A stretch of DNA of 64,000 nucleotides from Verrucomicrobiota bacterium (GTDB lineage: Bacteria > Verrucomicrobiota > Verrucomicrobiia > Chthoniobacterales > JAFAMB01). This document shows, piece after piece, positions 1-64,000 of the stretch. The notes beneath the pieces are model-generated. The model saw only the letters and a program-made list of their open reading frames with translations, was not told where the DNA came from and did no database searches. The stretch covers positions 2,380-66,379 of the forward strand of contig JBEEIB010000008.1 of NCBI GenBank assembly GCA_041167675.1, given 5' to 3'. A program made the translations under genes and the position numbers. Each line of letters starts with the position of its first letter. Position 1 is the stretch's first letter.

Positions 1-1
1 G

Positions 2-166
2 CAATTAGAAAATAACTTAGGCTCTTTGAATGCACATCTCGGCCCTGATCAAATCAAGCGGCTCGACGACATAAGCAGTGTCGAAATGGGCTTCCCGCAT
101 GCAATTCTCGCGAATCCAACGATCAAACAGACAATCTCTGGCGGAGTTGAAGTCCATCGTAAGTAG
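2..166 (+). CDS. aldo/keto reductase-like protein, C-terminal fragment (5' end outside window)
   Basis: Frame is open from the window edge: QLENNLGSLNAHLGPDQIKRLDDISSVEMGFPHAILANPTIKQTISGGVEVHRK*, with TAG at 164-166. It resembles the C-terminal tail of AKR enzymes. It is too short for the ORF track. Confidence 0.4.
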   Translation, partial: QLENNLGSLNAHLGPDQIKRLDDISSVEMGFPHAILANPTIKQTISGGVEVHRK

Positions 167-533
167 CTCTGCGGCTCAAAGTATCAGGTGATCCCGAATA
201 TCAATGGGCTGCAAAAACAGACTAAGACGATTTTTAAATCGCCATTGCCTGGCGGGGCTCTTTAGCGGAGGCCGTAGATGTCTTTCGCCTTTGTAGCGGT
301 GTCGGACGCGTGGATTCAGAACTGTTGCTGCCGCGGATGCCGCGGCAACAGGCCCTTCACTGCATCAGGCAGCACTCTTCACGGTTTTGTTGTCCGCAAA
401 AGCTGCGACACCGACACTGTGCGCCATGTTCCAACCAATGCGGGATAATAGACACGAATAGAACCTGAACGTTCGTGTCCATTCGCGTCGATTCGTGGTT
501 AGAAAATAGTTAATATGAATTTGTGGTTGGGTG

Positions 534-3044
534 TCATGTACGAATCGCCTGAACGATTGCGATTCGGCCCGCCTGAATCGCCGGAGCGAGTCCAGCCAAT
601 AGGGCGATAGTTAGGAGGATCAACGGAATCGAGCCCAATTGCTCCCACGGAATCAGTAACGGAATCGTCCAGCCGAAGAATGTTTTGTTGATCACTTCGG
701 TAAGAACGAAAGCCAAGGCGCATCCGGCTACGACGCCGATGGCTACGGCCACGGCAGCGAGCAAAAAAGCCTCGGCCAAAACCAGGCCAACAATTTGCCA
801 GACGGAGCTACCTACGGCTCGCAAGATGGCCAGCTCCCGTTCCCGCTCTTTCACCAGCACAGTGAGATTCAAGGTAATCCCGATGACCGCAACGATCATT
901 GCGATGCCACGAAGAAGATAAGTGACAGCAAACGTTTGTTCGAAAATGCGATCGACATCACCCCTCAATTCGCGATTGGAACGGATCGCGTAAGCTTCCG
1001 CCTTAGGATAAGAGCTTCGAATTTGCTTAATCACTTGGTGGGGAGTGGCTCCGCTCTTAAGGTAAGCAGCGATCGAATGAATTCGTGGATCATGCCAATA
1101 CCTTTCAAAGTTCGCCCGCTGCATCAAGAGGAGACCGGAATCGCGAGTGTAGTCGTAAAAAATCCCAACGATAACAAACGACTTTGGCCCCGCTGGCGTC
1201 GTTAATCGCAAGCTTTGGCCTTCCTTCAGGTTCAACCGATGAGCTAACGGCTCCGAGGCTATCACGGTATCGGCGTCGTGCCATTTCCGTAGCTTTTCTG
1301 CGTCTGCGTCGCCAACAAATTGTGGACGATTGCGGCCGGCGCCTTCAACAACGCCGAGCGCAACCCGGTTCCCATTCAATTCTACTTCATAGTCCCGATA
1401 AGTATCGAAAGTGTCGATCGATGGGAGATGTCGGAGAAATGCGATCAGATCGGGCGAAACAAAATTCTGAAACTCGGCCAGTTCGTTCTGGGCTGAGGTA
1501 ATGAAAAGATCTGCTACTAATCGCCGATTGATCCAACGATCAACGGTCGAGCGAAAAGAAAAGATCATGATCGAAACGCTGACCACCATGGCCGTTGCCG
1601 ATCCCAAAGCCGCAATCGTGATCGCGTTGCGAAAGAGCGATCGCACCAAGTTTTGGGCGGCGAGATGAATGAGGTGGACCGCGTGAAAAAGCTCGCTAAT
1701 GCCTCGGCCGAACCAATAGGTCACAAATGGCGCAAGTAAACAGAATGTAACGAGCGTGCTGAGAGCACACAAAAAAGCGGCGTTTCGAATTCCGGCATGT
1801 AACGCGCCAATTCCACTGACCAAAGCAACCAGGGCAGCCGCGGCACTCCAACCGAGCCAAGCAATTGAGGGGCGCTCGCTCCGCTCGATGAGAAAACCGA
1901 GGTTCAGGGCTTGCAATGGTGAAACTCCGACCGCGGACTGAGCTGGCACCCATGCACCCAAAAACGTGGCCGCGAGCCCAAGCAAAAAGACCAATATCAC
2001 TTGGTTCCAAGGCAAGTAGGCATGTTCGATGCTGGTCAAAACGTACAGGTTCGAAATTGTTGTGGCGACGGCTCCAAGCAAAGAGCGAGCTACCAACAAA
2101 CCACCAGCAATTCCAAGCAAAGATCCGATCAGGCCGTAGAGGAGTGCCTCTCCCAGAAACAACCATCTCACTTGAGCAGGCGAGACGCCGAGGGATCGAA
2201 GAATTCCGATCTCCTCCCGCCGGCGGACTACCGAAGCGCTAATGGTGTTGTAGACCAAGAAGACTCCGACTAACAGAGAGACCAGACTTAATGCGGTAAG
2301 ATTAAGATGAAATCCGGCCAACATCTTCGCCACCTGCACGCTTCGGCTCGACGGTGGCTCGACCACGACACTTGCTGGCGCGAACCGGGCTATCCGCGAG
2401 GTTACGGCCTCGGGATCCTTCGGATCTTGCACTCGAAATAGGACTGTGGATAAAGTTCCCGCTTTACCTAAAAGCTCCTGGGCCCATCCGATATCCATGA
2501 ACGCGAAATGCGAATCAGCGTTTCCGGTATTCACCAGAGATGCAACCGTCACAACGGCGATCCCCTCCCCGGTTTCGACCTTGAGTGAATTGCCGATTTT
2601 CAAGCCATGCATATCGGCGAATGCTTGGGAGATGGTGATGGCATGGGGATCGGCAAACCATCGGCTCTGAACGGCACGGTCAAAGCTCGAAAAGGTCCGG
2701 AACTCAGCATTAGTCAGCGGATCAATACCCACCAGGTGCAAATATTCGCCGGGAAAATCGGGCAAAATGATAACGCCTTCGATTAACGGGGTAGCGGCCG
2801 TGACGCCCTCGATTGTCTGCAACTGAGGAAAGAGGGCATCGTCGATTTCACCTCTCGCTTCCAGGTGCGCGCGACCCGCGACCAAATCTACGCCCGCGGC
2901 AAATGATTGTTCGGCGCTATAATTGGTAATCTGAATTGCCAAATAGACTGCGACGCCGAGCGCCACACTCAATACATTGATCAGAGCGAGAAAACGATGT
3001 CGTAACGCATAACGAACGACGTGTTGCCAAAGAAACCGCCCCAT
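534..3044 (-). CDS. ABC transporter permease, FtsX/MacB-like with two FtsX domains
   Basis: 836-aa ORF with two FtsX-type segments (REEIGILRSLGVSPAQVRWLFLGEALLYGLIGSLLGIAGG and RERELAILRAVGSSVWQIVGLVLAEAFLLAAVAVAIGVVAG), each after a long loop, and many hydrophobic helices. No ATPase gene is adjacent. Confidence 0.85.
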   Translation of the reverse strand: MGRFLWQHVVRYALRHRFLALINVLSVALGVAVYLAIQITNYSAEQSFAAGVDLVAGRAHLEARGEIDDALFPQLQTIEGVTAATPLIEGVIILPDFPGEYLHLVGIDPLTNAEFRTFSSFDRAVQSRWFADPHAITISQAFADMHGLKIGNSLKVETGEGIAVVTVASLVNTGNADSHFAFMDIGWAQELLGKAGTLSTVLFRVQDPKDPEAVTSRIARFAPASVVVEPPSSRSVQVAKMLAGFHLNLTALSLVSLLVGVFLVYNTISASVVRRREEIGILRSLGVSPAQVRWLFLGEALLYGLIGSLLGIAGGLLVARSLLGAVATTISNLYVLTSIEHAYLPWNQVILVFLLGLAATFLGAWVPAQSAVGVSPLQALNLGFLIERSERPSIAWLGWSAAAALVALVSGIGALHAGIRNAAFLCALSTLVTFCLLAPFVTYWFGRGISELFHAVHLIHLAAQNLVRSLFRNAITIAALGSATAMVVSVSIMIFSFRSTVDRWINRRLVADLFITSAQNELAEFQNFVSPDLIAFLRHLPSIDTFDTYRDYEVELNGNRVALGVVEGAGRNRPQFVGDADAEKLRKWHDADTVIASEPLAHRLNLKEGQSLRLTTPAGPKSFVIVGIFYDYTRDSGLLLMQRANFERYWHDPRIHSIAAYLKSGATPHQVIKQIRSSYPKAEAYAIRSNRELRGDVDRIFEQTFAVTYLLRGIAMIVAVIGITLNLTVLVKERERELAILRAVGSSVWQIVGLVLAEAFLLAAVAVAIGVVAGCALAFVLTEVINKTFFGWTIPLLIPWEQLGSIPLILLTIALLAGLAPAIQAGRIAIVQAIRT

Positions 3045-3050
3045 CGCTTC

Positions 3051-5792
3051 TCAACTGTTAGTCGCCGCTCGCAACAGCGCCGAACGCAACTGGTCAAGAG
3101 TCGCTTTGTTCGTCAGTTTTCGACCCTCGAAATCAGTTACATAAAAACTATCAAACGCCGCCCCTTTTTCCGTCGCTACTCGGGAATGAGCAATCGTGAC
3201 CCGGAGACCGGAAAAGCAGTAGAGAACATCATATAACAGTCCTAGCCGGTCGGGTGTCTGGACATCGATTACCGTGTGAGTGGGATGGACTTCATTAGAA
3301 ATCACCAATTTAGTCGGGAAATCCATCTCCGGAGGTCGATGATAGACGGAACGGGCGCGGGCGTGAGTTAAAAGCGGCGAAAAATCGAACTCTGCCTTTC
3401 GTAGGGCTTGGCGCAAAATCTCCTCTACCATCTTTTGGTCTCGCTCTTCGGTAACCGGCGCGAAGTTAACGTCACAAACTCGGAAAACACCTAACATCAA
3501 GTTATCGGTGCGGGTATAAGCATCCGCACTTAAAATATTGATCGAAGCAGTCGCAAACGAGCCCGCGATCTTCGCCATCAAAGCGGCCCGGTCCCAGGTG
3601 CAGATCCAAACCTCACTATGACCTTGCGTTGGCTTGCTGTGCCAGCGAACTGCTGGGGCCAGCGCTTCCTCGGAATTCTTAAATCGTGTTTCCAGCCAGC
3701 CGCGAAAGAGGCGGATATGGCCGACAATCTCATTTACATCGTGACTTTGGAAATAACGTTCCGGCACTGACTGGAAATGGGTTTCAATTTCCTCCCCAAA
3801 GTCACGAGCTAACCGTTTAGAAACTGCTGCGTGAAGATCCGCCCTTTCGATGCGACGTTTTTTAAAGAATTCACTCTCGTCACGGAGATAGCTGGAGGCC
3901 GCCTGATAAAGCTGCCAAACCAGCGACTCCTTCCAGTCCGACCAATTCTGAGCGCTGGTACCCTGCCCATCGGCCAAGGTCAATAACATGAGAGAGTCGA
4001 TGTTTTCCTGCGTGTGCAAACTGCGAGCGAAAGCAGCGACGGTCGCCGGGTCCTCTACGTTTCTTCGCTGAGCCATCTCGGAAAGGGTGAGATGATGGTC
4101 CACGAGCAAGATAAGACGGCTGCGCCGTTCCGGCGAAAGCTGTAAGCGGGCAGCGACTTTTTGAGCATTCAGCGCGCTGGCCTCGGCATGGTGTCGCCCG
4201 CCGGAAGCCTTGCCGGTATCATGCAGCAGCAACGCCAGATAAAGGACATACGGATCCTCCAACTTACGAAAAAGCTCCTGATATTCGGCGAGCTTAGGGT
4301 CCTTCGTATCGATGAGCTCGTCCAGTTTCTCTATACAGACCAACGTATGTTCATCCGCAGTATAACGATGAAAGAACTCATGCTGGACCAGACAGGTTAG
4401 TTCACCAAACTCGGGAAGGTATCGACCGAGAAAATCCACCTCATGCATCATTCGCAAGATGCGCCCCACTTGCCCCTTGCGGGAAAGAATCGCCTGGAAA
4501 GTCTCCCGCGCAGCGCGCGCGTATTGAAAGGTGCGATTCACCAGACGAGTCCGGCGCCGAATCATCTGCTCCAGCTCGGGACTGAGTTCCAGTTCCCGCT
4601 GCTGCGCATGAAGGAATACGCGCATCAATCGAAACGGATCTTTGTGAAAGACTTCCCGATCTTCATAATAAATGAAGTTTCCATGGCTGTAGAACCCGTC
4701 GAAATGCTCAGTCTTCAGTTTCCGCTTAGCCAGAAAACCAAAGACCGGACGTGCCTCCTTCTCGGGTTGTACCGGCAACAGAAAGCGTTCCGTGATGCGA
4801 GTAGTAGTTAAGTAAATCGTTCGCGCGTACTGGTAGTAATCACGCATGAACTCTTCACTTCGCCGAAGTATGGTTTTTTGGGGATACTTGAACCGGCTCG
4901 CAATTTGACCTTGAAGGAACAGTGTTAACACGTCCGATGGACGCTCGTTGGCGTAGTGCAATTCGGTCCGAACTCGTTGCAAGAAATCGTAAGCTCGATC
5001 GATGGCCCGGCGATCGCTCTCGGAAATGTACTTGCGCTCAACCAGCTTGGCCGTGCTCATGATTCCGTCCCGAAAGTAGCAGATCCACTGCATATTTTGG
5101 TAATCACGCAATCCACCGCAGCCATTTTTCACGTTCGGCTCCTGCATAAAAACGGAGCCTCCGTATTTCCGATGCCGCTCTTCTTGATTTTCAAGCCGCC
5201 ACTGCAAGTAGCTGCTCACCTGTCCGCGAACGCAATGGTCAAAGAATTCGCGACGGAACTTTGAATGGAGACTGCGATTGCCGGAAAGATACCGTGATTC
5301 GAGAAGCGAAGTTTTCGTCAATACATCGGCATTGGCGAGTCGGATCGCCTCGCCAAGCGACCTGGTGGCATGTCCCACCTTAAATCCAACGTCCCAAAGC
5401 ATATAGAGGATCTGCTCAATAACTTCGGTCACATCGGGGGGGACGCGCACCGAGTCATGCAAAAAAAGGATGTCAACATCGCTGTACGGGTTCAGTTCGC
5501 CGCGGCCATAGCCTCCGATTGCTAAGAGGGCGATCGGCGGAACTTTGTCGACGAACTTGGAATGTTCTAGTGCGCCCTCGAACAAATGACGAAGCACGAC
5601 ATCCAACAACGTGGCGCGATCATGGACTAACTCTAGACCGCCGGCACCCGAATAATGTTTTAGACGGAGACGATGCTCTTCCAGCTTTAGAAATTTTTTG
5701 TAGAGATTTAGCTGCTCCCGAAGGCGCTCTTTTCCTTGCGAAACCAATTGCCTCTCGGCATGAGCTAAAATCTTTTCCAGATGCTGCGACAT
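3051..5792 (-). CDS. glnD: [protein-PII] uridylyltransferase / uridylyl-removing enzyme
   Basis: Nucleotidyltransferase motif GGYGRGELNPYSDVDILFLH, HD motif LLLHDTGK, and ACT-like repeats at the C-terminus. Start set at ATG 5792 (MSQHLEKILAH) rather than track start 5975, because the 61 extra codons are Arg/Pro/Ser-rich. Confidence 0.9.
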   Translation of the reverse strand: MSQHLEKILAHAERQLVSQGKERLREQLNLYKKFLKLEEHRLRLKHYSGAGGLELVHDRATLLDVVLRHLFEGALEHSKFVDKVPPIALLAIGGYGRGELNPYSDVDILFLHDSVRVPPDVTEVIEQILYMLWDVGFKVGHATRSLGEAIRLANADVLTKTSLLESRYLSGNRSLHSKFRREFFDHCVRGQVSSYLQWRLENQEERHRKYGGSVFMQEPNVKNGCGGLRDYQNMQWICYFRDGIMSTAKLVERKYISESDRRAIDRAYDFLQRVRTELHYANERPSDVLTLFLQGQIASRFKYPQKTILRRSEEFMRDYYQYARTIYLTTTRITERFLLPVQPEKEARPVFGFLAKRKLKTEHFDGFYSHGNFIYYEDREVFHKDPFRLMRVFLHAQQRELELSPELEQMIRRRTRLVNRTFQYARAARETFQAILSRKGQVGRILRMMHEVDFLGRYLPEFGELTCLVQHEFFHRYTADEHTLVCIEKLDELIDTKDPKLAEYQELFRKLEDPYVLYLALLLHDTGKASGGRHHAEASALNAQKVAARLQLSPERRSRLILLVDHHLTLSEMAQRRNVEDPATVAAFARSLHTQENIDSLMLLTLADGQGTSAQNWSDWKESLVWQLYQAASSYLRDESEFFKKRRIERADLHAAVSKRLARDFGEEIETHFQSVPERYFQSHDVNEIVGHIRLFRGWLETRFKNSEEALAPAVRWHSKPTQGHSEVWICTWDRAALMAKIAGSFATASINILSADAYTRTDNLMLGVFRVCDVNFAPVTEERDQKMVEEILRQALRKAEFDFSPLLTHARARSVYHRPPEMDFPTKLVISNEVHPTHTVIDVQTPDRLGLLYDVLYCFSGLRVTIAHSRVATEKGAAFDSFYVTDFEGRKLTNKATLDQLRSALLRAATNS

Positions 5793-6087
5793 TACTTCGT
5801 TAGGTGGGCTATCGACCTTATCCCATGGAAATATAGTGCCATTTTTTGGGCGACAGCGAAATCTTTTGGGGGAATGAGATCCAGTTCTTGATGTTTGCGC
5901 TCCAGCATTCTTCGGTGCAGGCGGCGCGAAGTAGGGCGTGTCGCTCCGCGACCGCTGAGACCAACGGCGTACCATTGCCCCGGTAGCCTGAGAATCTTAC
6001 CACGAGTCAATCTCCGGCAATATTTTTTCAGCAGGGTGCGACTCGGCGGTCGCCGAGCGACGTACCCTACCTCACGAAGGCAATGCA

Positions 6088-7656
6088 TCACTTCTTCCAC
6101 GCGAAACGGTCCGTCGAAGGAGACTCGCCTAGATGACGACTGAATCCGGAGCGGTTGGCAGCCAAATGCGTCAATACATGAAAAACATCCTCCGGATCGG
6201 CGCCGACGCTTTTAGCCAGCTCTTCTGCGGTAGCGGGTTTACCAATCGCTTGTAGAAGTTTGGCCAAATGACTTTGCAGTTCCAGCAGCCGGCCAGCCGC
6301 CTTTTTACCAGCCTCCACCCCAGGTTGATGGTACGCATTGATATTAACCAGCGATCCGTAAAAGCCGACTGCGCGCTCGTACAGAGCGATCAAAGCACCC
6401 ACCGAAAATGGCGTTACTCGATCAACGCTAATAGTAATCGATTCCCGATCCTTTTCGAAAAGGGCCGAGCGAGTACCGCGCAAAAATCCTTGAAGGTAGT
6501 CGCCACTGGTAATCCCAGGCTCCACCTCGAGACCAGCGCTATTGCGAGCGGTATCCACCTGAATGAATGTAACGAAGAAATTACGCACACCGTCTCGGAG
6601 TTGCTGAACATACGCATGTTGATCGGTCGACCCCTTGTTCCCATAGACGGCCATGCCCTGATAGACCGTCTTACCATCGAGATCGAATTCTTTCCCGAGT
6701 GATTCCATCACCAGTTGCTGAAGGTACTTACTAAGAAGAACCAATCGGTCTTTGTACGGCAGAATGACCATGTCCTTCTCACCCTTTCCATTGCCGGTCT
6801 GGTACCACATCAGCGCCAGCAACATTGCCGCATTTGAGCCAACATCGTGAACTCTAGTTTTTTCGTCCATGGCTGCCGCCCCGGCCAATAATTGTTCGGT
6901 ATTCAGTCCTTGAAGAGCCATCGGTAACAGCCCGACGGCACTCATTACAGAGGTACGGCCCCCGACCCAATCGAACATTGGAAACCTGGCCAGCCATCTG
7001 GCCGCGTGTCGGTCAAGCTCGCTGCCTTCTCCGGTGACCGCCACGGCATGCTTCGCAAAATCCAAACCAGCTGCCTTATACTTTGCGGCCGCTTCAAGCA
7101 TTCCGTTCCGAGTCTCTTTGGTTCCTCCAGACTTCGAGACGACGATCGCCAGAGTGGTGGCGATGTTCGTACCCAACCGCTGGAATACTCGATCAATCCC
7201 CTCCGGATCGGTGTTGTCCAAATAATGAACTCGCATCCGGTCAGCGCCAGTGCCAAGTGCGTCGGCTACCAACTGAGGACCGAGAGCGGAGCCGCCAATG
7301 CCAATCAATAGTAGATCAGTAAAATCGTCGCCGTTGGATGCCTGAAGCTCTCCAGCGTCGACCTTGCGGACAAACTCGTAGATCGCTTCATTGGTATCCT
7401 CGATATCGTGCCGAACTTCGGTATTAGGCGCCAACTCGGGGGCGCGCAACCAATAGTGACCCACCATTCTTTTCTCGTCGGGATTGGCAATGGCACCCTT
7501 CTCCAATGCCTCCATCGATCTGAAGGCTTTCGCCACTGCCGCGCTCATCGTCTCGAAATAACTCTCCTCGAAATGCACCCGGCTTATATCCAGGGAAAAA
7601 TGAAGATCGGGATACCGCAGAAAGTAGCGATCAAATCGGTCCCATTGAGAGTTCAT
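6088..7656 (-). CDS. pgi: glucose-6-phosphate isomerase
   Basis: PGI motifs [15 protein letters not shown] and [15 protein letters not shown]. Start set at ATG 7656 ([12 protein letters not shown]), because the 20 upstream codons of the track ORF translate a short-repeat array. Confidence 0.93.
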
Positions 7657-7689
7657 ATCGGCAAAGTACGCGACACGCATCAGGCAGCA

Positions 7690-7728
7690 AACCAGTAAGC
7701 AGTAAACCGCAACCACCAGTCAGCAGTA
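7690..7728. repeat. direct 15-mer repeat made of heptamer doublets, upstream of pgi
   Basis: AACCAGTAAGCAGTA (7690-7704) and CACCAGTCAGCAGTA (7714-7728) match at 13 of 15 positions. Each consists of two nCAGTAn heptamers. Confidence 0.5.
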
Positions 7729-7775
7729 GCTGTCCCGCGGCGCGCGGAGGACGCACGCCCTCCCAACCAGGACGG

Positions 7776-10367
7776 CTACAGGCCCGCTGCCCGCTCCCTC
7801 AGTTGGTCTAGCCGGCTATTGAAATCCCGTTCGCGCTGCCGATGCTCTTCGACCACCGCCGCCGGAGCACGATCGACAAAATTTGCATTGGCGAGTTTTT
7901 TCCGAACGGTCTCCAGTTCGCTCTCTAGTTTTGCAATCTCCTTGGCTAACCGCTCTTTCTCAGCCTGCACATCTACTACTCCTTCCAACGGAAGAAAAAC
8001 TTGCCCGAGCGGGGTCAAGACCATCGGCATACCTCGCGGCGCCTCAAAGTCAGGGTTCACCTCAAGCGGTTCCTCCGCTCCCGCCAGATTCGCAAAGACT
8101 GCAAAATCGCCCCAAACGGCCGGGCGCAATATCAATTTCACCTTCTTGTTTGAGGGAATGCGATATTCCGCACGGAGATTCCGTGCTTGCGAGGTTGCTC
8201 GATACACCATGCCGGCAAATTCCGATTGGGCGGAGTCCAAGCGCAATTCCGTTCGCAGATCGGTAAGCTCGGCAAACTGAATACTACCGGAGCCATATTC
8301 CATTCGATGCCATAATTCTTCGGTGATGTGCGGCATAAATGGATGAAGCAATCGAAGCACCGCGGAGAGCACATGGTCCATCACCCAGAGACATCCGGAT
8401 TTGACCTCGGGATCCTGGCTTTGCAGTTCCGTCTTTGCCGCTTCAAGATAGCAGTCACAAAAATCACCCCAGAAAAATTCATAAATGGTTTGGGCGACAT
8501 CGGTAAAAAGATAGTCGCTGTAACCGCGCTCGATCCGATCAACCGCGGCGTTTAATAAGATAAGAATGCGGGTGGAGTAAGGAGAAAGCGGTATAGCCGG
8601 CTTTGCCGTCACTCGCGGGCCCTGTAATTGGCGAAAGCGAAAAGCGTTCCAGAGCTTATTGGCGAAATTGCGCCCTTCTTCGATCTGCTTCTCATCGAAT
8701 CGGATATCTTGCCCATGCGGCGCGGTTCGCATTAACCCAAACCGAAGTCCATCGGCACCATACTTCGCGATAAGGTCAAGCGGGTCGGGAGAGTTTCCGA
8801 GGCTTTTTGACATTTTGCGCCCCTGCAGATCTCGAATGATCCCGGTGAAGAAAACGTTCTTAAACGGTTTCTGACCTTGGTACTCGAACCCTGCCATGAT
8901 CATACGGGCGACCCATAGAAAAATAATATCCGGGCCGGTTACCAAGTCATCGGTCGGATAAAATTTCCTCCGCAAATCCGGCGACATGGTGGCAAACGGC
9001 CATAGCCAGGAAGAAAACCACGTATCCAGGACGTCTGGATCCTGTTCCCAATGCTCCGGATCAGCCGGCCGATCGATCCCGACATACCTGCGATCCGGTT
9101 CGGCTTTATGATACCAGACTGGAATCTGGTGACCCCACCAAAGTTGCCGGCTGATACACCAGTCACGGATGTTCTCAATCCAGTGCTCAAAGCTCTTGAC
9201 CCAACGCTCCGGACGAAACTGAATCTCTCCGGATCGGACTGCAGCCAAGGTACGATCAACCTCCGGATATCGGAGGAACCATTGTTCGCTCAGTCGCGGC
9301 TCGATGGGAACACCAGTGCGTTCGCTATACCCGACATTGTGTTGATATGGCTCCTCCCGCACTAACAGACCGAGCTCGCGCAGCTTCTCCACAGCCCGTT
9401 TCCGAGCCTCGAATCGGTCCAGGCCGACAAATTCTTCGCCCGCCAGCGCGTTGAGTGTTCCGTTCGGATTAAGGACATCGATAATCTCGAGATTATGGCG
9501 CAGCCCAATTTCAAAATCCGTCTTGTCGTGCGCCGGCGTGACCTTGAGCACACCAGTACCAAACTCCGGATCGATTGCCTCGTCTCCGATGATTGGAATC
9601 TGGACACGCGGAAACGGACGCCAACAATGTTTACCAATGAAATGCCGGTACCGCTGGTCGTTCGGATTTACCGCGACAGCGGTATCCCCCATCAAGGTCT
9701 CTGGACGGGTGGTAGCGATCTCGAGAAACGTGCCCGGTTGCTCAACCACTTCGTACCGCATGATATACAAGGTTCCGGAGACCGCTGTCGGTATCACTTC
9801 CTCATCGGACAGCGCGGTGAGCGAAGCCGGGCACCAATTCACCATTCGCTTGCCGCGATAGATGAGCCCTTTATTGTAGAGATCAACGAAGACAGCGCGA
9901 ACTTCCCGGGAATACTCTTCGTCCATGGTGAAGCGTTCCCGCGACCAATCGCAGGAACATCCCAATTTCTTCAGCTGCTCGATAATAATTCCGCCGTAGC
10001 GTTCCTTCCACTCCCATACGCGAGCCACAAATTCGGCACGTCCAATGTCGTGACGGGTCTTTCCTTCCTTGCGCAGCTGCCTTTCGACGACGGTTTGAGT
10101 CGCGATTCCGGCGTGATCGGTTCCGGGAAGCCAAAGAACTTCTTTACCCAGCATACGGGCGCGACGCGCGAGAATGTCCTGGATGGTATTGTTCAGGACA
10201 TGCCCCATGGTGAGTACACCAGTCACGTTTGGAGGCGGTATCACGATGGAGTAACCGGGCTTGGTCGACTCGGCCCGCGCGTAGAAACACTTCTGCTGAA
10301 GCCAAGTTTCGTACCATTTGGCTTCAACTGTCGCAGGTGAATAGGCCTTCGAAATCTCGCCTGTCAT
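7776..10367 (-). CDS. valS: valine--tRNA ligase
   Basis: 863 aa. Class I HIGH-type motif PPPNVTGVLTMGHVLN, KMSKS motif (GRKMSKSLGN), and the C-terminal coiled coil typical of ValRS. Confidence 0.97.
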   Translation of the reverse strand: MTGEISKAYSPATVEAKWYETWLQQKCFYARAESTKPGYSIVIPPPNVTGVLTMGHVLNNTIQDILARRARMLGKEVLWLPGTDHAGIATQTVVERQLRKEGKTRHDIGRAEFVARVWEWKERYGGIIIEQLKKLGCSCDWSRERFTMDEEYSREVRAVFVDLYNKGLIYRGKRMVNWCPASLTALSDEEVIPTAVSGTLYIMRYEVVEQPGTFLEIATTRPETLMGDTAVAVNPNDQRYRHFIGKHCWRPFPRVQIPIIGDEAIDPEFGTGVLKVTPAHDKTDFEIGLRHNLEIIDVLNPNGTLNALAGEEFVGLDRFEARKRAVEKLRELGLLVREEPYQHNVGYSERTGVPIEPRLSEQWFLRYPEVDRTLAAVRSGEIQFRPERWVKSFEHWIENIRDWCISRQLWWGHQIPVWYHKAEPDRRYVGIDRPADPEHWEQDPDVLDTWFSSWLWPFATMSPDLRRKFYPTDDLVTGPDIIFLWVARMIMAGFEYQGQKPFKNVFFTGIIRDLQGRKMSKSLGNSPDPLDLIAKYGADGLRFGLMRTAPHGQDIRFDEKQIEEGRNFANKLWNAFRFRQLQGPRVTAKPAIPLSPYSTRILILLNAAVDRIERGYSDYLFTDVAQTIYEFFWGDFCDCYLEAAKTELQSQDPEVKSGCLWVMDHVLSAVLRLLHPFMPHITEELWHRMEYGSGSIQFAELTDLRTELRLDSAQSEFAGMVYRATSQARNLRAEYRIPSNKKVKLILRPAVWGDFAVFANLAGAEEPLEVNPDFEAPRGMPMVLTPLGQVFLPLEGVVDVQAEKERLAKEIAKLESELETVRKKLANANFVDRAPAAVVEEHRQRERDFNSRLDQLRERAAGL

Positions 10368-10493
10368 GGGAAGCGGAATTTGCTGTCGAGGAGGCCGAAG
10401 TGCAACCCACGATTCGCAGGGAGGCTGTCAGCAGTAGACGCGCCATAGCAAGGCGAAGCGTCGGAACCCTCGCAGCTAGAAGCTGCGGCTACT

Positions 10494-11084
10494 TTAGTCG
10501 ATCGGGGTGAGAAAATGTTCCCAATCGCGGACGTTATGCGCGTTTCGGATGAAGTAAGTGACCGGCAATTCCCGGGGCGGTCGCGGTTTCTTTTGCAGCT
10601 CGAGACCCACCTCTTCCGGCAGCCGGTTACCCTTGAGGCTATTGACGCGCTTATCGGCCAACACGCAGTTCTCCCAACTGGTTTGGCCGCCGCGCGACCG
10701 CGGCACCACATGATCGATATTTCCCTCGGTGGGAACCAGCTTCTTGCCGGTGTACTGGCATCGTCCTCCATCTCGTTCCCAAATACCTTTGGTTGAAAGC
10801 TTAGGGCGACGCTTCGGCACTTTGTTGTACCGCGCCAATACCAGCACGGTCGGAATTCTCACCAGCCCACGAACTGTCCGGACCGCGTTATCGTCTTCGC
10901 GAACAGCCAACTCTAACCATTCGTTCCATCGAACCGGCCGCATATCGCCGATTCCTTGAATGTCGAGGCCGGTGGCGTTGCCGTTTGCCATCATGCAAAA
11001 TGCTTGAGCTGGCGTCTTGACATCAATCGCCTGCCAATTCCGATTCAAAACCAGGACGGTCGCCTTATACAACGCGTCGTTCAT
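10494..11084 (-). CDS. HNH endonuclease family protein
   Basis: 196 aa with HNH core CQYTGKKL...NIDHVVPRSRGGQTSWENCVLADKRVNSLKGN. Confidence 0.8.
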   Translation of the reverse strand: MNDALYKATVLVLNRNWQAIDVKTPAQAFCMMANGNATGLDIQGIGDMRPVRWNEWLELAVREDDNAVRTVRGLVRIPTVLVLARYNKVPKRRPKLSTKGIWERDGGRCQYTGKKLVPTEGNIDHVVPRSRGGQTSWENCVLADKRVNSLKGNRLPEEVGLELQKKPRPPRELPVTYFIRNAHNVRDWEHFLTPID

Positions 11085-11146
11085 GTGTTCATACCGTTAG
11101 CGTGTGATTTATGCTTCAAAATAGGACCGTTGTCCAGTCGAGGGAG

Positions 11147-11215
11147 GAGAGCGGTGATTGGTGATAACGCCGAACACTGTGAGCGCGGGCAATGTTGTGA
11201 GAGGTGATTGGTGAT
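11147..11215. repeat. direct repeat GAGA(GC)GGTGATTGGTGAT, two copies 50 nt apart (GGTGATT heptamer doublets)
   Basis: GGTGATTGGTGAT occurs at 11153-11165 and again at 11203-11215, in the divergent region between the HNH and PHP genes. Confidence 0.6.
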
Positions 11216-11386
11216 CAGTACATCAAATAGCGTCCCGCTAGTCGGTGGAGATAGGAAAGCGTTCGGTTTGGCGGTCGGCGTTTTCCGTTCCCGGCGCTCG
11301 CGGCGATGTCGGCGTTCTCGGCGTTTCCTGGAGAGCGAAACAGTCGCCGCTACCGGTTGAGGGCGATTTGTGCACTATTAACCGCA

Positions 11387-12157
11387 ATGATTTGCAAAGT
11401 GGATTACCACACCCATCCCCAAGCCCATACATTGCGGCCTTATACCATCGAAGCGCTCCAGCCTTGGATCGATCGATGCCGGGAACGCAGGGTCGAGAGC
11501 ATCGCTTTCACCGATCACGATCGATATTGTGATGGAGTAGTTTTCGACGCGATCGATCGGTTACGAGATCAGAATCCGGATATCGACATCCTCATCGGCA
11601 TCGAGCTGGATAATGATCCGGTCACTTCTGAACGCGGGTTGAACTGGGTAGAGGAGAATTGGGACCGACTCGATCTTGTTCTGGGTTCAGTTCACTATTT
11701 TTTGGGCGAAGAGAGGATGTTTGATGGAGCGGATCAGAGCCGACAAATCGAACAAAGAGGCGCAGACAGAGCTTTCTCCGAATACATAGAGCAGCTCACC
11801 TCATTGCTTCGGAGAGGGCGCATCGATTGTCTCTCCCATCTCGATCTGGTAAAGATCCATGGATTTTTCCCGGAAAACTACGATGCGGCGGCCACTTTTG
11901 ACCCATTACTTGACCTGATCCGAAAAAACGATTTGGCCATCGAGATCAACACGGCCGGCTGGCGTAAGAAGGTTGGTGAGCAATATCCCGCTGCGGCAAT
12001 CGTAAAAAGGGCCGTCGCTCTGGAAATCCCGATCACCATCTCGTCGGATGCTCATTCCTATGTGCAGGTGGCCGAAGGGTACGAGCGTCTCGAAGCGTTG
12101 CTCGAAGCAGAAGGCATTACTAAGATCAGCCGCTTCTCGCGGCATCGACAGCAGTAA
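11387..12157 (+). CDS. PHP-family phosphoesterase (HisJ-type histidinol-phosphatase-like)
   Basis: PHP motifs KVDYHTHP, FTDHD, GSVHYF, SHLDLVKI and SSDAHS. Start set at ATG 11387 (MICKVDYHTH) rather than track start 11306. Confidence 0.7.
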   Translation: MICKVDYHTHPQAHTLRPYTIEALQPWIDRCRERRVESIAFTDHDRYCDGVVFDAIDRLRDQNPDIDILIGIELDNDPVTSERGLNWVEENWDRLDLVLGSVHYFLGEERMFDGADQSRQIEQRGADRAFSEYIEQLTSLLRRGRIDCLSHLDLVKIHGFFPENYDAAATFDPLLDLIRKNDLAIEINTAGWRKKVGEQYPAAAIVKRAVALEIPITISSDAHSYVQVAEGYERLEALLEAEGITKISRFSRHRQQ

Positions 12158-12208
12158 TCCTTCTGTAAACGGTAATTGGTGACCGTTGATATGCGATGTG
12201 AAATCACC

Positions 12209-12267
12209 AAGGACAGAGAGACGTGCGATCGCCCTACCGCGATGGGCGATGGCAGATCTCTGTCCTT
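12209..12267. terminator. nested hairpin between convergent genes (possible bidirectional terminator)
   Basis: AAGGACAGAGA (12209-12219) pairs perfectly with TCTCTGTCCTT (12257-12267). An inner stem ATCGCCC/GGGCGAT lies inside. A TTTT run follows on the + strand and a TTT run on the - strand. Confidence 0.4.
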
Positions 12268-12293
12268 TGCCATTTTGTGTGACCAAAAACCGA

Positions 12294-13157
12294 TCAGTGC
12301 TTGGCAATCACCATGGTAACGCCTTGGACTACGCGCTTTTCCAGCCGATCGATGGTTAGCGACAATTCTCTTTCTGCGGTTTGCAGAAAAGGATTTGACT
12401 CGTCCGTAAGAGCTACATCTAAGTGTCCCAGCTCGTTTGAACGGTTGAGCAAATTTAGCTCCTTCAGTAGTTGCGCGACGGCGATTGCGCAGTTTTCGGC
12501 CGAGTCAACCAAAGTAATCCCTTCGCCAACTAGCTCGGATATCAACGGCGCCAAAAGCGGATAGTGAGTGCATCCTAAGACCAAAGTATCTACTCCTTCC
12601 AGCAGAAGCGGATCGAGGTAGAGATGGAGAATCTCCTCGGCGATCGCTCCACGTAACATTCCTTCCTCGATCAACGGAACTAGCAAGGGACACGGTTGGC
12701 TGATCACCGTAGCGTTCGGACGCAAGGCTTGAATGGTTTGTTCGTAAGCGCCACTCGTCATCGTTGCACGCGTCCCGATGACACCAATTCTTCCCGATTT
12801 GGTCGTTTTAACCGCCGCTCGGGCACCCGGGGCAATCACCCCGATAACAGGAACTCGGAGTGTGTCTTGCAATCGGGGCAATGCCAAGGCGGTAGCGGTA
12901 TTGCATGCGACCACGATAATCTTGGCTCGTTCGGAGAGGAGCAGTCCGGCAATTTCCAGGCTGTACCTCTCAATCGTAGCCTGATTTTTTGTGCCATAGG
13001 GCAAACGCGCAGTGTCGCCGAGATAAAAGATGTCTTCGGCCGGCAAAGCCTTCCGCAACGCGTGAACCACCGTTAAACCACCGATCCCAGAATCGAAGAC
13101 ACCAACCGGCTGCGTTGTTATGTCAGCGATGGATCTCTTGGGGTAGAGAATAGACAT
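12294..13157 (-). CDS. murI: glutamate racemase
   Basis: Motifs VFDSGIGGLTV, VACNTA and GCTHYP. The track start overlaps the upstream amidase gene by 35 nt. Confidence 0.93.
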   Translation of the reverse strand: MSILYPKRSIADITTQPVGVFDSGIGGLTVVHALRKALPAEDIFYLGDTARLPYGTKNQATIERYSLEIAGLLLSERAKIIVVACNTATALALPRLQDTLRVPVIGVIAPGARAAVKTTKSGRIGVIGTRATMTSGAYEQTIQALRPNATVISQPCPLLVPLIEEGMLRGAIAEEILHLYLDPLLLEGVDTLVLGCTHYPLLAPLISELVGEGITLVDSAENCAIAVAQLLKELNLLNRSNELGHLDVALTDESNPFLQTAERELSLTIDRLEKRVVQGVTMVIAKH

Positions 13158-14265
13158 TTGACTTCAGTGGATCCCATACGGAATCCCCGGTAGCAACCGG
13201 GGGATGATCTTTTTCCGCTACTTGACCGGTTGTCCCCGGAGTAGTCCGTTCAACCGCTCGATTGTACGCCAGTACCCCCTGAAAAATCGCCTGCGCCATC
13301 ATCTGTCGATATGCCGGAGCCGCAATCCTGGCTACGTCGCGTGGGTTGCTGAGAAACCCGCCTTCGATCAGGACTCCAGGATTCCCATCGTTTTTCAGGA
13401 CAACAAACCGCGCTCGCTTGATTCCTCGATCCGGAACTCCCAACCGGGTGATTAGCGAGGCGTGCATAGCACTGGCTAACGCAATGTTTTCGGGATCCCG
13501 TACATTGCCGAGGCAAGGTTGAAAATCGGCGAGGGTCAGGGTCGGATCATTGGTTGATGGCACTCCGCGAGGCGCCAAGCAATAGGTCTCGATTCCTTCG
13601 GCGTCAGCTCGGCCACCGTAGTTGAAATGGACACTAATGAATAGTGCGTTCGATTGGTGGCTGGCAAACATAGCCCGCGTTTCCAATGGAATGAAGACAT
13701 CGGCCGAACGAGTCAGGCGAACCGTGAAACCGGATCGCGAAAATAATTCCCGCGCTCGCAAGATCACATCCAGAGCAAAATCTTTCTCATTGCCCAATGC
13801 ACTTCTGGCTCCTTGATCGAATCCACCATGGCCGGCATCAAGAATAACCGTTCGGACAGGCGCGGTCTGGATCTTAGCCGGACGTAAAACTGGCTCGACC
13901 AGTTTTGCCAAATCCATGCGCGAAATATAGAGCATCGATCCTTCCTGAATCACGGGGAAATTCAGGATGAACTTCAACCCATTCATATAAAGCTCGCGCG
14001 AATTGCTCCCGCCCTGGATCCGCAAGGTCGCACCGGACAATGACACTCGCTCGTTCGAGAAATTGGCTTGGGTGAAATTATAAAAGCGAGCCACGTCGGT
14101 GAAAGGGATGTAGTCCCTTCCACCCTGCTTGATGAGAGTCCAGTCGAAGGCGTTCACCTGGATTGCGCCTGCGAAAAATAAAGCCGCCTGAGCCACGAAC
14201 CAACCCCGCATAACGAGAGCAAGGATGATGCTCGCGATTTCGGAGATCAAGCGAGAAAATCGCAA
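13123..14265 (-). CDS. N-acetylmuramoyl-L-alanine amidase (Amidase_3 family)
   Basis: N-terminal hydrophobic anchor, then VILDAGHGGFDQGA ... ALFISVHFNYGG ... VLIEGGFLSNP, typical of the AmiA/B/C type. Confidence 0.88.
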   Translation of the reverse strand: MRFSRLISEIASIILALVMRGWFVAQAALFFAGAIQVNAFDWTLIKQGGRDYIPFTDVARFYNFTQANFSNERVSLSGATLRIQGGSNSRELYMNGLKFILNFPVIQEGSMLYISRMDLAKLVEPVLRPAKIQTAPVRTVILDAGHGGFDQGARSALGNEKDFALDVILRARELFSRSGFTVRLTRSADVFIPLETRAMFASHQSNALFISVHFNYGGRADAEGIETYCLAPRGVPSTNDPTLTLADFQPCLGNVRDPENIALASAMHASLITRLGVPDRGIKRARFVVLKNDGNPGVLIEGGFLSNPRDVARIAAPAYRQMMAQAIFQGVLAYNRAVERTTPGTTGQVAEKDHPPVATGDSVWDPLKSNVYSLPQEIHR

Positions 14266-14378
14266 CCTTGTTTTGTTAGGGTTGGAAAAGTGACGGAACG
14301 TCGTTACTGGCTGGCGATTCGCAAACGGTTATCGGAGGACCGCCTCGCTCGGTCACGAATAACTGCGACACTGATATC

Positions 14379-14613
14379 AGCGGCGACTGTCCCGTTAGCT
14401 CGCCTGCTCGCCCCAACCTAAAAATCCGAGCGGAGCGATTGGTTTACAGCAGCCTTAAATCGCAGTCGCCTTGGTATCGTTCGCCGGAAGATTGCGCTGT
14501 GGGATGATGGCAAACCGTGGCGACTGAGGCTCTAGGTCAGCGACACTTATCTCCTTCGTTCCCCGGTTTCGGCCAGGAACGCCGAAAGCGTAAGGGGACA
14601 GTCGCCGCTACCG
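14379..14613. repeat. nested inverted repeats built on CAGTCGCC octamers
   Basis: Outer 15-bp inverted repeat: AGCGGCGACTGTCCC (14379-14393) with GGGACAGTCGCCGCT (14595-14609). Inner pair: CAGTCGCC (14463-14470) with GGCGACTG (14519-14526). The 16-mer ACAGTCGCCGCTACCG (14598-14613) recurs at 11340-11355. Confidence 0.65.
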
Positions 14614-14681
14614 AGCATTCCAATGGCCCAACTATCCCTCACTAGCTATTTGTTGTTCTCGGCGTTACCGGCGTTACCACC

Positions 14682-15443
14682 TTAGCTCTCTGAACCCTGG
14701 AGCTCGTAAGCTAGGACGCTCAAACTATAAATCGATGCCGTTTCGGTCCGAAGTACGATTGGTCCGAGTGATACGGGAAGACACCCGGCGGTCTTCGCTA
14801 GAGCTGATTCAGCCGGAGTGAAGTCGCCCTCCGGACCAATCAACATTAACGTGCTGGTGGGTCGGCGGCCATGTTGTTCGCGAAAATCATGCAGGACCTG
14901 CTTGAAGCTTCGCGCGTCTCCTTGGAGCGAGGCAATGAGCGGGGCTTCATATCGATCGAATTCAGAGAAAAATCTTTTGAGCGAGACTGGCGCATCCACC
15001 GTCGGCAGCCAGTTCTGTCCGCATTGTTTCGCCGCCTCCACCACAACCTGGCGCCATTTCTCGATTCGCTTTCCGTCTTCGCCCTCGGACAACTGAACGA
15101 CTGTTCTATCAGAAATCAGCGGAACAATCCGGCTTACACCAAGTTCGGTCGCCTTCTGAATGATGAGTTCCATGTTCTTCCCTTTCGGAATCGCCTGGGC
15201 GAGGGTAACCGCACACCGGAGGGGACCGGTCTGCGTTACCTGGACCAGCGAAAGTCGAGTCTCAGACGCGCTAAAATCCTGGATCTCAGCAATCGCTTCC
15301 GTCCCTTTCCCATCGAAAACGACTACGCGTGCTCCTACGGCTAAGCGCAGCACATCCCGACAATGATGCGTCTCGTCTTCGTCCAATTTCGGCTGATCAT
15401 GAGACCAGCGTTCCGCCGGTATATAAAATCTGCGATCGCTCAC
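14682..15443 (-). CDS. rsmE: 16S rRNA (uracil1498-N3)-methyltransferase
   Basis: 253 aa. RsmE-type N-terminus (RFYIP...) and C-terminal LIGPEGDFTPAE ... LGPIVLRTETA motif. Confidence 0.9.
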   Translation of the reverse strand: MSDRRFYIPAERWSHDQPKLDEDETHHCRDVLRLAVGARVVVFDGKGTEAIAEIQDFSASETRLSLVQVTQTGPLRCAVTLAQAIPKGKNMELIIQKATELGVSRIVPLISDRTVVQLSEGEDGKRIEKWRQVVVEAAKQCGQNWLPTVDAPVSLKRFFSEFDRYEAPLIASLQGDARSFKQVLHDFREQHGRRPTSTLMLIGPEGDFTPAESALAKTAGCLPVSLGPIVLRTETASIYSLSVLAYELQGSES

Positions 15444-15452
15444 CTACTGGCT

Positions 15453-16616
15453 TTAACGGAAGAAGGCTTTCGCTTGTTCCAAGAATTTCTTGTGCATCGG
15501 GCTATTATCCTCTCCGCATAATTCCGCGAATTCTTCCAGCTTCCGTCGTTGCTCCGTGTTCAGACGGGTCGGCACTTCAACCAGAACTCTTACCCGCAAG
15601 TCCCCTTTGGCCTTGCTATCGATATTGACGATTCCGTTCCCGCGAAGACGAAATTGCGTATTGCTTTGTGTTCCTGCCGGAATCTTCAGGGTAGCCTTGC
15701 CTTGCAAGGTAGGAACAGTAATCTCACCGCCTAAGGCCGCGGTAGCAAAAGAGAGTGGTACTTCGCAATATAGGTCGTCTTCTTCTCGCGTGAATATCTC
15801 ATGTTCCCTGACATGAATTACGACGTAAAGATCGCCGGCAGGACCGCCGCGAACCCCCGCCTCACCGTTTCGGGAAGAACGCAAACGGGCTCCATTGTCG
15901 ATACCAGCCGGAATCTTCAATTTGATCCGCGAACGTTTCTCCAGACGTCCGTCGCCTCCGCAATCTCGGCATGGACGCTCGATGACTTGCCCGGTCCCGC
16001 GACATCGAGGGCAGGTCTGAGAAACCTGAAAGAACCCGCGAGCAGTAATCACTTGTCCGCGACCCTGACAGGTGGGGCAGGTCATTGCCTTGGAGCCGGC
16101 TTCGGCGCCACTGCCATGGCAACGCCCGCACGTATCGTGCTTCAGAAGCTCAACCTCTTTCTCGGTACCAAACGCCGCCTCTTCCAGTGTTATCTGTAGA
16201 TCGTAACGTAAATCCGAGCCGCGCTGCCGGCCTCCGCGATCACGCGTCTGTGATCCGCTGCCAAAAATCTGATCGAAGATTCCACCGCCAGCCGCCCCTT
16301 CCGAACCCATTCCGAAAACTTCGCGGAAGATGTCGAACGGATCATGGAATCCGCCTCCAAATCCCCCGCCACGCGGACCGGCGCCACTCGAGAAAGCAGC
16401 GTGCCCGTAACGATCGTATGCCGCTCGTTTGTCGGCATCCATGAGTACGTCGTAAGCCTCGCCAATTTCCTTAAATTTTTCTTCGGCATGCGGATCTCCA
16501 GGATTCTTATCCGGATGAAATTTAACCGCTAACTTGCGGTAGGCTTTCTTTATCTCCTCGTCAGAAGATTTGCGCTCAACGCCAAGGACTTCGTAATAAT
16601 CCCTTTTTGCGGGCAT
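15453..16616 (-). CDS. dnaJ: molecular chaperone DnaJ
   Basis: J domain with HPD ([10 protein letters not shown]), a Gly-rich linker, and four CxxCxGxG repeats ([32 protein letters not shown]). Confidence 0.97.
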
Positions 16617-16619
16617 GAC

Positions 16620-17270
16620 TTAGGTCTCCGTGGGGCCGCCAGGCACCGCCTTCGGCGCCCCTTTGGACACAACAACATTAGCCGGCCGAATCAACCGGTC
16701 CCGCAGTTTGTAGCCTCTGCGGAGTTGGCGGATAACGATACCATCCGGTACCTGTTTGCTCTCTTCTTGGGAGATCGCCTCATGCAGCTGAGGATCGAAA
16801 TGCTGACCTGTAGCGTCAATCATTTCGATACCGGCTGAGGACAAAAAGTCCTGAATTTGTTTTTGCACCATTTTCATTCCCTCCAGAATCGAAACCGGAC
16901 TCGAGGCGCTGCGCGCCGCTTCCAGGCCGAACTCAAAATTATCGAGGATCGGAATCAAGCGCTCCAGAAAACTGCTATTGGCAAACTTGATCGCTTCTTC
17001 ACGTTCTTTGCTCATTCGCTTTCGGTAATTGTCTAAGTCGGCCGATGAACGAAGCGCCAAATCGCGAAACTTTTCTAGTTCCGCCTTCGTCTTAGCCAGT
17101 TGGGTCTCCAGAGCATTGATTCTATCTTCTACCATACCGCTCGCGGACGCCTTATTAGATCCGCGCCCGAATTCGGTCTCTTCGTCGCCGGCGGATTGAT
17201 TGGTATGAACTGCCTGGTCAGAGGCCGAAAAATCACGTTCTTCTCCGAGTCGATTAGTTGAATCATTCAT
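16620..17270 (-). CDS. grpE: nucleotide exchange factor GrpE
   Basis: 216 aa. Coiled-coil N-terminal half and GrpE C-terminal motif VIRQLRRGYKLRDRLIRPANVVVS. 3-nt gap to dnaJ. Confidence 0.93.
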   Translation of the reverse strand: MNDSTNRLGEERDFSASDQAVHTNQSAGDEETEFGRGSNKASASGMVEDRINALETQLAKTKAELEKFRDLALRSSADLDNYRKRMSKEREEAIKFANSSFLERLIPILDNFEFGLEAARSASSPVSILEGMKMVQKQIQDFLSSAGIEMIDATGQHFDPQLHEAISQEESKQVPDGIVIRQLRRGYKLRDRLIRPANVVVSKGAPKAVPGGPTET

Positions 17271-18703
17271 AACTTCCTAATAGCAACGAGGGTAATGTCG
17301 TCGGTTTGAGGTTGATTGCCGACAAATGCTTTAACCGTCTCCGTAACGCGGTTGACAATCGAAGCCGCGCTTTCGCCGGCGCCCGCTTGTATTACTTCGA
17401 TTAACCTTCCGATCCCAAATTCTGAACCATTCAAGTCTAGCGCTTCTGTCACACCGTCCGTGTAGAGGATCAGACAATCCCCCGGGTCAAGACGGACTTT
17501 AAAATCGGCTGTAACCCTATCGAATACGTTTCCGCTGTCAATTCCCAGGGCCATGCCTGGTGGATTCACCTTCGTCACGGTCCGATCAGCTGCCCGGAAG
17601 AGCAAGGGCGCATCGTGACCGGCACGAGCCAGCATGATTGCATCAGCCGTTTTCTGAATAACCAAGTAGGCCATGCTGATAAACATATCTTCTCTGATAT
17701 CGGGATAGAGCTGCCGATTGACTTGGCGAAGTACGCCAGCAGCAGACTCGCCCGTACTAGCCACCGACCGGAGAACGCTGCGACACATCGCCATGATCAA
17801 CGAAGCAGGAACACCCTTGCCAGAAACGTCAGCGATAGCAATCCCCCAATGATCTTCATCGATGGATATGTAATCATAATAATCGCCACTAACATGGCTT
17901 GCCGGAATATTTATGCCGGCTATCTCAAAGCCTGGAATTTCCGGAGCGCCCGCCGGCAAGAGAATCCGCTGAATATCGCGCGCTACATCCAGGTCTCGTT
18001 CCATACGCCGCTTTTCATCGGCTTCGGAGTAGACCATGGCATTATAGAGGGCAAAAGCTGACTGTTCGACGATTGATTGAAAAACCACAAAATCGGGTGG
18101 TGAAAACGGTGTACTCATTGGTCCGTTCGCAACCGCTAGCACGCCGAGGTTTTGGCGTGCATAAATGAGCGGCGCCACCATCACCGAATCGATCTGCAAG
18201 GCACTTTCTTTCAGATTTTCCAGACGTCCATTCTCATCTCGGCTCGACAAAAATACCGGCTCCCGCTTCTCCCAGACCATTCCGATCAATCCTTCATCCG
18301 GTTTGACGGTGTGCAGGCGTAAGAAACTCTCTAAGACCATCGGTGTGGTTGCACTCTGTTGGAGAATCTGTCGAGGAACATCGACCAATGGTGGACAGCC
18401 CTTGGACAAGAACGCTGGGAGCAACATTTTCCCGGAGCGATCCGCAATATAGAGCGCTCCGCCGTGGGCGTCTAAAATGCGCATTGCCCCCTCGACCATT
18501 AGCCGATGGAGATCGGCTACTCGGACGTCGCCAGTGAAAGTCTCTCCCAAACCATGGAGAAAATCAAAGACCCGACTCTCTTCCAACTGCAGTTCTTCAC
18601 GCGCCCGCTTGAGGTCCTCGATCGTCTTGGTCTGGTTTCGCAATAAAAATCCGAAAAAAACGCCGGCAACGGTCAGCAGTCCTATGAGCAGGACACAAAG
18701 CAT
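17267..18703 (-). CDS. membrane-anchored GAF-domain PP2C (SpoIIE-family) serine phosphatase
   Basis: N-terminal TM helix and a GAF-like middle. PP2C motifs SGDYYDYI, IADVSGKGVPASLIMA, LYTDGVTEA and TDDITLVAIR. Overlaps grpE by 4 nt (ATGA). Confidence 0.88.
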   Translation of the reverse strand: MLCVLLIGLLTVAGVFFGFLLRNQTKTIEDLKRAREELQLEESRVFDFLHGLGETFTGDVRVADLHRLMVEGAMRILDAHGGALYIADRSGKMLLPAFLSKGCPPLVDVPRQILQQSATTPMVLESFLRLHTVKPDEGLIGMVWEKREPVFLSSRDENGRLENLKESALQIDSVMVAPLIYARQNLGVLAVANGPMSTPFSPPDFVVFQSIVEQSAFALYNAMVYSEADEKRRMERDLDVARDIQRILLPAGAPEIPGFEIAGINIPASHVSGDYYDYISIDEDHWGIAIADVSGKGVPASLIMAMCRSVLRSVASTGESAAGVLRQVNRQLYPDIREDMFISMAYLVIQKTADAIMLARAGHDAPLLFRAADRTVTKVNPPGMALGIDSGNVFDRVTADFKVRLDPGDCLILYTDGVTEALDLNGSEFGIGRLIEVIQAGAGESAASIVNRVTETVKAFVGNQPQTDDITLVAIRKL

Positions 18704-18712
18704 GGAGCGGCG

Positions 18713-19237
18713 CTACTTGGACGCCCCCGCACGAAGATCCTGTTTGAGATACTCCAGGACATCCTTGAATCGTGCGAAGTTTTCCGGGTCTGCATCAACC
18801 AAGGCTTCGTGCGCCTCGATCATACAGGCAGCGTGATCCAATCGACTGAGGTCACCATCGGAAGAAAGCGTCGACTCGGCGCCTGTCTGGTTGGCCACGT
18901 CCGCCTTCGACTCGACCGTGAAAAGGTTATTTAACCCAAGGTTCCGAAGTAAATCAGCATTACGTTCGTTCACGTTGCAAACCAGTAAGGAACCGTTACC
19001 GGACTCTCGCAAACGCAAAGCGAGACCAGCCAGTGTTCCCATGAACGTAGAATCCATAACCGGGCATTCGGCGAGATCGATCACAAATGCACGGTGACCT
19101 CGCTCGAACATCTCTCTCGCAAATTCCTTCAGGGCAGGACTATTTTGAAAAGAGCCCTTCCCTCTCACCTTTACATAAACGGCTTTCCCGGTAACCCCTA
19201 CCAGTATGGAAGCTGGTAAACTCACAGACTTTCTCAA
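18713..19237 (-). CDS. STAS-domain protein (anti-sigma-factor antagonist-like) with C-terminal extension
   Basis: SpoIIAA-like core VIDLAECPVMDSTFMGTLAGL ... LLVCNVNERNADLLRNLGLNNLF, followed by a tail of about 60 aa. 9-nt gap to the PP2C gene. Confidence 0.75.
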   Translation of the reverse strand: MRKSVSLPASILVGVTGKAVYVKVRGKGSFQNSPALKEFAREMFERGHRAFVIDLAECPVMDSTFMGTLAGLALRLRESGNGSLLVCNVNERNADLLRNLGLNNLFTVESKADVANQTGAESTLSSDGDLSRLDHAACMIEAHEALVDADPENFARFKDVLEYLKQDLRAGASK

Positions 19238-19286
19238 TATACCCAGTTTGATCTTTTGCTGTCAAATACTCGAGCCGGGAACTTGA

Positions 19287-19811
19287 CTATTGCCATATCC
19301 TGGACTGGAGCAAAGCCACGATCACATTGTTTTCTATCAAAACCGCGCGCCATGCAGTGATCGGGCCATCTTGCGAATAATCATCGCCCACAATCGCAAA
19401 TTCTGAAGTGTAATTCCCCCGCGCCGCCGGATAATCGCGTTCTCTCGCCTGGACGTAATTCTTCAAATTGGCTTGTCGGTACTCGAGACGCAACGTGAGA
19501 TCGGCCGGATGTTTCGCTCTCCAAAAGAACGTAAAATATTGCCCAATACGTTGATGTGCATCAATCCCATCGATTGCCCCCCACAATCGACGCTTGCGCT
19601 CAAAGAGAATTGCTAGCTCGCGAGTTGGTTGTGGCGTAGCGCCAGGGCGAGGCGCCGCATTTCGAAAAATGTCAAACTTGCGAAATTCAAAATCGTCGTT
19701 CAAAGCCAGCGGGAGAACGTTAGCCTGAGGAATGGGCTGCGGGTTCTCCGCGCAAACAGGGGCTATCGTCGCAACTAAGCCGATCGACCCAGCGAACCAC
19801 AGCCTTTTCAT
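19287..19811 (-). CDS. secreted hypothetical protein
   Basis: 174 aa with a signal-peptide-like N-terminus (MKRLWFAGSIGLVATIAPVCA). No family recognised. Confidence 0.55.
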   Translation of the reverse strand: MKRLWFAGSIGLVATIAPVCAENPQPIPQANVLPLALNDDFEFRKFDIFRNAAPRPGATPQPTRELAILFERKRRLWGAIDGIDAHQRIGQYFTFFWRAKHPADLTLRLEYRQANLKNYVQARERDYPAARGNYTSEFAIVGDDYSQDGPITAWRAVLIENNVIVALLQSRIWQ

Positions 19812-19943
19812 ATTTCGTTCATCAAACCTCGCATACCGATTTGCAGATATTCATCGCTCGCGTCTAGACATCGGTGTGTGCTTCTACCTACGAGGCGACG
19901 CGCCACCGTGTCAATAGTTTGGGACCGATCGATTACAGAACTG

Positions 19944-20006
19944 TCATTCGATTAGTCCATTGCGGATTGCGAATTTTGGATTTCGCGTTCCGCACTCCGC
20001 TATTGG
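19944..20006. repeat. nine-unit heptamer array, consensus (C/G)ATTNCG
   Basis: TCATTCG ATTAGTC CATTGCG GATTGCG AATTTTG GATTTCG CGTTCCG CACTCCG CTATTGG. The array ends 32 nt upstream of the ligase ATG. Confidence 0.7.
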
Positions 20007-20037
20007 CCACAATGATGCATATTTGGGCCTTACCTGA

Positions 20038-22707
20038 ATGATCGCAATCCGTTATGAACGTGGAGTCCATTTACCGGGTCTGGATCTTTGGCTCGACCCA
20101 TGGGATGAGCAGCGGACGGCGTTCGTCTCCCATGCCCACAGTGACCATATTGGGAATCATCGAGAAGTAATACTTTCCACGATTACGGCCAAATTGATGA
20201 CGGCTCGACTGCCTGGAAACCGCATCGAACATCACCTGGAATTTCGGGTTCCATTCTCTTTTCGCAATGCGCAGCTCACGTTGTACCCAGCCGGTCATAT
20301 TTACGGCTCAGCTCAGGCGCACGTTTTATTCGAAAATCAGAGTTTACTATACACGGGTGATTTTAAGTTGCGCAAAGGTAAGTCGGCTGAGCCGATCGAA
20401 TGGTGTAAGTCTGATACTCTTATCATGGAAACGACCTACGGCTTGCCACGTTACGTTTTCCCGCCGACCGACCAGGTGGTCACGCAGTTAGTCAAGTTCT
20501 GCGCCGAGGCTATCGAGGATGACGCTACTCCAATATTGTTTGGCTACTCGCTAGGCAAGGCACAGGAGATACTGGCCGCGCTGTTTGGATCCGGATTCCG
20601 CGTCTTGCTTCATCCGACTGTTTTTCGGATGACGAAATTGTATGAAGCACTGCAAGACCGACTGCCACCGTATTCATTATATCGCTCGGAGGAATTGCCG
20701 GGTAGTGTCCTGATTTGTCCGCCCAGTGCTAATCGGACAAGATTAGTTCAGAGCATCAAATCACGAAGAACCGCCATGCTCACTGGCTGGGCACTAAATC
20801 CCGGAGCTAACTATCGTTTTCAGTGTGATGCGGCATTTCCTCTTTCGGATCACGCGGACTATTCCGATCTCTTGAAGTATGTGGAATTAGTCCGACCCCA
20901 ACGGGTTTTTACACTGCATGGCTATGCGAACGAATTTGCAGAAGATCTCCGTCGTCGAGGAGTGGAAGCCTGGGCCCTCGGCGAAGATAACCAGCTGGAA
21001 CTCGCGGTAACACTGGCAATGCCGGAAGTGCCGGTTGCTCGTGATTTTGTCTCGACCCTAGACGACCGTTGCGCGTTTGGCAGATTGGTTGCCGTCTGCG
21101 AAGCAATCAGCGAAGTCACAGGAAAACTGCGAAAGATCGAGCTTTTATCTAACTACTTGCGCAGTCTCGAGCCCGACGATTTGCGGGCGGCAAGCATCTA
21201 TCTCACCGGTCATCCGTTCTCCCAAGCCGATGCTCGAGTGCTGCAAATTGGGTGGGCAGTTGTGCAAAAGTCCCTTATGCAGGCGGCTGCTATTTCTGAG
21301 CTCGAATTTCGACGGATCTCGGCCGGCTATGGTGATGCGGGAAAAGTTGCTTACGAAGTGTTACTCGGAAAAACGACACCGCGCCCGTTCTCGATTGCCG
21401 AAGTGAAAGCGCGATTTGAGAAGCTGGAACAAGCTTCCGGACCGGCGGCCAAGACTGCGCTCCTGACGACCTGGCTGACCGAGCTGGACGCGGCCAGAGG
21501 GAGTTATGTGATCAGAATATTGACCGGTGATCTCAGGATCGGTTTGAAAGAGGGGTTAGTGGAAGAAAGTATTGCTGCTGCCTTTGCCGCGGAGATAGAT
21601 CAAGTACGAGAGGCCCATATGTTGACGGGAGATCTGGGCGAAACCGCGGTTCTGGCATTGAGACATTCGCTGGATACGGCTTCGGTTAATCTATTTCGGC
21701 CCATCAAGTCGATGTTGGGCATTGCTGAACCGACGGCGGATGCGATTGCGAAGCGACTAAGCAATGATTTCCGCGAGCCGCAGGCAATCGCGGAACAGAA
21801 ACTGGATGGTATTCGAGCCCAACTGCACGTGGGCAAAGACCAGAATCGGGTCTATAGTCGAGATCTCCGCGACATCTCCGATCAATTTGCAGAACTAACG
21901 GATCTGAAGTTCTCTCAGACTTTGATCTTGGACGGCGAGGTTCTCGCCTACGACCCCGGACGAAAGCTTACTTTCTTCGATCTGCAAAGACGGCTGGGGC
22001 GAAAGCGGCATCTCGATCTGTTTGAGACCAACGATGTACCCATTGTGTTTGTCGCTTTCGATCTGCTTTGGCTCGACGGAGTGAGTTTGTTGAAGGAGCC
22101 GCTGCGTCGGCGACGGTCATTACTGGAATCGCTGGAATTGCCCGACCTGGTACACCGATCGCATATTCGCCTGGTCTCCACTTCCGATCAAATCGAAGCA
22201 GCCTTCGTTGCTTCAAGGCAAGCGGGCAACGAAGGGTTGATGGTAAAGGATCAAGATAGTTTATACCAGCCGGGCCGACGAGGAGGCAGTTGGATCAAAC
22301 TGAAGAAAGAATTGGCAACTCTCGACGTCGTGGTAGTCGCGGCCGAGCAAGGTCATGGTAAGCGAAGCCACCTGCTGAGCGATTACACGTTTGCCCTCCG
22401 TAATGAGGAAACGCAGGCGCTCGAGACGATTGGCAAAGCCTACTCTGGATTAACCGATTCCGAGATCGAAGAATTAACTGAACATTTCCGTAAAACGACA
22501 GTTCGTCTGAAAGGTCGACTTCACGAAGTATTTCCGGACGTCGTGCTGGAGGTCGCTTTTGACTCGATCCAGCCGAGTCCTCGTCATTCGAGCGGGTTGG
22601 CGCTCCGATTTCCCAGGATCAAATCGATTCGGCACGACAAAACGGTCAGTGAGATCGACACCGTCGAAACCGCCAAGCGGCTGGTTGCGAGCAGTCGCGT
22701 CTTTTAA
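20038..22707 (+). CDS. fusion protein: ligase-associated MBL/beta-CASP exonuclease + ATP-dependent DNA ligase
   Basis: 889 aa. N-terminal roughly 330 aa carry HAHSDH, SDHAD and TLHG (beta-CASP-like). The C-terminal part has ligase motif I EQKLDGIRAQL, EGLMVK, and WIKLKK before the OB region. Confidence 0.9.
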   Translation: MIAIRYERGVHLPGLDLWLDPWDEQRTAFVSHAHSDHIGNHREVILSTITAKLMTARLPGNRIEHHLEFRVPFSFRNAQLTLYPAGHIYGSAQAHVLFENQSLLYTGDFKLRKGKSAEPIEWCKSDTLIMETTYGLPRYVFPPTDQVVTQLVKFCAEAIEDDATPILFGYSLGKAQEILAALFGSGFRVLLHPTVFRMTKLYEALQDRLPPYSLYRSEELPGSVLICPPSANRTRLVQSIKSRRTAMLTGWALNPGANYRFQCDAAFPLSDHADYSDLLKYVELVRPQRVFTLHGYANEFAEDLRRRGVEAWALGEDNQLELAVTLAMPEVPVARDFVSTLDDRCAFGRLVAVCEAISEVTGKLRKIELLSNYLRSLEPDDLRAASIYLTGHPFSQADARVLQIGWAVVQKSLMQAAAISELEFRRISAGYGDAGKVAYEVLLGKTTPRPFSIAEVKARFEKLEQASGPAAKTALLTTWLTELDAARGSYVIRILTGDLRIGLKEGLVEESIAAAFAAEIDQVREAHMLTGDLGETAVLALRHSLDTASVNLFRPIKSMLGIAEPTADAIAKRLSNDFREPQAIAEQKLDGIRAQLHVGKDQNRVYSRDLRDISDQFAELTDLKFSQTLILDGEVLAYDPGRKLTFFDLQRRLGRKRHLDLFETNDVPIVFVAFDLLWLDGVSLLKEPLRRRRSLLESLELPDLVHRSHIRLVSTSDQIEAAFVASRQAGNEGLMVKDQDSLYQPGRRGGSWIKLKKELATLDVVVVAAEQGHGKRSHLLSDYTFALRNEETQALETIGKAYSGLTDSEIEELTEHFRKTTVRLKGRLHEVFPDVVLEVAFDSIQPSPRHSSGLALRFPRIKSIRHDKTVSEIDTVETAKRLVASSRVF

Positions 22708-22726
22708 TCTTGCTCAAAATTAAAAG

Positions 22727-23149
22727 CTACGCAGCTGCGAATTGGCCAGGACCAACCTGACGCACGCCTTTCAGTCGATAAATTCGGGCGAACAGATTTT
22801 TCTTCGGCTCGGGAGAATTGAATTTATACCCGTTTTTCATCAGGCCTTCGAGAATTTCGGATACGCCCATTGGACCGCTCCGCGATTTGAGCACGCGCAC
22901 AACGGCTGGCGCTAAAGGCCCGCTCGGCGACGTCGATCGGCGACCGCGGCTCCGGCCAATCAATACAGTCGATCCAGACCGGCGTCCTCGAGCGGCGGCA
23001 CGGTTAGCTCTCCTGGCGACTGGTGGGCGAGCAACGACATTAGCAAACTCTTCTTTGGTTTCGAGCACTCGATCCAACTCTGATTGCAACCTTTCAATTC
23101 TCTCCTGAATCTCGGCAGCCTTTCTTAAGGTAGAGGAAGTTAATTTCAC
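22727..23149 (-). CDS. hypothetical protein (coiled coil, Arg-rich linker, winged-helix-like C-terminus)
   Basis: 140 aa. N-terminal heptad-like segment, RRANRAAARGRRSGS...RSRGRRS linker, and a compact C-terminal domain VVRVLKSRSGPMGVSEILEGLMKNGYKF. Confidence 0.5.
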   Translation of the reverse strand: MKLTSSTLRKAAEIQERIERLQSELDRVLETKEEFANVVARPPVARRANRAAARGRRSGSTVLIGRSRGRRSTSPSGPLAPAVVRVLKSRSGPMGVSEILEGLMKNGYKFNSPEPKKNLFARIYRLKGVRQVGPGQFAAA

Positions 23150-23352
23150 AGTATGGAAGCTATTCCCTGTTCTTTTGATTGCAAGGGACTTTAGCTAACT
23201 CACAATCTAGACGCGATGATGTTAATCGAAGAAAGCGACACCGCAGACGAAAATAAGACGAAAATCCGAGAAACAGGTGAACCGCAACGGGCTGATAGAA
23301 ACAGTGTTCTTCTCGTTGACACTTTTCCCAGGTTATTCCTTAAGTGATACCA

Positions 23353-24471
23353 ATGTGTAATGAGGCCATCTCATTTGCTCCCGGACGGGTCGAGCTACTT
23401 GGCAACCACACTGACTATAATCAGGGCCTCGTGTTATCTGCCGCTATCCATTTGGGCGTGACTGTTCGTGCCAGAAAAGACAGTTCCAACCTAATCACAG
23501 TAAGTTCCGCCACCAACGGACGGCGCGCCGAAATCGATATTTCAAGTATTGCACGGCTTCACACCGAGTCCTGGGCCAACTATCCACTAGGGGTCATTGA
23601 GACGTTGAGACAGACCGGTTTTCCACTGGGCGGAACTACAATTGATATCGATAGCGACCTGCCGTTAGGTGCTGGCCTTTCCAGTTCGGCCGCGTTGGAG
23701 GTTGCTACCGCATTTGCGCTCCGTGAGCTGTATCAACTTCCACTGGATCCGATGCAAATTGCTAAGCTCTGCCAACGGGCTGAAAACGAGTTCGTCGGCG
23801 TGCAGTGTGGACTTCTAGATCAGGCATCTTCGGTATTTGGTCAGGCGGGAAAAGCAATTCTCCTAGATTTCCGTTCCGTAACCGCCGAACCGATTGGGTT
23901 GCCTTCGGAGGTAGCCATTCTGTTGTTAGCTTCCGGAATTCCACATGCACTAACGGGCGGAGAGTACAACGAACGGCGCGAGCAATGCGCTAGAGCTGCA
24001 GCTCTGCTCGGTGTGACTGCACTACGCGAAACGACAACAGCGGCGGTCCAAGCGGCCAAAATGGACCCGGTGGTGCAACGACGCGCGCTCCATATCACGG
24101 GAGAAAACGAGCGGGTCAGTCGAGGAATTAAGGCGCTGCGCCGCGACGATCCGGAGACATTTGGTCAGTTGATGTTCGAATCGCATCGAAGCTCCCGGGA
24201 CAACTTTGAGAACAGCACGCCTGCCTTAGACTGTTTGGTAGAAATAGCCGAGCAGACGTCCGGTGTTTATGGCTCCAGATTAACCGGTGGCGGTTTTGGC
24301 GGATCGACAGTTTCACTGGTCAGTCGTGCGCAAGCCGACCAAATTAAAGAGTCGATGGTTGAGCAATATTTTGAGCGAATGGGCATACGCTCTTCGTCGA
24401 TGCTAACACTCCCATCCCAAGGAGCCGTTATTCTTGCCTCAAGCTCGGATGAGATGACAAATAGCAAATAG
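23353..24471 (+). CDS. galK: galactokinase
   Basis: GRVELLGNHTDYN (galactokinase signature) and GHMP motif PLGAGLSSSAA. ATG 23353 is preferred to the GTG at 23344. The last 5 codons and the stop lie in a heptamer array. Confidence 0.87.
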   Translation: MCNEAISFAPGRVELLGNHTDYNQGLVLSAAIHLGVTVRARKDSSNLITVSSATNGRRAEIDISSIARLHTESWANYPLGVIETLRQTGFPLGGTTIDIDSDLPLGAGLSSSAALEVATAFALRELYQLPLDPMQIAKLCQRAENEFVGVQCGLLDQASSVFGQAGKAILLDFRSVTAEPIGLPSEVAILLLASGIPHALTGGEYNERREQCARAAALLGVTALRETTTAAVQAAKMDPVVQRRALHITGENERVSRGIKALRRDDPETFGQLMFESHRSSRDNFENSTPALDCLVEIAEQTSGVYGSRLTGGGFGGSTVSLVSRAQADQIKESMVEQYFERMGIRSSSMLTLPSQGAVILASSSDEMTNSK

Positions 24472-24487
24472 CGGATAGCAAATTGGA
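24453..24487. repeat. heptamer array GATGACA AATAGCA AATAGCG GATAGCA AATTGGA
   Basis: Five 7-nt units that overlap the galK 3' end (MTNSK*). Confidence 0.75.
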
Positions 24488-24568
24488 GGTTCGGCGGTCC
24501 CGGCGTTTCTATTCGGGTAATAAATTTTACGTTGGGCAACGCTAAATTTGGGTTAGGGTCTCGCAGCG

Positions 24569-25504
24569 ATGGAAAAGAGCGTCACTCCGCGGCTGGCCGA
24601 TATTCTTAAATCGTACGAAAATATCGGCGGCATCAACAATATTGATGGGTCCAATCTGCCCTCAAAACGGGCCGTAGCCCAAATCTGTGACGATCTTCTG
24701 CAAATCCTGTTTCCAGGGTACCACGATGAGGAACCCATTCATTCCGAGCAAGTAGCGCAAATTATTTCTGCTCGCGTTCTGAGCGTTGCCGATCGCATAC
24801 GGATCGAAGCATTTAAAAGCCTGAGAACTCGGGAGCCGCGATGCCCGGAGAAACAAGCCGAAGCCATCACACTTGATCTGATTCGATGCATTCCCAAGAT
24901 TCGTCTGCTTTTACGTACCGATGTAGAAGCGGCATATGAGGGCGATCCGGCAAGTAAGAGTTACGAGGAAATAATCGTTAGCTATCCCTGTGTCGAGGCG
25001 ATCGCCATTCAACGCATCGCACACGCCCTTTATTTAATGGAGCTGCCATTGCTCCCGCGGATTATGACCGAGTGGGCCCATAGCCGGACAGGGATCGATA
25101 TTCATCCGGGCGCCCAAATCGGTGACTATTTCTTTATCGATCACGGAACCGGTGTCGTCATCGGCGAAACCTGCGTTATCGGAGACCACGTAAAGCTCTA
25201 TCACGGGGTTACCCTGGGAGCGCGGAGCTTCCAAAAAGATGATGAGGGCCGAATTAAAAAGGGCGGCAAGCGACATCCAAATGTTGAGGATTGGGTTACG
25301 ATCTATCCAAATTCCACCATTCTGGGAGGAGAGACGACGATCGGAGCTCATACCACAATCGGAGCGAATGTGTTCTTAATGGAAAGCGTTCCGCCAAACT
25401 CTTTGGTCACGAACGAAAAATCGCAGGTCAAGATCGTCTCCAAACGAGATCTAACCGCACAGAGCAATGGAGCGGCGGAGCCGTTGCCGGAATATGAGAT
25501 CTGA
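24569..25504 (+). CDS. cysE: serine O-acetyltransferase (long form)
   Basis: Hexapeptide-repeat core DIHPGAQIGDYFFIDHGTGVVIGETCVIGDHVKLYHGVTLG with a SATase-type N-terminal helical region. Confidence 0.88.
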   Translation: MEKSVTPRLADILKSYENIGGINNIDGSNLPSKRAVAQICDDLLQILFPGYHDEEPIHSEQVAQIISARVLSVADRIRIEAFKSLRTREPRCPEKQAEAITLDLIRCIPKIRLLLRTDVEAAYEGDPASKSYEEIIVSYPCVEAIAIQRIAHALYLMELPLLPRIMTEWAHSRTGIDIHPGAQIGDYFFIDHGTGVVIGETCVIGDHVKLYHGVTLGARSFQKDDEGRIKKGGKRHPNVEDWVTIYPNSTILGGETTIGAHTTIGANVFLMESVPPNSLVTNEKSQVKIVSKRDLTAQSNGAAEPLPEYEI

Positions 25505-25779
25505 TCATTCTCGCCTTAGGCTCGAATGAAATCGCAAATCGCAAATCGCAGATAGCAAATTGGCCGACAGAGCTGTTCAGTGCGTTGGCCCTTTATCCGG
25601 CGCGAGGTATCGATCGAGTGGACCCTCACGAATCATTAGTCCCGGCCCGGTATCGTCGCGAACATCGGGCATCCGTGATCGGTGATAGCGCGCGGAAGCG
25701 CCAGATGGCGAACACAAAAGTCAATCTGCTATCTGCTATTTGCTATCTGTCATTTCATTCGAGCCTAAGGCGAGAATGA
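25505..25779. repeat. 275-bp inverted-repeat (MITE-like) element with heptamer sub-arrays
   Basis: 25505-25532 is the perfect reverse complement of 25752-25779 (28 nt). The arms extend to about 58 nt (24 of 30 further matches) through AATCGCA/GATAGCA arrays. The centre is 159 nt. Confidence 0.75.
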
Positions 25780-25784
25780 CGGCG

Positions 25785-26084
25785 TTAGTACAGCTGCTCC
25801 TCTTCGTGAAGTCCGGAGCCTTCCCGGATCGAGCGGAGGCGACGGCGCACCCCGAGCTTGGATCGAGGACCATTGATCAAGTCAACGACTACGCCGCCGA
25901 CGGCAGGAACAAAGGTGGCAACTGCGACAACCATCAGTCCGAGCGCGACCGTAGCTTGATTCTTTTTGTCTAGCCTACTGCCCAAGAGAATTCCGAATGC
26001 GCAAGCGATTGTTGCCTGAGAAACGCTTAAGAGAGTTGCCGAGGTGAGTGATAAAGTTAGAGTCTTACTGTGCTCGGTCGTCAT
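25785..26084 (-). CDS. small membrane protein (two predicted TM helices)
   Basis: 99 aa with two hydrophobic stretches (ATIACAFGILLG and LGLMVVAVATFVPAVGGVVV). No family recognised. Confidence 0.45.
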   Translation of the reverse strand: MTTEHSKTLTLSLTSATLLSVSQATIACAFGILLGSRLDKKNQATVALGLMVVAVATFVPAVGGVVVDLINGPRSKLGVRRRLRSIREGSGLHEEEQLY

Positions 26085-26271
26085 ACAAAGTGTCGATTAA
26101 TTAGAATGGGCCTTTACATTTTATTAAACGACTCGAATTATCGCTTCGAGCCGGACAATTAATCGGGGATTAATCGTCAACAGTTTTGTTCTCCAGGAGC
26201 ACTCGAGGATGTATATTTGAGAAGATTTCAAACAGGGATACTGAGCCAATAGTTCAGGCGAGTTTTACGCA

Positions 26272-27333
26272 ATGTCGAATTCTTTTTATGCCTTAGTCCT
26301 GGCAGGCGGAAGCGGCACCCGCTTCTGGCCCTTAAGTCGCAAGACTACGCCCAAGCAGCTTCTCCGCTTATTTAACGATAGCACTTTGCTGGAAGAGACG
26401 CTGCTTCGCTTAGAGGGACTCATCCCGCCGGAGAATATTCTGATCTTAACCAACGAGGAACAAGAGCAAGCTGTCCGAGAGCTCCTCAGAAAACATCCGC
26501 CAGAGAACATCTATGCCGAACCAGCCAAACGCGATACCGCGGCAGCAATCGCGTTGGGAGTCGGATTGATCGCTGCCCGCGACTCGGGAGCGACAATGGT
26601 AGTACTTCCCGCGGATCATCTCATCAGAGATCGTTCGGCATTCCAAACCGATTTGCGAGCCGCGGCCAAGGCGGCAGAGCAAAGCGGCGATTTGATCACT
26701 ATCGGAATCAAGCCAACCTGGGCGTGCCCGGGATTCGGTTACATCGAAAAAGGCGTGAAGACTTATGGACCCGCCAACGACTTATTTGAAGTCGTGCGGT
26801 TCCGAGAGAAGCCAGCCGTCGATTTGGCCGAGTCATTTGTTCGCAGCGGTAATTTCTTTTGGAACGCCGGGATTTTTATTTGGACGGTAAAAGCCATTCT
26901 AACCGAGTTAAACCGTCACGCACCCGAACTCGGCGAATTCGTCTCCTGTATTCGCCACTCGGTTGATTTCGGCAAATTATTGAAAAAACGGTTCCCCTCT
27001 TTGCCCAAAATCTCGATCGATTATGCGGTGATGGAGAAAGCCGGACGCGTGCTGGTTAGACCGGCTTCTTTCGACTGGGACGACGTTGGCAGCTGGACAG
27101 CAGTGGCAAAGTATTTCGATCAACTGCCCAATGGCAATACGGCCAACTGCCCAGTTACGTCGGAAAAGTCTGGAAATAACATTGTATTTTCCAAGGACAA
27201 GCTTCAGGTAGCTTTGCTGGGCGTCAGTGATCTGATCGTTGTCCAAACCGAGGACGCTATCCTGGTGTGCAATCGTCACGAAGTAGAAAACGTAAAGAAG
27301 CTGGTGGAGTCACTTCCGGACAAACTCCAATGA
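26272..27333 (+). CDS. mannose-1-phosphate guanylyltransferase
   Basis: 353 aa. N-terminal LVLAGGSGTRFWPLSR nucleotidyltransferase motif and ...GFGYIE... typical of the ManC/CpsB N-terminal domain. Confidence 0.88.
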   Translation: MSNSFYALVLAGGSGTRFWPLSRKTTPKQLLRLFNDSTLLEETLLRLEGLIPPENILILTNEEQEQAVRELLRKHPPENIYAEPAKRDTAAAIALGVGLIAARDSGATMVVLPADHLIRDRSAFQTDLRAAAKAAEQSGDLITIGIKPTWACPGFGYIEKGVKTYGPANDLFEVVRFREKPAVDLAESFVRSGNFFWNAGIFIWTVKAILTELNRHAPELGEFVSCIRHSVDFGKLLKKRFPSLPKISIDYAVMEKAGRVLVRPASFDWDDVGSWTAVAKYFDQLPNGNTANCPVTSEKSGNNIVFSKDKLQVALLGVSDLIVVQTEDAILVCNRHEVENVKKLVESLPDKLQ

Positions 27334-27785
27334 GCGGGCGCTGGCTGGGAGTCGACTATGGTGATGTCCGCATCGGGCTTGCGCTTTCGGATGAACTGGC
27401 TCTGCTGGCGCATCCGGCAGCAACCTTGGCGAACGACGGCTCCACGCTAGCGACTATTCGGGATCTGGTAATTCGGAAGCAAGTAACAGGAATCGTGCTC
27501 GGAATTCCCCGAAATATGAATGGCACGTTCGGCCCTTCCGCGGATAAGGCGAAGAAGTTCGGCGAAGAGCTCCGGAAACACTTACCGGAGCAACGGCTTA
27601 TATTTTGGGATGAACGCCTAACGACGGCCGAGGCTCAACGCGTTTTGCATGGAGCCGGCAAGAACACAAAATCCAGCCGGCCGGTATTGGACCAGGTAGC
27701 GGCCCAAATCCTCCTTCAAAGCTACCTGGATTCTCTGCAGTTGGCCGCACCAGGGGGAGAGTTGGAGAATACCGATGGCGGGTAA
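27330..27785 (+). CDS. ruvX: Holliday junction resolvase-like protein RuvX (YqgF)
   Basis: Start at ATG 27330 (MSGRWLGVDYGDVRIGLALSD), overlapping the upstream stop as ATGA. YqgF-type DxGxxRxG N-terminus. Confidence 0.88.
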   Translation: MSGRWLGVDYGDVRIGLALSDELALLAHPAATLANDGSTLATIRDLVIRKQVTGIVLGIPRNMNGTFGPSADKAKKFGEELRKHLPEQRLIFWDERLTTAEAQRVLHGAGKNTKSSRPVLDQVAAQILLQSYLDSLQLAAPGGELENTDGG

Positions 27786-27831
27786 GGCCAGGCATTAGCC
27801 GCTAACGTAAGCGTCCGCCCCCCTGAACCGA

Positions 27832-27990
27832 TCAACCTAGGCGATCAAGTTCACGCAGGATCTGGTAACAATCACCGCATACCTGTTTCTTCTCAATGAT
27901 GTAATGAACGGGAACAACGGCCGAATCTTCCCACTGGCCTGGTTCCTCAACACAATCTTCGCCGCAATTCCAACACTTCGATTCTGTCAT
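27832..27990 (-). CDS. candidate small zinc-ribbon protein (52 aa)
   Basis: My own translation: MTESKCWNCGEDCVEEPGQWEDSAVVPVHYIIEKKQVCGDCYQILRELDRLG*. Two CxxC pairs. Below the ORF-track cut-off and with no strong RBS. Confidence 0.4.
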   Translation of the reverse strand: MTESKCWNCGEDCVEEPGQWEDSAVVPVHYIIEKKQVCGDCYQILRELDRLG

Positions 27991-28193
27991 TCGTAACGCT
28001 TTGCACTTCGCTTTCTCCGCTCAATCGCTGCAATAAAGCAGATATCATACCTAATCATCCGGTATGGCGTCAAAATATTTCTGTTTTTCACGCGCTTTCA
28101 GCGATTGTAGGGCCTCAGCGCAATTTTCGGTAACGCGACCCTACTCACACGCCGGAACGCCCTGGCACGCGCCCTTGTACAGAACTCTCCTCC

Positions 28194-28955
28194 TCAATAT
28201 TTCACCCGAACCAAATAGAGTCCTCCCGCTGGCGCCAAGTGGTGGCTTTTTCTTCCTTTCGGCTCCTCAATTAGATCGTTTAACCACGCCAAGTCATGTC
28301 GTCCAAGCGCGACTTGCACGATGGAGCCGGTCAATAGGCGGACCATTCGATAGAGAAACCCGTCACCCGAATAATCCAGCGTTATCACTGAGCTGTTCCG
28401 CCGAACGCCGATGCTCGAAATGATACGGACAGTAGTTTCGGACGGTCTTCCGCGATTCGCCGCAAATGCAGCGAAATCGTGCGTACCAACAAAAGCCGCT
28501 GCTGCCTGCCGCATGATATCGATCGGGAGTCCCCGCGGAATATGCCAGGATCGATTGACCTCGAGCGGGTGCAGAAACGGGGCGTTCCAGATCCGGTAGC
28601 GATAAACTTTGCCGCGCGCCGAAAACCGAGCATGAAAATCCGGCGTGGCCAATTGACAGCGCAGCACCCGCATCTCACGGGGCAAATGGGCATTGAGCGC
28701 GGCGAGCCACACATCTCGCGAGAATTTTCCTTTTGGAACATCAACGTGAGCTATCTGAGCCATGGCATGAACTCCGGCATCCGTGCGACCGGCACCGTGA
28801 ATCTTCGGAGCGGCTCCCAGAATCTGGCGAAAAGCTGCGACCAGATGGTCCTGCACCGCATTGCCATTCGGCTGGCTTTGCCAACCCGAAAAAGCTCCGC
28901 CGTCGTAGGCGATGGTGAGTCGTAGTCGTTCAATGAGCGGAAATCGCTTTTCCAC
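28194..28955 (-). CDS. truA: tRNA pseudouridine(38-40) synthase
   Basis: 253 aa with catalytic motif GAGRTDAGVHA and a TruA-like overall layout. Confidence 0.93.
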   Translation of the reverse strand: MEKRFPLIERLRLTIAYDGGAFSGWQSQPNGNAVQDHLVAAFRQILGAAPKIHGAGRTDAGVHAMAQIAHVDVPKGKFSRDVWLAALNAHLPREMRVLRCQLATPDFHARFSARGKVYRYRIWNAPFLHPLEVNRSWHIPRGLPIDIMRQAAAAFVGTHDFAAFAANRGRPSETTVRIISSIGVRRNSSVITLDYSGDGFLYRMVRLLTGSIVQVALGRHDLAWLNDLIEEPKGRKSHHLAPAGGLYLVRVKY

Positions 28956-29275
28956 AATGCTATAAAGAATGTCTTCTCGCTGAGGTTCTGGCTAAGGAAT
29001 TTGATGGCAGAGCGCACACTCTGACTCCGCAATGTCCACGTCGCGGCCACATTCGGTAGTTCACGGGTCCGCAAAACGAATTGGCGCGCGCCATAGTCTG
29101 CGAAGGCGGCGTCCGACATATCGGTTGGATTGCTTGCGCTCTAGTTCGAGCACAACGACGTCGGATCCTCGCTCGGCGGATCGCGAGGCCGCGATCCCTC
29201 CCCTCCATTGCTTGTCGTCGAGGATCGCTTTATTTTTCTAGCCTCGCCCTTGTTGGCCGATCCAGATTCAACGGT

Positions 29276-30313
29276 ATGGTGCTAGATTTTGTCTTACGAC
29301 CGGTTGGCGAACATGATCTTCCCGATCTCAGGCATTTGGCTGGTGTAATCCAAGACGGGTTGACCACTCTGCCACCTGAGGACTCCGCCCTGGAGGATCG
29401 CATTAACCAATCGCTTCGCGCCTTCGATCGCAGGATCAAAAAGGCTGGAAGTGACCATTACCTTTTCGTTCTGGAGGAGGTCGGTTCCGGCGCGGTAGTC
29501 GGTACTTCCGCAATTATCGCCCGGGTCGGAGGATTCGATCCATTTTATACTTATGAGGTCCGCCGAGAACGGCTGGTCCATCAGTCGCTCGGAATCGATC
29601 ACGAAATGGATGTACTTCATCTGAAACTCGATCACAAAGGTCCGTCGGAGGTTTGTACATTGTCGCTCCGACCAGAGTTCCGGCGCGCGGGTCGCGGTGT
29701 TCTCCTGTCGTTGAGCCGCTTTCTTTTTATGGCTTGTTTCCCGCAACGATTTGACGAGCGCGTGATCGCAGAATTGCGCGGCTTCACGAACGAAGCCGGA
29801 GCCTCCCCATTTTGGGAGGCGATCGGACGCCACTTCTTTGCCCAATCGTTTGCGCAGGCAGATTTTCAAAGCGGCATCGGTCAGAAAGACTTCATCCGCG
29901 ACTTGATGCCCAAATACCCAATCTACACCGCTACTCTACCGGAGGAGGCGCAAGCGGTGATTGGGCGAGTACACCGCGACGCCGAACCGGCGCTTAAGAT
30001 CCTGCTGTCCCAAGGATTTGAACGAACCAACGAGGTGGATATCTTCGACGCCGGGCCGCTGGTCGCAGCTTCGCGATCATCGATAAAAGCGGTTCAGGAA
30101 TCTCAATTCGGCGAAATTGCTACCGTAAGGGAGCCACATGACCGTTCGTTCTATTTGGTCGGCCATGCTGCACTCAACTTCCGAGCCTGCCTAGCGCCCC
30201 TGGAGATTAACGTAGACAAAACTGTGATCATATCCGAACGGACCGCTGAGATTCTTCAGGTCGCCGTTGGCGATCGGTTGATCTTTCTGGCTCTGCCAAC
30301 CCGCAACCTATAA
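29276..30313 (+). CDS. astA: arginine N-succinyltransferase
   Basis: Start set at ATG 29276 (MVLDFVLRPVGEHDLPDL), since the upstream part of the track ORF is Arg-rich. AstA-like length (345 aa). 1-nt overlap (TAATG) with astB. Confidence 0.82.
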   Translation: MVLDFVLRPVGEHDLPDLRHLAGVIQDGLTTLPPEDSALEDRINQSLRAFDRRIKKAGSDHYLFVLEEVGSGAVVGTSAIIARVGGFDPFYTYEVRRERLVHQSLGIDHEMDVLHLKLDHKGPSEVCTLSLRPEFRRAGRGVLLSLSRFLFMACFPQRFDERVIAELRGFTNEAGASPFWEAIGRHFFAQSFAQADFQSGIGQKDFIRDLMPKYPIYTATLPEEAQAVIGRVHRDAEPALKILLSQGFERTNEVDIFDAGPLVAASRSSIKAVQESQFGEIATVREPHDRSFYLVGHAALNFRACLAPLEINVDKTVIISERTAEILQVAVGDRLIFLALPTRNL

Positions 30314-31671
30314 TGAGCACCGCTCCGCCAGCCGAGTTCCGAGAATACAATTTCGATGGGCTAGTAGGTCCGACTCATCATTACGGCGGTCTTTCACATG
30401 GGAATCCAGCCTCGATGCAAAATCGATCCTTGGTTGCCCATCCACGTTTGGCTGTCCGTCAAGGATTGGCCAAGATGCGCTGTTTGTTTGAGCTAGGTGT
30501 TGGTCAAGCTCTAATCCCGCCCTTGCATCGCCCGCAGCTCGAAGTGCTTCGCCGAGTCGGATTCACCGGCGGCGATCAGCAGGTAATCGAGAGGGCTTGG
30601 CGAGATGCGCCGGATTTGCTTTCGGCCAGTTTCTCGGCATCTGGAATGTGGACGGCAAATGCAGCTACCGTCGCTCCAAGTTGTGATACCGCTGACGGCC
30701 GGGTGCACTTCACGCCGGCTAATTTGATGGCGAACCTGCATCGCGCTTTTGAGGCAGAAGAAACCGCCCACCTTTTGCAGTCTCTTTTTCCGGATCCCGA
30801 ACTCTTTGTCCATCACGCTCCGCTTCCGCGAACGCTGGCCTTCGGTGATGAGGGTGCCGCCAACCATAATCGGCTGGTTGGTCGAACCGGGCAGCGCGGT
30901 ATCCACCTTTTTGTTTACGGTCGCGAATATTTTCGACCTACTAAACTGACCCATTTTCCCCAAAGACAGACGCTCGAAGCGGCTCAAGCAATCGCTCGTT
31001 TGCATCGGCTCGACTCAGACCAACTCTTCTTTGCCCAACAGGATCCCGAATCGATCGAGGCGGGCGCTTTTCACAATGATGTTATCGCGACAGCACATAA
31101 CGAACTTCTGCTGTACCACCAGAAAGCATTCGTCGCACCGGAACAGTTAATTGAGCGGCTTTCCTCCACCTTTGCCACGACTCAGACCAAAGAATTGTGC
31201 GCTATCAAAATCGACCAGTTCTCACTGAACGAAGCGGTATCATCTTATTTTTTCAATTCACAAATTGTCACGGCAGCGGACGGGACAATGGTTTTGATCG
31301 CCCCGGAGGAGTGCCGGCAGATAGCGGTTGTGCACGAAACGATCCAACAACTGCGATTCGATCCGCATTGCCCGATTTCGCGCGTGTTGTTTCTAGATCT
31401 GCGTGAAAGTATGAAAAATGGCGGCGGACCCGCTTGCCTGCGCAATCGTGTTGTTCTGAGCGCAAAGGAGAGTGCTGCTGTTCCCCGGCGAGTTTTTCTG
31501 GATAAGCAATCATTTGCCGACCTGGAGAACTGGGCGGACCGGCACTACCGCGAGTCAGTGGTATTGAACGACTTCCTGGATCCGCTGTTTCGCCATGAAA
31601 TAGAGGCCGCGCTCGACGAATTGACCCAAATCTTAGGTCTCGGCTCAATCTACGCGTTCCAAAAGGCCTAG
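30313..31671 (+). CDS. astB: N-succinylarginine dihydrolase
   Basis: N-terminus EYNFDGLVGPTHHYGGLSHGNPAS and C-terminal GGGPACLR match AstB hallmarks. Confidence 0.92.
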   Translation: MSTAPPAEFREYNFDGLVGPTHHYGGLSHGNPASMQNRSLVAHPRLAVRQGLAKMRCLFELGVGQALIPPLHRPQLEVLRRVGFTGGDQQVIERAWRDAPDLLSASFSASGMWTANAATVAPSCDTADGRVHFTPANLMANLHRAFEAEETAHLLQSLFPDPELFVHHAPLPRTLAFGDEGAANHNRLVGRTGQRGIHLFVYGREYFRPTKLTHFPQRQTLEAAQAIARLHRLDSDQLFFAQQDPESIEAGAFHNDVIATAHNELLLYHQKAFVAPEQLIERLSSTFATTQTKELCAIKIDQFSLNEAVSSYFFNSQIVTAADGTMVLIAPEECRQIAVVHETIQQLRFDPHCPISRVLFLDLRESMKNGGGPACLRNRVVLSAKESAAVPRRVFLDKQSFADLENWADRHYRESVVLNDFLDPLFRHEIEAALDELTQILGLGSIYAFQKA

Positions 31672-31678
31672 GTCCTAT

Positions 31679-32848
31679 ATGAACCCACACGCTTGGATAC
31701 AAGGCGAACATGATCGGTTGCTGGAACGCGTCATCGATTGGGCCAACGTAAACTCCGGCAGCGGCAATGAGGCCGGCCTCAACCGCTTAGCCGAACAAAT
31801 ACAACGTGAGTTTCAGGACCTTGATCCGGATGATTCGACACTGCGGTTCCTCTCTGAGGACGCCATCCCTCGAGGTCCTTTGATTCGATTAACAAAGCGA
31901 CCAAATGCGAAAAAGAGAGTTCTATTTTTTGGTCATCTTGATACGGTTTACAGCCTCGAACATCCCCTCCAAAGGACGCAGTTGCTGCCCGATGGGCGCC
32001 TCAATGGGCCCGGAGTGTGTGACATGAAAGGTGGCTTAGCAATCTTGCTCTGCGGTTTGACTGCATTTGAAAACTCGGCTCACGAAAAACGATTCGGGTG
32101 GACCATCTTGATCAACTCCGATGAAGAGCTCGGATCTCCGCTTTCCACCCCATTTTTTGAAGACGCCGCGCGCGGCCATGAGGTAGCGTTTGGATTTGAA
32201 CCAGCGCTACGTGACGGCTCGATTGCCTCCAGCCGAAGAGGGACCGGAAATTTTACATTGCGGTTTCATGGCAAGGCGGCGCACAGCGGCAGAAATCCGT
32301 ATGACGGAATTAATGCTTTGATTCCGTTGGCACACTTCATCTTGGAGTGCCAAAAGCTGAATGGGCGTCGCGATTCAATATTTATTAATCCAGCCATCGT
32401 CACTGGAGGCACCGCGCCTAATGTCGTACCCGACTTCGCATCCTGTCAGGTAAACGTAAGAACCACCTCCTCGAACGATGAAACATGGATTCTGGAGGAG
32501 CTTCATCGATTCGTTGCGGAGATTCCGAAGGACGGCGGATACCATGGCGAAATTTCCGGCGGCTTTACCGCAGCACCGAAAATGTTGAATCCACAGATTG
32601 AAAACTTGATCGAGTTAGTTCGGAAAGCTGGACAGAAGATTGGCATTGATATCCACGCCAGACCAACTGGTGGAACTTGCGATGGCAATCGACTGGCCAG
32701 TTTCGGTCTACCCAATCTCGACAATCTGGGAGCAAGAGGTGATCATATCCACAGTCAAGCCGAATTCATTTATCCGGAAAGCCTGGTGGAACGTGCTCGA
32801 GTGCTCTACGAACTTTTATTGGGGCTGAACGAAAGGCTAACCCAATGA
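31679..32848 (+). CDS. M20-family metallohydrolase (carboxypeptidase G2 / ArgE-like)
   Basis: FFGHLDTVY, GPGVCDMKGG and SDEELGSP metal-ligand motifs. 389 aa. Confidence 0.85.
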   Translation: MNPHAWIQGEHDRLLERVIDWANVNSGSGNEAGLNRLAEQIQREFQDLDPDDSTLRFLSEDAIPRGPLIRLTKRPNAKKRVLFFGHLDTVYSLEHPLQRTQLLPDGRLNGPGVCDMKGGLAILLCGLTAFENSAHEKRFGWTILINSDEELGSPLSTPFFEDAARGHEVAFGFEPALRDGSIASSRRGTGNFTLRFHGKAAHSGRNPYDGINALIPLAHFILECQKLNGRRDSIFINPAIVTGGTAPNVVPDFASCQVNVRTTSSNDETWILEELHRFVAEIPKDGGYHGEISGGFTAAPKMLNPQIENLIELVRKAGQKIGIDIHARPTGGTCDGNRLASFGLPNLDNLGARGDHIHSQAEFIYPESLVERARVLYELLLGLNERLTQ

Positions 32849-33285
32849 TCCTTCTATTTGTCTTAGTTGGAAGCGCACTTCTTTTTCGGGCTCTCGGTTT
32901 TTTTGGGGTTCCATTTTTCGCGACCTGGCGCGACTCGACTCTCTGCGCGCTAACGGTAATGTTTTGTTTTACCGGCATCGCCCATTTCGGAAGTACCCGG
33001 GCCGAAATCGAAAAGATGGTGCCGCCCTGGGTTCCGAGTCCGCGACGTATTGTGATGTGGACTGGGATTTTAGAAATTCTCGGGGCAGTAGGAATCCTTA
33101 TTCCAGAAACTCGTTTTGTTGCTGGTATTTGTCTGATTGCCTTCTTGGTAACGGTATTTCCGGCCAATATTCATGCGGCCAGAACCGGTGCAACGCTGGC
33201 CGGCAAACCTCCTACCTCGCTCTGGGTTCGAACGCCACTGCAGGCGTTTCTTATCATACTTGTTGCATGGACTTGCTTTGGCTGA
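32845..33285 (+). CDS. DoxX-like integral membrane protein
   Basis: 146 aa, four hydrophobic helices, FPANIHAA motif. ATGA overlap with the M20 gene. Confidence 0.65.
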   Translation: MILLFVLVGSALLFRALGFFGVPFFATWRDSTLCALTVMFCFTGIAHFGSTRAEIEKMVPPWVPSPRRIVMWTGILEILGAVGILIPETRFVAGICLIAFLVTVFPANIHAARTGATLAGKPPTSLWVRTPLQAFLIILVAWTCFG

Positions 33286-33297
33286 AGAGCAGCTGAA

Positions 33298-33789
33298 CTA
33301 CGCCTCGTCGGCCTCCAGGCGCTTGCCGTAGCAGACGACCTGGTCCAGACGGAATCCAAGGCCGATGTAAAACCGCGACAGCTCCTGTTCGTTGCCGACC
33401 CGAACCAGCAAATTGATTTTGGAGCACCCGACGGTTCGCAGTATCACTTCTGCTCTTTCCATCAATTGGGTGCCGATACCTCGGCAGCGAAATGGGGCGG
33501 AGACCCCGAGATAGTTGATCCATCCGCGGTGTCCTTCGTACCCAACCATGATCGAGCCGACGATCTCTTTGCCCAGAATTGCGACCAGAAACCATTCCGG
33601 ATTAACGCGAAGCTTACGGGCAATATCTTTCTCCGGATCATTCCAAGGACGAATCAAATTACACGAGTGCCAGAGTCCGGTCACTTGATTCAAATCGTTC
33701 GGCTGGAACGGCCGGATCTCAAGTGCGTCAAATTTATCTGCATCCAATCCCGTCATCACTATAGATTCTGTAAGGCAGTCCAAAATCAA
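33298..33789 (-). CDS. GNAT-family N-acetyltransferase
   Basis: Acetyl-CoA motif RCRGIGTQLMERAE. The real start may be the internal M (MTGLDADKF). Confidence 0.8.
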   Translation of the reverse strand: MILDCLTESIVMTGLDADKFDALEIRPFQPNDLNQVTGLWHSCNLIRPWNDPEKDIARKLRVNPEWFLVAILGKEIVGSIMVGYEGHRGWINYLGVSAPFRCRGIGTQLMERAEVILRTVGCSKINLLVRVGNEQELSRFYIGLGFRLDQVVCYGKRLEADEA

Positions 33790-33903
33790 GGTGTAGAGCC
33801 TGAGCCTCGGTAGGGATCGGCTCCTCCCGGTCCACCAAAAGGATCGCCAGGTCCCTCCTCGCCGTGGGCACTCGCTTCCCCTTGCGAAGTCCGGAGTGCG
33901 TCC

Positions 33904-34413
33904 CTAACGTTCACTCGGCGGCGGTTGGAAAAGATCTGGATTGGTTACCGCCGGATAGTCGATATTCACATTTCCCACCCGTTTCTGTTTCGTTGCCTTG
34001 GATAGATCGCTGAAGCTTAAGACGGTTAATTGGTTACTGCTCTGCCACCTCACCCGAACAGCCAGCGCATCCGGACAGACCACCGTATTCCCCGTATCGT
34101 CGGGCACAGATTGATCGATCGGCAAAATGGAAACATTCGTCGTGAACAAAACTTCGTCCGGACACTTACGGAGATAGACCACCGCCTTGAGTTGACCATT
34201 TGGCGAACGTTCTTGTGATCGAATGGCAGTCCGACACGGCTCCGGTTTTCTCGAACAACCGGCAATTGTTATGAGAACACAAAGCGCAATAACCGGTAGG
34301 GACGAACGCCGGCTCGTCCGGTCACCCCAGCGCGATACCGTATCACGGCGACTAGCGATCCCTCGGAGACGAAACCGCTGTTGGTGGTCGAGCACTAGGG
34401 AAAGCACGCGCAA
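33904..34413 (-). CDS. hypothetical lipoprotein
   Basis: Lipobox-like LITIAGC after a hydrophobic stretch. The N-terminal roughly 35 codons of the track ORF are probably not translated. Confidence 0.45.
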   Translation of the reverse strand: MRVLSLVLDHQQRFRLRGIASRRDTVSRWGDRTSRRSSLPVIALCVLITIAGCSRKPEPCRTAIRSQERSPNGQLKAVVYLRKCPDEVLFTTNVSILPIDQSVPDDTGNTVVCPDALAVRVRWQSSNQLTVLSFSDLSKATKQKRVGNVNIDYPAVTNPDLFQPPPSER

Positions 34414-34431
34414 GGCCCATATCGCAGCCGG

Positions 34432-34938
34432 CTAGGCCTGTGCGCGCTTACGATTGATATAGACAGACAAAATGCCCTTCATCCGCGTCAGGACATAATA
34501 CACGGTGTGACTTCGCGCTCTGACTAGATCGGCTCCAATGATCTTAGGCACAAAGTCGCTCGGGAGACCCACTACTTCATCAATCGTGGCACCCTGGAGG
34601 CCCCGGCATAAAATCGATGTCATTGCCCGCGTCAGGGTCTGTACTTGCGGGCCAAGTGAAACGCGGAACTTCACATGTTTATTGGCATCCACACTGAGAA
34701 AGACGCCGACGGTGTCCGTACATTCTTCGTCCTTTCTGACATCTTCCAAGTCAAATTTATCCCCCTCGTGCGGAGCCCATTTCGTCGATTGTTCGGCGTA
34801 AGAGATGAGTGTCTCGCGCTTCTCTTCATCCGGTAGGGATACAAAGAGATCAACGATGGATTGCAGACCGGAAGGATAGTTTGAGCTAGTCTCCACAATA
34901 CCTATAGATCCCAACTCATCGAGGTCACTGCAATTCAT
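34432..34938 (-). CDS. SufE-like sulfur acceptor protein
   Basis: 168 aa. Layout ...LPDEEKRETLISYAEQ..., a Cys in EECTDTVGVF, and ...LQGATIDEVVGL..., resembling SufE/CsdE. Confidence 0.55.
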   Translation of the reverse strand: MNCSDLDELGSIGIVETSSNYPSGLQSIVDLFVSLPDEEKRETLISYAEQSTKWAPHEGDKFDLEDVRKDEECTDTVGVFLSVDANKHVKFRVSLGPQVQTLTRAMTSILCRGLQGATIDEVVGLPSDFVPKIIGADLVRARSHTVYYVLTRMKGILSVYINRKRAQA

Positions 34939-35166
34939 AATTAAGCAGTCTGCCAGCCTCGAGGGTTAAGCTGACCGGGTAGCTTGCGGATCCAATTTGC
35001 TATGGCCCTCCCGATCCGCCGCGGCGGACTGAGACTCCGCTTCGCGGAGAAGGAATAATCTCGTCTCCTGTCGCGAAGCGAATTCCAGCGGCTCGTCGAC
35101 ACGGTCCGTCCGTCGCCCACTTGAATCACTATTTACCCCGCGCTCGATTCCAGACCCGACGGGCTG

Positions 35167-36024
<858 letters not shown>

Positions 36025-36270
36025 AACGAGCGAAAGCTACACCTGGGAAGGCAGCGGTCAACACATCTCATAATTCTCCTTAGGATTTAGGGAAATATGA
36101 ACTTAATCGGGCGCTGGCCGCGCGACAGGTGCATCCATTTATATTCTAAAGCATTCCATCTTGTCTGATTTATGATTTATTGTTATTCTGCCTTATTGCT
36201 TAATATCATGTTAGGAAATTCTCAATCGACCAGCCTTGTTTATTGATTATTTCAGCCGGAGTTTACCACT

Positions 36271-37665
36271 ATGATCGAAGTGCATCCGCACCAGCCTACG
36301 GCCTTCGACTGGCCGCTCGCATTTTCCGCGGAGGAGCTATTGCGCAAATGGATCAATTCCTTTTTGCAACATCATTCTTGGGCTAGACAGCTCTCAGACC
36401 GACTCCAGCAAGAAACGGGTACTGACTTATTTGAATGGGTCGATTACCTGACCATCAGTGAGAGGGAGCTTTTCGAACTACGGGAAGTCGGATTTTTTCC
36501 GGAAAAGGTGAAGGCCCCGGCTGGAGTTGAAGTCTGGTTTCATCCACAAGCGATGCTACCGCGCGTGGCGGTGATGCCGGCGGGCAGCCAAAATGGTGCG
36601 CCTGCGCGCCTAGCAGTTCGCACAGAATCTTTAGTCGACTTTATTGCGGCTCACGATTTGCCTACCGAAATACGCGATCGGTTTGGGAGCCGATTGCGCC
36701 GCGCGACTGTCGCAGTCGAAAACGGTTTTGAGCTTCTCGCGGTCGAGCGGCTTGGGTGGCGACACTTTGTTTCGAGCGAACCAGTTCCTGGATTTGTTAC
36801 TTCGATTATCGCTGCGCAAGAACTTTGGCGAACTCGAAATCGGAATCTTGTGCGTGATTGCGACGCGATCAAACTCGCTTTTGAGCTGCAAGCCAAAGCG
36901 ATCGAACTGGTTGGCCCGGATGTTGCCAGCGAGCTTTTCTTTGCGGAAGAACGCCGCTATTGGGAAAAGCGCAATCGGGCCGGGCAGATCCAAAAGAGAC
37001 GCCAGGATCTCCTCGGTCTTGGCTGGGGAAACCATGATCACCACACGTTCCGTTGCTCCCGGCAATTCTTCGCCGATCTGATCCGATTCCTTCTCAATTT
37101 CGGCTTCACCAAACGTGAACGGTATTATGCTGGCGCGGAGGCAGGTTGGGGTGCGCAGATCCTGGAGCATTACCCGACCGGGATAACGGTTTTTGCCGAC
37201 GTCGATCTGATGCCGGAAGAAACAGAGATCGATTTTTCTCAGCAGGCGCTGCCGGAAGCGCCGCGTCTCGGCACGGTCGGACTCTGGTGCGGTCTACACG
37301 GCGATAGTTTTCTTCAAGCTGGCATGCATCACTTGGAAGCCCGATTCGAATTCGGAGCCCTGCGCGAACAACTGGCCGGTGAAGGCGTCTCCACCATGAA
37401 ACCGTTTTCCGATTTCGAGTTTCTCAAGCAAGCGTTTACTGAAGGCGAACGCTGGCCGGTAGACTCAAACCGTGTTCAACGCCTTCTCGATCGTGGGCTA
37501 ATCACGGTTGAACAGGCAGAGACGTTTCGCCGCACCGGCGCGGTTGGAAGCCATCTTGAGAATCTCCAACGCAAGGGAGGCTTTAAGGGCTTCAATCAGA
37601 AATCGGTTAGCGTGATAATCGAAGCGACCGATCCGAGAGCATTGGCCTCGGCCAGTCATTCATAA
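36271..37665 (+). CDS. uncharacterised VOC-fold-like metalloenzyme, possibly a distant DUF1338/HglS relative
   Basis: 464 aa. His/Glu motifs HDHHTFRC, GMHHLEARFEF and SHLENLQRKGGFKGF recall (from memory) the HLTPR and EIEQRG motifs of DUF1338 and the HPPD C-terminus. The coding call is solid; the function call is weak. Confidence 0.55.
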   Translation: MIEVHPHQPTAFDWPLAFSAEELLRKWINSFLQHHSWARQLSDRLQQETGTDLFEWVDYLTISERELFELREVGFFPEKVKAPAGVEVWFHPQAMLPRVAVMPAGSQNGAPARLAVRTESLVDFIAAHDLPTEIRDRFGSRLRRATVAVENGFELLAVERLGWRHFVSSEPVPGFVTSIIAAQELWRTRNRNLVRDCDAIKLAFELQAKAIELVGPDVASELFFAEERRYWEKRNRAGQIQKRRQDLLGLGWGNHDHHTFRCSRQFFADLIRFLLNFGFTKRERYYAGAEAGWGAQILEHYPTGITVFADVDLMPEETEIDFSQQALPEAPRLGTVGLWCGLHGDSFLQAGMHHLEARFEFGALREQLAGEGVSTMKPFSDFEFLKQAFTEGERWPVDSNRVQRLLDRGLITVEQAETFRRTGAVGSHLENLQRKGGFKGFNQKSVSVIIEATDPRALASASHS

Positions 37666-37676
37666 GGAGGATACGA

Positions 37677-38783
37677 ATGGATGTCGGAATTGTTGGCGCA
37701 GGGAAAATCGGCGAATCAATTGCGACCTTATTGGAAACTTGCGGTTTCTGCGAGCGGGTCAGACTCGGAGATAGCCGGCCGCTCGAAGATATTAGTGATT
37801 TGGAAAAGGCCGAGTTTAAGCAGCTCGACGTAGCGCGCCCAGCGGAGCTCGAATCGTTCATCACGGATTGTGACGCGGTGGTGAGTGCTGCACCCTACTA
37901 CCTGAACAAGACGATCGCGGAAGTCTGTGCCAAGCATGAAACCTCCTATTTCGATCTGACTGAAGACGTCGAAACCACCAACTATGTTCGTATTCTGAGC
38001 GAGAACAGCCGGGCCACTTTCATGCCGCAGTGTGGTTTAGCCCCAGGCGCGATCAACATCATCGCCAGTGGAATAGCTAACTCGTTTAAGACGATTCGCT
38101 CCGTCGAAATGCGAGTCGGCGCGTTACCGCTTTCGGCCACCAATCAGATGAAATACTACCTGAGCTGGAGCACGGCGGGATTGATCAACGAGTATTGTCA
38201 CTTCGGGGAGGCTCTGACCCAAGGACGACGAATCCTCACGACTCCACTGGATGGGGTAGAACGTCTCACCATCGATGGGATCGAGTACGAAGCTTTTAAT
38301 ACATCCGGGGGCGCCGCAACGATGTGCGAGACTTTCGAAGGCAGCGTTACCGAATTGAATTACAAAACGCTCCGTTATCCGGGTCATCGTGACCACATGA
38401 AATTTCTTCTGTTCGATCTCAACCTGAGTCAAAAGCAGGAAGTTCTGACCCAGATATTCGACCAGGAAGTTCCGCTCACGTTTAATGATGTCGTGGTGGT
38501 ATACGTCAATTCGGTGGGATCGGACGGACGGAATTTGTTGCAACGCAGTTTTGTGAGAAAGATCTATTCCGGCACGATCAGCGGACATCCACTCTCTGCG
38601 ATCCAATTGTCCACGGCGGCCGGTGTGGTTGGCGCGCTCGAGTTATTTGCGAAGAAGCAATTGCCAGCCGGTTTTGTTCGACAGGAATCAATTAGTCTGA
38701 CCCAGTTTTTCGAAACCGAATGGGGCGGTCGAGTGTACGGACAGGCGGAAACTGTGGTTCCAAAGTTCACGGTAAAGACATAG
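37677..38783 (+). CDS. saccharopine dehydrogenase-family protein, L-lysine 6-dehydrogenase-like
   Basis: Rossmann motif VGIVGAGKIG, CGLAPGAINII, and EAFNTSGGAATMCETF...LNYKTLRYPGHRDHMKFL, closely resembling known LysDH enzymes. Confidence 0.78.
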   Translation: MDVGIVGAGKIGESIATLLETCGFCERVRLGDSRPLEDISDLEKAEFKQLDVARPAELESFITDCDAVVSAAPYYLNKTIAEVCAKHETSYFDLTEDVETTNYVRILSENSRATFMPQCGLAPGAINIIASGIANSFKTIRSVEMRVGALPLSATNQMKYYLSWSTAGLINEYCHFGEALTQGRRILTTPLDGVERLTIDGIEYEAFNTSGGAATMCETFEGSVTELNYKTLRYPGHRDHMKFLLFDLNLSQKQEVLTQIFDQEVPLTFNDVVVVYVNSVGSDGRNLLQRSFVRKIYSGTISGHPLSAIQLSTAAGVVGALELFAKKQLPAGFVRQESISLTQFFETEWGGRVYGQAETVVPKFTVKT

Positions 38784-38893
38784 CGGGCTTGAGTTGATCA
38801 GACGCCTGCATGGATTTCAGGAGTGCCGAAATGCAGAAGCCAGAAAGAAGCTCTGAGCGAAACGCAACCGCCAAACGTCAACCGCTAACCGAT

Positions 38894-40438
38894 ATGAACT
38901 CTACCGATGTTCAGGCCGTGCGCGCCGAGCTTTTTTCGCGCTTACAACTCCGAGAAGAAGAGAGCGGAGTTTTCAGCGGAAAATGGTCAGGAAACGGTCC
39001 GCTCCTAAAAAAACATTCTCCAATTGATGGTTCCATTCTGGGATCGGTGCGACAGGCAACGGCCGAAGATTACGATCAAGCAGCCAGGGCTGCGCAGCGC
39101 GCCTTCGAGAAATGGCGTCTGATTCCTGCGCCTCGTCGCGGCGAGTTGATCCGCCGGCTCGGTGTAAAGCTGCGCGAGTTGAAGCCGTTCCTGGGACGCT
39201 TGGTCTCGCTGGAGGCCGGCAAAATCATCGCGGAAGGCGAAGGAGAGGTCCAAGAAATGATCGATATCTGCGACTTCGCCAACGGTCTCTCACGCCAACT
39301 GTACGGTCTAACCATTGCCTCCGAACGACCTGGTCACCGGATGTTCGAGCAGTGGCAACCGCTTGGTATCGTCGGGATTATTTCGGCGTTTAACTTTCCG
39401 GTTGCGGTCTGGTCCTGGAACGCCGCCCTGGCCGTGATCTGCGGGAATGCAGTCGTTTGGAAACCGTCGGAGAAAACGCCTCTTACTGCAATCGCGTGCA
39501 CCAAGATCGCCGCCACGGTTTGTGAAGAGGCGGGTCAAGATCCGGCGATTTTTTCCTTGGTAATTGGTGGACGCGAAACTGGCGCGTTGCTGGCAAACGA
39601 TCGACGGATCGCGCTCTTATCCGCAACTGGATCAATGCGAATGGGAAAAGAAGTGGCTCAAACGGTTGCCCGACGTCTGGGCAAATCGCTGCTGGAACTC
39701 GGCGGCAATAACGCGGTGATCGTAACTCCATCAGCGTCCCTGGAGATGGCGAAACGAGCTCTGCTTTTCGGTGCGGTTGGGACTGCCGGCCAACGTTGTA
39801 CCAGTACGCGCCGGTTGATTGTACATCGCTCGGTTCGCGAGCGGCTGCTGCAATCTCTGCAAACGGCCTACCGAAGCGTGAAAATCGGAAATCCACTCGA
39901 GCCATCCACTTTGATGGGTCCGCTCATTGATGACGGGGCAGTCCAGTCGATGGGCGAGGCGCTAGCGCAGGTTCGTGCCCAGGGCGGAGAGGTGCGATTC
40001 GGCGGAGAACGCCTATCTGGCCCGAGATATCCTGGAGGCCAATATGTTCGACCTTGCATTGTTGAAGCCCAAAACGATTGGCCAATAGTCCAGAACGAAA
40101 CATTTGCACCGATCCTTTACGTGTTGACTTACGATCGTTTGGAAGAAGCCATCGCGATGCAAAATGGGGTTCCCCAGGGACTCAGCTCCTCAATCTTTTC
40201 CAATGATATTCAGGAGACCGAGACCTTCCTTTCTGCGATCGGCAGCGATTGTGGACTCGCGAACGTGAACGTCGGCACAAGCGGTGCAGAGATCGGCGGT
40301 GCTTTCGGTGGCGAAAAGGACACCGGAGGCGGCCGAGAAAGTGGAAGTGATGCTTGGCGCAACTATATGCGCCGCCAAACCAGCGTAGTTAATTACTCTT
40401 CAGACTTGCCGCTGGCGCAGGGAATACGGTTTGAGTGA
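38894..40438 (+). CDS. ALDH7-type aldehyde dehydrogenase (alpha-aminoadipic semialdehyde / piperideine-6-carboxylate dehydrogenase)
   Basis: Antiquitin-like N-terminus GVFSGKWSGNG...IPAPRRGELIRRLG, catalytic ELGGNNA and GQRCTSTRR. Start set at ATG 38894 (MNSTDVQ). Confidence 0.87.
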   Translation: MNSTDVQAVRAELFSRLQLREEESGVFSGKWSGNGPLLKKHSPIDGSILGSVRQATAEDYDQAARAAQRAFEKWRLIPAPRRGELIRRLGVKLRELKPFLGRLVSLEAGKIIAEGEGEVQEMIDICDFANGLSRQLYGLTIASERPGHRMFEQWQPLGIVGIISAFNFPVAVWSWNAALAVICGNAVVWKPSEKTPLTAIACTKIAATVCEEAGQDPAIFSLVIGGRETGALLANDRRIALLSATGSMRMGKEVAQTVARRLGKSLLELGGNNAVIVTPSASLEMAKRALLFGAVGTAGQRCTSTRRLIVHRSVRERLLQSLQTAYRSVKIGNPLEPSTLMGPLIDDGAVQSMGEALAQVRAQGGEVRFGGERLSGPRYPGGQYVRPCIVEAQNDWPIVQNETFAPILYVLTYDRLEEAIAMQNGVPQGLSSSIFSNDIQETETFLSAIGSDCGLANVNVGTSGAEIGGAFGGEKDTGGGRESGSDAWRNYMRRQTSVVNYSSDLPLAQGIRFE

Positions 40439-42491
40439 ATGCGTGCCCAATTGCGGGGATTGGGACAGTCAGGACGATGCTAGTTCCATGACCGGCGGCA
40501 GTTTGGATATCTAATTTTCCGTCAATTTGCGAGGCTCTTGTGCGCATGTTACTCAATCCGAAGCCTTCACTTTTCTCCAGGCTGGCACTGGAGATTCCAG
40601 ATCCATTATCTTTTACTTTAAGAATGAGATTAGGCGGTTCCCAGCGAAGCATCACGCTTACCACGGTAGGCTTGGCGTGGCGAACGGCGTTGCTGATCGC
40701 CTCCTGGGCAAAACGCAGCAGCTCGTGTTGTATCCTTGGTGGGAAACTTTCTTCGGGTATGTTGTCGGACCGGAAATCACAGCGCAACCGGCCCGCAACG
40801 TTCGAGTGCTCAACCAAACGTTGCAACGTCGTAGTCAATCCTGATTCCTCAATAGCATTGGAGCGTAGGCTAAGAATGGATCTGCGCGCTTCAGCTAAGC
40901 CAAACTGTGCGATTTCGTTTGCCAGCTGAATTTGGCAGAGAGGATCGCCTTCCTTTGCAGCGAGTTGCTCCCCGGCGACTCCCAGTTGCATCGAGATGCC
41001 GGTAAAGCTTTGAGCCAGTGCATCATGGATCTCAGCGGCGAGCTGATTTCGCTCTTCTAGAACGGCAGATTGGCTGGCGGCTTTTGCCAATCGAGTCAGA
41101 TGAATGGCCAAGCTGGCTTGGGTTGCTAAGGCTCTGGCGATTTCTAGTTCCTCCGGGTGAAAATCACGCTCCTCTGTAAAACGAAAGGTCAGCCGGCCGT
41201 TGGCCTGGCCACGTGAAGTCAACGGAATGATCAATACCGTCTTTACCCCGAGCTCACGCAGGTAGGAGCGCTGATCCTCAGGCATTGGCGAATGCTGATC
41301 AAGAACACGAATGATGGCGGCCGGCGGATCCAAAAAAGTGGCGACACGTTGTTCGTCTTCAGTCCACCTGAAAGCAGAGTGGTATAGGAAATTGGGATCG
41401 AATTGCTCCACCGACACAGATTGCCAGCGTTCGGGATATTTTGCTTCATCCGGAGTCATGACTCGGCCATCTTGGAAGACGAGCTCCAGCGGCAGTGTAT
41501 TTTGCTCGAAATTACGCACCCGTAACGTAGAAGAGACCGCCCCCAACTGCCGCGTGATCGCAGCCATCACTTGCCCAAGGAAATCATCCAGTTCGGGTAC
41601 CGAGGCAAGCGCATCGAGGCATCCCCGAAGAGCCTCGTTTGCTTTTGCCAACTCGGCGGCGCGCTGCTGCGCAAACAGTTCCCGTTCGCGTGCCATGGCC
41701 GCTCGCATTTCTTCCGCGCGCTTCAAACCGGTAATGTCCATGACCGCTCCCCCGAATTCAAAGCTGCCTGACTCGTTTTTTGAGGCACGGCCCACAACCC
41801 GGAGGTATTTGACGGATCCATTAGGCATCAACAACCGATGCTCAAAATCGAAATCCTTCTTCTCAAGTGAAACACGATCGACTACTTGTCGGACCAGCGC
41901 TCTGTCTTCCGGGTGAATTCGGTGCATTACTAGTTCCAACGTAGGTTCAGTCGGGGGGTCGTATTCAAAGATGCGAAAGGTTTCCTGGGACCAGTAAATT
42001 TTCCCGGTGGAAACATCCCAGCCGAAGCTGCCCGTGTGGCTCAATTTTTGCGCCTCGGCCAAGTAAGCTTCACTTCGTTGCAGGGCTTCTTCGGCTCGAC
42101 TGAGGTCAGTTCGTTCCTCGGCTTCCCGTAAGGCCCGTTGCACCGAGGGCACGATCCTGAACAGCCGCGTCTTCAAAACATAATCCGTCGCGCCGATCTT
42201 GAGTGCTTCAATTGCCACTTCTTCCCCCAAGGCTCCAGAGACAAAGATCAATGGCAGATGCGGCCAGTGTTGCTGGGCGATTTTCAATGCAGACAGGCCG
42301 TCGAAGGCGGGAAGGGTATAGTCTGCGAGAATCAAGTCGAAGTCGCCCTGTTCGAGTGACGCGATGAAATCAGCCTCAGTTTCAACCCTCGTTATTTCGG
42401 CCTTAATACCGTCGATCGCCAGCATTCCCTGAACCAGCTCCGCGTCCTTGGGTTCATCTTCCAGATACAGAATCCGTAACGGAGATTTCAT
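40389..42491 (-). CDS. hybrid sensor kinase: REC-PAS-GAF-HisKA_3-HATPase_c
   Basis: N-terminal receiver (ILYLEDEP...DLILADYTLP), PAS and GAF-like middle regions, H-box AAEIHDALAQ, and ATPase motifs. The 3' tail overlaps the convergent ALDH gene by 50 nt. Confidence 0.88.
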   Translation of the reverse strand: MKSPLRILYLEDEPKDAELVQGMLAIDGIKAEITRVETEADFIASLEQGDFDLILADYTLPAFDGLSALKIAQQHWPHLPLIFVSGALGEEVAIEALKIGATDYVLKTRLFRIVPSVQRALREAEERTDLSRAEEALQRSEAYLAEAQKLSHTGSFGWDVSTGKIYWSQETFRIFEYDPPTEPTLELVMHRIHPEDRALVRQVVDRVSLEKKDFDFEHRLLMPNGSVKYLRVVGRASKNESGSFEFGGAVMDITGLKRAEEMRAAMARERELFAQQRAAELAKANEALRGCLDALASVPELDDFLGQVMAAITRQLGAVSSTLRVRNFEQNTLPLELVFQDGRVMTPDEAKYPERWQSVSVEQFDPNFLYHSAFRWTEDEQRVATFLDPPAAIIRVLDQHSPMPEDQRSYLRELGVKTVLIIPLTSRGQANGRLTFRFTEERDFHPEELEIARALATQASLAIHLTRLAKAASQSAVLEERNQLAAEIHDALAQSFTGISMQLGVAGEQLAAKEGDPLCQIQLANEIAQFGLAEARRSILSLRSNAIEESGLTTTLQRLVEHSNVAGRLRCDFRSDNIPEESFPPRIQHELLRFAQEAISNAVRHAKPTVVSVMLRWEPPNLILKVKDNGSGISSASLEKSEGFGLSNMRTRASQIDGKLDIQTAAGHGTSIVLTVPIPAIGHAFTQTVFPAPAASLKSN

Positions 42492-42498
42492 TTCCGGG

Positions 42499-42951
42499 CT
42501 ACTTGGCTTTTATGCTTCCTGGTGGCGGCTCGTTAATGATCGCCCAGAAAACTCCGAGTTCCCTAATCGCGTTTACGAACTCGTAAAAGTCCACAGGTTT
42601 TACGACATAGGCATTCACGCCCAGGCTGTAGCTCGCTACCATGTCTCTTTCTTCATGGGAAGAGGTGAGCACGACCACCGGAATCATCCTGAGCTTCTCA
42701 TCCGATTTGATCTGCTGCAGCACCTCCAACCCATCGATCTTGGGTAATTTCAGATCGAGGAGCAGGACGGCGGGATTACCATTCGAGCGGGTAGCGAAGG
42801 CACCCCGGCGATAAAGATAATCCAGAGCCTCCTCGCCATCAGGGGTGACTACAACCTCGTTGGCAAGATTATACTCCTCTAAGGTCGTTAGAGTAAGTTC
42901 GACGTCTTTCGGGTCGTCTTCAACCAACAGGATACGTCCCAAGGCGCTCAT
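42499..42951 (-). CDS. single-domain response regulator (CheY-like)
   Basis: 150 aa. ILLVEDDPKD...VLLLDLKLPKIDG...VVVLTSS receiver motifs. Confidence 0.9.
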   Translation of the reverse strand: MSALGRILLVEDDPKDVELTLTTLEEYNLANEVVVTPDGEEALDYLYRRGAFATRSNGNPAVLLLDLKLPKIDGLEVLQQIKSDEKLRMIPVVVLTSSHEERDMVASYSLGVNAYVVKPVDFYEFVNAIRELGVFWAIINEPPPGSIKAK

Positions 42952-42954
42952 AAG

Positions 42955-44487
42955 TTAGACTCCCTGCGATTTGGAAAGTGAGAAATAAAAGGTTGCGCCC
43001 TTATCCACCAGACCCTCAGCCCAGGCTTTGCCTCCATGGCGATGGACAATACGCTGAACGGTAGCCAACCCAATGCCGGTGCCTTCAAACGCCTCACGTG
43101 CGTGGAGGCGTTGGAATACACCGAACAGTTTGCTTACATACTTCATATCAAACCCGACTCCATTGTCTCGAACAAACACCACTACCTGATCTTGTTCTTG
43201 GTCCGTGCATCCGATTTCGATCTCGGCCGGCGAGCGCGTACGGGTGAATTTTACTGCGTTCGAAATCAGATTGACTAGCGCGAGCCGTAGCATGGAGCGG
43301 TCTCCGTACCAGGTGGGTAAGCCGCCAACTCTCCAAACAATATCGCGCCCGACGGTGTCGGGCCGAACTTCGGTCAAAGCTTCTTCCACCAGCTGCTCCA
43401 AGTTGACCATCGTCTTATGGGTCTCTGTACGGCCTATTCTGGAAAAGGCTAGCAGGTCGTCGATCAGGTTGCCCATCCTTTGCGCCGATTCCAGGATCAT
43501 CATCACATATCGTTGGTTTCTCTCATTAAGGAGTTTGGCCGTATTTTTTTGCAGCAGCTGCGTGAACCCGGCCATATGGCGAAGGGGCGCGCGGAGGTCA
43601 TGCGATATGGAATAAGCGAATGCCTCCAATTCCTTATTAGTGGCCTCAAGTTCAGCGGTTCGTTTCCCAAGTTCTTCGTTAAGGATGCGAATTTCCTGCT
43701 CCCGCCGCTCGCGCTCGGTGATGTCGTTGTTTGTTTCCAGGATCGCAACGGGTTGCCCCTGCTCGTCTCGCCGCAATGACCATCGGCTGGCTACTACCAC
43801 CCGGGTTCCGTCAGCCCTGGTCTTCTTGAGTTCGCCATCCCAACGTCCGGAGCGCAGCAGCTCCGCGTGAATCTCGTCAATCGGCGCCGGGAAGACCGAC
43901 TGCAAAAGCTCGTGAGCGCGCTTGCCGATCGCTTCCTCCGCCGTCCAGCCGTACAACTCCTGAGCTCCTCGATTCCAGTAAGTGATGAGGTCACTCATAT
44001 CACGGACGTAAATGGTGTCGTGGGTGAGATTCAGCAAGCTGGCCTGCTGAGTTCGCTCTGCCACTTCGATTTCGAGGTCGTCGCGGGCTTGACGAAGCTC
44101 TCCCTCGACGCGGCGTCGAAGGGCGCTGAACCAGGTGACCAGCGATGCGAATGAGGCGAAGACAATATAGTAAGGGAGATCAGAAAGTGAGATGTCGAGC
44201 GTGTGTAAAGGCTCTACGAAGAAGTAATCGAAGCTGATGCATGAGAGTAGAAGCGCCAGCACGGCACCCTCAGTCCCTCCATACCAGGCGGCTACGGCGA
44301 CGGCAAACAGGAACAGCGGGACCTCCACGTCGCGGAAGTGAAAGCGCTCCAAGAGAAGCGCCCCGCCGAGCGCCACGGAGACGGAAAGCACGGCAAGGCC
44401 ATAGCGTTGAACCCTAGACAGCGGCTTCGGCAATTGGGGTTTGCATCGCACCGTGGCCTGCCTCGCTTCGAGACGTGCCTGATCCAT
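42955..44487 (-). CDS. PAS-domain sensor histidine kinase with N-terminal membrane module
   Basis: Hydrophobic N-terminus (KdpD-C/DUF4118-like), PAS, H-box FAYSISHDLRAPLRHM, N/G boxes DNGVGF and GTGIGLATV. Confidence 0.9.
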   Translation of the reverse strand: MDQARLEARQATVRCKPQLPKPLSRVQRYGLAVLSVSVALGGALLLERFHFRDVEVPLFLFAVAVAAWYGGTEGAVLALLLSCISFDYFFVEPLHTLDISLSDLPYYIVFASFASLVTWFSALRRRVEGELRQARDDLEIEVAERTQQASLLNLTHDTIYVRDMSDLITYWNRGAQELYGWTAEEAIGKRAHELLQSVFPAPIDEIHAELLRSGRWDGELKKTRADGTRVVVASRWSLRRDEQGQPVAILETNNDITERERREQEIRILNEELGKRTAELEATNKELEAFAYSISHDLRAPLRHMAGFTQLLQKNTAKLLNERNQRYVMMILESAQRMGNLIDDLLAFSRIGRTETHKTMVNLEQLVEEALTEVRPDTVGRDIVWRVGGLPTWYGDRSMLRLALVNLISNAVKFTRTRSPAEIEIGCTDQEQDQVVVFVRDNGVGFDMKYVSKLFGVFQRLHAREAFEGTGIGLATVQRIVHRHGGKAWAEGLVDKGATFYFSLSKSQGV

Positions 44488-44874
44488 TCGGCACCAATTC
44501 TAACGGTTCTCCGTTCGCGCCGCCAGTTTTGCTTCACCTAGGCTGCGAGAGCGATAAATCCTGCGGCTGCTGGTGGTGAGGTCTTTGCGCATGCCGGATC
44601 TCGGTAACGAACTTCAGAAGGGATATCGAAAAGCTTGCCAGCGCTTCACGGCCATGCCAAGCGAACAATGGAATTTGGGAAAAGCACTGAGGCGGAGAGT
44701 TTCTCGGTCACCACGGAGCCGAGTACCCAGGGGTAGTCGGGTGCGTCGCTTCCGACCTCGCCAACTTGCAGGCCATGGTCCCAGTTGCGTCAATGGCTCG
44801 GTCGGGAACGTGCGATGCCCGGGAATGACGCGAGGCGTGCCGAAAAATCGAGCTACGGGGCACTTTGCAAATGG

Positions 44875-44930
44875 CGCATTCGAATATTCACCTTTCGCAT
44901 TCAGCATTCCGCAATCCGCATTTCGCCTGT
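44875..44930. repeat. heptamer array, CATTNCG subfamily
   Basis: CGCATTC GAATATT CACCTTT CGCATTC AGCATTC CGCAATC CGCATTT CGCCTGT. It overlaps the 3' end of the hydrolase gene, encoding AKCGLRNAECER*. Confidence 0.7.
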
Positions 44931-45742
44931 ATCCACTCTAGATAGTCCTTTAATACCGTGGCGCGAATCAAGTCGTTGTGCAGTTCGTGTCTCGCCTCCG
45001 GATAACTAATAAAAGTTTTGCTCGGCGCAAGCAGCTCTTCGAAATACGCTCGAGTTGCTTCGATCGAAGTTACTGAGTCTGCTTCGCCGTGGGTTAGCAA
45101 CACCGGCGCGTTTGCAGAAGGATGCGCCGTCAGCTGCCGGTTCGTTTTGATGATTTCAAGATAGGTGCGCACAGTGATGAAGCCGTGTCCCTTATCCAAG
45201 TCAGGAAAGCTGTTGAGAAGCGCTTGGTCGCGGCTATTATCGCCCGACTCTATCCCGGTTGGGAAACGCCATCCAGGCAACACCAGATTGAGCAGCCGAG
45301 CTGCTCCTTCCAACCAAATTGGCGGAGGACGCGAAAGGCCCAGCCAAGGCGAAGCAGCGATGTATCCGGCCGGCGCCCTTTTGCCAGATTGCGCGTACGC
45401 CAAAACAAGTTGGCCTCCGAGACTGTGACCAAAAAGAATGAGCGGTTCGGGCCGGCTCAGATGGGTAAACGCCGATTCAAGATCGTCCAAGTAATCCTGA
45501 TAACGTCTGATGGAAATCGGCCTCCCCTCGCTCGAGCCATGACCTCGCAAATCAAATGCGAACGCGGTGAAGCCAGCTCGAGCAAAAAAATCCCCGACGT
45601 GCATATAGCGCCCCGAGTGTTCACCCAACCCGTGGGCGATCACAATGGTTCCTTTGGATGGGCAATCTGGGATCCACCGACGAAAGAAAAGGTGTCGGCC
45701 AGGTTCGGTTTTGAAGGTCCCGGTAACTAAAGAGGGTTCCAT
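44888..45742 (-). CDS. alpha/beta hydrolase (lysophospholipase / monoacylglycerol lipase-like)
   Basis: HGLGEHSGRY and nucleophile elbow GHSLGG. 284 aa. Confidence 0.85.
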   Translation of the reverse strand: MEPSLVTGTFKTEPGRHLFFRRWIPDCPSKGTIVIAHGLGEHSGRYMHVGDFFARAGFTAFAFDLRGHGSSEGRPISIRRYQDYLDDLESAFTHLSRPEPLILFGHSLGGQLVLAYAQSGKRAPAGYIAASPWLGLSRPPPIWLEGAARLLNLVLPGWRFPTGIESGDNSRDQALLNSFPDLDKGHGFITVRTYLEIIKTNRQLTAHPSANAPVLLTHGEADSVTSIEATRAYFEELLAPSKTFISYPEARHELHNDLIRATVLKDYLEWIQAKCGLRNAECER

Positions 45743-45793
45743 AGCAAAGATCCAATCGACACTCGAGACATTTGGACGATCATTGGGAAAGGC

Positions 45794-46174
45794 ATGCGCT
45801 TAACTAATCTCCTGCGCTCTCTTCCTGTCGGCAAGACTTTGAATGAGTCAAAGGACCGGATTGTAAGTGCTCGGCTCAAGCAGATCGCGAACGAAGAGCT
45901 GAAGCCTTATGGAGAGATCCTCGAGTTGAGAGTCAATACCCTGGAACAATGCGCGGCCTGCAGCGTTCGTCTCAACGGCGAGACAGAAATATTGGATCTG
46001 GAGCTCAAGCATTTCCAGCTGACCAAAACAGAGAACCTTCGATCGATCGAAATCGAAGGGCAAGACATACAGACCTCGCGCGAATGGCTAACCGCTCTGC
46101 TCCAAGATAAGCTCGGTCGTAAAGCAGTGCCGCTACCGGCCCAATTGGGTTGGCTCATTGAGTTTTTGAGCTAA
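45794..46174 (+). CDS. hypothetical protein
   Basis: 126-aa ORF with protein-like composition. No family recognised. Confidence 0.45.
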   Translation: MRLTNLLRSLPVGKTLNESKDRIVSARLKQIANEELKPYGEILELRVNTLEQCAACSVRLNGETEILDLELKHFQLTKTENLRSIEIEGQDIQTSREWLTALLQDKLGRKAVPLPAQLGWLIEFLS

Positions 46175-46330
46175 AAGGAAGGGCGAAACACGCTACCGAG
46201 CGACAGCGAGCTCAGGCGTGTGAGCCAACCAAGTGGCAATGTGCGGCTCACAGTCCGGCAATGCGTGGCGCGGCCAACCAGGTATGTACCGGCCGGACTG
46301 TATCGCCCTGCCGTGATCGGCAAGGCCGAA

Positions 46331-47227
46331 TCACTCTGACAACAACGGTCGTCTCGAACGGAATGTTAGTTCGGAAATTCCGGATTTATCGATCTCGCCC
46401 AATCCAACCCGAATCATCTGATCGTATTGCGCCTTCGAGCCCTCCAAGAGCGGGAGGTGTAACCCTTGTTGTTGGGCCAGCGCTAAAGCGATCCCACTGT
46501 CTTTTGCGGCGTGAGCCGCCGAGAAAAATGTGCTGTGCTCGCGATCCAACATATCGGGACCGTCAGTTTCGAGAACCCGAGAATTAGCGCCGGTCTGGGA
46601 GAAAACTTCGGCCACCACTCGAAGATCTAGGCCAAGCGCATCGGCTAATCCGAGACCTTCGGCGAGACCGGCGGTATTGATGTTCATCACCATGTTAACC
46701 AAAGCTTTTAGCTCGGCTGCCTTTCCTGCCTCGCCGATGTACCGGGTCTTGAGCGTCAAATCCTTGAGGATCGGTTCGGCGCTTGCAACCGCCTCCGGTG
46801 ACCCGGCCAGCATCATGAATAATTTGCCCTCACGAGCATGGGTAACACTGGAAGCCATTGGCGCTTCCAATACCTTGGCACCTAATTCCGCCCCCTTGTG
46901 CGCGACTTCCCGATGGACCGAGGGACTGATGGTGGCACAATTTACGAACAGTCGTCCGGCCGCGTGCGTAAAAAGGTTGTCCGGCCCGAAATAGATGCCG
47001 CGCATCGCAGCATCATCCGTGACTACCGTGAAAACAGCTTCCGCGTCACGGCTCACCTCGGAAACGGACTTGGCCCCAGAACAAGCAAGTTCAGCGGCCA
47101 GTTCCGTCGCAATCTTTTGATTAGTGTCAAAAACTGTTGAGACGACATAGCCAACTTCCTTGAGTCGTCGTGCCATGTTCGCTCCCATGCGACCAACGCC
47201 GACAAAACCGATGCGAGGGGATTTCAT
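46331..47227 (-). CDS. NAD(P)-dependent beta-hydroxyacid dehydrogenase (3-hydroxyisobutyrate dehydrogenase family)
   Basis: IGFVGVGRMGANMARRL Rossmann motif and a 6PGDH-like C-terminal domain. 298 aa. Confidence 0.88.
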   Translation of the reverse strand: MKSPRIGFVGVGRMGANMARRLKEVGYVVSTVFDTNQKIATELAAELACSGAKSVSEVSRDAEAVFTVVTDDAAMRGIYFGPDNLFTHAAGRLFVNCATISPSVHREVAHKGAELGAKVLEAPMASSVTHAREGKLFMMLAGSPEAVASAEPILKDLTLKTRYIGEAGKAAELKALVNMVMNINTAGLAEGLGLADALGLDLRVVAEVFSQTGANSRVLETDGPDMLDREHSTFFSAAHAAKDSGIALALAQQQGLHLPLLEGSKAQYDQMIRVGLGEIDKSGISELTFRSRRPLLSE

Positions 47228-47584
47228 ACAGTCGAATATGGATCTGTTTCAAAATGACAACAGCTTTAACTTACCTCGATCAGAGTCATTTCATTCATGG
47301 CTTTTACTCTCTCATCTTCAGATCATTGTGCGATGCTCAAGAGCCTTTACGAGAATAGACCCCCGAGGAAATCGGAAAAGAAGTCATGCTCGAATCGATG
47401 GAGTTGCTGACTCAAGCAACTCGGTCGACGCCAAACTTCGAGGCAGACCGCCTTCGCGAGGGGAACCCTCGTCGCTTCACATTTTAAGACTACCCGCTGG
47501 ACCGGTGGCACACGCAGAAGCCTCCGCAAAGAAAACCCTTTCCATCCAGATAAAAAGCGTTAATTTCGGGCTCCGCTGATTTCA

Positions 47585-47657
47585 GGGGTCTTAGCTCAGT
47601 TGGTAGAGCGCCTCAATGGCATTGAGGAGGTCAGGGGTTCGAATCCCCTAGGCTCCA
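47585..47657 (+). tRNA. tRNA-Ala (anticodon GGC)
   Basis: 73-nt cloverleaf folded by hand. Acceptor GGGGTCT/AGGCTCC with the G3:U70 Ala identity pair, D arm GCTC/GAGC, anticodon loop ATGGCAT, T arm AGGGG-TTCGAAT-CCCCT, discriminator A. CCA is not encoded. Confidence 0.95.
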
Positions 47658-47701
47658 AGTCCATTAAAAAGGAGCAGTTGCAACGACAAGTCTAAATGGT
47701 C

Positions 47702-47833
47702 TCAACTGTGCTCACGCTCTAGACCGATAAACAGCCCGATTGCTATCGCCAAACCGAGGCGGGTCAGGACTGGAACAAACGGCCAATGAGACACGAACCA
47801 CAGACTGGCGGCAGCATTTTCAGAAGTACCCAT
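47702..47833 (-). pseudogene. possible N-terminal remnant of an MgtC/DUF4010-type membrane protein
   Basis: A 43-codon ORF (MGTSENAAASLWFVSHWPFVPVLTRLGLAIAIGLFIGLEREHS*) stops right after the family-typical GLERE motif, 44 nt from the tRNA 3' end. Confidence 0.3.
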
Positions 47834-48013
47834 GTCGTTCTCTGAAAAATGATTTCAGGCTCCGGTGAACGCATTTACCACTTAGAGGCGCAACTCTAAC
47901 GAACCAAACCAGAGCGTAGTGAGAAGCTAAAGAGCTGGGCCACAGAGTCTAGAGACAATAATTTTATCGCATCGCTGCGGCCCAACTATCATCGTTCGGA
48001 GAGGCACCAAAGG

Positions 48014-48487
48014 ATGCCAAAAAAGAAGAGCACAAGATTTAACCCAAAGAAGGAAGTCTCCGTGATGGCATGGATTGAGAATGACGGAGGCTCCCTCTTG
48101 CTTGTTCGTCAGGCCGCCGGCCAAAAGCCTTGGACGTTGCCTGGGGGCAAAGTAAAACGGAATGAATCTCTGGAACGCGCGCTAAAACGCGAAGTGCGAG
48201 AAGAAACCGGGTTAAGCGTTAGGGCCACCGAATATCTTCAGATGTATGATCGGCCTAAGCGTGGGGCGATCACAATTTTGTTCAGAGTGTTGGTGCAAAG
48301 GCAGATCGGCCGCATGCATTTTCCTGCCGAAGAGATAGCCGATCTTGGTTTCTTTGATCGCCTGCCGGCAAACGCGACACCATCGGCTAAGTTTTTCTGG
48401 GAGTCGAAGGATCTTCCTCCTTTTCGCCCCGCTTGGCCGAAATTCGGACTCCGCCGCAAGAAGCCCAAAAAAAGCGACGGCCGGTGA
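48014..48487 (+). CDS. NUDIX hydrolase
   Basis: Nudix box GGKVKRNESLERALKREVREETGL. The start may be the internal MAWIENDGG. Confidence 0.85.
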   Translation: MPKKKSTRFNPKKEVSVMAWIENDGGSLLLVRQAAGQKPWTLPGGKVKRNESLERALKREVREETGLSVRATEYLQMYDRPKRGAITILFRVLVQRQIGRMHFPAEEIADLGFFDRLPANATPSAKFFWESKDLPPFRPAWPKFGLRRKKPKKSDGR

Positions 48488-49328
48488 GTCGAAATAGAAG
48501 ATCTACTGCCTAACCTTAGGAAATAGCTTCGATTCTTGAAACCGGCGGTCCGTCTCTGTTGATGGTTCCGCGGGCGTGATAGGCTCGCTAAATCAGACTA
48601 TCAGCATTAGATGCCAAACCAGTCGGACACCACTCCTTAAGTCTAACAAACCGTGGGTGGCGCCTGGATCCGGTCGTAAATACCGCAGGGCTTCGTCCTC
48701 ATTGGCAGACCAGAACTTCAACGCTAGCCCCTACGGCTAGAAAATTTCACTTCTTCACCTGCTTCGTACCGTAACCCGTCCACTTGAATTTCATCCCTCG
48801 ACCCGCAAGAAACTTGCGGCAAGCAGCCTCCACCGACTCAAGAGTGCTGGTCGAAACAGGCTTGTCAGGGATTTCTAGTCTTTGCGTTTTCTGGCGCATT
48901 CGTGTCGCATCAGTCGAGCTCATTGATCGTTGTCATCGGGAGGGCCCTTGTTATAGCTTTTATAACGGCTATTTGATGCAAAGCTTTAACGGCCTTGCCG
49001 GGTCTGCGCTGAGGGATCAATCCTCTAACAGTGACGAGCTGTCGGTTAAGGAAAATCGGCTTCCTTGCTTTTTGGAATGGCTAACCCCCTCGAAATGGCC
49101 ACAAATAACGCAAACGGGCCGTTCGGCTGAAAAAGCCTCGAGCCCAGCTGTAGAGCCTGCGAAATTAAGGTTCAGACATAGCCACAAGCTAAAGCAGAGC
49201 CGGTCACTAGAGAACAGGTCGTCCTGGTGGCCGGCTTCTTTTCCTTTGGAAATGGCCTTTTTTTGCGGTACGCGGCGGTAGGACAAATTTGGTTTTAAAA
49301 TCTCTCGTCGATCGGCATTCTTGCTCGG

Positions 49329-49829
49329 ATGAATCAGGTAGTGCCGCCTCTGCCAGGCTCGCAGCCACCCAAATCGTTTCCCTGGCTGGGGTGCAGTCTT
49401 GGCTGCGGTGCAATTGTTATCCTGGGAGCGCTTGGACTACTCTTCGCACTTCTGGCCCTGGTCGAGCTGCCACCTTTTTCTCACGATCCGTCGCAACCGA
49501 CGGTTCCTTCCGATTTCATCGGAGATTGGCGGACAAGCGGTACCATCGAAGGAACCATCATAATCCAGCCGGACGGCCGAGCATCGTGTAATATCAAAGG
49601 TCCCGCGAGTTCCTTCGAATTGAATGGTGCGCGAGCTCGATTTGATTCGCACACAAATGTGCTCTCAATCAAATTCTGGTTCATTGGCCCACAATGGCAT
49701 GTGGATCAACGGCCGATCCAAAAAGGTCAACAGATGGAAATGATCCTCAACGGCCAACGATATCTTCGATCAACCCCAGCTATTCCACCTGGTCAAAGCG
49801 CTCCAACTCCAAAACCGTGGGAGGTATGA
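49329..49829 (+). CDS. membrane-anchored hypothetical protein
   Basis: 166 aa. Pro-rich N-terminus, one TM helix (GAIVILGALGLLFALLALV), then a soluble domain. Confidence 0.5.
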   Translation: MNQVVPPLPGSQPPKSFPWLGCSLGCGAIVILGALGLLFALLALVELPPFSHDPSQPTVPSDFIGDWRTSGTIEGTIIIQPDGRASCNIKGPASSFELNGARARFDSHTNVLSIKFWFIGPQWHVDQRPIQKGQQMEMILNGQRYLRSTPAIPPGQSAPTPKPWEV

Positions 49830-49847
49830 GGGTTGCAACTTATCTGA

Positions 49848-50783
49848 ATGGAAAGGAACCCGCCGACGACAATGAGCCGACCAAAAGCGCTGAAGACTAT
49901 CCGGACCGACACCCTGGAGATCGCCTATGAAGAAAACGGTGAACCCAACGGGAAGCCCGTTGTCCTCTTGCATGGCTTCCCTGATGACCCTAGAGCGTGG
50001 GATGGCGTAGTCGGCCCTCTGGCCAAGGACGGCTTTAGAACGATCGTCCCCTATCTGCGCGGCTTCGGTCCCACCCGGTTCTTGCATGCCGATACCCTTC
50101 GATCGGGTCAACAAGCGGCTCTGGCTTACGATCTAAATGAATTAATCGAGGGCCTCAAACTCAAGCAAACGATCCTGACCGGGTATGACTGGGGAGCCCG
50201 GGCAGCATGTACAGTGGCCGCTCTTTGGCCGGCGCAGGTCGCAGGGCTGGTCTCGATTGGCGGCTACAACATCGAAAGCATCATCCGTGACCAAGTGCCG
50301 GCCTCTGCCCGACAGGAATATAGCGGTTGGTATCAGTGGTATTTCCAAACCGAACGAGGTAAGGCCGGCCTGGAAAAGAACCGGCGCGAGATTTGTCGTC
50401 TGCTATGGGAGCTCTGGTCTCCCAACTGGAAGTTTACCGAAGCGCTGTTTGCTGAGACGGCTCGCAGCTTCGATAATCCGGATTTTGTCGAGATCGTTAT
50501 CCATTCGTATCGACATCGCTACGGGGCAGCGATTGGTGATCCGAGCCTGGAGGCAATTGAGCGACAGCTTGCTGGGCAACCAAGGATTAACTTGCCGGCC
50601 ATTGTGCTGCACGGTGAATGCGATGGGGTGCATCCACCCGGGTTGTCAGAAGGTCAAAAAAAGCTCTTTTCCGCACAGTATGAACGACGGATCGTTCCTA
50701 CTGCGGGACATCTCTTTCCGCGCGAGGCCCCCGACGCTGTCATCGCGGCCATTCGGGAATTGGCTGAGTATATCCGGGCCTAA
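49848..50783 (+). CDS. alpha/beta hydrolase, epoxide hydrolase / haloalkane dehalogenase-like
   Basis: VVLLHGFPDD and nucleophile motif GYDWGA. 311 aa. Confidence 0.87.
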   Translation: MERNPPTTMSRPKALKTIRTDTLEIAYEENGEPNGKPVVLLHGFPDDPRAWDGVVGPLAKDGFRTIVPYLRGFGPTRFLHADTLRSGQQAALAYDLNELIEGLKLKQTILTGYDWGARAACTVAALWPAQVAGLVSIGGYNIESIIRDQVPASARQEYSGWYQWYFQTERGKAGLEKNRREICRLLWELWSPNWKFTEALFAETARSFDNPDFVEIVIHSYRHRYGAAIGDPSLEAIERQLAGQPRINLPAIVLHGECDGVHPPGLSEGQKKLFSAQYERRIVPTAGHLFPREAPDAVIAAIRELAEYIRA

Positions 50784-50938
50784 ATACGAATCGGTTTGGG
50801 GGACTGGAGTCGGTACGAGACCGAAGGCGTTGTTGACGTTGAAGACTTTGCATCCGTCCCTATGCAAATGGAGGAGGGTTGCGTCGAGATACTTGAACGC
50901 GCTTACTCGCAGTGCGAACAATACGATGCCGAACCGGT

Positions 50939-51583
50939 ATGAGAAAAGTTATTCTTTGTTTTGGCGATTCGAACACTTGGGGTTACAACCCAGAAAACGG
51001 GATGCGGTTTGGTGCGGAGATTCGTTGGCCAGGAGTTCTGCAAACCGAGCTTGGTACTGGCTACACGATAGTAGAGGAAGGCTTAAACGCACGGACGACG
51101 GTGTTCGCCGATCTCGTTGAGGGAGCACGAATCGATCGCAATGGCAGGAATCATCTGGGGGTACTTCTAGAGTCTCATCGCCCAATCGACCTGGTGATAA
51201 TAATGCTGGGACTAAATGACCTAAAGTGTCGTTTAGCGGTCAGCGCTTTCGATATCGCGCAGGGAGCCGGAGAGCTTGTGCAAATAGTTCAGTGCTCTAG
51301 GTCGGGATCGCAAAACCAGGCGCCGGAGATACTGTTGATTGCTCCGCCTCCGGTGAAAACACTGAACGAACTAGGTGAGCTTTTCGCAGGAGCCATAGAA
51401 AAATCGCAGAACTTTGGCCAGTACTACGCCAGGATCAGTCAGCGGTTGGGCTGTCAGTTTGTTAACGGGGCGGAGATCGTAGAGTACGATCCAACCGATG
51501 GCATCCATCTAGGGGCGGCCAGCCACGCCGCGCTTGGTCGTTACCTAGCGAATTGGGTACGAAGCTATTTTGGAGGCTCGTAA
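50939..51583 (+). CDS. SGNH/GDSL-family hydrolase (esterase)
   Basis: Block I ILCFGDSNTWGY, block III MLGLNDL, and a C-terminal DGIH catalytic pair. Start set at ATG 50939. Confidence 0.85.
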   Translation: MRKVILCFGDSNTWGYNPENGMRFGAEIRWPGVLQTELGTGYTIVEEGLNARTTVFADLVEGARIDRNGRNHLGVLLESHRPIDLVIIMLGLNDLKCRLAVSAFDIAQGAGELVQIVQCSRSGSQNQAPEILLIAPPPVKTLNELGELFAGAIEKSQNFGQYYARISQRLGCQFVNGAEIVEYDPTDGIHLGAASHAALGRYLANWVRSYFGGS

Positions 51584-51615
51584 CCCCACCAAGCCGAAGC
51601 GAACCAATCGACCAA

Positions 51616-52656
51616 ATGCCTGACTCGCAGATAACGTACCGTTTCTCGATCGGTCCCTGGAACATCAGCGAAGGCCGGGATCCTTACGGCCCGGAAACGC
51701 GCCCCACCAAAGATTTCGCGTGGAAATTGGAGCAGTTTAAGAAGGATGGGTTCGATGCAGTGATGTTTCACGACGACGATGTTGTGCCCGATATCGATTC
51801 CAAATCGCGCGACCAAGTTCTCAAAGAAACAAAGCAGGTCGGCAAGATGATTGAAGATGCGGGCATGTTTGTGGAATTGGTCGCGCCGCGCCTCTGGTTC
51901 AGTCCGACAACCATTGATGGCGCTTACACCAGTAACGACGCCAAAGCGCGGCAATATGCCATCGACCGTTCACTCCAGACCATCGATATAGCTGATGCGC
52001 TGGGCTGCGATTTACTCGTTTGGTGGCTTGCTCGCGAAGGAACTTATGTGCGTGAATCCAAAAGCTATCAACGCTCGCTCGAGCTACTGGTTGAGGCAGC
52101 TAACCGGATTTTGGAGCACCATTCGAACATTCGTATCGCGATCGAGCCGAAACCAAATGAACCGGTGGATGTCGCCTATCTGCCGACGATTGGGCATGCC
52201 TTAGCATTCGCCCATTTGACCAGCGATCCGAGCCGTATTGGAGGACTGGTCGAGACAGCTCATTGTATTTTGGCTGGATTGGATCCAGCCGACGAGATGG
52301 AGTTCGCGCTTGCGCTAGGCAAACTCTGGTCGGTCCACCTCAACGATCAAAACGGTCTCAAGTTCGACCAGGACAAGCCATTTGGGAGCGTGAACCTGAG
52401 AAGCGCGTTTGATCAGGTGCGTGTGCTGGAGCGACTCGGCTACGGCACGAAAGGAGAGTGCGTTGCTTTTGATGTGCACTCATTCCGAACCACGAAAATG
52501 GAGCACGCGTTCGATCACGCTACGAACAGCCGCAAAACGTTCCTTCGGCTCCTCCAGAAAGTACGCTCGTTCGATGAGGACGCTGCTCAGACACTGATCG
52601 CCGACCGAAGCTATCAAGCGTTGGACCAAATGGTGATCGAGCACCTGCTGAGCTGA
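51616..52656 (+). CDS. xylose isomerase-like TIM-barrel protein
   Basis: N-terminus YRFSIGPWNISEGRDPYGPETRP resembles class I xylose isomerase; ...IAIEPKPNEP... motif. Start set at ATG 51616. Confidence 0.82.
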   Translation: MPDSQITYRFSIGPWNISEGRDPYGPETRPTKDFAWKLEQFKKDGFDAVMFHDDDVVPDIDSKSRDQVLKETKQVGKMIEDAGMFVELVAPRLWFSPTTIDGAYTSNDAKARQYAIDRSLQTIDIADALGCDLLVWWLAREGTYVRESKSYQRSLELLVEAANRILEHHSNIRIAIEPKPNEPVDVAYLPTIGHALAFAHLTSDPSRIGGLVETAHCILAGLDPADEMEFALALGKLWSVHLNDQNGLKFDQDKPFGSVNLRSAFDQVRVLERLGYGTKGECVAFDVHSFRTTKMEHAFDHATNSRKTFLRLLQKVRSFDEDAAQTLIADRSYQALDQMVIEHLLS

Positions 52657-52819
52657 GAATGACTTTCCCTAGGATCACCAATGGGCCAGACGCCCAGTCT
52701 TCTTTTCACGATTTGTGATTCTTTCCAGACGTACCGGTGGATTCGTGATACCCGATTGGCTTCGGCTGCCGTATTTGTCTCTTCCCATACCCCCGTAATT
52801 CGCCATCTTTTCGTTTCCG

Positions 52820-53653
52820 ATGAAAACTTTCCGCCTCAATCGTCTCTTCAACGCCGAATCAAAGCGATGCTTGGATGTCGCGGTCGATCACGGCTTTTTC
52901 AACGAGCTCAGTTTTCTGAGCGGCATTGAAGATTTGGCACAAGCAGTGCACACGCTGGTGAAAGCAAACCCGGACGCAATTCAGTTGACGATCGGGCAAG
53001 CCGAATTGCTGCAAAGGATTCCGGGAAAGGCCAAGCCTGCTTTGGTGCTTCGAACCGACGTGGCAAATGTTTACGGTCGCGAATTACCGCGCACGCTCTT
53101 CAGCCGAATGATCGAGGAACCGATCGAGCAGGCGATTAGGCTGGACGCCGCGTGTGTCGTCGTGAACTTGTTTCGCATCCCTGGTCAGCCAGAGGTGACC
53201 GATCAATGCATCCAAAACATCCTGCGATTGAAGCCCGCCTGTGAGCGATACGGACTCCCCTTGATGATCGAGCCCCTCGTCTTCCGACCAAACGACCAGG
53301 CCGGCGGATACCAGGTGGACGGCGATTTGGATAAGATTTTGCCGCTGGTCCGCCAGGCCGTCGAACTAGGCGCGGACGTGATCAAGGCCGATCCGACCGA
53401 CGACCCGAACGTATATAATAAGGTAATTCAAACCGCACGGGTGCCGGTCTTGGTCCGCGGTGGAGGGAAGGCCAATGATCTGGAAGTACTCCATCGTTCG
53501 GAGCAACTCATTGACCAAGGTGCTTCCGGGCTCGTCTACGGCCGCAACATTATCCAGCACCCGAATCCCAGCGGCATGACTAAAGCCCTCATGGCGATCG
53601 TTCATGAGAACGCAAAGGCGAACGAGGCCGCCAAGCGCTATCTAGCTGCCTAA
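52820..53653 (+). CDS. class I aldolase, DhnA/FbaB/LsrF family
   Basis: 277 aa. LDVAVDHG, GADVIKADP (Schiff-base Lys context), VLVRGGGK and GLVYGRNI motifs. Confidence 0.83.
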   Translation: MKTFRLNRLFNAESKRCLDVAVDHGFFNELSFLSGIEDLAQAVHTLVKANPDAIQLTIGQAELLQRIPGKAKPALVLRTDVANVYGRELPRTLFSRMIEEPIEQAIRLDAACVVVNLFRIPGQPEVTDQCIQNILRLKPACERYGLPLMIEPLVFRPNDQAGGYQVDGDLDKILPLVRQAVELGADVIKADPTDDPNVYNKVIQTARVPVLVRGGGKANDLEVLHRSEQLIDQGASGLVYGRNIIQHPNPSGMTKALMAIVHENAKANEAAKRYLAA

Positions 53654-53670
53654 CCCGTTACGACCTGAAC

Positions 53671-54807
53671 ATGAGTACGAAAAAAATCGTCAATATTGGC
53701 ATCATCGGTGGCGGGTTAATGGGACGCGAACTAGCCAGCGCGTTAGCTCGCTGGTTCGTGTTTGTCGACCCTCCAGTCGAAGCACGGTTGGTCGCGGTGG
53801 CAGATCTTTCCGAGCAAGCGCGCGAGTGGTTTCGACGGGTACCTACCGTCACTCAAATTACTGCTTCGGCCGGCGAACTGATCGCAAATCCGGAAGTCGA
53901 CGTGGTCTACGCCGCTGTCCCGCATCAGCTTCATCAACAGATTTATTTGCAAGTTATCGAAGCGGGAAAAGATCTTTTGGCCGAAAAACCGTTCGGTATC
54001 GATCTTTCCGCGGCCGAGCAGATTAACGCTGCAATCTCTCACACCAAACGATTCGTGCGGTGCAGTTCCGAATTCCCTTTTATGCCAGGAGCTCAGAAAG
54101 TGATCCAATTTATTCAAGAAAAGCGTTACGGGAAGCCGCTGGAAATTCGGGTCGGGTTTCATCACAGCAGCGATCTGGATCCGACGAAACCGATCAACTG
54201 GAAACGCCAGGTGAAAACCTGTGGAGAAATTGGAGTAATGGGAGATCTCGGTATGCATACGATCCATATTCCGTTTCGATTCGGTTGGCAGCCGGTGAGA
54301 GTGTACGCAGAGTTGCAGAAGATCGTAAGCGAACGGCCAGATGGCCGCGGAGGAATGGCGATCTGCGATACTTGGGACAATGCTATCCTGAACACCGAAG
54401 TAGTACTTGATGGAGGCGAGGTGCCGATGCGAATCGAAACAAAGCGAATGGCTCCAACGGAAACGAATACTTGGTATATTGAGTTCCTCGGGACCGACGC
54501 AGGAATCCGCTTCAGCACCAAAGAGCCGAAGACGTTGTGGCGCTACCAACGTTCCGCAGATCAAGGTTGGTTTCGTGTCGATCTCGGATCTCAGTCCGCT
54601 TTCCCCACCATTACTGGCGCGATTTTCGAAACCGGTTTCAACGATTGTTTTCAGCAAATGTGGGCAGCGTTTCTAGCGGAAAGAGAAGGACAACTGGGGG
54701 ACCGGTTCGGCTGCGTGAGGCCCGAAGAGGCGGTGCTGAGCCACCGTCTATTCAATGCTGCGCTAAAAAGCCACGAGGCCAAATCCGTTGTGACCCTGGA
54801 CCGATGA
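53671..54807 (+). CDS. Gfo/Idh/MocA-family oxidoreductase
   Basis: N-terminal Rossmann motif IGIIGGGLMGRE, ...LLAEKPF... motif. 378 aa. Confidence 0.9.
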   Translation: MSTKKIVNIGIIGGGLMGRELASALARWFVFVDPPVEARLVAVADLSEQAREWFRRVPTVTQITASAGELIANPEVDVVYAAVPHQLHQQIYLQVIEAGKDLLAEKPFGIDLSAAEQINAAISHTKRFVRCSSEFPFMPGAQKVIQFIQEKRYGKPLEIRVGFHHSSDLDPTKPINWKRQVKTCGEIGVMGDLGMHTIHIPFRFGWQPVRVYAELQKIVSERPDGRGGMAICDTWDNAILNTEVVLDGGEVPMRIETKRMAPTETNTWYIEFLGTDAGIRFSTKEPKTLWRYQRSADQGWFRVDLGSQSAFPTITGAIFETGFNDCFQQMWAAFLAEREGQLGDRFGCVRPEEAVLSHRLFNAALKSHEAKSVVTLDR

Positions 54808-54878
54808 GCCAAATGCTTTGGCGTTCCAGTTGCCCTGCTCTCGACTTTTTGGCATATCGCCTTTTACACTAGACGCCA

Positions 54879-55904
54879 GTGACTCAGCGCTCAGGGATTC
54901 TCGCCGCCGGAAATTGGATTGTCGATCACGTAAAGCTGATCGACACGTGGCCCAGCGAGGAAACGCTAGCCATCATTAGTCGCGAGACGCAAGGGATGGG
55001 CGGTGCTCCACCCAACGTACTCGCCGGCCTGGCCAGACTCGGTGCAAAATTTCCTCTCAGCGGTGCCGGCATTGTCGGCTATGACGCGGCCGGAGATTGG
55101 ATTCTGGAACAGTGCGCGAAACTCGGTATCGATACCCGACTGATAACCCGTGCTAATGAGGGTCCAACCTCGTACACCGACGTAATGAATGTCGAACGCA
55201 CTGGGCGCCGAACTTTCTTTCATCAACGAGGAGTGAATGCATTGCTGGGTCCGGAGTCCATCGATTTGGCTTCCTGCTCGGCCAGATTATTTCACCTAGG
55301 CTACCTCCTCTTATTGGATCGCCTCGATCGACCGGGAAAAAGCAAAGGTACTGCGGCGGCCGAGCTCCTCGACCACGCGTCGCGTCTTGGATTTATCACT
55401 TCGGTGGACGCGGTCAGCGAAGAAAGCGACCGGTACCCGCGCGTTGTCCTACCGGCTCTACCTAATGTCGACCTGGTATTTCTGAATGAATTTGAAGCCG
55501 GCCACGTGTTCTCGACTGAAATTCGGGTAAACAGAGAAATTGACGTCAACGCGTTGTTGAAAACCGCTCAAGATTTGCGAGCGGCCGGCATTCGCCAATG
55601 GGTCATCATTCATTTCCCAGAGGGCGTGCTGGCGGTCTCGAATCAGAATAAGATCATCTTTCAACCGAGCGTGCGATTGCCCGGAGAGAAGATTATTGGA
55701 TCAACCGGAGCAGGAGACGCTATCGCGGCAGGCATCCTCTTCGGTTTCCACGACGATTTGCCGATGGAAAAATGTTTAGAGATCGGAGTGTGTGCAGCTG
55801 CCGCTTCTCTGCGACACCCAAGCGCGACCGAAGGAATGGAAGCAGTCGATGGTTGCCTGCGTCTCGGACAAGAATTTGGCTTCCGCGAATCGTTATTGGG
55901 GTAG
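54879..55904 (+). CDS. PfkB-family carbohydrate kinase
   Basis: GTG start. PfkB signature GSTGAGDAIAAGILFG near the C-terminus and a ribokinase-like N-terminus. Confidence 0.9.
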   Translation: MTQRSGILAAGNWIVDHVKLIDTWPSEETLAIISRETQGMGGAPPNVLAGLARLGAKFPLSGAGIVGYDAAGDWILEQCAKLGIDTRLITRANEGPTSYTDVMNVERTGRRTFFHQRGVNALLGPESIDLASCSARLFHLGYLLLLDRLDRPGKSKGTAAAELLDHASRLGFITSVDAVSEESDRYPRVVLPALPNVDLVFLNEFEAGHVFSTEIRVNREIDVNALLKTAQDLRAAGIRQWVIIHFPEGVLAVSNQNKIIFQPSVRLPGEKIIGSTGAGDAIAAGILFGFHDDLPMEKCLEIGVCAAAASLRHPSATEGMEAVDGCLRLGQEFGFRESLLG

Positions 55905-55969
55905 GCCGTCGACATGGGATTGTCGGGTTTCGCTCGGTCAAAATTGACGGTCAGGCTTTCAGCGGCAAC

Positions 55970-56190
55970 GCCGTGACTCAGGATGGCCTAGCCCGCAGGG
56001 CTAGGAACGGGCATATACAAATGTCAGCGCTGAAAGCGAGTTTCAATGCCAGATTCCCCTAACACAATTCCATCTGTTGACGAAATTCGATCCCATTCAA
56101 TCGACGCCCCGCGTTGAAACGCACCTTCAGTGCTGATCACGTTTTATGCAGTTACCTAGCCCTGCGGGCTAGGCTATCCTGAGTCACGGC
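55970..56190. repeat. REPIN-like inverted pair of palindromic 36-mers
   Basis: 55970-56005 and the reverse complement of 56155-56190 match at 35 of 36 positions. Each arm contains its own hairpin (CCTAGCCC-GCA-GGGCTAGG). Weaker complementarity extends about 12 nt outward. The spacer is 149 nt. Confidence 0.75.
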
Positions 56191-56213
56191 TTCGCCGCTG
56201 CGATGGCCGGATC

Positions 56214-56651
56214 TTACCCTTCTCGTTCGCCTACCCGGCGATGAACTAATCGCAACCAGCGAGTATAATCCCGGCGGCAAGAAACCCAGCTCTGGTGGAT
56301 CCGAAGCAAAGCGAAAACCGTCAGCAGTTCGCCTAGAATTCCGGCGAAGAAAGTAGCGAACCGCCACTCGTTTGGGGCCAATAGGCAAACCAGTGGGGCA
56401 AGAAGAATCACGACCGAAGATAATGCCCAGCGCCAAAGCGCTCGATGTGAGCTGCGCATCCGCTGATATAAAAAAATCGCTCTATCAAGATCAGCTTGAA
56501 GTGACCGGTAAGGACCTAAAGCACGCACCAGCTCGTTGAAGAAAGCATTGGGGGTGAGTCCACCATAGACGCGGACAATATCTTCGACCGAAGCAGCCTT
56601 TTCAGGGTGCTTAAACTCCGAATTCTCGTCATTTAAATTCGCGAATGACAT
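56214..56651 (-). CDS. hypothetical membrane protein
   Basis: ATG 56651 (MSFANLNDEN) is preferred to the TTG at 56705. Two C-terminal hydrophobic helices. Confidence 0.45.
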   Translation of the reverse strand: MSFANLNDENSEFKHPEKAASVEDIVRVYGGLTPNAFFNELVRALGPYRSLQADLDRAIFLYQRMRSSHRALWRWALSSVVILLAPLVCLLAPNEWRFATFFAGILGELLTVFALLRIHQSWVSCRRDYTRWLRLVHRRVGEREG

Positions 56652-56765
56652 GACCGCTCGGATCACTTCCAAGAGAAACACATCACCGCCGGCACCGAAT
56701 GTCAACGGCCTATCGAATTTTCAAACGCTGGCCTCTGCGTACCAGCAAGGCAGATTTTGCTCGGC

Positions 56766-57173
56766 TCAGACGGCCAATCGAAAATGCTCGACCTGATTCT
56801 CCACGAATCGAATGAGTTGGTCGGGAAAGAATGGTTTGCGGAGCAAAATTCCTCCATTCATCAAGGAGAGCAGGTGAGGATCATCTTCCAGAACTGCTCC
56901 GGTAATAAAAAGGACCGGAACGGCGGGATCGATTCGCTGGATACGAGTGGCAACTTCCAGGCCATCGATCGAGTCGGGCATCACAATATCGGTCAGAACC
57001 AAATCGATTTCCGTCCTTCGCTCTTCAAAAATGGCAAGTCCTTGGTCGCCACTCTCAGCGATGAGGGTAGTATATCCGATCTGGTGCAAAACTTTTCGGA
57101 CGTACTCCAGAATGAACGGCTCGTCGTCGATGACGAGAACCTTCAATCTGCGGAAAGAAGAATGAGTGACCAT
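56766..57173 (-). CDS. single-domain response regulator
   Basis: 135 aa. VLVIDDEPF...DLVLTDIVMPD...VLFITG receiver motifs. Confidence 0.88.
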   Translation of the reverse strand: MVTHSSFRRLKVLVIDDEPFILEYVRKVLHQIGYTTLIAESGDQGLAIFEERRTEIDLVLTDIVMPDSIDGLEVATRIQRIDPAVPVLFITGAVLEDDPHLLSLMNGGILLRKPFFPDQLIRFVENQVEHFRLAV

Positions 57174-57581
57174 GATTGTTGCTTAAGTTTCTCGGCTGAG
57201 CTGGGATGAAAAGAGCAGTTTATTCATGGTCCGAAACGGTATTCCGAATTTTTAGTAAAAAGGAGAGCCTCTTACTCTCAATGCTCGGAAAGAACTACCC
57301 ATTCTTTAGATCCTAAAAAACAGATCTCAAAGCGAATTCGACAATCTTCGGAGAATTCAAGGTTCTCAAGGATTACAATAATACTTAGAAATGTTTATCG
57401 CAGCTCGAATCTGAGTTGCAGATCCGATTAAGTGCAAAATCGGTTGCTCAAAAGCGTGACCGGCAAACTCCGATATTTATTCCCGTTTTTCTATCGCCCG
57501 CTAGCAGAGCGACTTAGACTAATTCCGATCCTGGTTGTTTGAGAGCTCTCGTTTTTGCGACGCGCTGCGCTTGATCAACTC

Positions 57582-58646
57582 TTAGATTGTTGTCTCGCGG
57601 TTCGTCGATCGCAAATGAATCGTCTTATAAGCGAGATCATGGGAAGCCTCGATCAAGCGGACTGTTCGACTACGGGCCCGCATCAGAATAGAGTGAGTAA
57701 CCGCGGCGTGACCTTTGAGCCGTACGCCACGCAAAAGCGGGCTATCGCTTATGCCACTAGCGCAAAAGATAATGTTTTTGCCCCGGGCCAAGTCCTCCGC
57801 ATAAAAAACCTTCTTCAGTTCCTCTCGAAATCCGAGTTCGACAACCTTCTTCTCTTCATCCAAATCGCGGGGCCACATCATCGTCTGCATGTCTCCGCCT
57901 AAACAGCGGATCGCCGCAGCCGCCAAAACCGCTTCTGGAGCGCCGCCAATACCAGCGTACAGATCCACTCCGCTATCGGAGATCGACGGTGCGATCGCGG
58001 CAGTGATGTCTCCATCCGAAATCATCCGGACCATTGAGCCAGCCGAGCGGATAGACTCCACCAGTTTGGCATGTCTCGGTCGATCCAACACCACCACGGT
58101 GAGGTCCTGAACTCTTTTTCGCAAAGCTTTGGCTATGATGGGCAATGTCTCTTCCAATGGATTGCGGATGGACACCGTTTCGATGCCGGTCAGTTGCATA
58201 TAGCGAACGACGTTCACCCCGTAAGCCAATTTGGTCATGTAGAAGGTCGGAATGTCTTTGAGCGAGACCTCAACGCCCGGTTCGGGGGAGGCCGCCGCAA
58301 TGCAGCAAATGGAACCAGGCAAGCCCTTAGCGACGTTGGTCGTTCCATCGATCGGGTCCAAAGCCAGATCAAACTTATGGCTACCAGGTACCCAGGTGCC
58401 GAGGTGTTCGCCCTTAAAGATTCCCGGCGCATTGTCCTTTATACCTTCCCCAATAACGACCTCACCACAGATATTGATCAGATCAAACATCCCCCGAATA
58501 GCGTCACAGGCAGCAGCATCCGCTTTTTCTTTTTCCCCTCGGCCCAGCCAGGGAAGAGTATTCAGGGCGGCCGCTTCAGTCGCCCGCAGGAAATCGAATT
58601 CGATAATTCGTTCGACGTCCTCGTACGGTTGCTGTTGGTAACGCAT
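57582..58646 (-). CDS. glpX: fructose-1,6-bisphosphatase, class II
   Basis: GlpX hallmarks: LALDPIDGTTNVAKG, GGAPEAVLAAAAIRCLGG. 354 aa. Confidence 0.95.
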   Translation of the reverse strand: MRYQQQPYEDVERIIEFDFLRATEAAALNTLPWLGRGEKEKADAAACDAIRGMFDLINICGEVVIGEGIKDNAPGIFKGEHLGTWVPGSHKFDLALDPIDGTTNVAKGLPGSICCIAAASPEPGVEVSLKDIPTFYMTKLAYGVNVVRYMQLTGIETVSIRNPLEETLPIIAKALRKRVQDLTVVVLDRPRHAKLVESIRSAGSMVRMISDGDITAAIAPSISDSGVDLYAGIGGAPEAVLAAAAIRCLGGDMQTMMWPRDLDEEKKVVELGFREELKKVFYAEDLARGKNIIFCASGISDSPLLRGVRLKGHAAVTHSILMRARSRTVRLIEASHDLAYKTIHLRSTNRETTI

Positions 58647-58782
58647 AAGGTATGCAGGATAAGTAAGGCCGCTTGCTCATGCAGTCATGAAAATCAAGCC
58701 AGGTTCGAAAACTACCCCAAACCAGCCAACCTGTTTGACCGCGTTTGCGTTCGCGTAAACAATATGTTTTGGATGAGGTGAG

Positions 58783-59526
58783 ATGAAAACAATCCGGGTA
58801 GTCGTCTGGAACGAAAACATTCATGAACGAAAGAATTCGCGGGTTCAAGAACATTACCCCGAAGGAATTCATACCTGTCTCGCTAATGTGCTAAACGACG
58901 GAGCCGAAGTCTCATGCAAGACCGCTACTTTGGAGGATCCGGAGGACGGACTGCCTGAATCGCGGCTCGATGAGACCGACGTGGTCGTTTGGTGGGGGCA
59001 CGTGGGGCATGCCCGAGTCAGTGATCGCACCGTGGACCGGGTTCAGAAACGCGTGCTAGAAGGGATGGGCCTTGTGGTCCTTCATTCCGGCCATTATTCG
59101 AAGGTGTTTAAGCGTCTTATGGGCACGTCCTGCTCTCTGGGCTGGCGCGAAGCAGGCGAAAAAGAGCGAATTTGGACCTGCGATCCAGGGCATCCGATCG
59201 CTCAGGGGCTACCTCCCTATTTCGAGATTCCCCATGAAGAAATGTACAGTGAACCATTCGGTATTCCGACGCCGGACGAGCTTGTCTTCATCTCCTGGTT
59301 TGAAGGCGGCGAAGTTTTTCGTTCAGGCTGCTGCTGGAGACGTGGGAACGGAAGGATCTTCTATTTCCGGCCTGGACATGAAACTTTTCCGACCTATCAC
59401 CAACCTGAGGTTCAGACAGTGATCCGGAACGCGGTACGTTGGTCAGCCCCACAAGCTCCTCGGTGGATTGATAGTTGCCCAAACATCAAAATCTCACCGG
59501 AAGGGATACAGCAAATGGAAGGTTAG
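58783..59526 (+). CDS. ThuA-domain protein (trehalose-utilisation-like)
   Basis: 247 aa. VVVWNENIHE...WWGHVGH...LHSGHYSKVFKRLMGTSCSLGWRE pattern typical of the ThuA family. Confidence 0.83.
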   Translation: MKTIRVVVWNENIHERKNSRVQEHYPEGIHTCLANVLNDGAEVSCKTATLEDPEDGLPESRLDETDVVVWWGHVGHARVSDRTVDRVQKRVLEGMGLVVLHSGHYSKVFKRLMGTSCSLGWREAGEKERIWTCDPGHPIAQGLPPYFEIPHEEMYSEPFGIPTPDELVFISWFEGGEVFRSGCCWRRGNGRIFYFRPGHETFPTYHQPEVQTVIRNAVRWSAPQAPRWIDSCPNIKISPEGIQQMEG

Positions 59527-59546
59527 TGGGGCTGTGAGGCGCGTAG

Positions 59547-59673
59547 GCGTATCGGAGCAAACCATACGGCCTTATAAGACCGATACGACCAATCTGACCG
59601 ATAGAATCGAGGTGATTAGCGTATCGGTGTAAACGGCCGGGCGAAACCCGACTCCGTCCGGCAGCTGCCGGAC
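59547..59673. repeat. cluster of GCGTATCGG/CCGATACG inverted motifs plus an 18-nt perfect palindrome
   Basis: CGTATCGG (59548-59555) pairs with CCGATACG (59580-59587). ACCGATA (59597-59603) pairs with TATCGGT (59622-59628). GCGTATCGG is directly repeated at 59547 and 59619. Palindrome GTCCGGCAGCTGCCGGAC at 59656-59673. Confidence 0.55.
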
Positions 59674-59783
59674 CGCGGCCAATTCTACGGTTTTCCTCAA
59701 ACGCACACTTAGGGCCCGCCAAAGTGCAGCGGCGGCGGCCCGTCATCGAGCGACAACAGATAAGACGTCATGAGCGTGGTGTT

Positions 59784-59999
59784 TCAACGTCTCAAGATCC
59801 AGCCCACCAGGGTGAGCACAATGCTGATGAGAACGCAGGTAGCGAGCGGAAAGTAGAATCTGAAATTGCCCTTCTCGATGGAAATATCTCCTGGCAGGTG
59901 TCCCAGCCAGCCAAACCAGGTTGGAAATTTCCAAAGCAATAACCCGACCGCCACCAGAACGATGCCGGCCACTACCGCGAATTTTCCAATTTCCTGCAC
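59784..59999 (-). CDS. DUF2905-family small membrane protein
   Basis: LGHLPGDISIEKGNFRFYFPLATCVLISIVLTL matches the DUF2905 pattern. GTG 59999 is preferred, because track codons up to 60035 (TTG) run into a heptamer array. Confidence 0.7.
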   Translation of the reverse strand: MQEIGKFAVVAGIVLVAVGLLLWKFPTWFGWLGHLPGDISIEKGNFRFYFPLATCVLISIVLTLVGWILRR

Positions 60000-60020
60000 C
60001 GCCTCCAATAACCGACAAAG

Positions 60021-60073
60021 AATGACAGATGACAAATGACAGATGGTACACCGCGTGACCTGTCATTTGTCAT
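60021..60073. repeat. opposed heptamer arrays forming a 14-bp perfect hairpin
   Basis: AATGACA GATGACA AATGACA GATGGTA (60021-60048) faces CCTGTCA TTTGTCA (60059-60072). 60029-60042 pairs perfectly with 60060-60073, with a 17-nt loop. Confidence 0.8.
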
Positions 60074-60118
60074 GTCGATATTGGCTATTAATCATTTGCT
60101 CGCTAGTTTCGACGCGCC

Positions 60119-61057
60119 ATGTGGCTTGCCTACTACGTTCATCACCTCAACCCTTTCCTTATTCGGTTTTATGATCAATTTGGAATCCGCTGGTACGGAG
60201 TGGCCTATCTCTGCGGATTTATCGCTGCTTTTTACTTGCTCAAGTGGCTGGCGCGAAAAGGCTACGGTTCGCTGACCGAAGGGCAGGTTGCCGACTTTAC
60301 TTTTTATGCCGCCCTATTCGGTGTTCTGCTTGGTGGCCGGCTTGGTTATGTACTTTTCTATCGGCCTGAGATGCTCACCGATCCCATCAGCATACTGCGA
60401 GTCGGCGATGGCGGAATGGCAAGTCACGGCGGCATCATCGGACTAATTATTTTTTCGTGGATCTACGCCCGACGACATAAAATTTCTTGGACGGGCATCG
60501 GGGACAATCTGGTGGCGGTTGCTCCGATCGGCCTTCTTTTTGGACGAATCGCCAACTTTATTAATGGCGAACTCTGGGGACACCCGACAAACGTGCCGTG
60601 GGCGGTGCAGTTCCCCAGCGAATTACTCGACTATCCCGATAAGGCACAGACTGCAATCGATCAGTGCTCGGCATTGAGCCCAAACCTCGACTCAGTCAAT
60701 ACAATTATCGAAGCCGCACGAACCAATCCCCAGGTTCGCGAAATCTTGTCTCATATTCTCACTCCACGCCATCCCAGCCAGCTCTACGAAGCCCTGCTTG
60801 AAGGGATCATACTTTTCGTCTGCCTGATCACCATTCGTCTCCGATTCCGTAAACCGGATGGACTCACGACCGGTTGCTTTTTTCTTCTCTATCCGATCAT
60901 GCGGATCATCGGAGAAACTTTCCGCGTACCGGATGCCCCGCTGACTGGGCCGTTCACTCGGGGTCAATTTCTTTCTCTGTTTATGTTCCTCATCGCGCTC
61001 GGCTTCTTTTGGCGGGTCTGGAAGACCTGGCCAAAAGGAATGACAAATGACAAATGA
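60119..61057 (+). CDS. lgt: prolipoprotein diacylglyceryl transferase
   Basis: 312 aa. Lgt motifs IRWYGVAYLCGF, GGRLGYVLFY, GGMASHGG and FGRIANFINGELWG. The last 5 codons and stop (MTNDK*) lie in a heptamer array. Confidence 0.93.
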   Translation: MWLAYYVHHLNPFLIRFYDQFGIRWYGVAYLCGFIAAFYLLKWLARKGYGSLTEGQVADFTFYAALFGVLLGGRLGYVLFYRPEMLTDPISILRVGDGGMASHGGIIGLIIFSWIYARRHKISWTGIGDNLVAVAPIGLLFGRIANFINGELWGHPTNVPWAVQFPSELLDYPDKAQTAIDQCSALSPNLDSVNTIIEAARTNPQVREILSHILTPRHPSQLYEALLEGIILFVCLITIRLRFRKPDGLTTGCFFLLYPIMRIIGETFRVPDAPLTGPFTRGQFLSLFMFLIALGFFWRVWKTWPKGMTNDK

Positions 61058-61063
61058 CAGATG
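61039..61063. repeat. heptamer array AATGACA x3 + GATG
   Basis: Three perfect AATGACA units at 61039-61059. TGA recurs in all three frames. Confidence 0.8.
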
Positions 61064-61099
61064 TGCCCAGACTCCCCAACGCTAGCGGCTTCCCGAAAT

Positions 61100-61498
61100 T
61101 TATTTCGAAGCTAATCTCAGGAACTGGTTTGCTCCGATTTTAACGATGATTTCGTGTTCCTGAGTTGAATGCCTGGCTTGATAAACCGAGATCTTGCCGG
61201 AGTCATCCACGCCAATTTTGAGAGCGTTGTATTCGGGGAGTGATGTCACCCCGCTCGGAACCGGATAATAAGCAGTGCCTTTCCATCGGACGACCTCCTT
61301 TGCTTGGTCCCGTTTGGCATCGAAACCCACGGCAATCGGATCTCCTACCGCGGTCGGTTGGGAGATCCGTTCCAGTTCATGCCGGCTTTGCCAATCCACT
61401 GCAACGGCCCAGGAAACACCGAGAAGGCATATTGAGAACGCCAACATCAGGCCATACGCCCATTTTCCCACCGGGAGGCTTTCGTCGACATCTCTCAT
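61100..61498 (-). CDS. membrane-anchored hypothetical protein
   Basis: ATG 61498 (MRDVDESLPVGKWAYGLMLAFSICLLGVSWAV) is preferred, because the track's TTG extension to 61534 translates a heptamer array. Confidence 0.45.
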   Translation of the reverse strand: MRDVDESLPVGKWAYGLMLAFSICLLGVSWAVAVDWQSRHELERISQPTAVGDPIAVGFDAKRDQAKEVVRWKGTAYYPVPSGVTSLPEYNALKIGVDDSGKISVYQARHSTQEHEIIVKIGANQFLRLASK

Positions 61499-61512
61499 CC
61501 GCTGGATACTGA

Positions 61513-61601
61513 GATAGCAAATAGCAAATAGCAAATATGCAGATAACCAAGGATGAATCGGGGAGCACTCTGCAGACGCTTACCCTATTTGTCATCTGTC
61601 A
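61513..61601. repeat. opposed heptamer arrays in the helicase/hypothetical intergenic gap
   Basis: GATAGCA AATAGCA AATAGCA AATATGC AGATAAC (61513-61547) faces TTTGTCA TCTGTCA (61588-61601). The arms are partially complementary. Confidence 0.7.
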
Positions 61602-64000
61602 TTCGCGGCCACATCCGTCCCAAATAGCGGCGGCCCATTTGGTTCGGTGCCAAAGCAGGCAGCGGTTGTCGAGCCGGGCTCTGCGTAGTCTGAACGTATA
61701 CCGACGCCAACTCCTGCAATTGGTTCCAGCGCTCCCATTCGTAATTGGGCGCCTGAACAATTTGACGCAACAGACTTCGCCACTCAGTCAGAGCTCTCTC
61801 GATGTCGCCGTGTCGAATGTTATTATTAACCAACTTGTGACGGCCGATCTGATGTTCGATCAAATCACGAACCACCTCCGAGGCACCCGAGCCATAGGCG
61901 ATGGGCAGGCCAAGTTCAAGGTAGCCCGAAAAATCGGCCCGTTGATACGTATTTTGGCAAATGGCAGCTAATCGGCCCCCGGCCCGGCTATCATCCATGG
62001 CGAATCGATGACCCGCGCGTAGGTCAGCCAAATCGAATACCAAATCACTAATCGAGTAATCAATCTCTTCTAACCCGGCAGCAACAGCTAAACCCTCTCC
62101 TTGATTGAAAAAACTGAAAATAATACCGCGACGAGTCGGAACGCCCCGGTCATCAACTAATCCGAGCTGACGCCAAGCGAATGCGGGCGAAACTGAGAGA
62201 TCGAGTGCCTCACATTCAGACCGGCAGACGCATTGCTGGCATACCAATGGATAACTTCGCCGCATTTCCGGGTCAGCCAAGTACCGTCCCTGAGCATCAA
62301 GATGGCCTCGGGCCAGGGCTCCGCCGAAACGGAATCGCCCATAAGCGGTATTTCTTCGAGTGACCAAATCGTGGAACTCGCCCTCCACTTCTTTTGCGAT
62401 GAGCGGAACCAAATCGTTTAGAAATTTTTCCTGCGCCAACCGACCGTTTACTGGGATCAGCGGATAATGCTCTCGCAACACCTTGCGGAACCACTTGGCG
62501 GCTAACCAACCTCTATCAGTGATGCTGGCAATCGGCAGCTCTCGGCCATACTCAAAATGTTTGTTATCCAAACGAATTTTACAAAGGTTCCCAAATCCGA
62601 ACGGCTGCAGCGTCGTGACCATGCTAAGCGCTGGCCGCCATCGCCCGTTTTCCCTTCTTATCCAAAGATTCCCGAGCGCAGTATCCGATAGCGGTGGAGA
62701 GATTTCCCACTCTCCCCGAGAGTTCAACATCTCGGCCTCATGTCGCCGGACCAGCCGCCCTCGCTCGGCATCCACCGGTAATCGACAAACCAGAACTCGA
62801 TCCTGCTCGGCCACAGCACCAGCTGCCGATTGCTCTATTCTCTCATAGAATTTTTCTACTCCGATCAACAGTGGCCGCGTCGAGAAGAGATGTGTTGCCA
62901 CCTTGGTCACGGCTCGAAACGGATCCTCTCCACGACCTGCCGCTTCCCGCATTACTGCAATCATCGAGGGCCAGTCGACCGGATCCGCCCGTCGAAGTTT
63001 ACTCGGAAATGCTTCATGGAGCCGGGGAATCTCTGGGGTGACAAGCGCATAACCAATCTCATCCAAACCACGCCTCCCCGCACGACCAAACATCTGCAGC
63101 AACTCATCCGCCCTTACCTGACGTTGAAAGTTGCCCGCTTGATAATGGGTGCCGGTCACCAGTACCGAGCGCATGGAAAAATTAATTCCGGCAGCCAGTC
63201 CCATGGTAGCAACCACTACTCGGAGCTGCCCTTTTTTAGCGAGCGGTTCAATGATTCCGGCCCGAACCGCGTAACTCAACCCGCTATGATGAAATGCTAC
63301 TCGAGATCGGAGCAATCGCCCAAGGGGTTCACCGGCTAAGACCGACTGTTCCTGAGTAAGAACCAACGGCTCTTCGGCGGGCAACGCAGAAGCGAGGGAA
63401 ATTGCCAGATCTTCAGCTCCGAGGCGCCTTGGAGCGAATACCAGGATCGGTCCCAGGTCCGCGATTAACGCGCGCGCGATCAGCTTCGGCCAATAGCCGC
63501 GAGCATTGGCCGGAGCGCGTGCCGGCAGCTCACTCAACATGACTTCTTCCAGCGGGACCGGCCTTTGCCGATGTTCCACTAATTCTACTCTTCGTCCGTT
63601 GCGCGCCAGCCAGTCCACAATGTCATGCGGATTAGCAACGCTGCCGCTCAGCAGAAGGAGTTGTGTTTCCGGCGGAGCCAGCGAAAGGATCAGCTCGTAA
63701 TTCGTTCCACGTACCGGGTCCGCCAACAGTTGATATTCATCAATTACCAACAATCTCGGACCTTCCCCGCGCAAAAACCGGGCTTTTTGGGTCTCGAGCG
63801 TCGCGACCACTACTTTGGCATCAAGATTTTCGGCCAAATCGCCAGTGGCGATGCCAACATCCCATCCACGTTGTCGCCACTCGGCTAATTTATCATTGGC
63901 CAGGGCACGGGTCGGCACGGTGTAGATCGCCTGTCCTTTCAGGGAATCATAGATCAGCTCAAAGATATAGGTCTTCCCCGACCCGGTCGGCGCCTGAACG
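61585..64000 (-). CDS. Ski2/HelY-like DEAD/DEAH-box helicase with long uncharacterised C-terminal region (5' end outside window)
   Basis: The reading frame continues past the track M to the window edge (…APTGSGKTYIFELIYDSLKGQAIYTVPTRALANDK). Walker B-type VIDEYQ, SGS, and FHHSGL...MGLAAGINF motifs. About 450 aa of unassigned C-terminus. Confidence 0.88.
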   Translation of the reverse strand, partial: VQAPTGSGKTYIFELIYDSLKGQAIYTVPTRALANDKLAEWRQRGWDVGIATGDLAENLDAKVVVATLETQKARFLRGEGPRLLVIDEYQLLADPVRGTNYELILSLAPPETQLLLLSGSVANPHDIVDWLARNGRRVELVEHRQRPVPLEEVMLSELPARAPANARGYWPKLIARALIADLGPILVFAPRRLGAEDLAISLASALPAEEPLVLTQEQSVLAGEPLGRLLRSRVAFHHSGLSYAVRAGIIEPLAKKGQLRVVVATMGLAAGINFSMRSVLVTGTHYQAGNFQRQVRADELLQMFGRAGRRGLDEIGYALVTPEIPRLHEAFPSKLRRADPVDWPSMIAVMREAAGRGEDPFRAVTKVATHLFSTRPLLIGVEKFYERIEQSAAGAVAEQDRVLVCRLPVDAERGRLVRRHEAEMLNSRGEWEISPPLSDTALGNLWIRRENGRWRPALSMVTTLQPFGFGNLCKIRLDNKHFEYGRELPIASITDRGWLAAKWFRKVLREHYPLIPVNGRLAQEKFLNDLVPLIAKEVEGEFHDLVTRRNTAYGRFRFGGALARGHLDAQGRYLADPEMRRSYPLVCQQCVCRSECEALDLSVSPAFAWRQLGLVDDRGVPTRRGIIFSFFNQGEGLAVAAGLEEIDYSISDLVFDLADLRAGHRFAMDDSRAGGRLAAICQNTYQRADFSGYLELGLPIAYGSGASEVVRDLIEHQIGRHKLVNNNIRHGDIERALTEWRSLLRQIVQAPNYEWERWNQLQELASVYVQTTQSPARQPLPALAPNQMGRRYLGRMWPRMTDDK

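Follow-up and report, generated by a model that had tools for sequence, protein, structure and literature searches.

The genes that end in heptamer arrays in the genome of the verrucomicrobial soil bacterium studied here do so not by means of a dedicated stop device but incidentally, because intergenic repeats of a known kind abut gene ends. The arrays are probably the purine-rich arms of inverted heptamer elements situated at gene boundaries, and the stop codons carried by the repeats would close open reading frames (ORFs) as a by-product of their composition. The original prediction, in which the arrays were regarded as frame-independent stop cassettes, is partly supported when taken as a whole.

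The window, that is the whole stretch of 64,000 nucleotides that was analysed, belongs to an assembly of 6.96 Mb in 681 contigs with 53.9% G+C, a fragmented MAG with 7% contamination. A simple and crude dicodon gene caller of our own yielded 5810 genes at 76% coding, and every statistic that relates arrays to genes is tied to that caller and to the fragmented MAG. As TRF at a score of 30 overlooks short arrays, for example that of the helicase described below, a TRF-independent periodicity test at stop codons was added. Four genes (galK, lgt, helicase and hydrolase) were taken from 30 related genomes, and their C-termini were anchored with tblastn. The gene identities agree with Pfam in four of four cases, namely GalK, Lgt, a DEAD/Helicase_C protein and a Hydrolase_4 protein. 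C-termini are written up to the stop codon throughout.

Three gene ends in the window, with the repeats that they enter, are constructed as follows.

23344..24471, plus strand: galK (galactokinase), with Pfam GalKase_gal_bdg, GHMP_kinases_N and GHMP_kinases_C.
24427..24453, plus strand: degenerate copy of a REP-like "head" hairpin (consensus TCATTCTCGCCTTAGGCTCGAATGA), within the galK 3' end and directly before the array.
24454..24484, plus strand: heptamer array ATGACAA ATAGCAA ATAGCGG ATAGCAA ATT, which encodes MTNSK and contains the galK TAG (24469-24471); a solo arm with no partner.
60119..61057, plus strand: lgt (prolipoprotein diacylglyceryl transferase), with Pfam LGT and the C-terminus ...PKGMTNDK.
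61038..61063, plus strand: (AATGACA)3.6 array; lgt passes the TGAs of units 1 and 2, both out of frame, and has its stop at the third (61055-61057).
61585..63918, minus strand: DEAD/DEAH-type helicase, with Pfam DEAD and Helicase_C; the frame continues beyond the window end.
61585..61605, minus strand: short array CGAATGACAGATGACAAATAG, which encodes RMTDDK and the helicase stop (61585-61587) and gives the C-terminus ...PRMTDDK.

The tails MTNSK of galK, MTNDK of lgt and MTDDK of the helicase were correctly predicted in both coordinates and peptides, and all of them are encoded by AATGACA/AATAGCA arrays. The three-frame closure was likewise confirmed, stops being found in every frame within about 21 nt in the galK, lgt and helicase arrays, while the complementary units TGTCATT and TGCTATT are free of stops, as had been claimed. 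Stop codons consist of a T followed by purines, so that many purine-rich units with one T hold TAG, TGA or TAA; since 7 is not a multiple of 3, a stop-bearing unit closes the three frames within 21 nt. The peptides MTNDK, MTNSK and MTDDK represent one frame of AATGACA/AATAGCA.

The final ~14 codons of galK (VILASSSDEMTNSK), which give the C-terminus ...SSSDEMTNSK, are derived from the repeat. The DNA beneath them consists of the copy of the REP-like head and then the array, and near-perfect head copies are present in the same-genus orthologues; in the genome of the window the head motif TCATTCTCGCCTTAGGCTCGAATGA occurs in 55 copies and adjoins 23 arrays. All 15 out-of-genus GalK orthologues end 0-5 residues past the conserved ...PSxGA(R)xL motif (GARLV, GARIIE, GARLLHG), and an MTNxK tail was found in none of these 15. 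The GalK C-termini of the five genus genomes read GAVILASSSDEMTNSK, GAVILARGSNEMTDDK, GAGIVASSSKEMTNSK, GAHVIKGDSK and GAVIQSFSPGARMK. In genome G004, the head DNA is read in a different frame (VIQSFSPGARMK against VILARGSNEMTDDK) and galK ends at the first TGA of its own array, and this frame shift on the same head DNA indicates that the DNA element is conserved, not the peptide. In genome G011, the synteny of galK with the downstream MEKSV... gene is retained, and a short repeat-free spacer follows the native TGA.

The other two gene ends vary in a similar manner. Lgt tails in the five genus genomes are MTNDK, MTNDK, MTDDKS, KENDKLKMTNDR and MTDDR, and the Lgt orthologues outside the genus carry unrelated, basic tails. 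In genome G001, the in-frame TGA of lgt is changed to TTG, and the ORF is longer by exactly 7 codons (21 nt), extending to the next in-frame repeat stop. The helicase ends within the genus in MTDDK, MTNDR, IADSR or GNGR (the last followed by TAG and AGATAGC units), and in genome G002 an early TAA stop lies ahead of the arrays; helicase orthologues of other genera have the C-terminus ...QMKRYQxR plus a few residues, with unrelated tails.

Among the genus genomes, the repeat is retained at the DNA level, but the peptide drifts, and even the reading frame does. Since repeats and tails are both missing outside the genus, and the DNA repeat is kept inside it while the peptide drifts, the arrays are concluded to have overwritten native 3' ends. 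This had been one of the two options offered by the original prediction, and it is supported by out-of-genus orthologues that possess neither repeats nor tails and by repeat DNA at the same three gene ends in 5 genus genomes. Repeat-free orthologues that keep MTNDK-type tails, the observation that would speak for native tails, were looked for and none was found, the tails being missing wherever the repeats are missing. We infer displacement of the native stop by the element, and not extension of the gene into it. At the extreme 3' end, moreover, slippage of an array could alter only the last few residues.

Genome-wide, TRF arrays of period 7 number 600, compared with 98 of period 6 and 283 of period 8, and exact tandem runs number 127 at period 7, against 66 at period 6 and 32 at period 8. 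There are about 180 distinct heptamer units, the commonest of which are AAATAGC (68), AATGCGG (45), AAATGAC (32) and AGATAGC (27). Merging gave 578 arrays: a called stop codon is present in 73 and a start in 20, 383 occupy intergenic DNA, and about 100 fall within ORFs. The arrays make up 0.21% of the genome, and ~12 stops would be expected inside them by chance, as compared with the 73 found; because the helicase array is too short for TRF, these 73 stop-holding arrays are a lower bound. The TRF-independent test revealed 36 stop codons within repeats of period 7, compared with 0-1 each at periods 5, 6, 8, 9 and 10. Array edges fall near stops (-20 to +10 nt) in 116 of 452 cases and near starts in 34 of 356, and array density peaks in convergent spacers. 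Three-frame closure on one strand combined with zero stops on the other is a property of only 133 of the 578 arrays.

The 73 tails form recurrent repeat-encoded families, including (M/I)TN(D/S)K, IA(D/N)SR, AVSG, VISNQ and E(F/S)RI, among others. No preference for a stop in the first, second or third unit was detected across them, and the repeat-encoded codons before the stop range from 0 to 8. That three genes share the MTNxK frame is not significant, and nothing points to selection on tail length.

The arrays often occur as inverted pairs, with complementary units at both ends of a spacer, regardless of the orientation of the flanking genes. Such pairs in the window include the following.

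25505..25779, no strand assigned: full-length element composed of a head and a purine-rich array, followed by a pyrimidine-rich array and an inverted head; it fills a convergent intergenic region.
60022..60074, no strand assigned: tight inverted pair (AATGACAG)n / TGACCTGTCATTTGTCAT, between lgt and a divergent small gene.

An inverted partner lies within 400 nt of 136 of the 578 arrays, compared with 15 that have a direct partner, and the median spacer is 94 nt. The left arm is purine-rich in 67 of 69 pairs (binomial p=8e-18). A hairpin stem is seen for the paired elements, namely the full-length one (RNA fold of 25500-25785, -137.5 kcal/mol, z=-9.0) and the tight pair (RNA fold of 60010-60085, z=-4.0), and not for the three cited solo arrays: the galK array showed no structure (z=+1.5), and neither the lgt array (z=+0.9) nor the helicase spacer (z=-0.1) showed a hairpin. 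In genomes G004 and G001, the lgt arrays have a TGTCATT partner ~100 nt downstream. Judged by unit identity, polarity and such paired orthologous copies, the solo arms of galK, lgt and the helicase would belong to the paired family. Separately, stop-holding arrays as a special, hairpin-paired class were ruled out, since they are paired as often as the rest (16 of 73, against 120 of 505).

An inverted pair is identical when read from either strand, which places the purine-rich strand in sense beside stops and the pyrimidine-rich strand in sense beside starts. Near 3' ends, the ratio of purine-sense to pyrimidine-sense arrays is 23:6 for AAATAGC, 10:2 for AAATGAC and 14:1 for AGATAGC, and it is reversed near 5' starts, at 1:20, 0:6 and 1:6, respectively. 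Units devoid of any stop follow the same rule near 3' ends (AATGCGG 19:2, AAGCCAG 8:1). For arrays lying 0-40 nt past an intact stop, the purine-sense ratio of stop-bearing units (62:17) matches that of stop-free units (49:16; Fisher p=0.69), and at 11-40 nt before a start the corresponding purine-sense ratios are 5:36 and 3:15. In the last 150 nt of ORFs, purine-sense arrays outnumber pyrimidine-sense arrays by 18:6, and few members of a hidden pool of pyrimidine-sense, read-through arrays were found inside ORF ends. The original prediction that arrays always lie in the stop-bearing orientation relative to the gene that they end is accordingly borne out in so far as the orientation is non-random; as a claim it is partly tautological, and the stop-free control points to another cause. 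The same holds genome-wide, where the orientation relative to upstream genes is non-random and stop-free units are equally biased, hence the cause is other than stops.

Whether the stop content itself has been selected bears on a first competing account, according to which the arrays are kept as cassettes for all-frame termination after frameshift or read-through, possibly in combination with a hairpin. Among the distinct units, 59 of 178 have a stop-bearing purine strand, against 70.6 expected when the letters of each unit are permuted; by array, stop-bearing purine strands number 304 against 276 expected, a slight excess in counts that are not independent events. The account is consistent with the closure of all frames within 21 nt by the three cited arrays, with the 73 genes that end in arrays, and with the larger share of arrays at or over a stop that overlap the ORF end when they are stop-bearing (54 of 83) than when they are stop-free (20 of 53; p=0.0026). 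It is nevertheless highly improbable, as stop-free units are equally biased in orientation, 242 of the 578 arrays hold a stop in the unit on neither strand, stop units are not enriched over composition, the same arrays precede starts with their orientation reversed, no hairpin is formed by the cited arrays, and stop-free arrays are translated into tails, for example that of the hydrolase. On the same grounds, namely the equal bias of stop-free units, a stop content close to composition and the missing hairpin at the cited arrays, the suggestion that arrays are retained as a combined stop and hairpin module is not supported. The higher ORF-end overlap of stop-bearing arrays is read as a permissive filter, because a stop-bearing arm costs few residues and a stop-free arm adds its whole length and more, and it is to that extent that stops matter.

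Such a filter could also be imagined to make the bias alone, with either orientation arising near gene ends and only the stop-carrying sense surviving, since the other would lengthen the protein. The strong bias of arrays overlapping ORF ends (74:3 purine-sense) and the commoner overlap of stop-bearing arrays accord with it, but the bias is equal for stop-bearing (29:2) and stop-free (33:3) units at 0-10 nt past an intact stop, where translation cannot matter, stop-free units obey as well, the bias is mirrored upstream of start codons, and the 67:2 pair polarity is independent of gene context, which together render a filter by itself improbable. It is barely credible that the (M/I)T(N/D)(D/S)(K/R) tails have a function as peptides, for instance as a tag for degradation or sorting gained convergently by unrelated proteins. 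Similar tails do occur in at least 7 genes of the genome, and tails of the ...ANSK type terminate ORFs of many phyla among the matches listed; the tails, however, follow the DNA unit and frame exactly, are missing outside the genus, change in frame or unit between close orthologues, and are borne alike by a cytoplasmic kinase, an integral membrane enzyme and a helicase, while other frames and units yield other recurrent tails (AVSG, IADSR, EFRI, VISNQ).

The reading preferred here, in which the arrays are arms of inverted elements, would work as follows. A genome-wide family of tandem-heptamer elements would lie flush with gene boundaries, typically built as 5'-purine-rich array, spacer and pyrimidine-rich array-3'. 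A gene running into an element would meet the purine-rich arm in sense, and a gene leaving it would have the pyrimidine-rich arm upstream. An ORF whose last codons are overlain by an element runs into the arm and terminates at the earliest repeat stop in its frame, no more than about 6 repeat codons on; this has happened in the genus at the ends of galK, lgt and the helicase gene, and the genome has at least 73 genes of this kind. The stops would make encroachment on 3' ends nearly harmless, and would not be the reason for the existence or the orientation of the arrays.

Further arrays in the window illustrate translation through a stop-free arm at a gene end, and pyrimidine-rich arms at gene starts.

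44888-45742, minus strand: alpha/beta hydrolase with Pfam Hydrolase_4, which ends in QAKCGLRNAECER within a heptamer array.
44886..44926, minus strand: stop-free array of the AATGCGG/ATTGCGG type, translated into the hydrolase tail KCGLRNAECER.
7681..7735, minus strand: run of pyrimidine-rich quasi-heptamers immediately ahead of the ATG of pgi (7680); the frame stays open back to a GTG at 7716.
61512..61537, plus strand: (ATAGCAA)3.4 array; its minus-strand reading, TTGCTAT, lies shortly before the 61100-61500 gene and is the source of the likely spurious TTG start at 61534.

The hydrolase tail had been cited as a further stop cassette. It is indeed encoded by the repeat, but the unit AATGCGG/ATTGCGG holds no stop. 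The ORF crosses the whole stop-free array and terminates in the degenerate flank; since the unit lacks a stop and is read through, this is a translated array rather than a stop cassette. The tail KCGLRNAECER is present only in 3 genus genomes. The claim that stop-free orientations create spurious N-terminal extensions is plausible: the longest-ORF starts at 7716 (GTG) and 61534 (TTG) lie within pyrimidine-rich arrays, with ATG codons shortly downstream, and our own gene caller favours the 7680 start for pgi.

Comparable repeats have been described in other bacteria. Rehm et al. (2015; PMC4692102) reported heptamer arrays of GGGAATC in Xanthomonas and of GGGGAYT in Nostoc/Anabaena, which follow a rule of strand and distance that includes overlap with stop codons, although their units are stop-free. 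Like those repeats, the arrays studied here are abundant, of period 7 and mostly intergenic, form some inverted pairs and obey the same positional and strand rule. They differ in that the former are G-rich, G-quadruplex-forming and without a stop triplet, whereas the commonest units here are A-rich (AATAGCA, AATGACA, AGATAGC) with TAG or TGA; there are, moreover, ~180 units rather than one, and the lineage is Verrucomicrobiota. The units AATAGCA, AATGACA, AGATAGC and AATGCGG carry at most 2 adjacent G, as compared with the run of 3-4 G per unit needed for a G-quadruplex (G4).

A second precedent is provided by the TAACTGA direct repeats of marine Beggiatoaceae and some cyanobacteria (MacGregor 2015; PMC4679880), which hold stops in three frames and so necessarily stand at ORF ends, 13-14 sets of them overlapping the upstream stop. 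The part of the literature cited there ranks heptanucleotides as the commonest long simple-sequence repeats in most prokaryotic genomes. The TAACTGA repeats share with the present arrays the all-frame stops in one orientation and their lack in the other, which the author already took as a necessary consequence of the sequence. They consist of a single unit, mostly point toward a downstream start, in many cases lying 1 nt ahead of it, and hardly ever form inverted pairs; the arrays of this genome, in contrast, cluster at stops, form inverted pairs and are built from many units. The three-frame-stop point is thus already published for TAACTGA and the placement rule for Xanthomonas and Nostoc, and the stop-cassette idea adds little. 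The modest addition made here consists of the stop-free control, the demonstration of the placement rule for non-G4 units and a warning for annotation.

Cyanobacterial STRR heptamers and enterobacterial REP/BIME are short intergenic repeats that are concentrated downstream of genes, transcribed and hairpin-forming, and have been proposed as stabilisers of mRNA 3' ends. REP units are single imperfect palindromes, not tandem heptamers.

[quoted passage not shown] The likeness lies in the terminal inverted repeats and the long stem around a PF05635 (S23p / four-helix-bundle) ORF, and in the unit itself, GACAGAT being a rotation of the ATGACAG unit of the array at 60022-60045. In the present genome, 9 PF05635 genes exceed the Pfam cut-off, at least 7 of which stand between a leading purine-rich and a trailing pyrimidine-rich array, with a period of 7, 8 or 10; none was found at the cited loci, where the adjoining ORFs have no Pfam match. 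The elements here differ in standing between protein-coding genes and not in 23S rRNA, and in that most spacers are without an ORF, a role of RNase III being proposed for them by analogy. By that analogy, the paired arms may act as transcribed double-stranded stems and as possible RNase III substrates, as in the 23S rRNA intervening sequences. A more far-reaching version, in which the arrays would be a general gene-boundary punctuation derived from IVS-like cassettes, appears rather unlikely: the transcribed arms would pair as long, register-tolerant stems that RNase III cuts to leave mRNA ends at stop and start codons, the polarity and the Xanthomonas/Nostoc rule would stem from RNA function rather than from G-quadruplexes, and stop-bearing units would spread best through harmless overlap with ORF ends. 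The link to IVS-type elements nonetheless offers a testable lead, in the form of RNase III stems, for a class of repeats whose function has remained unexplained.

The occurrence of the rule in A-rich, non-G4 units of a Verrucomicrobium also argues that it belongs to heptamer arrays or to the inverted-pair architecture, and not to quadruplexes. For annotation, about 1% or more of the genes of this lineage have C-termini written by intergenic repeats, and because of this origin MTNDK or IANSK tails are not to be taken as motifs; longest-ORF starts in pyrimidine-rich arms are likely spurious.

The unit (AATAGCA)3 is abundant in all five genus genomes and in one other genus of the family, was not found in other families of the order, and occurs sporadically across many phyla among the matches listed. 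In 27 of 118 sampled (AATAGCA)3 loci among these matches, an open frame of at least 100 codons enters the repeat and stops there, with tails such as ...IANSK, and at those loci complementary partners were found downstream 10 times and upstream twice.

In the genome of a same-genus relative (G001), the in-frame repeat stop TGA at the 3' end of lgt is replaced by TTG, and the ORF is extended by exactly 21 nt (7 codons) to terminate at the next in-frame repeat stop (KENDKLKMTNDR, then stop), which is a natural example of the 7-by-3 periodicity. At the galK end, another relative (G002) harbors a long (GGCGTTT)n array of >14 units directly 3' of the stop codon, whereas the window genome carries only a short AATAGCA array. 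Array unit type and length turn over fast at an orthologous site.

The minus strand next to lgt carries an ORF whose listed start falls within a TTGCTAT array:

61100-61534, minus strand, 144-aa ORF, listed start TTG

Translation more probably begins at an ATG approximately 35 nt downstream (MRDVDESLPVGKW...). The Pfam search returned no match for this ORF, whose predicted product looks like a small membrane protein.

Genome-wide, 23 arrays are immediately preceded by a REP-like hairpin of 25 nt (TCATTCTCGCCTTAGGCTCGAATGA), termed the head, which is present in about 55 copies; in the window it lies at:

24427-24453, REP-like head
25505-25529, REP-like head
25755-25779, REP-like head

Both sides of its inner stem are altered jointly in some variants (GCC-TTA-GGC to GTC-TGA-GAC), and this covariation suggests that the structure is conserved.

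Inverted tandem arrays also flank both sides of genes of the PF05635 (23S-rRNA-IVS-protein) family in the same genome, including, among others:

C95:16122-16421
C524:33619-33936
C47:34910-35203
C261:178-492
C74:299-589

These brackets are of period 7, period 8 (GGCGTGTC) or period 10 (CGAACGTCAA), and the bracketing architecture therefore extends beyond heptamers. Two other tandem families, of period 8 (ACACGCCG, ACGCCGAT) and period 10 (AACGTCAGCG, AACGAACGTC), are over-represented in this genome as well.

Among the matches listed, exact (AATAGCA)3 occurs in many phyla, in MAGs and isolates alike, the carriers including Phycisphaerales, Bacteroidota, Vibrionaceae, Lysobacter, Patescibacteria and cyanobacteria. 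Several of these genomes contain more than one match each, which suggests that heptamer families are independent in origin or horizontally spread.

What the first reader, a model, noticed from the sequence alone, without database searches (positions are those of the whole stretch)
25505..25779. 275-bp inverted-repeat element wedged exactly between two convergent stop codons
25505-25532 (TCATTCTCGCCTTAGGCTCGAATGAAAT) is the perfect reverse complement of 25752-25779. Complementarity continues for about 30 more nt (24 of 30) through heptamer sub-arrays kept in the same phase. The left end starts at the base after the cysE TGA, and the right end stops 5 nt before the stop of the convergent 99-aa gene. 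The 159-nt centre has only a 64-aa low-quality ORF, so it is non-autonomous if mobile. I could not identify a target-site duplication. It could be a MITE, a giant bidirectional terminator or RNA stabiliser, or a recombination product of two heptamer-tipped units.
Basis: seen in the sequence. Interest (0 to 1): 0.6.

Follow-up and report, generated by a model that had tools for sequence, protein, structure and literature searches.

The report
Hairpin-capped heptamer-armed palindromic repeat element
The 275-bp inverted repeat between cysE and a small convergent gene is an old, full-length copy of a non-coding palindromic repeat family found only in one genus of soil Verrucomicrobia. The family is new, but it is a variant of a familiar kind of bacterial "junk or structural" repeat.

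Summary
Arms 25505-25562 and 25722-25779 are 58 nt long and 90% complementary, with the outer 28 nt perfect. They sit flush between the cysE-like stop and the stop of the 99-aa gene.

The element is not single-copy. Each end is a 56-nt module: a 25-nt quasi-palindromic cap (TCATTCTCGCC-NNN-GGCTCGAATGA, with a conserved TC/TC mismatch), then A, then about four RATRRCA heptamers. The cap occurs about 30 times in this genome and 5-34 times in its four congeners. It is essentially absent from 146 other genomes of the order. It is often found as inverted pairs around 10-250 bp of non-coding DNA.

The interior of this copy recurs at one unrelated locus (78% identical, caps 50/50 identical). Strains of the same clade carry a deletion series at this junction: 275, about 180, about 118 and 25 bp. 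All keep the outer half-caps. The perfect palindrome in the closest genome is therefore a scar, not an empty site.

I found no target duplication, no RAYT or parent transposase nearby, no Rfam match, no U-tract terminator and no coding potential.

Best reading: a REPIN/MITE-like, heptamer-armed hairpin element moved by an unknown enzyme. It probably forms an RNase III-type stem in both convergent transcripts. Interest is moderate.

The parts
25505..25529 (+). Left cap. A 25-nt quasi-palindrome, TCATTCTCGCC-TTA-GGCTCGAATGA, with an outer half 'a' and an inner half 'b'. T7/C8 oppose T18/C19 as mismatches.
   Evidence: In the logo from 84 non-redundant sites, positions 1-11 and 14-25 are at least 95% conserved and the outer edge is sharp.
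25530..25562 (+). Left heptamer arm: A, then AATCGCA x3, GATAGCA, AATTG. The family consensus is RATRRCA x4.
25563..25721 (.). Non-coding interior 'X' of 159 nt. Homologues lie at G000 C437:3656-3830 (78%) and in metagenome locus L190 (80%).
   Evidence: Indels are not multiples of 3. There is no Pfam match and no Rfam match.
25722..25754 (-). Right heptamer arm. Read on the minus strand it is AATGACA GATAGCA AATAGCA GATAGCA GATTG.
25755..25779 (-). Right cap, an exact inverted copy of the left cap. On the plus strand it reads TCATTCGAGCC-TAA-GGCGAGAATGA, with tandem G.A/A.G opposed.
24569..25504 (+). cysE-like hexapeptide acyltransferase. Its TGA abuts the left cap.
   Evidence: Hexapep 1e-9, weak SATase_N; orthologues
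25785..26084 (-). Convergent 99-aa gene with hydrophobic stretches and no Pfam family. Its stop lies 5 nt from the right cap.
   Evidence: The gene is conserved in L027-L031.
24428..24485 (+). A second, degenerate solo unit of the same family: cap TTATTCTTGCCTCAAGCTCGGATGA plus heptamers. galK reads through it and stops at a heptamer TAG (24469-24471).
   Evidence: Relatives L027 and L028 have a full inverted pair at this galK/cysE junction.

Best explanation
The element is an old, still full-length copy of a genus-restricted family of non-coding palindromic repeat elements in soil Chthoniobacterales.

Anatomy. Each end is one 56-nt module: a 25-nt quasi-palindromic cap followed inward by about four RATRRCA heptamers. 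The two ends are inverted copies of one another. The centre is a passenger with no coding or known RNA signature.

Spread (inferred). I think the family spreads, or spread, the way REPINs and MITEs do. It would move as a non-autonomous hairpin-forming unit handled in trans by an enzyme I could not identify. No target duplication is left behind. Recombination between the conserved ends of different copies would swap interiors.

After arrival (shown). Copies persist only where they fit exactly between coding regions. They decay by internal deletions that keep the outermost half-caps. In the closest relative this ends in a 25-bp perfect palindrome.

RNA level (inferred). Both convergent mRNAs would carry the same 58-bp stem just after their stop codons. 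That stem would be a likely RNase III substrate or a 3'-end-protecting hairpin, not an intrinsic terminator. Reading inward, the heptamers put TAG or TGA into all three frames.
For: Multicopy and lineage-restricted:
- About 39 cap hits in this genome.
- Cap counts of 24, 34, 13, 5 and 17 in the five genomes of the genus at 1 mismatch or fewer, against 0 for the reversed-pattern control.
- 0-1 chance-like hits in 146 other genomes of the order.
- More than 120 soil metagenome contigs carry the cap.

Defined module with sharp edges.

The two arms of one element are related as inverted copies:
- Loops are identical in 29 of 43 pairs, against 29% between different elements.
- Arm identity is 0.82 within an element and 0.72 between elements.
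- Heptamer changes are compensated on both arms in L190.

The whole element was copied to another locus. The interior is 78% identical to C437, and the caps are 50/50 identical.

Junction polymorphism shows a nested deletion series of 275, about 180, about 118 and 25 bp, all retaining the outer half-caps.

At other orthologous sites the caps are kept while the heptamer type and interior are exchanged.

Genome-specific loop variants occur: CTA dominates in G001 and TTA/TGA in G000. This fits within-lineage amplification or homogenisation.

Both strands fold into the long stem, dG -138 and -140 kcal/mol, z about -9.

Precedents: inverted heptamer arrays next to ORF ends in Xanthomonas (PMC4692102), and an RNase III-cut stem carrying heptamers in the Coxiella intervening sequence (PMC4990558).
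Against: - No movement was seen directly.
- No near-identical copies exist at different loci. The best inter-locus identities are 76-84%.
- 26 interior clusters among 53 elements mostly follow orthologous sites, so whole-element copying is rare or ancient.
- No target duplication.
- No RAYT or Y1 gene next to a cap in G000, or in the nearly closed genomes G001 and G002.
- The only ORF-bearing pairs hold a truncated IS481-like fragment that is absent from this genome.
- No clean empty site was found. Where one genome lacks the element, it has a short unrelated spacer or another heptamer element.
- Caps are better conserved than neutral drift allows: 0 of 50 differences against 22% in the interior. 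This could instead mean a host function.
Confidence: 0.6

Rival explanations
1. Host-selected punctuation element. The cap plus heptamers would be a binding site or RNA structure kept by selection at gene boundaries. It could serve as an mRNA 3'-end stabiliser, an RNase III processing site, a read-through barrier, an all-frame stop inbound, or an SD-like GGCGAG plus ATG outbound. Copying would be incidental.
For: - Caps are 100% identical between paralogues whose interiors differ by 22%, and between orthologues whose flanks differ by 12%.
- 70 of 82 caps that face a gene's 3' end have the stop within 5 nt upstream of the unit or inside it. Many start codons lie at -4 to +18 nt.
- galK ends in a heptamer TAG.
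- The TC/TC mismatch (GA/AG on the other strand) is conserved.
Against: - The element is restricted to one genus and absent from sister genera that have the same genes.
- Its orientation relative to transcription is random: 82 caps face a stop and 72 face a start.
- Many copies decay or are deleted without replacement.
- The same junctions are filled by unrelated heptamer elements in relatives.
- There is no U-tract terminator.
Confidence: 0.2
2. Two independent solo modules. On this reading the mobile unit is only the 56-nt cap-plus-heptamer module. The 275-bp 'element' would be two such modules that landed at the two ends of an ordinary intergenic spacer.
For: - Solo modules are common: about half of all units.
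- Most interiors are locus-specific.
- In G001 one pair has non-complementary heptamer arms.
Against: - The interior travels with the arms to a second locus, C437/L190.
- The same is seen for C23/C277 and C658.
- Rare loop variants (AAA, CAA, CTA, ATA) are shared by the two arms of a pair far above chance.
Confidence: 0.1
3. Site-specific integration into a palindromic attachment site. The perfect palindrome of the closest relative (a-TAA-a') would be the empty target, and the window element would be inserted into its loop.
For: L027/L149 carry exactly the left half of the left cap plus the right half of the right cap. The inner and outer half-caps differ consistently, TC versus GA.
Against: - Perfect palindromes are very rare: one each in G004 and G003, against 13-34 caps.
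- Intermediate deletion alleles exist at the same junction.
- The loops of the two caps are reverse complements, not the direct repeats expected of a shared crossover region.
- A GTC/GAC variant is shared by both halves of one cap, but not by the two outer halves, in G004.
Confidence: 0.05
4. Invertible DNA switch (inverton). The two caps would be recombinase sites and the interior would flip.
For: The size and geometry resemble invertons: inverted repeats around 100-300 bp. A 63-nt segment next to the C437-site element is inverted in G004.
Against: - The interior has the same orientation in all alleles compared: window, L238, L209 and L264 at this junction, and C437 versus L190.
- No promoter-like site lies in the interior.
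- The location between two convergent stops gives a switch nothing to drive.
Confidence: 0.03

Closest known systems
REP doublets / REPINs (Bertels & Rainey 2011, PMC3116915; Di Nocera 2013, PMC3733652)
   Same: A short palindromic unit repeated tens of times in extragenic DNA. It is often found as inverted doublets that fold into one long hairpin. Doublets are better conserved than their spacers. There is no target duplication, and abundance is lineage-specific.
   Different: There is no GTAG or CGTC tag. No RAYT or TIRYT gene is flanked by the caps (tested in three genomes). Spacers are long (10-250 bp) and mostly unrelated. Heptamer arrays form part of each arm.
MITEs
   Same: Terminal inverted repeats around a short non-coding body. 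The elements are non-autonomous and show presence/absence and size polymorphism between strains.
   Different: No target-site duplication. No parent insertion sequence with the same ends. The body is usually not shared between copies.
Inverted heptamer arrays of Xanthomonas (GGGAATC) and heptamer repeats of Nostoc/Anabaena (Rehm et al. 2015, PMC4692102); cyanobacterial STRR (own knowledge)
   Same: Tandem 7-nt repeats are concentrated in intergenic DNA very close to an ORF end. In Xanthomonas they are frequently convergent pairs able to form stem-loops.
   Different: The unit sequence is different (RATRRCA, not G-rich). Here the arrays are tipped by a conserved 25-nt hairpin cap, which gives the family a defined end.
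23S rRNA intervening sequences, e.g. Coxiella burnetii (Warrier et al. 2016, PMC4990558)
   Same: A long terminal stem containing tandem heptamers encloses an insert. The stem is cut by RNase III. A transposon origin has been suspected but never shown.
   Different: This element lies between protein-coding genes, not in rRNA. It carries no S23p/PF05635 ORF. The PF05635 genes of this genome do sit between inverted heptamer arrays, but without this cap.

Membership tests
MITE | Terminal inverted repeats around a short non-coding body | tested here: met
   58-nt arms, 90% complementary. No coding potential.
MITE | Target-site duplication flanking the element | tested here: not met
   In 43 non-redundant pairs: k=2 gave 7 against 5.7 expected, k=3 gave 0 against 1.5, and k>=4 gave at most 1.
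MITE | Autonomous parent element with the same ends encoding a transposase | tested here: not met
   Only two long pairs (about 950 bp) were found. They hold a truncated IS481-like fragment with no homologue in this genome.
MITE | Many copies homologous over the whole length | tested here: inconclusive
   The interior is shared with one other locus (C437/L190). Overall there are 26 interior clusters among 53 elements.
REP/REPIN | Short repeated extragenic palindrome, mostly as inverted doublets forming a hairpin | tested here: met
REP/REPIN | GTAG (or CGTC) tetranucleotide tag at one end of the palindrome | tested here: not met
   The cap consensus is TCATTCTCGCC..GGCTCGAATGA. The flank shows only a weak CG preference.
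REP/REPIN | A RAYT (Y1 HUH transposase) gene flanked by the family's own palindromes | tested here: not met
   7 Y1 loci in G000 and 17 in G001/G002 were checked. None has a cap nearby, either within 2.5 kb or within the fetched loci.
Heptamer-armed hairpin cassette / IVS-like insert | Two inverted arrays of a 7-nt repeat forming the stem around an insert | tested here: met
Heptamer-armed hairpin cassette / IVS-like insert | PF05635 four-helix-bundle ORF inside | tested here: not met
   No ORF or Pfam hit in the interior. The genome's 11 PF05635 loci have other heptamers and no cap.
Heptamer-armed hairpin cassette / IVS-like insert | Stem cleaved by RNase III in the transcript | not testable with these tools
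Intrinsic (rho-independent) terminator | G+C-rich stem-loop followed by a U-tract | tested here: not met
   0 terminator-like sites in 24300-26400. The stem is followed by CGGCG on one side and TCAGA on the other.
Inverton | Interior found in both orientations between fixed inverted repeats | tested here: not met
   The orientation is the same in all homologous alleles compared. No read-level test was possible.

The most novel reading that the evidence does not exclude
The cap-plus-heptamer module could be the recognition end of an undescribed recombination system that leaves no target duplication. Such a system would install, exchange and collapse hairpin cassettes exactly at gene boundaries. 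The same process would carry PF05635 four-helix-bundle genes and would have produced 23S rRNA intervening sequences. The conserved GA/AG-mismatched hairpin would be the single-strand site read by the unknown enzyme.
Probability: 0.15. Interest if true: 0.8.

Novelty: new variant of a known kind. Interest (0 to 1): 0.42.

Why it matters
Tandem heptamer repeats at bacterial gene boundaries have been catalogued since 1990 without an agreed origin or role. Examples are cyanobacterial STRR, the Xanthomonas GGGAATC repeats and the stems of rRNA intervening sequences.

This family adds a conserved, asymmetric 25-nt hairpin at the tip of the heptamer arms. It has tens of copies per genome and a clear genus boundary. 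One junction shows a natural allele series from the full element down to a palindromic scar.

That makes it a tractable case for three questions. Which enzyme or host factor reads such ends? Are the elements selfish or used by the host? Do their stems shape mRNA 3' ends?

In practice, these elements alter the C-termini of annotated genes (galK ends inside one). They also mark sites of gene gain, loss and small inversions between strains.

Tried and rejected
- Rfam scan of 24300-26400 at E<=1: no match.
- Promoter and terminator scan: nothing in the element.
- Coding potential: the 64-aa ORF has no Pfam hit, and indels in the homologues break the frame.
- RAYT/Y1 link: rejected.
- Link to PF05635 cassettes: they are in the same genome and also have heptamer arms, but none carries this cap.
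- IS481-like fragment inside two long pairs: absent from this genome, probably a secondary insertion.
- Cargo next to solo units: the neighbours are ordinary housekeeping genes such as EF-Ts, Sir2, SOD and a sigma factor, judged by eye from the translations.
- Target duplication: none.
- 'Empty site' reading of the L027 palindrome: rejected in favour of a deletion scar, because intermediate alleles exist.
- Inverton: no orientation variants found.
- Shared structure in the interior: three sequences give only one or two compensated pairs, which is too few to call.

Full report
**Observation**

The repeat finder reports arms 25505-25562 and 25722-25779, 58 nt long, 90% complementary and 159 nt apart. 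The 28-nt terminus occurs exactly twice in the window, once per strand, with 0 expected in shuffles. The cysE-like ORF ends at 25504. The convergent 99-aa ORF has its stop at 25785-25787, so the element fills the gap apart from 5 nt. Pfam supports a hexapeptide acyltransferase with a weak serine-acetyltransferase N-domain for the upstream gene. It finds nothing for the 99-aa protein or the internal 64-aa ORF.

**Anatomy**

Each 25-nt terminus is itself a quasi-palindrome, TCATTC-TC-GCC-TTA-GGC-TC-GAATGA. Its two halves (outer 'a', inner 'b') pair except at two positions. On the other strand these positions are a tandem G.A/A.G.

I built a logo from 84 non-redundant sites, drawn from this genome, a congener and soil metagenomes.
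- The outer edge is sharp.
- Cap positions 1-11 and 14-25 are at least 95% conserved, and the loop is variable. Part of this sample was found by exact cap match, which inflates the conservation.
- The cap is followed by an A and four RATRRCA heptamers, then unrelated sequence.
- Positions 4-5 of the heptamer are almost always AG or GA. AA and GG are about five-fold rarer than independence predicts.

**Copy number and range**

- BLAST of the element against its own 7.0-Mb assembly gave 86 matches, nearly all to the arms, plus one full-length relative at C437:3609-3879.
- A mismatch-tolerant scan found 39 caps. Nine inverted pairs have the hairpin outermost and the heptamers inward. The rest are solos, some cut by contig ends.
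- The five genomes of the genus hold 24, 34, 13, 5 and 17 caps at one mismatch or fewer. The reversed-pattern control gave 0.
- 146 other genomes of the order, including sister genera of the same family, hold none or one chance-like hit at two mismatches.
- The organism is a Chthoniobacterales (Verrucomicrobiota) soil MAG, judged from the record titles of its closest relatives.

**Are the pairs real units?**

I compared 43 non-redundant pairs, 64-335 bp long.
- The two arms of one element are more alike than arms of different elements: 0.82 against 0.72 overall, and 0.72 against 0.58 in the heptamer part.
- Their loops are identical as inverted copies in 29 of 43 pairs, against a between-element frequency of 0.29.
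- Rare loops (AAA, CAA, CTA, ATA) are shared within pairs.
- No target-site duplication exceeds chance.

**The interior travels, but rarely**

The window interior is 78% identical to that of C437, which lies in an unrelated gene context. It is 80% identical to the interior of metagenome locus L190, which is the orthologue of the C437 site. All six caps are identical. L190 has AATAGCC heptamers on both arms where C437 has AATAGCA, so the changes are compensated.

Two further inter-locus interior families exist: C23/C277 and C658/C645. Overall, however, 53 elements fall into 26 interior clusters that mostly follow orthologous sites. Indels among the three X copies are not multiples of three, so X is non-coding. 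Rfam finds nothing.

**The junction in relatives**

This was the most informative comparison. Soil strains and congeners carry a graded series at the cysE/99-aa junction.
- The same 275-bp element sits in a near-identical strain (L238).
- Elements of about 180 bp, with a shortened X and AATGACA heptamers, occur in L209 and L264.
- Elements of about 118 bp have lost the right heptamers and the inner half-cap (L146, L165).
- A 25-bp perfect palindrome, TCATTCTCGCC-TAA-GGCGAGAATGA, remains in L027/L149, which is the closest genome, G004.
- L028 has a degenerate 29-mer.
- More distant relatives have different heptamer-armed palindromes (AACGCCG type) or their collapsed remains (L029, L030, L180).

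Every allele of the first group keeps the outer half-cap 'a' directly after the cysE stop. Each also keeps 'a-prime' about 5-8 nt before the other stop. I first read the L027 palindrome as an empty target with the element inserted in its loop. The intermediate alleles argue that it is instead the end point of internal deletion. So does the rarity of perfect palindromes (one each in G004 and G003). So does the fact that the two loops are reverse complements rather than direct repeats. A GCCT microhomology between the two caps gives exactly the observed joint.

**Other orthologous sites**

I fetched twenty cap-bearing regions of G004 and mapped their flanks onto this genome.
- Most sites are occupied in both genomes, with caps about 93% identical and flanks about 86% identical.
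- Heptamer type and interior are often non-homologous: C277 against G004 C12, and the C437 site against G004 C218.
- Two sites filled in G004 hold only 23-32 nt of unrelated spacer here.
- Several sites hold a different heptamer element instead.
- No clean empty site was found.
- A desaturase-like gene in this genome is bracketed by two inverted copies of a 250-bp element, where G004 has one element and no gene.
- A 63-nt segment that includes a start codon is inverted beside the C437-site element in G004.

These elements are therefore joints of small rearrangements.

**Placement**

Of 82 caps that face a gene's 3' end, 70 have the stop codon within 5 nt upstream of the unit or inside it. The internal stops are the loop TAG, the terminal TGA or a heptamer TAG/TGA. 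Of 72 caps that face a gene's 5' end, many have the first start codon at -4 to +18 nt. The -4 position is the ATG of GAATGA. Orientation relative to transcription is about even. galK in this window reads through a degenerate solo unit and stops at a heptamer TAG.

**What moves it?**

This is unknown.
- Seven Y1 (IS200/RAYT-type) genes in this genome have no cap nearby.
- Seventeen more in two nearly closed congeners also have none.
- The genome's PF05635 four-helix-bundle genes sit between inverted heptamer arrays of other types and lack the cap.
- The two long pairs in metagenomes contain a truncated IS481-like fragment that is absent here.
- Genes next to solo units look like ordinary housekeeping genes.

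**RNA level**

Both strands fold into the long stem, at -138 and -140 kcal/mol with z about -9. There is no U-tract terminator and no promoter-like site in the element. That inference rests on analogy with the RNase III-cut, heptamer-bearing stem of the Coxiella intervening sequence (PMC4990558).

**Verdict**

The finding is real and is not a local oddity. It is one copy of an undescribed, genus-restricted family of hairpin-capped, heptamer-armed palindromic elements. The family works most like REPINs or MITEs and like the inverted heptamer arrays of Xanthomonas (PMC4692102). It fails the defining tests of each: no GTAG tag, no RAYT, no target duplication and no parent element.

Two things stay unexplained. 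First, the caps are kept far better than the interiors. Second, different elements replace one another at the same gene junctions. Both fit either continuing end-directed recombination or a host use of the cap, and I cannot separate these with the tools available.

Noticed in passing
window 24428-24485: A degenerate solo unit of the same family forms the last 16 codons of galK, which stops at a heptamer TAG. Relatives L027 and L028 have complete inverted pairs at this galK/cysE junction, with interiors unrelated to each other.
   Followed up: partly
window about 11142-11372: This gap holds a CGGCGTT-type repeat element (TRF array at 11275-11325). The orthologous site in G004 (C490:23424-23643) holds a 220-bp TCATTC-capped pair. 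One kind of heptamer element has replaced another at a fixed site.
   Followed up: partly
G000 C658:8631-9986 (loci L003, L012, L013): A gene of about 285 aa with histidine-box motifs resembling fatty-acid hydroxylases/desaturases (judged by eye, not scanned) is bracketed by two 250-bp elements. The elements are 84% identical in inverted orientation. G004 has a single element and no gene at this site.
   Followed up: partly
G000 C437:3539-3601 versus L132:1573-1635: A 63-nt segment is inverted between the two genomes, next to the element. It carries the 5' leader and the first 9 codons of a small ORF, so the ORF continues into different sequence in each genome. In G004 the heptamer array is flanked by a direct repeat of the inner half-cap GGCTCGAATGA.
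   Followed up: partly
G000 C95, C423, C261, C579, C524, C269, C47, C555, C74 (L114-L122): Nine PF05635 (23S rRNA IVS-protein / four-helix-bundle) genes are each preceded by an A+T-rich promoter-like stretch. Most are bracketed by inverted heptamer or longer tandem arrays, of a different unit at each locus.
   Followed up: partly
L031:4950-5045: In a more distant relative the same cysE junction holds a palindromic element with GTTGTAGGGCG...CGCCCTACAAC arms. This GTAG-containing head resembles classical REPs and the GGTAGGG-headed family noted earlier in this genome.
   Followed up: no
L018:1075-1197 (G001 C2 about 1.569 Mb): A 123-bp capped pair has AATAGCA-type heptamers on the left arm and AATGCGG-type on the right, so the arms are not complementary. 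Five of the 17 caps of this closed genome cluster within 1.50-1.57 Mb.
   Followed up: no
G004 C148:5080-5104 (L142:1581-1605): This is a perfect palindrome of the inner type (b'-TTA-b, TCATTCGAGCCTTAGGCTCGAATGC) without heptamers. This genome has a normal a-L-b unit with heptamers at the same site. The origin is unexplained; quasi-palindrome correction by template switching is one possibility.
   Followed up: no
L199:1023-2012 and L205:2061-3001: Two soil contigs carry pairs of about 950 bp that enclose a truncated IS481-like transposase fragment (HTH plus the start of the DDE core).
   Followed up: yes

Follow-up and report, generated by a model that had tools for sequence, protein, structure and literature searches.

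What are the short tandem arrays of 7-nt units that lie between the genes of a soil bacterium from the Chthoniobacterales (Verrucomicrobiota), and where do they come from? The host group comprises abundant, largely uncultured soil Verrucomicrobiota, and the stretch of DNA analysed here (the window) is 64,000 nt long. The main array units in it are RATGACA and RATAGCA, in the direction that we call forward (F), the opposite one being reverse (R). A preliminary description of this DNA had likened the arrays to the STRR heptamers of cyanobacteria and judged the gene content not to be cyanobacterial; the former proved to be the right comparison, the latter agrees with the host lineage, and all array coordinates given there were borne out in the sequence (Table 1).

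Table 1. Heptamer arrays and adjoining genes in the window (F, forward; R, reverse).
Feature	Position	Strand	Basis
Two GGTGATT GGTGAT doublets (11153, 11203), 50 nt apart, direct orientation	11153-11215	+	pattern matches
Decayed forward/reverse pair remnant	12158-12293	.	comparison with L139
ATTGCGG-subfamily arrays, forward/reverse hairpin	19944-20006	+	RNA fold -22.5 kcal/mol, z = -2.6
62-nt arm: conserved lead-in ATTCTTGCCTCAAGCTCGGATGA, then F array	24424-24487	+	sequence comparison
ORF-less stem-loop element, 279 nt	25505-25783	+	complementary arms, RNA fold
AATGCGG-subfamily array, forward on minus strand	44875-44930	-	TRF, sequence
F array AATGACA GATGACA AATGACA GATGGTA	60021-60048	+	sequence, TRF row 60022-60045, pattern matches
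R arm CCTGTCATTTGTCAT, partner of the 60021-48 array	60059-60073	+	reverse-complement pairing
lgt (prolipoprotein diacylglyceryl transferase)	60119-61057	+	homologues carry PF01790, C-terminal alignment, ORF translation
F array AATGACA x3 + GATG	61039-61063	+	holds lgt stop codon, 61055-57
132-aa lineage-specific gene, arrays on both sides	61100-61498	-	no Pfam match
RATAGCA array, F on plus strand	61513-61547	+	TRF score 48, 100% matches
Two-unit F array AATGACA GATGACA, then AATAG (plus strand TTTGTCA TCTGTCA)	61588-61601	-	pattern matches
DEAD-box helicase gene, runs off window end	61585-64000	-	type-B cassette near its start codon in L091

Period 7 was the only enriched tandem period in the window. 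Six period-7 self-match segments with a score of at least 10 were found, against 0.10 in dinucleotide shuffles; the other periods from 4 to 13, and period 15, gave 0-2 segments each, and period 14 (2x7) gave three. Tandem Repeats Finder (TRF) returned period-7 rows at 24458, 25529, 25724, 36166, 44886, 60022, 61039 and 61514. The RATRRCA doublet pattern RATRRCARATRRCA, with at most one mismatch, matched 18 times with 0.9 expected, and the pattern GGTGATNGGTGAT three times with 0.16 expected. Furthermore, 152 kb of relatives' loci contained 39 period-7 arrays and at most one array of any other period, showing that the arrays are not duplications local to the window, and nine period-7 arrays were counted in 1.27 Mb of lgt loci of unrelated bacteria (Lgt at most 45% identical, among the matches listed). 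In the window and six related loci, 40 of the 42 arrays belong to one related unit family. None of the 42 lies in conserved coding sequence and all are at gene boundaries, as the preliminary description had proposed, in DNA of which 78% of bases sit more than 30 nt inside predicted genes; five arrays placed inside ORFs are an artefact of the ORF caller, which carries start codons through stop-free R arrays. Single family heptamers outside arrays occurred at about the Markov expectation, AATGACA excepted (25 observed, 12.8 expected), and gave no avoidance or clear enrichment signal. An Rfam search of the window matched nothing at the arrays, its sole match being a tRNA.

Tandem 7-nt copies beyond chance, a dispersed family (judged from the window and the 152 kb of relatives' loci) and intergenic placement identify the arrays as heptanucleotide long SSRs of the STRR type. 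The cyanobacterial STRR heptamers were reportedly described by Mazel et al. in 1990 from heterocyst-forming hosts, with the units CCCCAGT, TTGGTCA and CAACAGT, and we know of no established function for them. Like our arrays, they are tandem heptamers scattered over non-coding DNA, each genome having several families of related units, and TTGGTCA is one base off the TCGGTCA/TTTGTCA units found here. With a Chthoniobacterales host and the units RATGACA/RATAGCA, our arrays are not STRR in the narrow, cyanobacterial sense. Xanthomonas GGGAATC and Nostoc/Anabaena GGGGAYT also form intergenic heptamer arrays of few units each (Rehm et al. 2015, PMC4692102). The 186 GGGAATC arrays of Xanthomonas occur singly or as convergent inverted pairs (70-75 pairs), and 83% of them keep the same gene context between related species, with differing lengths (PMC4692102). 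The Xanthomonas and Nostoc units, which are rich in G, were studied for G-quadruplex formation, whereas RATGACA is A/T-rich and cannot form a G4, neither it nor RATAGCA having a G3-4 tract per unit; moreover, that study (PMC4692102), which concerns another phylum, reports no stop-codon supply, strict FR polarity or cassette link. The arrays as repeats thus belong to a known kind (STRR, Xanthomonas GGGAATC), as a new member that adds the phylum Verrucomicrobiota to the tandem heptamer repeats noted since about 1990 as STRR. In keeping with the earlier remark that such a family is undescribed for these genomes, the full-text literature, with most subscription journals outside its coverage, held no description of such arrays in Verrucomicrobiota.

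The arrays show a pronounced polarity. Neighbouring arrays at most 700 nt apart were arranged as 27 FR, 0 RF, 1 FF and 3 RR. Each of the three frames of an F array (RATGACA/RATAGCA) has a stop codon (TGA or TAG); R arrays contain neither a stop codon nor an ATG. Fifteen ORFs end within F arrays, and none reads through an R array at its 3' end. The TAACTGA repeats of Beggiatoaceae, Cyanobacteria and Bacteroidetes (2-6 copies at about 170 intergenic sites; MacGregor 2015, PMC4679880) are similar in lying near gene ends, in carrying stops in the forward and being translatable in the reverse direction, and in their patchy phyletic spread (PMC4679880). However, TAACTGA arrays lie mostly a few nt upstream of start codons in forward orientation, with one inverted set (PMC4679880), whereas here the forward arrays are at 3' ends and inverted pairing is typical.

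Around lgt, the array at 60021-60048 occupies a divergent junction between a DUF2905 gene (minus strand) and lgt (plus strand), is conserved in the relative L084 and takes a varied form in L085, L086 and L088. Positions 60029-42 and 60060-73 are exact reverse complements, giving a 14-bp perfect stem with a 17-nt loop in a hairpin that spans about 60013-60077 (RNA fold of 60012-82, -24.3 kcal/mol, z = -4.9). A promoter role, with the TTGTCA of reverse arrays as -35 box, was considered and dropped as an overall account, the spacing being lost in L085 and L086; one plausible promoter, TTGTCA-17-AATCAT, lies upstream of lgt. At the 3' end of lgt, the last five codons (MTNDK) and the stop codon fall within an F array, which had no structure on RNA folding (z = +1.3), is identical in strains L091-L097 and has orthologues of 3-5 units in L084, L085 and L086. 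An exact look-up of the window's Lgt protein gave no record of it. The 132-aa gene is inverted in L086 relative to the window, and the breakpoints are inverted ATGACA arrays. Upstream of this gene, the 61513-61547 array (R with respect to the gene) and its leader are kept in relatives at 83% protein identity, in which the spacer upstream of them is not conserved; this better conservation hints at a host function for at least some copies. The 61588-61601 array encodes the C-terminal codons MTDDK of the helicase and adjoins its stop codon (61585-87).

Elsewhere in the window, the galactokinase (galK) stop codon (24469-71; gene assigned by Pfam) lies within the 24424-24487 arm, whose F array (24453-24487) reads GATGACA AATAGCA AATAGCG GATAGCA AATTGG. 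This arm is 82% identical to 25507-63 and 85% complementary to 25722-83, which are parts of the stem-loop element at 25505-25783. The left arm of the element (25505-63) consists of the lead-in, AATCGCA x3 and GATAGCA, and its right arm (25722-83) of a reverse array and the lead-in, with an interior of 159 nt. The 58-nt arms are 90% complementary, the lead-in of the element was found exactly twice, once per strand, and the RNA fold of 25500-788 reached -137.5 kcal/mol (z = -9.5). The 44875-44930 array covers the 3' end of an alpha/beta-hydrolase gene (12 codons and the stop codon at 44888-90) and had no structure on RNA folding. The 19944-20006 arrays, at a divergent junction upstream of an ATP-dependent DNA ligase gene, are missing from the orthologous junction of L139, an 85-89% relative, as are two weaker members, the two-unit GGTGATT doublets at the HNH/PHP divergent junction and the array at 36166, which has two units only. 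Conversely, at the PHP/racemase convergent junction (12158-12293) the window retains only AATGGCAAAGGACA and a period-7 trace, whereas L139 has intact ATGACA x3 and TGTCAT x4 arrays, each containing the stop codon of one gene.

Opposed arrays can pair, as had been suggested: paired arrays fold into long stems of -24 to -137 kcal/mol (z -4.9 to -9.5; 60012-82 and 25500-788). Unit types match in most pairs, not in all, the array at 61513 (AGC type) being paired with that at 61588 (GAC type). In L084, the R arm upstream of lgt carries four uncompensated substitutions that destroy the hairpin. Because of the mixed-unit pairs and this uncompensated decay, a search for compensatory changes between the paired arms of the window's own loci gave no support for selection on pairing there. 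Intrinsic (Rho-independent) terminators were rejected as a candidate, the stems being A/T-rich and lacking a T-run and consensus terminators not being enriched; integron attC sites were rejected as well, with no integrase, no attC core and housekeeping neighbourhoods.

The arrays have a gene partner just outside the window. In L091, which is 99.5% identical to the window, a type-B four-helix-bundle cassette lies about 100 nt past the window's right end, within about 100 nt of the helicase start codon and bracketed by RATAGCA and TGCTAT arrays. Its protein scored 66 bits against TIGR02436 (cutoff 24) and belongs to TIGR02436/PF05635 ('S23p', Avd-related); hmmsearch found no PF05635/TIGR02436 ORF within the window. 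Every relative has a four-helix-bundle gene between bioB and the helicase gene, with a forward array on one side and a reverse array on the other, and the cassette was seen in both orientations among relatives. Genes for the type-A protein are flanked by RATGACA units and those for the type-B protein by RATAGCA units, and these two units also predominate among the window arrays; the lineage's cassettes are all at one junction, so that this A/ATGACA, B/ATAGCA pairing counts as about two independent cases. The cassette gene is frameshifted in L097 and L101, and in L099 and L100 it is reduced by an internal deletion to a 54-aa remnant between a forward and a reverse array.

The same architecture recurs well beyond this lineage. 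Among 31 four-helix-bundle genes sampled from Cyanobacteriota, Spirochaetota, Bacillota, Bacteroidota, Chloroflexota and Verrucomicrobiota, 24 had period-7 arrays on both flanks, compared with 1 of 83 control ORFs, and the two flanks matched each other in inverted orientation over at least 12 nt in 25 of the 31 and in none of the 83 controls. Four-helix-bundle genes are thus generally associated with inverted heptamer arrays. In a Nostoc series, the unit changes from GGAAGTC to GCAAGTC to GCAATTC on both sides as the protein diverges, the cassettes occupying different gene contexts, and four-helix-bundle genes on Nostoc plasmids are bracketed by heptamer arrays. Array #15 of the genome-wide Xanthomonas GGGAATC family shares bases with the start codon of XCC0516, a four-helix-bundle gene whose product (2GSC) is a crystallised homologue of the cassette protein here. 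The full-text literature, most subscription journals being outside its coverage, held no description of four-helix-bundle genes as generally linked to heptamer arrays; the only earlier description of a heptamer-cassette link that we found is a passing note in a Coxiella paper (PMC4990558).

Intervening sequences (IVSs) of 23S rRNA genes that encode S23p are known from Coxiella, Leptospira and others. The Coxiella IVS has its S23p/PF05635 ORF between inverted repeats at its two ends, which pair in a long stem (Warrier et al. 2016, PMC4990558). Its 5' arm has 2-3 tandem GACAGAT units upstream of the S23p gene, RNase III cuts the terminal stem at the first repeat, strains differ in unit number, and the ORF is in decay (PMC4990558). 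The (GACAGAT)2-3 array is register-shifted GATGACA, that is, the type-A cassette unit in the same orientation relative to the ORF, and ORF decay is common to the Coxiella IVS and to the cassette in our lineage. Inverted terminal repeats with a long stem are likewise present here (25505-25783, 60021-73 and the cassette arms). In contrast, classical IVSs lie within 23S helix 25 or 45, whereas the copies here are all between protein-coding genes; most of our arrays, unlike S23p IVSs, have no ORF, and RNase III excision is known from rRNA IVSs elsewhere only.

We propose that the arrays are the terminal repeat arms, or orphaned or decayed arms, of selfish IVS-like cassettes between genes, an explanation to which we give about an even chance. 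It builds on anatomy, boundary placement, polarity, folding, turnover between relatives and the wide association of the gene family with inverted heptamer arrays, all of them observed; from these we infer the derivation of orphan arrays from cassettes, RNase III processing of the stems and the mode of element movement. A complete cassette would run from a forward heptamer array through a small four-helix-bundle gene (TIGR02436/PF05635, 'S23p') to a reverse array, and such elements would settle at gene boundaries only. A forward arm replacing the last codons of an upstream gene would close its ORF within at most five codons because it has stops in all three frames, and a reverse arm would be tolerated before a start codon because it has no stop codon and no ATG. 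With both arms present, the transcript or single-stranded DNA would fold into a long stem; RNase III, which cuts the stem of the rRNA versions, may process the stems here too, and the stem would keep the cost of an element between cistrons low. ORF-less forward/reverse hairpins, such as 25505-25783 and 60021-60073, would remain once the ORF is lost, and solo arrays, such as those at 24453, 44875 and 61039, once one arm is lost. Internal deletions in forward-ORF-reverse cassettes would produce just such a ratio of 27 FR to 0 RF.

Several observations speak against a cassette origin. Within the window, no array adjoins a four-helix-bundle gene, and the array spacers yielded no four-helix-bundle or cassette non-coding remnant. 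The 159-nt interior of 25505-25783 had no second copy among about 600 kb of related loci and showed no trace of a four-helix-bundle gene. Arrays outnumber cassettes about 10:1 in our sample, an excess for which decay alone would require many past insertions, unless arrays can also spread by themselves. Moreover, no transposase, target-site duplication or other mobility mechanism was identified, and the gene tables of the examined loci, a limited sample, held no RAYT/Y1 transposase. REP/REPIN and MITE elements resemble the arrays in being short dispersed intergenic palindromes or inverted repeats, often at operon 3' ends, with doublets forming long hairpins, but the arms here are tandem heptamer arrays and not a fixed 20-40-nt palindrome. 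A MITE identity was rejected: multi-copy interiors were sought among related loci (about 600 kb) and none was found, the interiors being unique and without cassette homology beyond the arrays.

Alternatively, the arrays could be binding sites for a trans-acting factor that reads the 7-nt register, forming a genome-wide post-transcriptional or nucleoid-level network at gene ends that is kept for its use to the host and not as a relic of cassettes; the likeliest factor would be the pentameric four-helix-bundle protein itself, failing which a cold-shock-domain or S1-type protein. We consider this unlikely. One unit family recurs at dozens of unrelated junctions, and arrays persist at orthologous junctions across relatives with 77-96% Lgt identity. 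Unit type follows the four-helix-bundle protein type, in this lineage and in Nostoc, and the 186 Xanthomonas arrays coexist with a four-helix-bundle gene bearing that very unit. The reverse array and leader before the 132-aa gene are kept when the neighbouring spacer is not, and binding of Csp, S1 or CsrA was proposed for the TAACTGA arrays (MacGregor 2015, PMC4679880). However, unit type, copy number and even orientation differ between relatives at one and the same junction, arrays have been gained and lost at different junctions between 85-89% relatives, and one arm has decayed uncompensated in L084. Besides, the neighbours are unrelated housekeeping genes with no common theme, and single-copy heptamers outside arrays are neither avoided nor strongly enriched. 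Turnover and uncompensated arm decay fit selfish elements better than conserved regulators.

A still less probable reading is that the arrays are REP-like host structures, acting as factor-independent or bidirectional terminators or as mRNA-stabilising 3' hairpins in a genome without canonical intrinsic terminators. The location of most arrays at gene 3' ends, the strong folding of paired arrays and the lack of enrichment of canonical stem + T-run terminators (28 in the window, 23.9 in shuffles) are in its favour, and at convergent junctions (L084, L139) forward/reverse pairs are placed so that each gene stops in its own forward arm. But solo arrays are common and unstructured (z 0 to +1.3), the stems are not followed by a T-run, forward/reverse pairs are also present in divergent promoter regions (60021-73, 19944-20006), and in some pairs the arms are 500-1200 nt from each other, with whole genes in between. 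The absence of the reverse-then-forward order is not explained by a plain hairpin function, and the hairpin upstream of lgt was lost in L084.

Improbable, in our view, is an origin as neutral microsatellites, in which heptamer-biased replication slippage (as proposed by Mrazek 2007) would be followed by selection for intergenic, stop-providing placement. Heptamers are, by a summary of Mrazek (2007), the commonest class of long SSRs in many genomes; in addition, the arrays decay by point mutation, and the orientation rule is partly a matter of construction, as forward arrays end ORFs and reverse ones allow start extension. Local origin would, however, give unrelated units, whereas 40 of the 42 arrays share one unit family; matched-unit inverted partners and the 27:0 polarity would not be expected; copy number is almost invariant among strains at 95-100% identity, where the preliminary description had looked to unit-number polymorphism; and the arms flanking four-helix-bundle genes change together in Nostoc. 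Finally, contingency (phase-variation) loci, in which unit gain or loss would switch neighbouring genes on or off, are hardly credible: tandem repeats do lie at start and stop codons and one unit-number difference from the window exists (L098, whose helicase-end array has the unit GATGACC and one copy more), but hypervariability between close strains was not found, the window and L091-L097 (eight strains, 95-100% identity) having the same unit numbers at three arrays, the neighbours are housekeeping genes (lgt, galK, bioB, helicase), and a forward array that gains or loses a 7-nt unit would, with stops in all three frames, close the ORF a few codons on all the same.

Thus, an origin from terminal arms of selfish cassettes is the explanation that we carry forward. 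Compared with the preliminary description, the kind of repeat proved wider than cyanobacteria, and the forward-then-reverse polarity, the stop-codon supply and the cassette link are additional. We suggest, more tentatively than for the window itself, that STRR, GGGAATC and RATGACA arrays could all be terminal repeats, orphans or trans-targets of one unrecognised class of TIGR02436/PF05635 cassettes, of which the 23S IVS would be one insertion context and in which the unit would co-evolve with the protein. Six phyla and the Coxiella rRNA intervening sequence have the architecture of a gene with inverted heptamers in common, and the unit shared by arrays and cassette arms offers a testable handle on the origin of long-unexplained bacterial heptamer repeats. 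If this proposal is true, it would join the literatures on STRR/LSSR, on rRNA IVSs and on 'four helix bundle protein' genes, which are unexplained and scattered through restriction, CRISPR and other operons. It would also account for annotation artefacts, namely C-terminal tails of the MTNDK type and N-terminal extensions through reverse arrays. As to such tails, three gene tails share the MTNDK reading frame relative to the array, with a chance probability of about 1/9.

Heptamer arrays were re-read in the sequence, and all those named in the preliminary description were present; as it had proposed, opposed arrays upstream of lgt can pair, 60060-60073 being the perfect reverse complement of 60029-60042. 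Tandem Repeats Finder (TRF) gave period-7 rows at 24458, 25529, 25724, 36166, 44886, 60022, 61039 and 61514. In a self-similarity scan of the window (periods 4-15, segment score of at least 10), six period-7 segments were found where shuffles that preserved dinucleotides gave 0.10; three segments had period 14, and every remaining period gave zero to two. The degenerate doublet RATRRCARATRRCA has 18 matches in the window against 0.9 expected, and the GGTGATT doublet motif three against 0.16. A 9-nt imperfect tandem repeat, TCGGCGTTC, spans the predicted start (11306) of a PHP-domain gene.

The host DNA is ordinary chromosomal sequence, carrying valS, pgi, glnD, an FtsX-type permease gene, lgt, galK, a DNA ligase gene, histidine kinase genes and the like. 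The window ValRS has an exact match on soil-metagenome contigs, and its nearest taxon-named matches are Chthoniobacterales and Verrucomicrobia MAGs, in line with the non-cyanobacterial gene content described earlier. In one 889-aa protein, a complete ATP-dependent DNA ligase with N, adenylation and C domains is joined to a beta-CASP/RMMBL metallo-hydrolase segment. A free-standing HNH endonuclease gene occupies the interval between valS and the PHP gene, here as well as in L083 and in an 85-89% relative (L139).

The arrays are not confined to the window, a possibility the preliminary description had allowed for. Orthologous lgt loci of relatives (L084-L090; Lgt identity 96-74%, 152 kb of metagenomic contigs) contain 39 period-7 arrays and at most one array of any other period; like many of the array counts, this one pools orthologous junctions, which are not independent. 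The lgt loci of other bacteria (1.27 Mb, among the matches listed) contain nine period-7 arrays, and periods 6, 9, 12 and 15 prevail there. RATGACA and RATAGCA units are present down to the 77% relative and nearly missing from the 74% relative. Other heptamers, likewise in inverted pairs, occur on two unrelated PVC contigs (see table). On the planctomycetotal contig the arrays, judged against the 3' end of the gene upstream, have the opposite polarity to those of the window lineage. The window arrays belong to a known kind, dispersed intergenic heptamer repeats.

With gene calls from a home-made simple codon-usage caller, none of the 42 family arrays lay in conserved coding sequence, though 78% of bases fall within genes at a depth of more than 30 nt, which upholds the earlier claim of gene-boundary placement; five seeming exceptions were start codons over-extended through arrays in reverse orientation (R; TGTCATY, TGCTATY). 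The tandem forward strand (F; RATGACA, RATAGCA) offers a TGA or TAG stop in each reading frame, as well as ATG, and the R strand is free of stop codons. Fifteen ORFs terminate within F arrays, and no ORF has a 3' end that runs through an R array; this gene-end orientation rule is partly by construction because only F stops an ORF and only R permits start extension. Several proteins end in array-encoded tails (see table); a C-terminal alignment showed that such a tail replaces Lgt's unconserved final residues, and the racemase ends in ...MTNDK* in L139 versus ...IAKH* in the window. Conversely, gene callers and ORF finders stretch N-termini through stop-free R arrays, and this extension is a systematic annotation artefact of the lineage.

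Coordinates of arrays, array-derived termini and neighbouring features (in the window unless a locus is named)
Feature	Position	Details	Folding
F/R stem	60012-60082		-24.3 kcal/mol, z = -4.9
F/R stem	19940-20010		z = -2.6
F/R stem	25500-25788	58-nt arms including a 27-nt non-repeat lead-in	-137.5 kcal/mol, z = -9.5
Lgt C-terminus		...GMTNDK*, array-encoded tail	
Helicase C-terminus		...RMTDDK*, array-encoded tail	
Galactokinase C-terminus		...DEMTNSK*, array-encoded tail	
N-terminal extension through R array	L088 10001-10060	P0153, starts LPTICHLSFVICHF...	
N-terminal extension through R array	61499-61534	ORF 61100-61534, starts MLFAICYLSIQR	
Intergenic inverted pairs, Planctomycetota MAG	L024 980-1123 and 2948-3128	ACGGAGA/ACTGAGA heptamers	
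Intergenic inverted pairs, Opitutaceae MAG	L003 4699-4766	GGTTCAG-type heptamers	
9-nt imperfect tandem repeat	11275-11325	about 5.9 copies, TRF score 46	
889-aa fusion protein	20038-22707		
HNH endonuclease gene	10494-11084		
Arrays in N-6 DNA methylase gene	L134 27005-29639	4 period-7 arrays, ATGAAGG/TTCATCC	

All the relatives carry, between bioB and the helicase gene, a small gene that has an F array 5' and an R array 3' in its own sense. Its product is a four-helix-bundle protein (PF05635; TIGR02436 at 53-66 bits versus a cutoff of 24), homologous to PDB 2GSC. Two alleles of this cassette were found, a type-A protein with RATGACA arrays, which occurs in both orientations, and a type-B protein with RATAGCA arrays; some copies carry a frameshift or an internal deletion. 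In L091, which matches the window at 99.5% identity across 5.7 kb, a type-B cassette begins about 100 nt past the window's right end. A small hairpin, conserved and with a loop of the TTCG/GAAG type, lies between the start codon of the helicase gene and the cassette array on that side (L084 about 14905-14920; L092/L102 right after the R array, CTTTAACGAAGTTAAAG; L104/L091, GTACCGAAGGTAC); its sequence is not the same in type-A and type-B alleles.

The association of this gene with heptamers extends to other bacteria. In Coxiella, the 23S-rRNA intervening sequence (IVS) encodes a protein of the same family, S23p, with two to three tandem GACAGAT units 5' of the ORF; strains differ in repeat number and the ORF is decaying (Warrier et al. 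2016, PMC4990558). GACAGAT is a register-shifted GATGACA, a unit of the window's RATGACA family. Of 186 GGGAATC arrays in Xanthomonas campestris, 70 inverted pairs included and 83% of them conserved in gene context between species, array #15 (supplementary table) overlaps the XCC0516 start codon (Rehm et al. 2015, PMC4692102); the product of XCC0516 is a four-helix-bundle protein that has been crystallised (2GSC). We surveyed PLSDB plasmids by tblastn with four-helix-bundle proteins (21 loci viewed directly) together with metagenomic verrucomicrobial loci, and found such genes within inverted period-7 brackets in Nostoc, Dolichospermum, Planktothrix, Gloeocapsa, Euhalothece, Treponema, Monoglobus, Bernardetia and Chlorohelix. 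The flanking unit is element-specific (GGGAAAA, GGGTGTG, GGAAGTC, GTAATTC, ATTTTAG, ACTGGTC, AATCGTA, ATGAAGG, TAGTGAT and others). Period-7 arrays lay on both flanks of 24 of 31 four-helix-bundle genes compared to 1 of 83 control ORFs on the same replicons, and the two flanks shared an inverted match 12 nt or longer in 25 of 31 compared to 0 of 83. In 50-kb regions, six of seven strong period-7 arrays of Nostoc punctiforme pNPUN01 flank its two four-helix-bundle genes, and all four arrays of Treponema pTS1 flank its single one. Across a Nostoc series the unit shifts from GGAAGTC through GCAAGTC to GCAATTC, in step with protein divergence and in both arms together, and the cassettes occupy different gene neighbourhoods, indicating that the cassette moves as a unit with coupled arms. 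Apart from a passing note in the Coxiella paper, we did not find this gene-heptamer link stated in the literature consulted, which covered few subscription journals.

Plasmid cassettes (L111-L132; e.g. L116, L122, L123/L125, L119/L124, L120) occupy intercistronic positions in operons, defence operons among them (hsdS|hsdR, DISARM drmD|pglX, beside cas1/cas2, DUF1156|HEPN, RND adaptor|permease), their arrays adjoining stop and start codons of neighbouring genes. Nostoc plasmid cassettes (L114 26797-28051; L127 824-1050) adjoin genes for tyrosine recombinases and XisH/XisI; a resemblance between XisH/XisI and TAACTGA repeats in phyletic distribution has been noted (MacGregor 2015, PMC4679880). 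Downstream of the Chlorohelix cassette, an annotated N-6 DNA methylase gene contains further arrays with units related to the cassette flanks.

The best-supported origin of the window arrays, to which we give an even chance of being correct, is derivation from IVS-like four-helix-bundle cassettes, of which they would be arms or the orphaned or decayed remains of arms. This origin would account for the units common to arrays and cassette arms, and for the restriction to gene boundaries, with the F arm supplying stop codons. It does not explain the roughly 10:1 excess of arrays over cassettes, and neither interior homology nor mobility machinery was found among the loci compared. The main alternative, in which the arrays would serve as trans targets for the four-helix-bundle protein or some other protein reading a 7-nt register, is compatible with a cassette origin.

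Adjacent arrays separated by at most 700 nt were F-then-R in 27 cases, R-then-F in none, FF in one and RR in three, counts that include orthologous repeats of at least ten distinct junctions. Unlike part of the gene-end orientation rule, the F-then-R excess is no by-construction result. Under a cassette origin this exclusive polarity would follow, because ORF deletion from an F-ORF-R cassette can leave F-R only, and the long stems would be accounted for as well. By analogy with rRNA intervening sequences, such stems may be processed by RNase III. Solo arrays gave no structure on folding, and a pure terminator or REP-like role is disfavoured.

Unit-number polymorphism between strains, for which the preliminary description had recommended looking, was not seen: three arrays share unit counts among strains 95-100% identical at the array-bracketed 132-aa gene between lgt and the helicase gene, differing at a few substituted positions and, in one case, by a single unit. 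This near-constancy indicates that the arrays are not hypervariable contingency loci, and phase variation, like neutral slippage, is disfavoured. At wider divergence, arrays at one junction differ in the type and number of their units and even in orientation, and different junctions carry arrays in the window and the 85-89% relative. Upstream of lgt, for example, the window has F and R arrays, L084 has F and a decayed R arm with four uncompensated substitutions, and L085 and L086 have R only. Such gain and loss between relatives would be accounted for by a cassette origin, as would the observed decay series running from intact through frameshifted and internally deleted cassettes to an ORF-less pair, a solo arm and a trace. 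Inverted arrays also mark rearrangement breakpoints: in L086 the 132-aa gene is flipped between inverted ATGACA arrays. A MOSC gene between lgt and the 132-aa gene is present in L084, L085, L088 and L098 and missing from the window lineage, in which just the lgt-end array is left at the junction (61064-61099, versus L084 10948-11892).
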